A stretch of 24,000 nt of DNA from an uncultured beta proteobacterium (lineage in GTDB: Bacteria > Pseudomonadota > Gammaproteobacteria > Burkholderiales > JAEUMW01): contig CAVVES010000026.1 of assembly GCA_963747225.1 (NCBI GenBank), forward strand, positions 72,449 to 96,448. Direction: 5' to 3'. Of this stretch, positions 1 through 24,000 are shown in pieces. A model generated the notes under the pieces. The model made no database searches, was not told the DNA's origin, and saw only the letters and a program-made list of their open reading frames with translations. Position 1 is the first letter of the stretch. Every line of letters starts with the position of its first letter. A program made the position numbers and the translations under genes.

Positions 1-15
1 CTAGCGAAAGGAGCG

Positions 16-306
16 ATGCACGATGATCTTTCGGGGTTGCTGCGCAGCGTCACGGCGAATGTGTTCACGGGGAGCGGGGGTGCGGAGGCACGGGACGCGG
101 CTAGGTTAGGAACAGCAGGCAGTACAGGCCAGATGCTCGCAGCGGCCGCGGATGGAGAGGCGCCGGACGTGGTAGAGCGATGGAAGGCGGTGAACGCAGG
201 CGCGGTGGACCGCGTCACGCGCCTCATTAGCGAACTGCGTACCGCGGCCTCGGCGGATGTGTCGATGCTGTCGGTAGCGTTACGGGAGTTGCGCAACCTC
301 GCTTAG
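16..306 (+). CDS. hypothetical small protein (96 aa), Ala/Gly-rich N-half and helical C-half
   Basis: ORF with AAAGGAG Shine-Dalgarno (8-14) 1 nt before the ATG at 16. The frame is also open to the window edge, so it could be the 3' end of a longer gene. No family recognised. Confidence 0.4.
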   Translation: MHDDLSGLLRSVTANVFTGSGGAEARDAARLGTAGSTGQMLAAAADGEAPDVVERWKAVNAGAVDRVTRLISELRTAASADVSMLSVALRELRNLA

Positions 307-387
307 AGCGCGAGACTCTGATCCACTGTTTGCCGCGACAAAGCACGGATGCTCGCGGTTTGAAGCATTCGCGATTGTCGTGTTCGA

Positions 388-696
388 ATGGGAGTCATGG
401 AGAATTCACCGGAGGATCTGGGACTCATCGAGGCGCTGATCATCGACCTCGAAAAGACCAAGTTGCCGAGAGCGATGGACATCAAGGAAAAAGTCGATCG
501 GGGCGAGCGCCTGGACGAATTCGACACGGCGTTCCTCGAGGATGCCTTCGCCGCTGAAACGAAGGTCGATGCGATCAGCGAGCGACACGCCGAATACCAG
601 GCGCTGGCCGCGCGCATGTCGCACCTGTACAAGGAAATCACGGAAAAAGCTCTGGCGAACGAAGAGCGGCCCGAACTTATGAAGAAGACCCAGTAG
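388..696 (+). CDS. hypothetical acidic helical protein (102 aa)
   Basis: ORF with protein-like, balanced composition (MENSPEDLGLIEALIIDLEKTKLPRAMDIKEKV...). The start could be the ATG at 397 (GGGAG just upstream). No family recognised. Confidence 0.55.
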   Translation: MGVMENSPEDLGLIEALIIDLEKTKLPRAMDIKEKVDRGERLDEFDTAFLEDAFAAETKVDAISERHAEYQALAARMSHLYKEITEKALANEERPELMKKTQ

Positions 697-785
697 CCTC
701 GCTTGCGCGGCTTTCGAGGTTGCAGGGCCCGGAGGGCATCCGGCGACGAGACGCATGCTCGAGCCAATGCCGCGACGCGCTTCCG

Positions 786-2012
786 CTACTTCCGGTTCCC
801 CGCAATTGCCTCGATGCGCATCCGCAGCGCGTTCAGGCGGATGAAGCCCCCCGCGTCGGCCTGGTTGTATGCGCCCTTGTCATCCTCGAATGTGGCGATG
901 GTCGGGTCGAACAGTGAATCGCTCTTCGAGTCGCGTCCCACCACGCTGACGCCGCCCTTGTAGAGCTTCAGCCGCACCCACCCGTTGACGTGCTGCTGCG
1001 TGTGATCGATGAGCACCTGCAGCGCTTTCCGCTCCGGGCTCCACCAGTAGCCGTTGTAGATCAGGCTCGCGTAGCGGGGCATGAGGTCATCCTTCAGGTG
1101 CGCGACTTCGCGGTCGAGGCAAACGGATTCGATGCCGCGATGGGCTTTGAGCATGATCGTGCCGCCGGGCGTTTCGTAGCAGCCGCGCGACTTCATCCCG
1201 ACGTAGCGGTTTTCCACAAGGTCGAGACGGCCGATGCCGTGCTCGCCGCCGAGGCGATTCAATTCGGTCAGGACGGTGGCCGGTGTCATGCGCGTTCCAT
1301 TCAGCGCAACGATGTCGCCTTTTTCGTATTCGACGTCGAGATACTCCGGGACGTCGGGCGCCTGTTCGGGCGATACCGTCCAGCGCCACATGGATTCCTC
1401 GGCTTCGGCTGCCGGGTCTTCCAGATGACGCCCCTCGAAGCTGATGTGCAGCAGGTTCGCATCCATGGAATACGGCGATCCGCCAGCCTTGTGTTTCATC
1501 TCGATGGGAATGCCGTGCTGCTCGGCATAAGCGAGCAGCTTCTCGCGCGAGAGCAGGTCCCACTCGCGCCACGGAGCGATCACCCTGATGTTGGGCTCGA
1601 GCGCGTAGTAGCCGAGCTCGAAGCGGACCTGATCGTTGCCTTTGCCCGTTGCGCCGTGAGCCACCGCATCGGCGTCGGTCTCGCGTGCGATCTCGATCTG
1701 GCGCTTCGCAATCAGCGGACGCGCGATGGAAGTGCCGAGCAGGTATTCGCCTTCGTAGATCGCGTTTGCCCGGAACATCGGGAACACGAAGTCGCGCACG
1801 AACTCCTCGCGCACGTCGTCGATGAAGATATGCTCCGGCTTGATGCCGAACTGCAGCGCCTTTTTGCGCGCGGGCTCGAGCTCTTCACCCTGGCCGAGAT
1901 CGGCGGTGAAGGTCACCACCTCGCACCGGTAGGTATCCTGCAGCCACTTGAGGATGACCGAGGTGTCGAGTCCGCCGGAATAGGCGAGGACGGCTTTCTT
2001 GATCTGAGACAT
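786..2012 (-). CDS. argG: argininosuccinate synthase (type I, 408 aa)
   Basis: N-terminal ATP-PPase motif AYSGGLDTS and full-length similarity to ArgG. The ORF-track start at 2054 is a TTG; the internal ATG at 2012 ([18 protein letters not shown]) gives the canonical N-terminus. Confidence 0.95.
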
Positions 2013-2082
2013 GTCTGCTCTTCGGAGTTGAGATAAGGGAACAACGGCCGACAAGGACGCGAGGCGCCGGCGTTACTTCGTG

Positions 2083-2337
2083 TCAGCGCGACCGAGGCGG
2101 GGAGTGCCTTCTCTGTATGTGGACGAGGCGGGAGCCGGCTGCTGCGCTTAACCTGCCCGCCCACGCTTGGTTAGGTTCGCCTGCGCCCAATCCCTCATTT
2201 CGGATCCAACGGCCGAGCACCAGATACTCCAGTAGCACCTTCTGCGTGTGAAATCGATTTTGGCTCCGGCCGCTACGCTTAACGTTCGCGAAGCTCACGT
2301 GAGCCTGCGCCGAAAGCGCCCGCACGTTGTCGTTCAT
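2083..2337 (-). CDS. mini-ORF 2 (84 aa) containing a diverged copy of the OTCase C-terminal peptide (HTQKVLLEYLVLGR)
   Basis: Its ATG (2335-2337) overlaps the TGA of mini-ORF 1 in an ATGA. AGAGG lies 5 nt upstream. Whether it is translated is unknown. Confidence 0.3.
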   Translation of the reverse strand: MNDNVRALSAQAHVSFANVKRSGRSQNRFHTQKVLLEYLVLGRWIRNEGLGAGEPNQAWAGRLSAAAGSRLVHIQRRHSPPRSR

Positions 2338-2560
2338 GGTGCCTCTACCCGACCGAGCACGAGATACTCCAATAGTGCCTTTTGGGTGTGCAGGCAATTT
2401 TGGCTCCGGCCGCTGCGCTTAACTTGGTCGCGCCTGCAGTCGACCAAGTTAGCCTGCATCCAAACCGACTCCACCCGAGCCCTGGTCATGCTTCCACTCG
2501 TCCTAACACCAGAAACTCCAGCAGCGCCTTTTGCGTGTGGAGGCGGTTTTCCGCTTCGTC
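2131..2560 (-). repeat. tandem array of about 131-140 bp units derived from the argF 3' end plus spacer (argF tail, two good copies, one degenerate partial copy)
   Basis: GTTAAGCG(C/T)AGC(G/A)GCCGG motif at 2401-2423, 2261-2283 and 2131-2152 (plus-strand coordinates of its reverse complement). CACAC(G/C)CA(A/G)AAGG..CT..TGGAGT(A/T)TCT.GTG block at about 2495-2545, 2352-2395 and 2212-2255. GCAGGC(T/G).AC recurs in each spacer. Confidence 0.85.
2334..2489 (-). CDS. mini-ORF 1 (51 aa) ending in a near-exact copy of the OTCase C-terminus (HTQKALLEYLVLGRVEAP)
   Basis: Its ATG (2487-2489) overlaps the argF TGA (2486-2488) in an ATGA. Whether it is translated is unknown. Confidence 0.3.
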   Translation of the reverse strand: MTRARVESVWMQANLVDCRRDQVKRSGRSQNCLHTQKALLEYLVLGRVEAP

Positions 2561-3409
2561 CCACACCACGCTCTGTGGACCGTCGATCACTTCTGCAGCG
2601 ACTTCCTCGCCGCGATGCGCTGGCAGACAATGCATGAAGAGCGCATTCGGGCTGGCGAGGTGCATCATCTCGGCATCGACGCGCCAGTGCTCGAAGTCGC
2701 GGCGCCGCTCCTCGTTCTGGGCTTCGAAGCCCATGCTGGTCCACACATCGGTCGTGACGAGGTCCGCCCCTCGGGCGGCATCGTGGGGATCGTCGAATTC
2801 CTCGTAGTGACCGTCGCCATAGAGTCCCGCCCGCTCCGGCTCCACCGCGTAACCGGGAGGCGTGGAGACGTGCACGTTGAAGTCCAGGACTTCGGCTGCC
2901 TGCAGCCATGTGTTGCAGACGTTGTTCGAGTCTCCGATCCACGCGACAGTCCGGCCAGCGATCGGTCCGCGGTGATCGACGAAGGTAAAGATGTCCGCCA
3001 TGATCTGGCACGGATGATATTCGTTCGTGAGTCCGTTGATGACGGGTACGCGGGAGTGGCCCGCGAAGCGCTCGACGATCGCCTGCTCGAAGGTGCGGAT
3101 CATCACGACGTCGACCATGCGCGAGATAACCTGCGCTGCGTCTTCCACGGGCTCGCCGCGGCCAAGTTGCGTGTCACGGGTGTTGAGATAGACTGCCGCG
3201 CCGCCGAGCTGATGCATTCCCGCCTCGAACGACAGCCGGGTGCGCGTGGACTGCTTCTCGAAGATCATCGCCAGCGTGCGATCTTCAAGCGGCCAGTAGC
3301 GCTGGTAGGACTTGAAGCGCTCCCGGATCCAGCGCGTGCGATCGAACAGGTACTCGAACTCTTCGCGCGCGAGATCCTTGAACTGCAGAAAATGGCGGAT
3401 CGGACGCAT
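2486..3409 (-). CDS. argF: ornithine carbamoyltransferase (307 aa)
   Basis: Carbamoyl-phosphate motif STRTR (KQSTRTRLSFE), ornithine-binding HPCQ, and HCLP (FMHCLPAHRGEEV). Full-length OTCase architecture. Confidence 0.95.
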   Translation of the reverse strand: MRPIRHFLQFKDLAREEFEYLFDRTRWIRERFKSYQRYWPLEDRTLAMIFEKQSTRTRLSFEAGMHQLGGAAVYLNTRDTQLGRGEPVEDAAQVISRMVDVVMIRTFEQAIVERFAGHSRVPVINGLTNEYHPCQIMADIFTFVDHRGPIAGRTVAWIGDSNNVCNTWLQAAEVLDFNVHVSTPPGYAVEPERAGLYGDGHYEEFDDPHDAARGADLVTTDVWTSMGFEAQNEERRRDFEHWRVDAEMMHLASPNALFMHCLPAHRGEEVAAEVIDGPQSVVWDEAENRLHTQKALLEFLVLGRVEA

Positions 3410-3428
3410 CCCGGAAGCGCGCTGCCGC

Positions 3429-4625
3429 TCAATGCGCAGCGGCGACGGCGGCTGGCACCGCCAGAAAGTCGGCTACCAGCGGCACGAGAGTTTCGAGCAG
3501 TTGCAGCACTTCGGCCTCGGAGATGACGAGCGGCGGGACCAGGCGGATCACGGTGTCTGCGGTGACATTGATGAGCAAGCCGCGGCCCAGAGCGAGCTTC
3601 ACCAGTTCGCCGCAGGGACGGTCGAGCTCGATGCCGATCATGAGGCCCTGGCCGCGAATGTCTTTCACACCCTCCGTCCCCGCAAGTCTCTCGGCGACAC
3701 CGGTGCGGATCAGCTCTCCCATCCTGTTGGCGTTCGCCAGCAGCCCTTCGGTTTCAATGGTTTCGAGCGTGGCAAGGGACGCAGCGCACACGAGCGGGTT
3801 GCCGCCGAAGGTGGAGCCATGGGTGCCAGGCTTGAAGGTGCCTGCGGCGGGACCGGCAGCGAGACACGCGCCGATCGGCAACCCACCGCCGAGTCCCTTG
3901 GCGAGGGTGATCACGTCGGGACGGATGCCCGTGTGCTGGAAACCGAACCACTTTCCGGTGCGGCCGATGCCAGTCTGCACTTCGTCCAGCATCAACAGCC
4001 ACCCGTTGGCGTCGCAGATCGCACGCAGCCGGGGCAGATAGTCCGCGGCGGGTATGCGCACGCCGCCTTCGCCCTGGATGGGTTCCACCAGCACCGCCAC
4101 CACGTTCTTGTTGTGCGCCGCCACTTGCTCGACGGAGGCAACGTCGCCATAGGGGACACGCGCAAAACCGGTGAGCAGCGGCTCGAAACCCGCCTGCACC
4201 TTGCGCGAGCCGGTGGCCGTCAGCGTCGCCATGGTGCGGCCGTGGAAGCTGTGCTCCATGACGATGACGGTCGGCACCTCGATTTCCTTCCGATGGCCGA
4301 CCATGCGGGCGAGCTTGATCGCCGCCTCGTTTGCTTCGGCGCCCGAATTGCAGAAGAACGCCTCCTCCATGCCAGACAGGGTGCAAAGCTTTGCGGCGAG
4401 CTGTTCCTGGCGCTTGATGCGGTAGATGTTGGAGGTATGGATGAGCGTGGCCGCCTGCTCCGCAACCGCCTTCACGAGGCGCGGGTGCGCGTGGCCGAGC
4501 GCGCACACCGCAACGCCCGCGAGCGCGTCCAGATAGCGCTTGCCGGATTCGTCCCAGAGCCAGACGCCCTGACCGCGCTCGAAGGCGAGCGGCAGACGGG
4601 CGTAGTTGTTCATCAGATTCGCCAT
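3429..4625 (-). CDS. argD: acetylornithine aminotransferase, class III PLP aminotransferase (398 aa)
   Basis: N-terminus MNNYARLPLAFERGQGVWLWD and PLP-lysine region VITLAKGLGGGLPIGA. Sits 19 nt upstream of argF on the same strand. Confidence 0.92.
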   Translation of the reverse strand: MANLMNNYARLPLAFERGQGVWLWDESGKRYLDALAGVAVCALGHAHPRLVKAVAEQAATLIHTSNIYRIKRQEQLAAKLCTLSGMEEAFFCNSGAEANEAAIKLARMVGHRKEIEVPTVIVMEHSFHGRTMATLTATGSRKVQAGFEPLLTGFARVPYGDVASVEQVAAHNKNVVAVLVEPIQGEGGVRIPAADYLPRLRAICDANGWLLMLDEVQTGIGRTGKWFGFQHTGIRPDVITLAKGLGGGLPIGACLAAGPAAGTFKPGTHGSTFGGNPLVCAASLATLETIETEGLLANANRMGELIRTGVAERLAGTEGVKDIRGQGLMIGIELDRPCGELVKLALGRGLLINVTADTVIRLVPPLVISEAEVLQLLETLVPLVADFLAVPAAVAAAH

Positions 4626-4636
4626 GTCATCACCCA

Positions 4637-4673
4637 GAAAACAAAAGGCACACGGGACACAGGCCGCGTGTGC
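4637..4673 (-). terminator. intrinsic-terminator-like hairpin followed by a T-run
   Basis: Minus strand reads GCACACG-12 nt loop-CGTGTGC (4673 down to 4648) followed by CTTTTGTTTTC (4647-4637). It lies between the decarboxylase stop (4746) and the argD start (4625). Confidence 0.5.
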
Positions 4674-4696
4674 TCACGTCACATCGGAGTAGGCGA

Positions 4697-4725
4697 TATG
4701 TACCCCAATCGGTCCGGACTCGCAA
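4697..4725 (-). promoter_or_regulatory. candidate sigma70-type promoter for argD-argF(-argG)
   Basis: Minus strand TTGCGA (4725-4720), 17 nt spacer, TACATA (4702-4697). Moderate matches only (4/6 and 3/6). Confidence 0.25.
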
Positions 4726-4745
4726 GTGTGGCGGGCTTTGGTACC

Positions 4746-6731
4746 TCAGTGGGAGAGGCGGTGCAGCGCCTCTTCCTCGCCCGCCTGTAGGACACGCACG
4801 CAGGGCAGGTAGCCCTCGTACAGGATGCCGTGCATCTCGATCTTCTTGGGCGATCGCAGTAGCCCCACGAGGTAATGGACAATCTCCGTGGTCAGCACCT
4901 GGCCGGGAACGAGCACCGGGATTCCCGGCGGATACGGCGTGATCTGATCCGCGGCGACGCGGCCTTCGAGCTTGAGGTTGGGCTGGTCGTTTTCGAGGAG
5001 CAGCGGGACCGGTTCGCCGGCGCAGTAGAACGCGTCGCGGGGCAGGAAGCGCAGCTCGGTGAAGCGCGGCAAGTACGGGGCGGGATACAGCCGCCGCGGC
5101 GCGCGGGCCTCGCGGGCGATGCGCATGAGCGCATCGTAGAGGCGCGAGACCTTGCTCCGGGTCGTGCCAATGGTCAGCAGCAGCGTGAGCGTGTTGAACG
5201 TGGACTTCTCCACCTGAATGTTGAAGCGCTCCAGGAGCTCTCCCTGCAACTCTTCTACGGTAAGGCCACAGGAGGAGATGTCGAGCGTGACCTTGGTCGG
5301 GTCGAGCAGGATGCCGTCGCCCGCGACTTCTTCCGGCAGCAGGTCTTCCAGCTCCAGCACCCGGAACATCCCTGTGGAATTGATCTGCTGGCGCAGCTCA
5401 CGCGCGAGGCCTAGGGTGCGCGCGAGGAGTTTGTAGCCTTCCATGACCGCCTGCTTCCGTCCCACGTCGAGGCTCGCGATGATCGCGTACTGCGGGCTCG
5501 TGGACGTATGCATGTTGAAATTCTCGCGGAAGATATGCTCGTTGAACGCCGGATCGTTCACGTGAATCATGCTCGCCTGCGAGAAGGCGGAAAGCACCTT
5601 GTGGGTCGACTGGGTTGCGTAGTCGGCGCCCGCCTCGAGCGCGGTCGGGCGAAACTCCGGGTGAAACCGCGCGAACGCGTACCAGGCTTCGTCCACCATG
5701 ACCTTGATCCCGTGCGCGTGTGCCGCCTCGACGATCGGCGCGAGGTCGTAGCGCAGGCCGTCGTAGGTGCAGGAGGTGAGCACGATCGCCTGCGCGTCCG
5801 GATGCTCCTCGAACGCGCGCAGGAGCGTCGCTTTCGGCACTGGCCCGTAGATGCCGTAGCGCCGGTTCACCGAGGAGTCGAGGTAGATCGGATGGGCGCC
5901 GGAGAGGATCACTCCGTGGTGGACCGACTTGTGGCAGTTGCGGTCGAGCAGCAGCTTCTCACCGGGAGCGATCAGGGTCTGCAGCATCACCTTGTTCGCT
6001 GTCGAGGTGCCGTTGGTGGCGAAAAATGTGCGGCGCGCGCCGAATGCCTTGGCCGCCATCTTCTGCGCCTCGAGGATGACGCCCCCCGGCTTCATCAGCG
6101 AATCGAGCATGGGCACCGAGACCGAAAGGTCTGCGTCGAACACGTGCTCCCCCATGAACTCGTAGAAGTCGCGCACCCACGGGCTGTCACGCAGGCTGTC
6201 GCCGCTTGAGTGGCCCGGCGAGTGCCACGCGTCCTTCGCCATGAAGACATAGCTCTTTAGCTGGTCGTAGAACGGCGTGCGTGCCTTTTCCTGAATCTGC
6301 GCATTGATGATGCGGTACCAGCCGCGGTAGTCGCGCTCCTCGCGGTAGAAGTACCCATCCACGGCCTCCGCGAGCAGGGCGTCGACCACTTCGTCCTCCG
6401 CCTCCTTCGCGATCAGGATGTACACGTCGAGCTCGGGCCGCAGCCGCGTGATCTTGCGCACGAGCGAGAGCGCGGTCATCTGCAGCGAGCGGCGCGAATT
6501 CTTGCCCTTGCCGTTCGCGAGACTGTACAGCGTATCGTCCACCAGCACCGCCTGCAGGTCGCCGTCGTCCTCGATCGCGCGCAGCGCCTCGCGCGCCGTG
6601 TCGACGCCGGTGAAGCTCACGCCGAGCGGGTTGTCGAGGCTCTTCGCGGCGGCATTGAGACCCTTGATGAGATCTTTCAGGACGAGCGCCTCGTCGTTGA
6701 TCACGAGGACGCGGCTGACCGGCTTGCGCAT
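4746..6731 (-). CDS. PLP-dependent Orn/Lys/Arg decarboxylase family protein (661 aa), with N-terminal receiver-like wing domain
   Basis: PLP-lysine motif ATQSTHKVLSAFSQASMIHV and wing domain VLVINDEALVLKDL...LVDD. Start placed at the internal ATG at 6731 (MRKPVSRVLVIND); the upstream 38 codons are Arg-rich and overlap the divergent nfeD leader. Substrate is not assignable from sequence. Confidence 0.88.
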   Translation of the reverse strand: MRKPVSRVLVINDEALVLKDLIKGLNAAAKSLDNPLGVSFTGVDTAREALRAIEDDGDLQAVLVDDTLYSLANGKGKNSRRSLQMTALSLVRKITRLRPELDVYILIAKEAEDEVVDALLAEAVDGYFYREERDYRGWYRIINAQIQEKARTPFYDQLKSYVFMAKDAWHSPGHSSGDSLRDSPWVRDFYEFMGEHVFDADLSVSVPMLDSLMKPGGVILEAQKMAAKAFGARRTFFATNGTSTANKVMLQTLIAPGEKLLLDRNCHKSVHHGVILSGAHPIYLDSSVNRRYGIYGPVPKATLLRAFEEHPDAQAIVLTSCTYDGLRYDLAPIVEAAHAHGIKVMVDEAWYAFARFHPEFRPTALEAGADYATQSTHKVLSAFSQASMIHVNDPAFNEHIFRENFNMHTSTSPQYAIIASLDVGRKQAVMEGYKLLARTLGLARELRQQINSTGMFRVLELEDLLPEEVAGDGILLDPTKVTLDISSCGLTVEELQGELLERFNIQVEKSTFNTLTLLLTIGTTRSKVSRLYDALMRIAREARAPRRLYPAPYLPRFTELRFLPRDAFYCAGEPVPLLLENDQPNLKLEGRVAADQITPYPPGIPVLVPGQVLTTEIVHYLVGLLRSPKKIEMHGILYEGYLPCVRVLQAGEEEALHRLSH

Positions 6732-6863
6732 GGAATGAGGCTGCGAAAAAAGGCGCTTTATGCGCCAATTCCGCCGCCGAGGCAACTTTCGCCGGGGACG
6801 GAATTTACGCCGCTGCCCGAGGTCCGACATTCGACCGCCGCGCAAACCCGGTATATTCCCGCT

Positions 6864-8270
6864 ATGGCTCGCTCGCTGCTCGACTTTGCTTTCGCGCTGC
6901 TCACCCTCCCCCTGTTCGCTCCCGCGTGGGCGGCCGATGTGCCGGCACCAGTCGCCGTGCTCGCGATCGAGGGCGCCATCGGGCCCGCAATCGGGGACTT
7001 CATCGAGCGCGGGCTAGCCAAAGCGCAGAAGAGCGGCGCTCAGCTCGTGGTGCTCAAAATGGACACGCCAGGCGGGCTGGATACCTCCATGCGCCAGATC
7101 ATCAAGGACATTCTCGCCTCGCCCGTGCCGGTGGCCGCCTTCGTTGCTCCGAGCGGCGCCCGGGCTGCCAGCGCCGGCACCTACATCCTCTATGCGAGCC
7201 ACGTTGCTGCCATGGCTCCCGGCACGAATCTCGGCGCAGCGACGCCCGTGAACATCGGTGGCGCGCCGGGAACCGAGCCGCAGCAGCCCAAACCCAAGGA
7301 TGCAGGCGACAAGGGCAAGGATGAAAAGGACAAGAACGACAAGGCGAAGGAGGCCGACAAGGAAGCCAAGGTGCCGGCCAACGAGGAGGCCATGCGCTCG
7401 AAGCAGGTCAACGATGCATCGGCCTACATCCGGGGTCTCGCCCAGATGCGCGGGCGCAACGCCGAGTGGGCGGAAAAGGCGGTGCGCGAATCGGTGAGTC
7501 TGTCGGCGACGGAGGCGCTGCAGATGAAGGTGATCGACTTGATCGCTGCCGACGTACCCGACCTGCTCAAGCAGGTGAACGGGCGCAAGGTGTCTGCGGC
7601 CGGAGCCGAACGCACGCTCAACACCGGAAAGGCACCGGTCGAGACCATCGTCGCCGATTGGCGCACGAAGCTGCTTGCGGTCATCACCGATCCGAGCGTC
7701 GCGTACATCCTGCTGCTGATCGGCGTCTACGGCCTCTTCTTCGAGTTCTACAATCCCGGCTTCGTGCTGCCGGGCGTGGTCGGCGCGATCGCGCTCGTCA
7801 CCGCGCTCTTCGCGCTGCAGATGCTTCCTGTCAGCTATGCGGGGCTGGGTCTGCTGATACTCGGCATCGCATTCATGGTCGCCGAGACGTTCATGCCGAG
7901 CTTCGGCGCGCTCGGCATCGGCGGTGTGATCGCGTTCGTGCTGGGCTCCGTGATGCTGATCGACACCGACGTGCCCGGCTACGATATTCCGTGGACGGTG
8001 ATCGGAACCGTGACGGCGGTCAGCGCCTTCTTCGTGCTCGTGGTGGTCGGCATGGCGGTGAAGGCGCGGCGCCGCCCGGTGCTGACGGGTAAGGAAGAGT
8101 TGCTCGGCAGCACCGGCGAAATGGTGGAGGACGCCGAACCCGAGGGATTCGCTCTCGTGCGGGGAGAGACTTGGCGCGTGCGCGGAGCCGGCCGCCTGCA
8201 CAAGGGACAAAAGGTCCGCGTCGTGGGCGTGCGCGGTTTGCTGCTCGACGTTGTCGTTGAGGAAAGCTGA
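6864..8270 (+). CDS. NfeD-family membrane-bound ClpP-class serine protease (468 aa)
   Basis: Signal peptide [23 protein letters not shown]. ClpP-like domain (LKMDTPGGL...[29 protein letters not shown]). Multi-TM block and C-terminal OB-like NfeD domain ([10 protein letters not shown]...[16 protein letters not shown]). Immediately upstream of an SPFH gene, the canonical pairing. Confidence 0.9.
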
Positions 8271-8281
8271 GGAGTCATACA

Positions 8282-9040
8282 ATGTTTGCAGGATTTGGAC
8301 TGGGCGGCATTGTTATCATCGTCGTTATCATCATCTTCGCCTCGCTGCGGGTACTGCGGGAATACGAGCGCGGCGTGGTATTCCAACTTGGTCGCTTCTG
8401 GAAGGTGAAGGGCCCGGGCCTGATTCTGATCATCCCCGGCATCCAGCAGATGGTGCGGGTGGACTTGCGGACGGTCACGATGGATGTGCCGAGCCAGGAC
8501 GTGATCTCGCGCGACAACGTGTCGGTGAAGGTGAACGCGGTGCTCTATTTCCGCGTGGTGGACCCGCAGAAGGCGATCATCAACGTGGAGAACTATCTCC
8601 TCGCCACGAGTCAGCTCGCGCAGACGATGCTGCGTTCCATCCTCGGCAAGCACGAGCTCGACGACATGCTCGCCGAGCGAGAGAAACTGAATCTCGCGAT
8701 CCAGAAGGCGCTCGATGCGCAGACCGACAGCTGGGGCATCAAGGTGGCGAACGTCGAGATCAAGAACGTCGACTTGAACGAGAACATGGTGCGGGCCATC
8801 GCGAAGCAGGCGGAGGCGGAGCGGGAGCGGCGCGCCAAGGTCATCCACGCCGAAGGCGAGCTGCAGGCGTCGGAGAAGCTCGCGCAGGCCGCAGAAGTGC
8901 TCGCTCGCGTGCCCTCGTCGCTGCAACTGCGCTACCTGGAAACGCTCACTACGATCGCTGCGGACAAGAACTCGACCATCGTCTTCCCGCTGCCGATCGA
9001 TCTGATCTCGACTCTGCTGAAGGGCCACAAGGAAGGCTGA
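8282..9040 (+). CDS. SPFH/band-7 (stomatin/slipin-like) membrane protein (252 aa)
   Basis: N-terminal TM then [17 protein letters not shown]...[36 protein letters not shown], followed by an Ala/Glu-rich coiled region. GAGGAG SD 7 nt upstream. Confidence 0.92.
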
Positions 9041-9235
9041 CCGACCCTGACGCGCGTCGGACTTCAAAGCTTACTTCGGCGCGCGCCCCTCCGGCACCAC
9101 TTTGACTGCTCGCTCCCATTCAATTCCCAAGACTACGGAGCCTGATAGCAGCGGTTTCGTTCAACTGATCTTATCTGCCATGCTGGCGCACGACAGATAC
9201 GACCTGTTCGTTAAGCGTCAGAAAAAGTCTCGATC

Positions 9236-10101
9236 GTGACCTCACTAACCAGCACGCTGGATCCATCTCTTCGAGACCTGGCGGAGGCTATATCCGACTT
9301 TCGCAATGCTTCATTTCAGTCCTGCGAGAGTGTGCTGTCGCGTCTCTTGCACATCGTGGACGAAGAACCGCTCGCCGGCTTCCTTGGCGCCGTCTTGCCA
9401 GTTGTCGACTTTGACTCTTGGTATGCAAAGGCCAAGGAAACTATTAGATCAATGGTTGGGTCTGGCGTTCTCACATGGCCAGCCGAGCGGCCAGCACGGG
9501 TGGCGATGCAAATTGCGTTATGTCGCGCAATTGCGGGTGAACGCGTCCGCGGCAGTGCTCGTCGGAAAGTACATCGCCGTCGTCGACTCAGCGGCCTGGC
9601 CAGCCAGCGGCTGCAACCCAAACTCCTGAGCAACGCGCAGAAGCCGAGCGAGCCCGGGCTGAGCAGGAAGCCCGATCTCTTGGGCTCAAGTGGCGTTACG
9701 ACGAGTCTTCAGAGCAGATGGGACGAGGAACCGTCAAGCAGGCGCAAGTGAATTCGCTCAACGAAGTTAACTTCGACTTTCCGTACCGTGGCAATCAACG
9801 CGGAACCCTTACGCTACGCATCCATCCCAAGTACGGCAAGGACGTCATGCTCTCTATCGACAAGGGCCAGTTCCTTTGCGGCATCGACGACTGCACTGTC
9901 TCGGTTCGCTTCGACGAAGGCAAGGCACAGAACTTCTCTGCCGTCGGACCCTCGGATCACAGCACGACAACTTTGTTCATCCGAGGCTACGATCGCTTCG
10001 TCGCTGCCACGAAGAAGGCGAAGCATGTGTACATCGAGGCTCAGTTCTTTCAGCAAGGAACTCGCGTCTTCGAGTTTGATGTCGCGGATCTCAAGTGGTA
10101 G
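9236..10101 (+). pseudogene. disrupted gene of unknown family: N-terminal part in one frame, C-terminal beta-rich domain in another
   Basis: ORF 9236-9751 looks protein-like for about 100 aa, then turns Arg-rich. The frame of ORF 9718-10101 is open back to 9541 (…QPAAATQTPEQRAEAERARAEQEARSLGLKWRYDESSEQM…) with no in-frame start and no SD before the ATG at 9718. This implies at least one frameshift near 9541-9600. Confidence 0.4.
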
Positions 10102-10254
10102 CAGTCGAACCCGAACCCCTCGCATATGGACTCCCCCGCGAAGGAAAAGATTGATCGACAGTGGTGGCAAAACGAGGGTGACCACGCAGTCGTACACCCG
10201 CATCGTCTGTGGGCTCTGAGTGGCCGGTCCCGTAATACACTCTGGAGGAATCTC

Positions 10255-10634
10255 ATGAGAGCCGTCGTCATCGGCCAATCGTCGGGTGCCACCAGGGATG
10301 CGACCATGGCGGTCTATCCGCGCGACAAGGCGATCGTGGACAAATTCGTCGCGCGGGGTGTCGTCTGGGCAAAGGGCCGTTTTCCGATGGACGAAACATG
10401 GCCATTTTCAAGACGCGAGCGGAAGCGGAGGCCTTTTCGCTTGAGGACCCGTTCATGCTCGAGGGGTTGGTGAAATCGTTTGTGATCAAGGATTGGGCGA
10501 TTCGCTGCTGCCGGAGTGAGACGGCAGTTATCCGAATCCAACCAGCCACCCAAGTCCAGTCTTCTATCCGGGGCGGTTTTTGCCCTAGAGGTCAAGTGCA
10601 AAAGAGAACTTGCTCTCGGCACTTGTTGCACTGA
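10255..10634 (+). pseudogene. YciI-like (YCII/DGPF superfamily) protein gene with a 1-nt frameshift
   Basis: GGAGG SD 6 nt before the ATG at 10255. First half MRAVVIGQSSGATRDATMAVYPRDKAIVDKFVARGVV. The continuation GKGPFSDGRNMAIFKTRAEAEAFSLEDPFMLEGLVKSFVIKDW is in the -1 frame from about 10365. The family-like part ends near 10502, but the frame stays open to 10634. Confidence 0.5.
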
Positions 10635-10765
10635 TCCGCCGAATCGACAGCGTGTAGTGCTGAGCCGTCGCCAATCAAGACGGGATGCGGGCCCGACCCT
10701 TGCGTTGGAGCGCGCGGCCTGCGGCCTGTGTCGGCCGCTCATCGCGAACGCTTAAGCCCTCTCAC

Positions 10766-11311
10766 ATGCGCATCGAAGGCACTCTGGCAAAGTGGAACGA
10801 CGACCGCGGCTTCGGATTTATCAAGGCGACCCATGGTGGCCCCGAAGTCTTCGTCCACATCTCCGTGTTTCCAAGGGATGGAAGTCGCCCCAGAATCGGA
10901 GAGCGACTTACCTTCGAAATTGAAATCGACAACGGGGGAAGGAAGCGGGCAAAGAATCTTGTGTGCTCCGACCGCCAGTGCGCTTACACCCCACGGAGCA
11001 CTGCTTCTCATCACCGCCCTGAGAGAAAGAGTTTCCTTGCTCGCATCGCTCCCCTTGCTGTCTTCCTGTTGATCGTCTACGGATACAGTCAATACTCCCG
11101 CCGCGGCGCTCCCCAGGAATCTGCGGTTGCACAGCCGATCGATCAGGCAAGCTTTTCGTCACCCTTTCGCTGCGACGGTCGCACCTCTTGCGGACAAATG
11201 TCGTCCTGCGCCGAAGCCACGTTCTTCCTGCAGAACTGCCCCAACGTCAAGATGGATGGCAATCACGACGGTGTACCTTGCGAACAACAATGGTGCAGCT
11301 CTCGACGCTAA
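10766..11311 (+). CDS. cold-shock domain / TM helix / Excalibur calcium-binding domain fusion protein (181 aa)
   Basis: N-terminus MRIEGTLAKWNDDRGFGFIK...VFVHISVF (CSD RNP motifs). Hydrophobic helix IAPLAVFLLIVYGY. C-terminal Cys-rich CDGRTSCGQMSSCAEATFFLQNCPNVKMDGNHDGVPCEQQWC (Excalibur DxDxDGxxCE-like). Start moved to the ATG at 10766. Confidence 0.8.
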   Translation: MRIEGTLAKWNDDRGFGFIKATHGGPEVFVHISVFPRDGSRPRIGERLTFEIEIDNGGRKRAKNLVCSDRQCAYTPRSTASHHRPERKSFLARIAPLAVFLLIVYGYSQYSRRGAPQESAVAQPIDQASFSSPFRCDGRTSCGQMSSCAEATFFLQNCPNVKMDGNHDGVPCEQQWCSSRR

Positions 11312-11641
11312 GTGACGTTGACGCCGATTGGGCATAGGTCCATACCTGCCTCGTACTGCCGCATCCGCCGAACAAATCTGCTACGCTCCCGTCGAAGGAT
11401 CAGGAGTGCCGTAACTTCCCCCAAAGGAGAAGAAGGGCGCGGGGGAAGCTGAAGGATGGTTCCACGTTGACTAAAGCCTTACCGATATACGCCGAAACGC
11501 ACGGGGTGCGTCTCTCAGAGGTGGCCTCCTGAGACTCATGATGGCAGGCTGGGTACATGTAGTTGTCGGCCCAACCAGCTTCCTGTTGGGATTCCTAATT
11601 ACAGAGGTTATTTCCCGATTGTCTGAAATCAGAAGGAGGAT

Positions 11642-11872
11642 ATGCATATGATCAAGAAGGCAGTCATATCAAGTGGGATCAAGCCGTGGTCATGTGTCAG
11701 AAGATCTGCCGAACGTTTCATCACGTTTCTGGGGCCCCACCTTCCTTCCGGGCGCAGCCCGCTGACGAGCTTGCGAAATCAAGCGAAAAGGAACCTGAGA
11801 ATGATGTTGCGCGTCTCGGAATTTCAAAGAAGATGGATTAAACCATGTAGCCTATCCGGAGCATCGCGATGA
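11642..11872 (+). CDS. small basic hypothetical protein (76 aa)
   Basis: Very strong SD AAGGAGGA (11633-11640) directly upstream of the ATG at 11642. Its stop overlaps the ADH start in an ATGA (11869-11872). AT-richer than its neighbours; no family recognised. Confidence 0.4.
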   Translation: MHMIKKAVISSGIKPWSCVRRSAERFITFLGPHLPSGRSPLTSLRNQAKRNLRMMLRVSEFQRRWIKPCSLSGASR

Positions 11873-12879
11873 CCCTAATCGACGCATGGGTCGCCACAGC
11901 GGCCGGGCAGAAACTGGTACGTCAGCAGATCGACCTCGGGCCCCTCGGGTCCGAAGACGTGGAAGTGCAGGTCGAACATTGCGGGCTGTGTCACTCCGAT
12001 GTCTCGGTCCTGAACAACGAATGGGGCTTTTCGAGCTACCCGGCGGTGTTGGGGCACGAAGCGGTCGGTCGCGTGATGGCGGTCGGCGCGGCGGTCAAGG
12101 GCATCATGGTTGGCCAGCGCGTGGGCATCGGCTGGAATGCCGCGAGCTGCATGCATTGCCGGCAATGCATATCCGGCGACCAGCACCTATGCGCGCAGGT
12201 GCAGCCGACCATCGTGGGCCATCGCGGCGGATTCGCCGGCCGCGCGCGCGCGCACTGGGCGTGGGCGGTCCCGCTTCCGGACGAGCTCGATGTCGCCGAA
12301 GCCGGACCGCTCCTGTGCGGTGGCATCACGGTCTTCAATCCGCTTGCGATGTACGCGAAACCCACAGACCGTGTTGGCATCGTCGGTATCGGTGGCCTGG
12401 GTCACATGGGCGTGAAGTTCGCCGCCGCATACGGCTGCGAGGTGACCGCGTTCACCTCCAGCGAGGGGAAGTTCGACGAGGCGCGCGGCTTCGGCGCGCA
12501 CCATGTGGTTTCGAGCCGCGATTCGGACGCGATCAAGAAGCTGGCTGGCACGCTGGATCTGTTGATCGTGACAGTGAACGTCCCGCTCGACTGGGCTGCA
12601 TTGGTCGCGGCCCTCGCTCCGAACGGCCGGCTGCATGTCGTCGGTGCGGTGCTGGAGCCGATTCCGGTCGGCGCCTTTTCGCTGATCGGTGGTCAGAAGA
12701 GCGTTTCTGGTTCGCCGACCGGGTCGCCCGTGGCGATCGGAACCATGCTCGACTTTGCTGCGCGGCACGGCGTTACCCCGCAGACCGAGCATCTGCCGAT
12801 GAGCCGGATCAACGAGGCATTCGAGCGGCTGAAGGCAGGCAAGGCGCGATACCGCATCGTGCTCGACGCGGATTTCTAG
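11869..12879 (+). CDS. Zn-dependent NAD(P)-alcohol dehydrogenase, cinnamyl-ADH/YahK-like (336 aa)
   Basis: Catalytic zinc motif CGLCHSD...GHE, structural-zinc Cys cluster CMHCRQCISGDQHLC, and Rossmann GIVGIGGLGHMGVKFA. Confidence 0.92.
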   Translation: MTLIDAWVATAAGQKLVRQQIDLGPLGSEDVEVQVEHCGLCHSDVSVLNNEWGFSSYPAVLGHEAVGRVMAVGAAVKGIMVGQRVGIGWNAASCMHCRQCISGDQHLCAQVQPTIVGHRGGFAGRARAHWAWAVPLPDELDVAEAGPLLCGGITVFNPLAMYAKPTDRVGIVGIGGLGHMGVKFAAAYGCEVTAFTSSEGKFDEARGFGAHHVVSSRDSDAIKKLAGTLDLLIVTVNVPLDWAALVAALAPNGRLHVVGAVLEPIPVGAFSLIGGQKSVSGSPTGSPVAIGTMLDFAARHGVTPQTEHLPMSRINEAFERLKAGKARYRIVLDADF

Positions 12880-12905
12880 ATTCGCGCCCGCGGCGTGGCG
12901 AGCCG

Positions 12906-13409
12906 ATGAAACCGGTGCTGCGCGTCTTCTCGCTCCTGCACGGCGTTCTGGCCGTGCTGTTCGCTCTCGCGTCGGTAATGCTGGTTGCCATCGGCACGAA
13001 AATCGGATGGCATGCGCTCGCCGATGGCCTGACCCGCGCAGCGGCGCAGGAGATCATCGAAGCGATCGGACTTCTCACGGCTGCCGTGGTTGCGCTGCAG
13101 ATTGCGCAGACCATCGCCGAGGAAGAGGTCGTTCGCACGGCGCACGTGAGCGGACCGACGCGGGTCCGGCGATTTCTTTCACGCTTCCTGGTTGTCGTCG
13201 TGGTGGCGCTGACCATCGAAGGTCTGGTCGCCACCTTTCGCGGCGCTCACGAAGACACCGCGGAACTGCTGTACGCCGCGCTGCTGATCTTTGCGGTAGG
13301 GGTACTGCTGGCTGGCTGGGGCGTATTCGTCCGCCTCAATTGCGCCGCGGAAGAGCTCGAGCCGGAAGCGATGGAAGACGCAAAACGCGAAGACCAGAAG
13401 CTCGAGTAG
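12906..13409 (+). CDS. hypothetical integral membrane protein (167 aa, about 4 TM helices)
   Basis: This is the 3' part of the long track ORF 11886-13409. Only the region from the ATG at 12906 (MKPVLRVFSLLHGVLAVLFALASVMLVAIG...) has membrane-protein composition; the upstream part is out-of-frame ADH sequence. Confidence 0.7.
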   Translation: MKPVLRVFSLLHGVLAVLFALASVMLVAIGTKIGWHALADGLTRAAAQEIIEAIGLLTAAVVALQIAQTIAEEEVVRTAHVSGPTRVRRFLSRFLVVVVVALTIEGLVATFRGAHEDTAELLYAALLIFAVGVLLAGWGVFVRLNCAAEELEPEAMEDAKREDQKLE

Positions 13410-13412
13410 GCG

Positions 13413-13441
13413 GGACGCCGGACGCTTTCGTCCGGTCGTCC
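13413..13441. terminator. GC-rich hairpin between convergent genes (possible bidirectional terminator)
   Basis: GGACG-CCGGACG CTTT CGTCCGG-T-CGTCC: 12 bp stem with one bulge and a 4-nt loop, in the 36-bp gap between the membrane protein stop (13409) and the htpX stop (13446). No clear U-tract. Confidence 0.4.
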
Positions 13442-13445
13442 GTCA

Positions 13446-14315
13446 TCATTTGCCGAGTGCCTGCAACGCGGCGATGCGCTGCTCGACCGGCGGATGCGTG
13501 GAGAAGAGAGCCATCCATCCCGGGCGGTCGTTGATGCCCATCGCGCGGACCGTGTCCGGCAGCTGACCCGGGTCCATGCCGCCCAGACGGGCGAGAGCGC
13601 GGATCATCGGTTGCGAACCGTTGTACTCGGCGGAGCCGCGGTCGGCGCGGAACTCCCGCTGCCGCGAGAACCAGGCGACGATGACCGACGCGAGCAGTCC
13701 GAACACGATCTGACACACGATTACCGTGATGAAGTATCCCGGCCCGATGCCGCGTTCGGTGCGGAATACGGCCCGGTCGACGATCGACCCGACAATCCTC
13801 GAAAGGAACACGACGAACGTGTTGACGACTCCCTGAAGCAGCGCCATTGTGACCATGTCGCCGTTCGCGACGTGCGCGACCTCGTGCGCGAGTACCGCCT
13901 CGACCTCTTCCTGATTCATGGAGTTCAGCAGACCGGTCGAAACGGCGACCAGGGCGGAGTTCTTGAACGCACCGGTGGCGAAGGCATTCGGCTCGCCTTC
14001 GTAGATCGCGACCTCGGGCATGCCGACGCCGGCCTTCTGCGCGAGTCTATGCACGGTCTCGACGAGCCAGCGCTGGGTTGTCCCTTCGGAGCCGTCGATC
14101 ACCTGCGCGCCCGTCGACCATTTGGCCATCGGCTTCGATATGAGGAGCGAGATGATGGCACCAGCGAAGCCGACGACCGCAGAGAAGGCGAGCAGCGGTC
14201 CGAGAGGCATGCCTTGCTGCCACATCACCTGATCGAGGCCGAGCAACTTGAGGACGATCGTAATCACCGCCAGTACGGCGATGTTGGTGAGCAGGAAGAG
14301 GGCAATGCGCTTCAT
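13446..14315 (-). CDS. htpX: membrane zinc metalloprotease HtpX (289 aa)
   Basis: [22 protein letters not shown]-terminus, HEXXH ([12 protein letters not shown]), and C-terminal [16 protein letters not shown] 5 nt upstream of the ATG at 14315; the ORF-track N-terminal extension is rejected. Confidence 0.93.
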
Positions 14316-14469
14316 GGGGCCTCCTGGGGGTCCGGAGTGGCGTGAAGTCTCGATTGTACCCGTGAGCCGCGCTTGCCGCTCCGTGCCGATCGCGACGTTC
14401 ACGAAAGGATACCCAAGATCGGTGAAGTGTCGGTAGCATTGACCGTAACGTCCTTCGCGGGAGGGAATC

Positions 14470-14844
14470 ATGCAAGGCACACTTCAGAACTACCAAGGGT
14501 CGTGTCACTGTGGTGCGGTCGGCTTCGAAGTAAAATCCACGTTGAGCCCGTCGTTGCGCTGCAATTGCAGCCTCTGCCGCAGGAAAGGAACGATCATCGC
14601 GCCGGTACTCGCAGAGAATTTTCGACTGCTCCGCGGCGAGGAGCAACTCGCGCTTTACCAGTTCAACATGAACGTGGCCAAGCACTACTTCTGCAAGGTG
14701 TGCGGCATTCACGTCTTTCATCGCCCCCGCATGGCTCCGGACACCTATCGCGTCAACGTTGCATGTCTGGAGGGCGTCGATCCATTTTCCCTGAAGCTCG
14801 ACCTGAATGACGGCGCTTCGTTTTCGACAGTCAGCTCAGAGTAG
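14470..14844 (+). CDS. GFA/CENP-V family (glutathione-dependent formaldehyde-activating enzyme-like) protein (124 aa)
   Basis: Cys motifs [22 protein letters not shown] and FCKVCG. GGGAGGGA SD upstream. Confidence 0.88.
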
Positions 14845-14909
14845 TGGCACTAGCGGCGACCAGCCGGTGGGGACCACGGCAACGCTCTTGTATGCGCCGG
14901 TCGTGCTGG

Positions 14910-15137
14910 TTACTCAGGCGTTACACCGGCGGCCTTGACGACCTTGCCCCATTCCTCCATCTGTTCCTTGATGTACGCAGCGAACTGCTCCGGACTGCTG
15001 CCGATCACATCCACACCCTGGGCAGCGAACTTCTGTTTCACGTCAGGCATATTGAGAATCTTCACGATCTCTGCGTTGAGCTTGGTGATGATCGGCTTCG
15101 GCGTCCCGCCCGGCGCAGCTCGTGGAGCCAGTAAATA
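14910..15137 (-). pseudogene. orphan C-terminal fragment (about 75 codons) of a Bug/TctC-family periplasmic solute-binding protein
   Basis: Minus-strand frame not listed in the ORF track: YLLAPRAAPGGTPKPIITKLNAEIVKILNMPDVKQKFAAQGVDVIGSSPEQFAAYIKEQMEEWGKVVKAAGVTPE*. This matches the conserved Bug/TctC C-terminus pattern (APAGTPxxIxxKLNxE...P(D/E)VxxxLxxxGxxxxxSTPEEFAAxIKxExxKWxKVVK). There is no start codon or N-terminal domain; the frame closes at a TAA about 15225. Confidence 0.55.
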
Positions 15138-15199
15138 CGGCGATCGGGGTGGTGCAACGGTGACGCGCCGATGGCCATAGCGATTCGGAGCGTGCCTTG

Positions 15200-15781
15200 A
15201 TGGGGGAATACCGCCTCGTTACGGCGTGGCATCTCGACACGCTGGTCGCGCAGGTCTGGGACGCGCTCGTCGCGGTGGAGCAGTGGCCGCGCTGGTGGCG
15301 CTTTCTTGAATCGGTCGCGGAACTCGAGCCCGGCGACGCGGATGGCGTCGGTGCTCTTCGGCGCTACGTCTGGTCGAGCCGGCTGCCCTATCGACTCGCG
15401 TTCGAGATGCGCACCACCGTGGTCGAGCGATACGCATTGATGGAAGCGGTCGCAACGGGCGAGCTGAACGGGGTGGGACGCTGGCGACTCAGCACGAGCG
15501 GAGAAACCACGCGCGTGCGATATGAGTGGACTGTTGCCACAGCAAAGCGCTGGATGAATGTTCTGGCCCCGATTCTCGCACCGGTCTTTCGGTGGAATCA
15601 CGATCAGGTCATGGCTGAAGGGGGCCGCGGACTTGCACGACATCTCGGAGTGAGGTTGATCGCTAATCTGGGTTCTTCCGATACCGAAGCGCCAACTCTC
15701 GCGAGGGAATCCCGCAACGACAGCGCTGCACCATCTCGAAGCGGATCGGGGTCGCATCGCACGCCTATGATGCGGCTCTGA
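15200..15781 (+). CDS. SRPBCC (polyketide-cyclase/START-like) family protein (193 aa)
   Basis: Pattern VWDALVAVEQWPRWWRFLESVAELEPGDADGVGALRRYVWSSRLPYRLAFEM...GELNGVGRWRL...TRVRYEW, typical of Polyketide_cyc2/SRPBCC proteins. About 45 aa low-complexity tail. Confidence 0.8.
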   Translation: MGEYRLVTAWHLDTLVAQVWDALVAVEQWPRWWRFLESVAELEPGDADGVGALRRYVWSSRLPYRLAFEMRTTVVERYALMEAVATGELNGVGRWRLSTSGETTRVRYEWTVATAKRWMNVLAPILAPVFRWNHDQVMAEGGRGLARHLGVRLIANLGSSDTEAPTLARESRNDSAAPSRSGSGSHRTPMMRL

Positions 15782-15830
15782 GATTTGTCGATGGATTTCC
15801 TGCGCCAAGCATCGCTTGCATAACGCAAAA

Positions 15831-15850
15831 CGGAGGACTTCGCGCCTCCG
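15831..15850. terminator. hairpin flanked by A-run/T-poor sequence downstream of the SRPBCC gene
   Basis: CGGAGG-ACTTCGCG-CCTCCG, preceded by CAAAA on the plus strand (so a TTTTG run follows it on the minus strand). Orientation is ambiguous. Confidence 0.3.
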
Positions 15851-15968
15851 GTCTTGCTGGTATGTGGCTTGCCTACTATGCTTCCGCTCTTTGCACCAAT
15901 CCCGAGCCGCATCAAGCGAGCATCAGTTTGTTTCGCTGCCCCCGCAGTTCCCTCACTGGAAATCCATC

Positions 15969-17552
15969 ATGACCGCTCACGTTCAACGCCGTAGCCACGC
16001 GCGCTTGCTTTCGGCAATCATTTGCGTCGCGTGGACGTTGCTGGGTCCGACAGGCCCCACCTCTGCCGCTGAAGCGCTGAAGTCGTACAACGTCGATCTC
16101 AGCGAGACTTCGGTCTCCGGGATTTCTTCTGGCGCATTCATGGCGGTGCAGTTCGGCGTCGCGCACTCTTCGATCGTGAAGGGCGTCGGCGCAACCGCAG
16201 GGGGTCCGTATTTCTGCGCCTCCGACGACGTGCCATCGCTGCGCGGAACCATCGGCAACGTGATCGCGCGCTGCATGCAGGGAGATCCCGCTTATCCCAA
16301 GCGGCCGATCACGAAGACGCAGATGGGTGCCATGGCGAAGGCCACGGAATCCTGGGCACGCGCGGGCAGGATCGATGCGACTTCTCACCTGAAGCGGCAA
16401 CGGATCTGGATCTTCCACGGGTACAACGACGGTGTCGTGAGGTATCCCGTCAGCGATGCGCTCTACGACTACTACACGCACTTCGTGGATCCGAGCCGGA
16501 TTTTCTACAAGGACAATCTGAAGGCCGGCCACGCCCAGATCACCGATGAGTGCGGGGACCGGCAAGGGGTATGCAACCTTTGTCAGCACACCGGCGGCAA
16601 TTTCATGAATCAATGCCAGCAAGCCGGTGCGACCAACGTTCCCTACGATGCCGCAGGCAGCATGTTGCAACACATCTACGGTACTTTGGCGCCGAGGAGC
16701 AGCCCCAGCGCGCCGAAAGGGAAGATCATCCCCTTTTCGCAGAGCGAGTTCGCGCGCGATGGAACCGGTGCGCCACTACCGATACGTATTGCGATGGCTG
16801 AAGACGGATACGTGTATGTCCCCGACGCGTGCGGCAAGGAAGAGCGCTGCCGAGTGCACATAGCTTTCCACGGGTGCCTGCAGTCCGCCGACAAGATCGG
16901 CAGCGCGTTCTACGAGCACGCCGGCTACAACGAGTGGGCGGACAACAATCACCTCATCGTCCTCTATCCGCAGACCCAGGCCACGTTGTTGTTCGGCCTC
17001 CCGATCAATCCGCAAGGTTGCTGGGATTGGTGGGGCTACAACGATTCTGCGTTCAATCCCTCGGGGCGTTATGCGACCAAGCAGGGACTGCAGATCGCGG
17101 CCATCCGCCGCATGCTGGATCGGCTGAGCGGACAGCAGTCTGCGGTCACGCCCGCGGGCGTTTCCGCGTCCCCGTCCGGCGCTGTGCCGGCGGGTTTCGT
17201 CGTCGGCGATTTCACTCATCGGAAGGTGGGCTTGCGGTGGGATCCCGTGGCAGGCGCTTCCGGATATAACGTCTACCGCAGCACGACCGCCGGCGGACCC
17301 TACAGCGATGCGCAGCGCGTGAACACACAACCGGAGGCGGGCACGACCCTCGTCGATTACAAAGTGAATCCGACCACGAAGTATTTCTACGTGGTAAGGG
17401 CGGTGGAATCAGGAAACAAGGAGAGCCCAGACTCGGCGGAGGTGAGCGTCGTCACCGCTCCGATCCCTCCCGCGTGCGATCCGTTCTTTTCCTTGCAGAA
17501 GAACGCGGCGGTTACGAAAAACAACAAGCCGACTACGGAAACTTGTCCCTGA
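15969..17552 (+). CDS. secreted PHA/PHB-depolymerase-like alpha/beta-hydrolase esterase with C-terminal fibronectin type III domain (527 aa)
   Basis: Signal peptide MTAHVQRRSHARLLSAIICVAWTLLGPTGPTSAAEA. Lipase box VSGISSGAFMAVQ near the N-terminus and HIAFHGCLQSAD (HGC oxyanion-type motif) further downstream. Fn3-like segment GLRWDPVAGASGYNVYRSTTAGGPY...KYFYVVRAVESGNKESPDS. Confidence 0.8.
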   Translation: MTAHVQRRSHARLLSAIICVAWTLLGPTGPTSAAEALKSYNVDLSETSVSGISSGAFMAVQFGVAHSSIVKGVGATAGGPYFCASDDVPSLRGTIGNVIARCMQGDPAYPKRPITKTQMGAMAKATESWARAGRIDATSHLKRQRIWIFHGYNDGVVRYPVSDALYDYYTHFVDPSRIFYKDNLKAGHAQITDECGDRQGVCNLCQHTGGNFMNQCQQAGATNVPYDAAGSMLQHIYGTLAPRSSPSAPKGKIIPFSQSEFARDGTGAPLPIRIAMAEDGYVYVPDACGKEERCRVHIAFHGCLQSADKIGSAFYEHAGYNEWADNNHLIVLYPQTQATLLFGLPINPQGCWDWWGYNDSAFNPSGRYATKQGLQIAAIRRMLDRLSGQQSAVTPAGVSASPSGAVPAGFVVGDFTHRKVGLRWDPVAGASGYNVYRSTTAGGPYSDAQRVNTQPEAGTTLVDYKVNPTTKYFYVVRAVESGNKESPDSAEVSVVTAPIPPACDPFFSLQKNAAVTKNNKPTTETCP

Positions 17553-17577
17553 GAATGCCTTCTCCTAGGTTTCCGGT

Positions 17578-17595
17578 TACACGTTGCAACGTATA
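17578..17595. promoter_or_regulatory. 18-bp near-perfect palindrome (operator-like) abutting the dioxygenase start codon
   Basis: TAcACGTTGCAACGTaTA: the core ACGTTGCAACGT is a perfect 12-bp palindrome (17581-17592), and the last base is the A of the ATG at 17595. Confidence 0.3.
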
Positions 17596-18321
17596 TGCAT
17601 AACGACGACCGGCTTCGCGGGTGGATCTTCACGCGCCGCGAAGCGTTGAAGCTTCTTGCCGCGAGCGGCACCTGGGCGTTGACCGGCTACTCGTTCCGGA
17701 GTGAGTCAGCGGTGCGAACGGGCACGTGCGTGGTGCGGCCCGAGTTGACGGAAGGGCCGTACTTCGTCGACAACGAGCTGCAGAGATCCGACATCCGTTC
17801 CGACCCTTCCGACGGGAGCGTCGCGCCCGGTGTGCCGCTGCAGCTGACCGTGAATCTGGCGCGCCTTGATTCGAGCGCTTGCGTTCCTCTTGCCGGCGCA
17901 AGGGTCGACGTTCTGGCATTGCGACGCACGGGGACTGTATTCGGGCGTGCGCGACCCGCACTTCGACACGGCCGGAAAGAAATTCCTCCGGGGTTACCAG
18001 GTGACTGATGCCGACGGCAAGGTCTCGTTCACCACGATCTATCCGGGCTGGTACCCGGGCCGCGCCGTGCACGTGCACTTCAAGGTCAGGTCGACCGCCG
18101 GCGCGCGGTCGATGCACGAGCTCACCTCCCAGTGGTTCTTCGATGAAAGCCTGACGGACGAAGTGCACTCCCGACCTCCGTATGCAGCGCAAGGTCGGAG
18201 ACGTACTCTGAACGAGCGGGACGGCATCTTCAGGGACGGCGGATCGCAGCTCATACTGGCCGTGGTGCCGGTGGCTTCCGGCTACGCGGCGACCTTCGAT
18301 ATCGCATTTCAGACGGGGTAG
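17595..18321 (+). pseudogene. Tat-exported intradiol ring-cleavage dioxygenase family protein, interrupted by a 1-nt frameshift
   Basis: Twin-arginine signal FTRREALKLLAASG. TEGPYFVD...SDIRSD...GVPLQL...PLAGARVDV runs in one frame, and WHCDARGLYSG...FLRGYQVTDADGKVSFTTIYPGWYPGRAVHVHFKV in the +1 frame. The junction is at GACGTTCTGGCAT (about 17911-17913). Confidence 0.7.
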
Positions 18322-18373
18322 ACCAGCCCGGATCGAAGGCAGGGAGAAAGGACCGGCGGAAGTCCCGATAAGG

Positions 18374-18826
18374 TCAGGGTTTCTTGCCGCGCACCAGCAG
18401 TACCGGGCAGGTCGCGCTATGCACCACGCCTTGGGCCACGCTACCCAGCAATGGATGGTGGAGACCTCGGTGTCCGTGGGTCCCCATTACGATCAAATCA
18501 GCCGGCCACGCATTCGCTTCCTTCACGATCAGGTCGGTCATCCGCGCATCAAATGAGGTGACTTGTACCAGTTTCGTTTCCGCCTCACCACCAGCATTGC
18601 GGACTACCGCCAGTGCATGTTCCAGTATTTTCACGCCGGACTCCTTTAAGGCTTCTTGGATGCCACTGAGGTCACCTACCTCGGAAACAAACTTCACGGT
18701 GACCAAGTCGACAACGTGAACGATTCGAAGACGAGACCCCAACTCCTTGGCCAGCTTCACCGCTTCAAGCAAAGCGGAATTGGAGATGTCGCTGCCATCC
18801 ACTGCTACCTGAATTTGTCTGTACAT
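18374..18826 (-). CDS. universal stress protein, UspA family (150 aa)
   Basis: MYRQIQVAVDGSD...LRIVHVVD...ADLIVMGTHGHRGLHHPLLGSVAQGVVHSATCPVLLVR (ATP-binding G-2x-G-9x-G(S/T) type). GAGGGAGGGAGG SD before the ATG at 18826; the GTG at 18862 is rejected. Confidence 0.9.
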   Translation of the reverse strand: MYRQIQVAVDGSDISNSALLEAVKLAKELGSRLRIVHVVDLVTVKFVSEVGDLSGIQEALKESGVKILEHALAVVRNAGGEAETKLVQVTSFDARMTDLIVKEANAWPADLIVMGTHGHRGLHHPLLGSVAQGVVHSATCPVLLVRGKKP

Positions 18827-18891
18827 GACCTCCCTCCCTCGCGTTAACCTGTCTGTCTCCACAACCTAGCCTGAGTCCAACAGCCCCAGCA

Positions 18892-18969
18892 TCAGTTGGC
18901 CGCCTCCGTGAGCCTTGTGTTGCCGTGTGCTAGCACAACGATATGGTGACAGAGCTCACCGACGTTCAT
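18892..18969 (-). pseudogene. 25-codon stump resembling the N-terminus of a CBS-domain protein
   Basis: MNVGELCHHIVVLAHGNTRLTEAAN* with a GAGGAAG SD upstream. It resembles the usual CBS-pair start (M.V.D.C...VVT....T.L.EAA.LM) but terminates at once. Short, so weak. Confidence 0.3.
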
Positions 18970-19037
18970 CGCTTCCTCGCTTTCAATTCGATCCATACAA
19001 TACGAATCCGCCTCGCAGCAGGGGTTGCAATCGCCGC

Positions 19038-19079
19038 AACTTACTCCTTCTCCGAGCACCGGAATTTGACGCTCGTCAA
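19038..19079 (-). promoter_or_regulatory. FNR/Anr/FixK-type class II promoter P1 (box plus -10)
   Basis: Palindromic box TTGAC-GCTC-GTCAA (19066-19079). Exactly 22 nt downstream on the minus strand lies TAAGTT (19043-19038), which puts the box centre near -41.5. Points toward the CBS stump and usp. Confidence 0.5.
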
Positions 19080-19316
19080 ATCAAGCGATGATCGCTTCGG
19101 GGGTCTCGGTGCGACGCACCCCAAGGAAGCTCCGGCCAGTAGGGCACCAAGCGATGAAACTCACTCTGACGCTGGCCTCTTCTTGCTGCAGCGCAAGCTA
19201 ACGGGGGCGGGGCAGGGGGCTTCGGCTTCCTCAGGGCTCTCGGCCACCGCATGAGAGGATTCCCCGCCCTTGCACTCCTGTCCTGGAGGACCGCCATGGG
19301 TCTCGATTTGATCCAG

Positions 19317-19358
19317 ATATTAGGCGATCGATCTTTGCAGCGATTTGACAGAGATCAA
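19317..19358 (-). promoter_or_regulatory. FNR/Anr/FixK-type class II promoter P2 (box plus -10)
   Basis: Box TTGAC-AGAG-ATCAA (19345-19358). Exactly 22 nt downstream on the minus strand lies TAATAT (19322-19317). Same geometry as P1. Confidence 0.5.
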
Positions 19359-19372
19359 AGGTGAAAGCCCTC

Positions 19373-19636
19373 TTATTGACTTAGCTCAATGCCGTATCCG
19401 GACCGAAGCGTATCTTGGTTTTCACGCGTAACCAAGAGGCGAGCCAGCGCCGCGCGTTTGCCGCTTTCAACATCGATGGTCAACGAGCCGGCATGGTCGA
19501 ACCATATGTCCATCTCGCTTATGCGCCACGAGGTGCGGGGCTCCTTTGCGCGCTCTTCTGGTTCGCGCAGAACGACGATATATATACGGTTGGTATACGG
19601 GCGCAAGAGCCCACGAATTCCTGGCAGCTTCTTCAT
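19373..19636 (-). CDS. hypothetical protein (87 aa)
   Basis: This ORF has more balanced composition than the overlapping frames (MKKLPGIRGLLRPYTNRIYIVVLREPEERAKEP...). No SD and no recognisable family. Lies in the AT-richer stretch. Confidence 0.35.
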   Translation of the reverse strand: MKKLPGIRGLLRPYTNRIYIVVLREPEERAKEPRTSWRISEMDIWFDHAGSLTIDVESGKRAALARLLVTRENQDTLRSGYGIELSQ

Positions 19637-19692
19637 GCTCGAGCACTACTACTCGACCAACCAGACGGTGTGCTACCGCTCCGCGTAGGACG

Positions 19693-20028
19693 ATGTCTAT
19701 GGCGACTGGCTGGTCGCCACGCCCGAGTGCGAAATCCAAAATTGCTCCGCTAATTCCCGTGCCCGACCTACCGTGCCACCAACTCGAGCGGTTGCAGGAC
19801 GCGTTCATTCACGAGGGGCTAGCCTATGAGTACGATCCGGAGCGCGAACAGGAGGCTGAGGCGTTGCGCTCCTCAGGGTACCCTGTGCTCGCCGTTAACA
19901 TCAGGGCGTCCAAGCTGAACAAGCTTGTGACTGGCGCGCCGATTTACACGTACAGCACGCCCGGCGCGGATATTCGGCTGGTCAACTTCCTCGCGCAGCG
20001 CTGGCCACTGGATTACATGCCGGACTGA
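19693..20028 (+). CDS. hypothetical protein (111 aa)
   Basis: Only the distal part of track ORF 19546-20028 looks protein-like (…HQLERLQDAFIHEGLAYEYDPEREQEAEALRSSGYPVLAVNIRASKLNKLVTGAPIYTYSTPGADIRLVNFLAQRW…). The ATG at 19693 has a weak AGGA upstream. Lies 43 nt upstream of the large membrane protein. Confidence 0.4.
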   Translation: MSMATGWSPRPSAKSKIAPLIPVPDLPCHQLERLQDAFIHEGLAYEYDPEREQEAEALRSSGYPVLAVNIRASKLNKLVTGAPIYTYSTPGADIRLVNFLAQRWPLDYMPD

Positions 20029-20071
20029 CGTGTGGGCTGATTGACTCTAACGCGTGATTGGGAGCGGCAAT

Positions 20072-21736
20072 ATGGTTGATAGTTGGAGCGTGGATCGGCG
20101 AGCCTTACTTGCTCTTAGCGCCTGCGTTGCCGCTCAGCTTCTGTTCGTCCTCGCATTCGATCCATTCCCGGGGGAGGACACGGCCACGCATCTCGTGTCC
20201 GCGAAGGGCCTGTCAGACTTCGTCGCCGGCAGCTCGATCACCGCTTCCCGTGTTCTGGAATGGAACTTCGTCCCGGTTCCCAATCTGCTTCCCGAACTGG
20301 TCCTCGCGGCCGTAATGCGAGTAATCGGCCCCCATTGGGCGGAGCGCCTCATCGTGCTCGGGTATGTCGCGCTGCTGCCCTTTGCCGCCGTCTGGGCAAT
20401 CCGTCAGGTGCGCCCAGGCGCGACGCCCCTCGCTTTCCTGGTGCTTGCGCTGACGTTCAACGTACCTTTTCTGTGGGGGTTCCTGAATTTCAGCTATTCG
20501 ATCGTCGGCTTCCTCGTCGTCGGGGGCTTGCTCCTGCGTTGGCAGGGGCAGCTCGATTCCAGACGCACGGCGCTGCTCGCGTTCGCGCTGGTGCTCGTAT
20601 TCTTCACACATTTGGTCGGTTACCTGGAAGCCGGGCTCCTCGCCGCGTGCATGCTCTGCGCGGCTTCCCTGGCCAGCGAACGCCGCTCCATCGCATTTAT
20701 GCGTGCCATCGCCGCCCTGGCACCGGCAGCCGTTCTGACGCTGATCTTCCTGGTCTCGACGCACTCCGCGCCGGCGGTTGTCTCGTTCGATCCGCTGGGG
20801 AAGCTGAAGGATCTGCTGCTGCTGACGGGGAGCATCGCCACCTACGACAGGTTCGAGAAACTGCCCTGCGCCGCAGCCGCGCTCGCGGTATGGGGCCTCG
20901 TGCTGCTTGCGCTCGTCCGCAGCCGCGGGAGGTGGATCGCCCGTCCGATTCCGGCAGGAGTTGCCGCATTTGTGCTTCTGTCGTCGTTCGTAGCCCTGTT
21001 CGCTCCCGATGAAATCCGGACGGGAGGCACGCTTGGCTCGATCCGGTACATGCTGTTTCCGGTGCTCGGCGCAATCCTCTGGCTTGCCTGCCAGAAACTG
21101 CCATCCCGTGCTTTGTTCGCGGCCTGCACCGTCGCGGTGGGCGCAGCAGCGACTCTTGCGGCGATACGCTACGACGAGCTGCGCGCAATCGAGGCCGCGG
21201 TGCAGGATCTCGATTCCCTCGAGGCGTGCCTGGCGGCCGGATCAACCGTGGTTCAAGCCAATCTGCGCCGCGTCCACTTCGGCTCGCTCGGACGCTTTTC
21301 CCAACTGGCAGCGGAAGCAGGGCGGCTGACCGTCGTCCGAGAAAGCTTCAATCTTGGCACCGTCGACTGGGCGGTGCCGTTCGGTCTGCTCAAGTTCCGG
21401 AAAGAGACGAATCCCTATACACACCTCGTGCAGCCGGGGCACCGATACTTCTCGGTGGAAGCCGCGCCGCCGCCGTTCGATCTCGAAAACTTCGAGCATT
21501 CCACGGGAGTTCCGCTGGACTATGTTCTCGTGTTCGGACGCTCGCTGCCGCAGGGCTCAACGGAAACACCGCCCTGGAACATGTCCGCGGAGCAGATCAC
21601 CTTTGCGCGGAATCGCTTCGACGCGAGCCTCAAGGATCGCTATACGCTGGTGAGGACGTCGCCCCGCGGAATCTGGGCGCTCTGGGCGAACCGGGCCTCC
21701 GCGCGCGATGTTAGGACGCCTTCCTGTCAGGGTTGA
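20072..21736 (+). CDS. large polytopic membrane protein (554 aa), about 10 TM helices plus a C-terminal soluble domain of about 190 aa; GT-C-glycosyltransferase-like topology, function unknown
   Basis: Long hydrophobic ORF. The first loop carries an acidic/His motif FDPFPGEDTATHL. GGGAG lies 7 nt before the ATG at 20072 (the track start at 20054 is a GTG). Confidence 0.8.
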   Translation: MVDSWSVDRRALLALSACVAAQLLFVLAFDPFPGEDTATHLVSAKGLSDFVAGSSITASRVLEWNFVPVPNLLPELVLAAVMRVIGPHWAERLIVLGYVALLPFAAVWAIRQVRPGATPLAFLVLALTFNVPFLWGFLNFSYSIVGFLVVGGLLLRWQGQLDSRRTALLAFALVLVFFTHLVGYLEAGLLAACMLCAASLASERRSIAFMRAIAALAPAAVLTLIFLVSTHSAPAVVSFDPLGKLKDLLLLTGSIATYDRFEKLPCAAAALAVWGLVLLALVRSRGRWIARPIPAGVAAFVLLSSFVALFAPDEIRTGGTLGSIRYMLFPVLGAILWLACQKLPSRALFAACTVAVGAAATLAAIRYDELRAIEAAVQDLDSLEACLAAGSTVVQANLRRVHFGSLGRFSQLAAEAGRLTVVRESFNLGTVDWAVPFGLLKFRKETNPYTHLVQPGHRYFSVEAAPPPFDLENFEHSTGVPLDYVLVFGRSLPQGSTETPPWNMSAEQITFARNRFDASLKDRYTLVRTSPRGIWALWANRASARDVRTPSCQG

Positions 21737-21752
21737 ATGCGGCCAAATCCTG

Positions 21753-22187
21753 CTAGCGTCGCGGAGCGCGCAGCTTGGCGGAGCAGGCGAAATCGAGCGC
21801 GGAATCGCCGAGCAGCCCCGGCACCATGTAACTGAACGTCACGCTTTTTGGTTCGGCAATGATCTTCCCGACCGTCTCGCCATTGACGTCGTAAAAGATC
21901 GCCTGCAGTTCCGCCGATGTGCGCGCCTTGCAGTCGTAGCTCGTGAGATAGCGGGCCGTCCGAAACGGCTTGTGCACGCTGGTGAGTGGGGGTGGCGAGC
22001 GGTCCTCCGAATACTCCCACTTCTCCCAGGCGCGCCGGAAACCGTCCTTCACGGCGATACTGTCGGCGTCGACGTGGACGACGACCTTCTCGGTCTGGCC
22101 CACGACGGTCCAGCGCTCCGCCGCCGCGATGCCATGCACGCCGCACACTCCCACGAACGCGAAAAACAGACGATGGACGATTTTCAT
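21753..22187 (-). CDS. secreted surface-adhesin-E-like family protein (144 aa)
   Basis: Signal peptide MKIVHRLFFAFVGVCGVHGIAAA, then W.VVG....V.VD..SI....G.RRAWEKWEY…YDC…IFYD..G…PG…AC. This pattern recalls the adhesin E (PE-like) family. Recalled from memory, not searched. Confidence 0.7.
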   Translation of the reverse strand: MKIVHRLFFAFVGVCGVHGIAAAERWTVVGQTEKVVVHVDADSIAVKDGFRRAWEKWEYSEDRSPPPLTSVHKPFRTARYLTSYDCKARTSAELQAIFYDVNGETVGKIIAEPKSVTFSYMVPGLLGDSALDFACSAKLRAPRR

Positions 22188-22193
22188 GCCTTG

Positions 22194-22577
22194 TCAGCGC
22201 TTGCGAGTCGATGTGGTCGAACAGGGAAAGAGCGGTTGCACCGCTTTGACGACCAGGGCATCGGGCGCCATGTGCAGCTGCTTCGGGTGCTCGCGCAGGT
22301 ATCTTGCGGTCGCGGCGCTCATCTGATCGCGAACGCCGCGCGCGGATGGCAGGCAGATGCTGCGTGAGGCGAGCGCTGCCCCTTCGACATAGCCTATGAA
22401 GTAGTTTACCTGCCGCTCCTCGTACTCGGACGAGAAACGCCCGTCCCGCACCGAGGCCTCGTACAGCTTTCCCAACCGCGCCAGGTCCTTGCCGGTGAAA
22501 TCCTGCGCCCGGGCGAGCGCCCTTGCCGGGTCGGCCGCCGCGACGACGGCGCTGAGCGCGAGGAGGAGAAGCTTCAT
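22194..22577 (-). CDS. Rap1a/Tai4-like periplasmic protein (putative type VI amidase-effector immunity family, 127 aa)
   Basis: Signal peptide MKLLLLALSAVVAAA. C-terminal pattern NYFIGYVEGAALAS..ICLPSARGVRDQMSAATARYLREHPKQLHMAPDALVVKAVQPLFPC matches the family signature (GY..G..D....C.P..VT..Q....V..YL..HPE..H..A..LV..AL...FPC). AAGGA SD before the ATG at 22577. Confidence 0.7.
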   Translation of the reverse strand: MKLLLLALSAVVAAADPARALARAQDFTGKDLARLGKLYEASVRDGRFSSEYEERQVNYFIGYVEGAALASRSICLPSARGVRDQMSAATARYLREHPKQLHMAPDALVVKAVQPLFPCSTTSTRKR

Positions 22578-22911
22578 CGGGTCCTTGAGGTGCGAGCGGC
22601 TATCGGTCGGGCTGGGCATCATTCGACCCATGCCTGCGTCACGGCCGCGAGTGTAACCGCTTTGGAGCGCGACGTTCAGGGAGACGGTCGAGTGGTGTTG
22701 TTGTCAGGAAGGGCGTGAAATCCTCGCACATAGCCTGCGAGGGAGCAAAGCAGGTCGTCGAAGCACTTGGTAGCTCTGACATGACCGGATTCAGGCGTGG
22801 CGGCTGGGCGCGGGGTGCTCTAACATCGCTTCTTGTGTTCGGACACGGTGGGCCATATGCCGAATTGAGACGACCCGCCCCGCAGCCCACGCCGACTCCG
22901 GAGGAACATTC

Positions 22912-23295
22912 ATGTGGCGCTTCCTGTTTTTCCGTCATATCGAAGCTATTTCCCGTGCGGCTCTCGCCCTTGCGCTCGGCCTGCTCATCCTTTCCGGCTG
23001 CACGGTCTACCAGACGGCGCCCGGCGTCTACGCCCCCGCGCCTCCAAGCGCCTTCGACCGTGCCTGGGAGGCTGCGCGCGGCGCGGCGTACGACGAGGGC
23101 GTCACCGTGACCTCGGAGGACCGTTCGCGGGGCGTGATCGTGGGCCGGAAGGGCGCTTTCGACGTGACTCTGAGCCTCGTCACCCAGGCCGATGGCAGCG
23201 TGCGGGTGAGCATCAAGACGCGCGGTCCTGAAGCGCAGGACCCCGCGCTCAACCAGCGGCTCACGGCCGCATACAATCGCCGCATGGGTCAGTAG
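22912..23295 (+). CDS. small lipoprotein, unknown function (127 aa)
   Basis: Lipobox LLILSGC after a hydrophobic N-terminus. GGAGGA SD 6 nt upstream. Its stop is 1 nt before the next ATG. Confidence 0.75.
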   Translation: MWRFLFFRHIEAISRAALALALGLLILSGCTVYQTAPGVYAPAPPSAFDRAWEAARGAAYDEGVTVTSEDRSRGVIVGRKGAFDVTLSLVTQADGSVRVSIKTRGPEAQDPALNQRLTAAYNRRMGQ

Positions 23296-23296
23296 G

Positions 23297-24000
23297 ATGT
23301 CGTCTCGGCGCCCGTCGTCGAGCAGAACGGTCGCGGCGGTCCTCGCCTTCGTGGCGGTTATCGCGGTGGGCGGGTGCGACAGCGGCGTGCACTATCCCGT
23401 CAACCCGCCCCTGGCGCGACACGATCCCGGGTACGGTCACAGGTTCGAAAACAGCCGGGTGCGTCCGGGCCAGTCCGCGGACGTTCTCGTCGTGTTGCTG
23501 ATTTCCGGAGGAGGTACCCGGGCGGCGGCGCTCGCGTACGGCGCGCTCGAAGCCCTTCGCGATACCCGCGTCGTCGTGGGCGGCAAGCAGGAGACTCTGC
23601 TGGAGGAGGTCGATTACATCAGCGCGGTCTCCGGGGGCAGCGCGGTGGCGGCTTACTACGGCCTTTACCGCGACCGGCTTTTTCACGATTTCGGCGATCG
23701 CTTCCTCTACCGCGACGTGCAAGGTGAACTCAAGTCGAGGCTTGCTCGGAACGCCTGGCGCATCGCGTTCGCCCGCTACGGTCGCGGCGACTTGCTGGGG
23801 GACTATCTGAACGAGCAGATCTTCGACGGCGCGACCTTTCTGGACCTCGCGCGCAATCCCCAGCCCTTCGTCGTCATCAGCGCCACCGACATGTCTCTCG
23901 GCGCCCAGTTTCCGTTCTCGCAGGAGCGCTTCGACCTGATGTGCTCGGATCTCGGCAAGGTATCCGTCGCCAGGGCTGTGGCGGCGTCCATGGCGCTGCC
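23297..24000 (+). CDS. patatin-like phospholipase with lipoprotein signal (5' part; runs off the window)
   Basis: Not in the ORF track because there is no stop in the window. My translation: MSSRRPSSSRTVAAVLAFVAVIAVGGCDSG… (lipobox VGGC), oxyanion motif LISGGGTRAAALAYG, nucleophile motif ISAVSGGSAVAAYYG (GxSxG). Confidence 0.85.
   Translation, partial: MSSRRPSSSRTVAAVLAFVAVIAVGGCDSGVHYPVNPPLARHDPGYGHRFENSRVRPGQSADVLVVLLISGGGTRAAALAYGALEALRDTRVVVGGKQETLLEEVDYISAVSGGSAVAAYYGLYRDRLFHDFGDRFLYRDVQGELKSRLARNAWRIAFARYGRGDLLGDYLNEQIFDGATFLDLARNPQPFVVISATDMSLGAQFPFSQERFDLMCSDLGKVSVARAVAASMAL

Follow-up and report, generated by a model that had tools for sequence, protein, structure and literature searches.

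Three probable copies of a small insertion cassette carrying replacement gene ends in the argF-argG spacer of an uncultured betaproteobacterium

The spacer between argF and argG in the window (the whole stretch of 24,000 nucleotides analyzed here) most probably consists of three copies of a small protein-less insertion cassette, each carrying a replacement gene end; we give this reading a probability of about 0.8. The cassettes measure 131-149 nt here and typically about 130 nt, and the family appears to be undescribed. Each consists of four parts: a 5′ end copying the host sequence that follows the insertion point on its right (in the window, the last ~20 argF codons), a short spacer, a guide of 10-14 nt that is the reverse complement of the first 10-14 nt, and a module of ~60 nt. 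A cassette would enter precisely at G↓A(A/C)AA (the arrow marks the junction). The gene body would then read into the cassette-borne end, so that the gene stays intact, and the native end would be pushed downstream of the module and decay. Repeated insertion at one junction would build a stack with the newest unit next to the gene body. The explanation covers insertion and displacement, and not how a cassette first gained its matching gene end. The features of the locus are as follows.

3429-4625, minus strand: argD (gene call).
2486-3409, minus strand: argF, ornithine carbamoyltransferase, 307 aa (ORF; Pfam OTCace domains; 100% identical protein P0001).
Ending at 2551, minus strand: native argF body, with the junction GCGG↓AAAAC at 2551/2550 and a body/tail discontinuity at the same point in relatives.
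2402-2550, minus strand: cassette 0, the newest, 149 nt, carrying the present argF tail (last 21 codons and stop).
2550-2486, minus strand: replacement argF tail of cassette 0, with stop.
2485-2475, minus strand: spacer of cassette 0.
2474-2462, minus strand: guide of cassette 0, GTGGAGTCGGTTT.
2461-2402, minus strand: two-hairpin module of cassette 0, its terminal AGCC at 2405-2402.
2262-2401, minus strand: cassette 1, 140 nt (nhmmer E=4e-31).
2401-2334, minus strand: displaced tail of cassette 1, QNCLHTQKALLEYLVLGRVEAP and stop.
2325-2313, minus strand: guide of cassette 1, GTGCGGGCGCTTT.
2312-2262, minus strand: module of cassette 1.
2131-2261, minus strand: cassette 2, 131 nt, decaying (nhmmer E=3e-29; weak module match, E=0.27).
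Within 2131-2261, minus strand: displaced tail of cassette 2, QNRFHTQKVLLEYLVLGR, frame lost after GR.
Within 2131-2261, minus strand: degenerate module of cassette 2, GGGCGCAGGCG...GTTAAGCGCAGCAGCCGGCTCC.
2083-2130, minus strand: oldest displaced argF tail remnant, CGCCTCGTCCACATACAGAGAAGGCACTCC..., with indels (alignment and sequence).
2013-2082, minus strand: native argG leader with ribosome-binding region, comparable in length to the 58 nt from argF stop to argG start in the empty-site relative L226.
786-2012, minus strand: argG, argininosuccinate synthase, ATG at 2012-2010 (Pfam Arginosuc_synth in relatives).

The present argF tail is thus that of the newest cassette, and units 1-3 are successively older displaced tails with rising decay. 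The remnant at 2083-2130 is probably the original native tail of argF; it is the most decayed copy, which fits the expectation for the first tail displaced.

That the 3′ end of argF is iterated in the spacer had been noticed in an earlier sequence-only reading, and a repeat search bore this out: a 74-nt family has copies at 2210-2283, 2350-2423 and 2499-2572, with spacings of 140 and 149 nt. Two of the units have lengths within the range of about 131-140 bp given at that time (140 and 131 nt); the third measures 149 nt. Identity is 84% between units 1 and 2, and 61% between the argF-tail copy and the reference copy (unit 2). TRF detected no tandem array in the window because the copies are too diverged. 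An assembly artefact, a concern raised at the outset, is unlikely, since differences between the units amount to 16-39% and independent assemblies show the same architecture. What had been taken for a fourth trace of the tail at 2131-2152 is really the hairpin-2 end of the third cassette's module (GTTAAGCGCAGCAGCCGGCTCC). Two features had been missed: the most conserved part of the unit is the module, which is not derived from argF, and the duplication goes beyond argF.

Comparison of filled and empty sites in close relatives located the insertion precisely at G↓A(A/C)AA. The inserted block begins with a diverged duplicate of the host sequence that follows to the right, continues with a spacer and ends with the module; of the two copies, the downstream one is native. 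In the phage portal gene, L082 is empty, and in L104 a precisely bounded block of 133 nt separates GCCGCGG from ACAACCG. Of the two copies in L104, the downstream one nearly matches the empty allele and the upstream one is diverged. Both in the portal gene and in argF, the cassette lies between direct repeats of the end of the target gene, the in-frame copy being the cassette-borne one. The duplicated host segment is 23-110 nt long and diverged. In the Ralstonia phage, the "empty" gpD-gpE intergenic region is too diverged to set the left end of the cassette there. No excised form or circle junction was observed.

Relatives of the window were found via ArgF homologues, and their argF-argG spacers, a comparison already proposed, differ in cassette number: within the clade there are none in L226, one in each of L227 and L230-L232, and three in the window. 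The argF bodies are 90-94% identical (76-84% at third positions) and the tails only 67-68% (25-35% at third positions). Between the window and L227 the tails are more alike than the bodies. The lineage of cassette 0 is present also in L227 and L230, there ahead of different downstream sequence.

The module, about 60 nt long and placed at the end of the unit, reads TTT-CGGCG-N-AGGCT, hairpin 1, AAGC, hairpin 2, GC-GGCCG-N-AGCC. Its consensus is three-way, the GGC/GCC and GGCU/GGCC stems enclosing two hairpins that are independent of each other, and RNAalifold independently predicted both stems and hairpin 1. Module cells were paired in 86.8% of cases against 77.7% in shuffles. The covariation score was 0.207, compared with 0.082 in shuffles (reached by 0/500) and at most 0.054 in slid controls; the variability of the module is underestimated here, because the metagenome set was gathered with a pattern built from the module. 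An R-box-like pair, GCTAAC/GTTAAGC, with one bulged A surrounds hairpin 1. The invariant T.G pair of the module and the excess of G.T over A.C pairs in hairpin 1 (19 to 9) weakly indicate which strand may fold.

Directly 5′ of the module lie 10-14 nt that are reverse-complementary to the start of the same cassette. In cassette 0 this is so at 12/13 positions by eye, and its single-strand fold pairs 2549-2537 with 2474-2462; hand counts gave 10/14 for cassette 1 and only ~5/11 for cassette 2. Along this gradient the tails change from intact to frameshifted and then to indel-bearing. Mean complementarity of the guide, out of 14, was 9.3 to the cassette-borne start, 7.8 to the native start and 5.0 to unrelated starts (Wilcoxon p=1.5e-5). 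Complementarity of at least 10/12 to an upstream site was found in 44/120 of the instances listed and for 0 shuffled guides. Among these 44 sites, 39 are preceded by G and 35 start with AAAA or ACAA, and the median distance from site to module is 75 nt. Covariation links the base that precedes CGGCG to the second base past AGCC (T:A 63, G:C 41).

We infer from this pairing that the segment acts as an internal guide or splint. In a single-stranded form of the cassette, the guide and the adjacent GGC/GCC stem would align the cassette 3′ end (..AGCC) with its own 5′ end or with the target (A(A/C)AAC..), and an enzyme supplied in trans would cut and join at that point. A variant of this mechanism, which we consider unlikely, makes the module a guide-RNA scaffold at the right end of the cassette, with the adjacent or complementary segment steering a nuclease or recombinase, much as TnpB or IS110 systems do; rescue and immunity would then both come from the diverged gene end. 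The guide-like segment with its compensatory changes suits such RNA-guided homing, as do the strand-specific folding, the GNA and GNRA loops and the recoded copy beside the native one, which recalls cleave-and-rescue logic. However, the orientation of the module to transcription is not fixed (it lies antisense between phage late genes), a scan of the window for promoters and terminators found none, and no TnpB, IscB or IS110 gene recurs nearby. Moreover, the module has no Rfam match, and GCGNAGC is a classic DNA mini-hairpin (PMC13037366).

The family is not confined to the window. The module was found 3′ of argF in 7/81 betaproteobacterial loci, in ~10 prophage contigs and in at least 120 metagenome contigs, where it adjoins unrelated genes; targets include the portal gene, sucD, trpE and the ruvC 5′ end (antisense), and there are further ones that we take to be SmpB, ProB, GAPDH and Dps, recognised from N-terminal sequences alone. 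Among the matches listed, the sequence right after AGCC is duplicated upstream of the module in 43/137 instances with enough flank. A duplication or guide match is detectable in only about one third of instances; the remaining two thirds or so may be old, lie in non-coding DNA or work differently. One array adjoins a tRNA gene. In L020 a near-identical second unit was seen.

The location at gene ends could also be explained by att-site scars (attL/attR, CIME-like) of large prophages or integrative elements that entered at the argF 3′ end and lost their interiors, which we judge quite improbable. Integrative elements with gene 3′ ends as their targets bring a replacement end along and accrete in tandem, and this reading can draw on the prophage contigs and the array beside a tRNA gene. 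Against this, the filled sites hold no more than the ~130-nt block, none in the sampled loci being larger than a cassette or cassette array, and sizes are tight (median 75 nt from 5′ end to module). In phages the module lies inside the head-gene cluster and not beside an integrase gene, and no integrase recurs nearby. The internal guide and the covarying hairpins are foreign to classical attP arms.

The displaced tails differ from the present one mainly at synonymous positions. The argF tail and unit 1 show 12 synonymous and 3 replacement codon differences in 21 codons; the earlier count had the same number of synonymous changes and 2 replacements, an E to Q change at the junction having been overlooked. 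When the 16 base differences were placed at random, a mean of 9.9 replacement codons was obtained and 3 or fewer in 0/20000 simulations (p<5e-5). For copy 1 against copy 2, noted before as 7 synonymous and 3 replacement, our recount is 6 and 4 in 19 codons, and the reported bias remains significant (p=0.00015). The co-oriented cases pooled give 96 synonymous and 21 replacement differences, with frames picked by third-position G+C, a few of them wrong (e.g. L209, the window).

Two explanations of the bias had been proposed, namely stumps of diverged argF tails left by successive replacements, which agrees with our data, and translated peptides under constraint. The two mini-ORFs on which the second was founded do exist: one is of 51 aa (2489 to 2337, stop at 2334-2336), made up of the cassette 0 spacer and module and the cassette 1 displaced tail, and the other is of 84 aa (ATG at 2337, stop at 2083-2085). 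The ATGA overlaps at 2486-2489 and 2334-2337 are present too. If translated by coupling, they would supply OTCase-tail peptides that are selected, for example as mimics of the C-terminal helix. The first ORF is intact and has the 12:3 ratio given above, and in L025 (TAAATG) and L070 (GTGA), too, an intact ORF begins at the argF stop or overlaps it. Nevertheless, we find this highly improbable. The same bias occurs where a mini-ORF reading of the displaced copy is impossible, and translation is therefore unneeded for it: displaced copies in other phases to the module or blocked by stops in the module show it in unrelated genes (sucD of L209), and so does an antisense gene at its 5′ end. Truncation or a frameshift affects the displaced argF tails of L003, L004, L020, L137, L227, L230 and window units 2 and 3, and across genomes the module is conserved and the peptide is not. 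With cassette insertion, the bias would arise because the displaced tail had been in functional use up to its displacement and purifying selection in another genome had acted on the incoming tail.

Tandem duplication of the argF 3′ end and spacer in situ, by slippage or unequal crossing-over and followed by decay, would suit the variable copy number, and the second unit of L020 indicates that existing units can be duplicated locally, but it is scarcely tenable: the module is not derived from argF and is common to other genera, phages and other genes, it is not ancestral spacer in most relatives (74/81 loci lack it), the empty-filled comparison makes the in-frame copy the foreign one, neutral decay would not yield 12:3 or 96:21, and guide complementarity is left unexplained. 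A long target-site duplication diverging in place was rejected, since it predicts a synonymous to replacement ratio of ~0.7:1 against the observed 96:21 and an in-frame copy matching the empty allele, which the portal-gene comparison contradicts. Campbell-type homologous integration was rejected as well (the junctions are sharp, and 60 nt at 75% identity is insufficient), as was a diversity-generating retroelement, the differences not being adenine-specific. An arginine attenuator leader peptide, tmRNA-like tagging, programmed ribosomal bypassing and Xer/dif elements were also considered and rejected.

Clustering of neighbour proteins in the sampled loci found no recombinase or transposase recurring within 4 kb of modules; it recovered no more than phage head genes, arg genes and a mixture of housekeeping genes. 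No recurrent Y1 HUH (TnpA/RAYT) candidate was seen in the 4-10 kb around copies. Rfam 15 gave nothing better than E=0.77 (15 bits) in the window at 1900-2700 and E=9.9 in L206, ARAGORN detected no tRNA or tmRNA, and a plasmid search had no match. In the searchable literature we found no description of the cassette family, and only papers on the DNA mini-hairpin, IS200/IS605 and REP elements turned up.

A local oddity thus becomes a testable family, with cassettes numbering in the hundreds. They invade essential conserved genes (argF, trpE, sucD, smpB, ruvC) and phage structural genes without inactivating them. Otherwise identical proteins of close strains can consequently have different C-termini, and the length of operon spacers can differ in steps of ~140 nt. 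Cassette arrays can be break points of MAG contigs, and gene callers give spurious small or fused ORFs, such as a 189-aa "gene" in L227. Stacked cassettes are a natural record of successive gene-end replacements, datable from the decay gradient. Tentatively, and as a possibility short of even odds, the family may represent a hitherto unrecognised class of mobile cassettes that encode no protein, bear a guide, home to conserved gene-end sites and carry a pre-adapted replacement, with targeting programmable via the 10-14 nt guide, which would splint ends and target for a single-strand cutting and joining enzyme. Such a class would be a natural analogue of "insert and rescue" designs. Should the targeting truly be set by the guide, such cassettes could serve as a compact, reprogrammable device for DNA insertion, and the enzyme would merit a search.

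Among known systems, the PATEs of IS200/IS605 and the REP/RAYT elements are small and protein-less and are moved by HUH Y1 enzymes by single-strand "peel and paste" (PMC8266576, PMC10055086). The cassettes share with them small size, lack of proteins, bulged-base hairpins conserved in shape and not in sequence, a last hairpin 10 nt from the end of the element, and precise insertion beside a short specific sequence with no classical target duplication; the PATE-type trait of a guide next to the hairpin foot, through whose pairing the cleavage or target site would be recognised, is found in the cassette. The guide of IS608, however, is of 4 nt, and that of the cassette is of 10-14 nt and pairs with its own 5′ end and, in the folded strand, with sequence 3′ of the cut. 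PATE and REP elements have subterminal imperfect hairpins at both ends that are recognised on one strand, whereas both cassette hairpins are at the 3′ end and the 5′ end is coding-like with no hairpin. The cassette bears a replacement for adjacent host sequence, and no TnpA, TnpB or RAYT gene was seen nearby.

The module resembles integron attC sites in that a variable sequence with a folded structure sets the recombination site at the 3′ end of a mobile unit, before the crossover, and the flanks of hairpin 1 (GCTAAC...GTTAAGC) resemble R″ and R′ boxes (RYYYAAC, GTTRRRY). Repeated insertion at one junction, giving arrays with the newest unit proximal, is likewise known from integron cassettes. 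In contrast to attC there are two separate hairpins and not one long imperfect R/L bipartite hairpin with extrahelical bases (R″-L″ with L′-R′). The junction is G↓A(A/C)AA and not the G↓TT of GTTRRRY, no attI/intI platform is present, no integrase gene recurs nearby, the "cargo" is a gene end and not a gene, and the targets are scattered housekeeping genes.

Integrative elements targeting 3′ ends or tRNA genes, and CIMEs, also restore the gene with an element-borne end, move the native end to the far side and form tandem stacks, and, both copies having evolved as functional ends, the differences between them are mainly synonymous. The cassettes differ in that the whole unit is ~130 nt with no integrase, carries a structured module and internal guide, occurs in either orientation and can replace a gene 5′ end too; in the sampled loci no full tyrosine- or serine-integrase element was found at the same site and no integrase recurs within 4 kb. 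MITEs such as Correia and RPE have terminal inverted repeats and a short fixed duplication, whereas in the cassette the inverted complement of the 5′ end is internal and followed by the ~60-nt module. Homing elements (group I and II introns, free-standing homing endonuclease genes) differ from the cassettes, which have no splicing, ORF or Rfam ribozyme signature and repair the gene by duplication and replacement. Group II introns recognise their target by base pairing. As with homing elements, the same conserved site is invaded repeatedly in orthologues from different species, and, as in synthetic "cleave and rescue" drives, a recoded sequence preserves gene function.

The spacer between argF and argG is 473 nt long and contains three direct repeats; all genes of this region are on the minus strand. 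The repeats belong to cassettes, protein-less blocks of 131-149 nt that carry a copy of a gene end (here the argF 3′ end, the tail), a spacer, a guide of 10-14 nt and a module of about 60 nt with two hairpins, ending in AGCC. The features are as follows.

4625-3429, minus strand: argD
3409-2486, minus strand: argF
2550-2402, minus strand: cassette 0, the newest, whose tail is the present argF end
2401-2262, minus strand: cassette 1
2261-2131, minus strand: cassette 2, decaying
2130-2083, minus strand: oldest argF tail, probably the original one
2012-786, minus strand: argG

An Orn/Lys/Arg decarboxylase-family gene (PF01276 in syntenic relatives) lies upstream of argD at 4746-6845 on the minus strand, and the order decarboxylase-argD-argF-argG is kept across the clade.

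A repeat search placed a 74-nt family at 2210-2283, 2350-2423 and 2499-2572, with spacings of 140 and 149 nt. Identity is 84% between displaced tail copies 1 and 2 (units 1 and 2) and 61% between the argF-tail copy and unit 2, the reference copy. Two mini-ORFs of 51 and 84 aa and both of their ATGA overlaps, described in the sequence-only reading, are present. The synonymous bias that it reported between the argF tail and unit 1 is significant: of the codons that differ, 12 do so synonymously and 3 by replacement, where 9.9 replacements would be expected, and none of 20000 simulations gave a value as low as 3. Units 1 and 2 differ by 6 synonymous and 4 replacement codons (p=0.00015). The stretch at 2131-2152, which had been taken for a fourth trace of the tail, is really the end of a conserved module unrelated to argF; a decayed fourth tail is found next to it, at 2083-2130.

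In a scan of 80 betaproteobacterial argF loci the argF-argG gap varied between 2 nt and over 1 kb, and the same type of unit was found downstream of argF in L025 (Gallionella), L070 (Dechloromonas, complete genome), L004, L003 and L020. The tail copy was often broken across genera, and the conserved segment sits upstream of it. Its order is TTT-CGGCG-N-AGGCT, hairpin 1, GTTAAGC, a small hairpin 2 and GGCCG-N-AGCC; AAAAC and the tail come immediately after. Hairpin 1 is variable in sequence and keeps its self-complementarity; hairpin 2 occurs as GCCGC-GTA-GCGGC, as GGCAC-GTAA-GTGCC or as the short GCGNAGC, an extraordinarily stable DNA mini-hairpin (PMC13037366). The module was not recognised by Rfam or ARAGORN. 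From a MAFFT alignment of 80 module instances RNAalifold independently predicted GGC/GCC and GGCU/GGCC stems with a symmetric GNA/GNA loop between them, plus hairpin 1. Once the pairs of the guide and of hairpin 2 were included, 86.8% of cells were paired versus 77.7% in shuffles, and the covariation score was 0.207 versus 0.082 (0 of 500 shuffles reached it; slid controls gave at most 0.054). Contig L020 stops within a second, nearly identical copy of tail and spacer (4910-5085), which indicates that a unit was recently duplicated locally and that the assembly broke at the array.

Insertion could be followed in two closely related phages. The portal gene of L104 has the module within its 3′ end and a copy of the portal tail on each side of it, and in L082 the site is empty. 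Their left flanks are nearly identical up to the junction, and alignment revealed a precise block of 133 nt between GCCGCGG and ACAACCG. The downstream tail copy of L104 is nearly identical to the empty allele and the upstream, in-frame copy is diverged; between the two L104 copies there are 10 synonymous and 2 replacement codon differences by hand count, and 9 and 5 by automated count over a slightly longer stretch. The displaced end is therefore the native one, and what moved is a block made up of replacement gene end, spacer and module.

A search pattern built from the module alone, without argF sequence, located it in at least 120 metagenome contigs and in about 10 contigs of prophages that have a lambda-like head module. 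Sufficient flanking sequence was available for 137 instances; in 43 of these the stretch that immediately follows AGCC has a duplicate upstream of the module (23-110 nt, median 49). About two-thirds of copies show no duplication and no strong match of the guide. Duplicated tails include those of trpE (9 synonymous, 0 replacement differences), sucD and further argF genes. At the 5′ end of ruvC the module is antisense and the cassette brings in a start codon and N-terminus of its own. Genes for what appear, from their N-terminal sequences, to be SmpB, ProB, GAPDH and Dps terminate immediately ahead of a cassette. Long target duplications diverging in place would give a synonymous to replacement ratio of about 0.7:1 and an in-frame copy resembling the empty allele; both predictions fail, the pooled co-oriented cases showing 96 synonymous and 21 replacement codon differences. 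Because of this bias, the displaced copy must have been a working gene end until recently and the incoming copy must have evolved as one elsewhere.

Several other arrangements were seen. In the lambda-like prophage contigs L082 (4621-4688), L091 (2452-2506) and L087 (3130-3184) an antisense module lies between gpD-like decoration and gpE-like capsid genes, which are separated by just 8 nt in related Ralstonia phages, and the module is found again in a second intergenic site. Metagenome locus L159 (about 3240-3710, minus strand) has two tandem antisense units of about 157 nt adjoining a tRNA gene, each flanked by copies of the tRNA 3′ end and of sequence resembling a T-arm (TGGCGGAGAGAGCGGGA ... 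AATCGAACCCGCGG); a T-loop-like sequence seems to be the insertion site of the module. A module variant followed by AACACCGCGCAACG is multi-copy (L154, L178, L195, L201, both ends of L224, L198, L126 and others) and often lies less than 100 nt from contig ends, which suggests that repeats break assemblies there; in six loci the same 979-aa membrane protein is encoded 319 nt downstream. L194 (28-236) has a different type of array, in which three tandem modules follow one another at about 70 nt and gene-end copies are absent from the intervals.

Homologues that share 87-91% identity with the window's ArgF have nearly identical bodies and different tails, and their loci represent different states of the site.

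L226: empty site, 58 nt from argF stop to argG start
L228: no cassette, a cytochrome c′-like gene between argF and argG
L227: one cassette, native tail cut after 22 nt
L230, L231, L232: one cassette, in three independent assemblies
Window: three cassettes

Cassette 0 has the same spacer, guide and tail type as the L227 and L230 cassettes, and the three precede three different downstream sequences. The argF bodies are 90-94% identical (third codon positions 76-84%) and the tails 67-68% (25-35%), with the breakpoint exactly between G and AAAAC; between the window and L227 the tails are more similar than the bodies. The cytochrome c′-like gene (PF01322, weak or faint matches) occurs in L227 (3421-3990), L228 (3424-3684) and L229 (3712-4023), with an ATGA overlap between the argF stop and its own start, and is missing from the window, L226 and L230. 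In L227 the gene became fused, through insertion of the cassette, to the stump of the displaced tail, giving a called product of 189 aa.

The 10-14 nt directly 5′ of CGGCG are the reverse complement of the first nucleotides of the same cassette, for example GCGGGCTTTGTTT against AAACAAAGCCCGC in L206; in cassette 0 GTGGAGTCGGTTT pairs with AAACCGCCTCCAC. The base preceding CGGCG covaries with the second base following AGCC, as T:A (63) or G:C (41). Guides matched the cassette-borne start at 9.3 of 14 positions, the native start at 7.8 and unrelated starts at 5.0 (p=1.5e-5). An upstream match of at least 10/12 was found in 44 of 120 instances and never with shuffled guides; these sites follow a G in 39/44 and start with AAAA or ACAA in 35/44, and their median distance to the module downstream is 75 nt. 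The predicted single-strand fold of cassette 0 contains the pairing of guide and 5′ end. In this geometry one continuous strand runs through both the guide helix and the GGC/GCC stem and brings the 3′ end (..AGCC) beside the cassette 5′ end or the downstream flank, the cut site being opposite an unpaired C. Since the ends are juxtaposed in this way, we infer that guide and stem would act as a splint aligning the AGCC end with the cassette's own 5′ end or the flank. An invariant T.G pair and an excess of G.T over A.C (19 vs 9) weakly suggest that the folded strand, ssDNA or RNA, is probably the strand as written here.

Along the array of the window, the match between a guide and the 5′ end of its own cassette declines from 12/13 to 10/14 and about 5/11 in cassettes 0, 1 and 2 (hand counts), and the tails pass from intact to frameshifted to indel-bearing. 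The proposal that the copies are stumps of diverged argF alleles was correct, and the agent responsible is now identified as the cassette; the 51-aa ORF may be translated, which is unneeded as an explanation. The displaced argF tails at 2401-2388 of the window and at about 262-276 of L172 start with the same 14 nt, AAAATTGCCTGCAC, encoding NCLH in place of NRLH. The remainder of the two tails differs and the genomes are unrelated, and the common start may be a coincidence or a junction-associated change.

Clustering of genes neighbouring the modules gave only housekeeping and phage structural genes and no candidate enzyme, and no excised form of the cassette was observed. The literature searched, with incomplete coverage, held no description of this family. 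The cassette failed the defining tests for a MITE, a CIME-type scar, an integron cassette and an IS200/IS605-PATE/REP element. In its mode of working it is similar to miniature single-strand or integron-style site-specific elements, and it seems to be an undescribed variant whose internal guide is unusually long and which has a replacement of the gene end built in.
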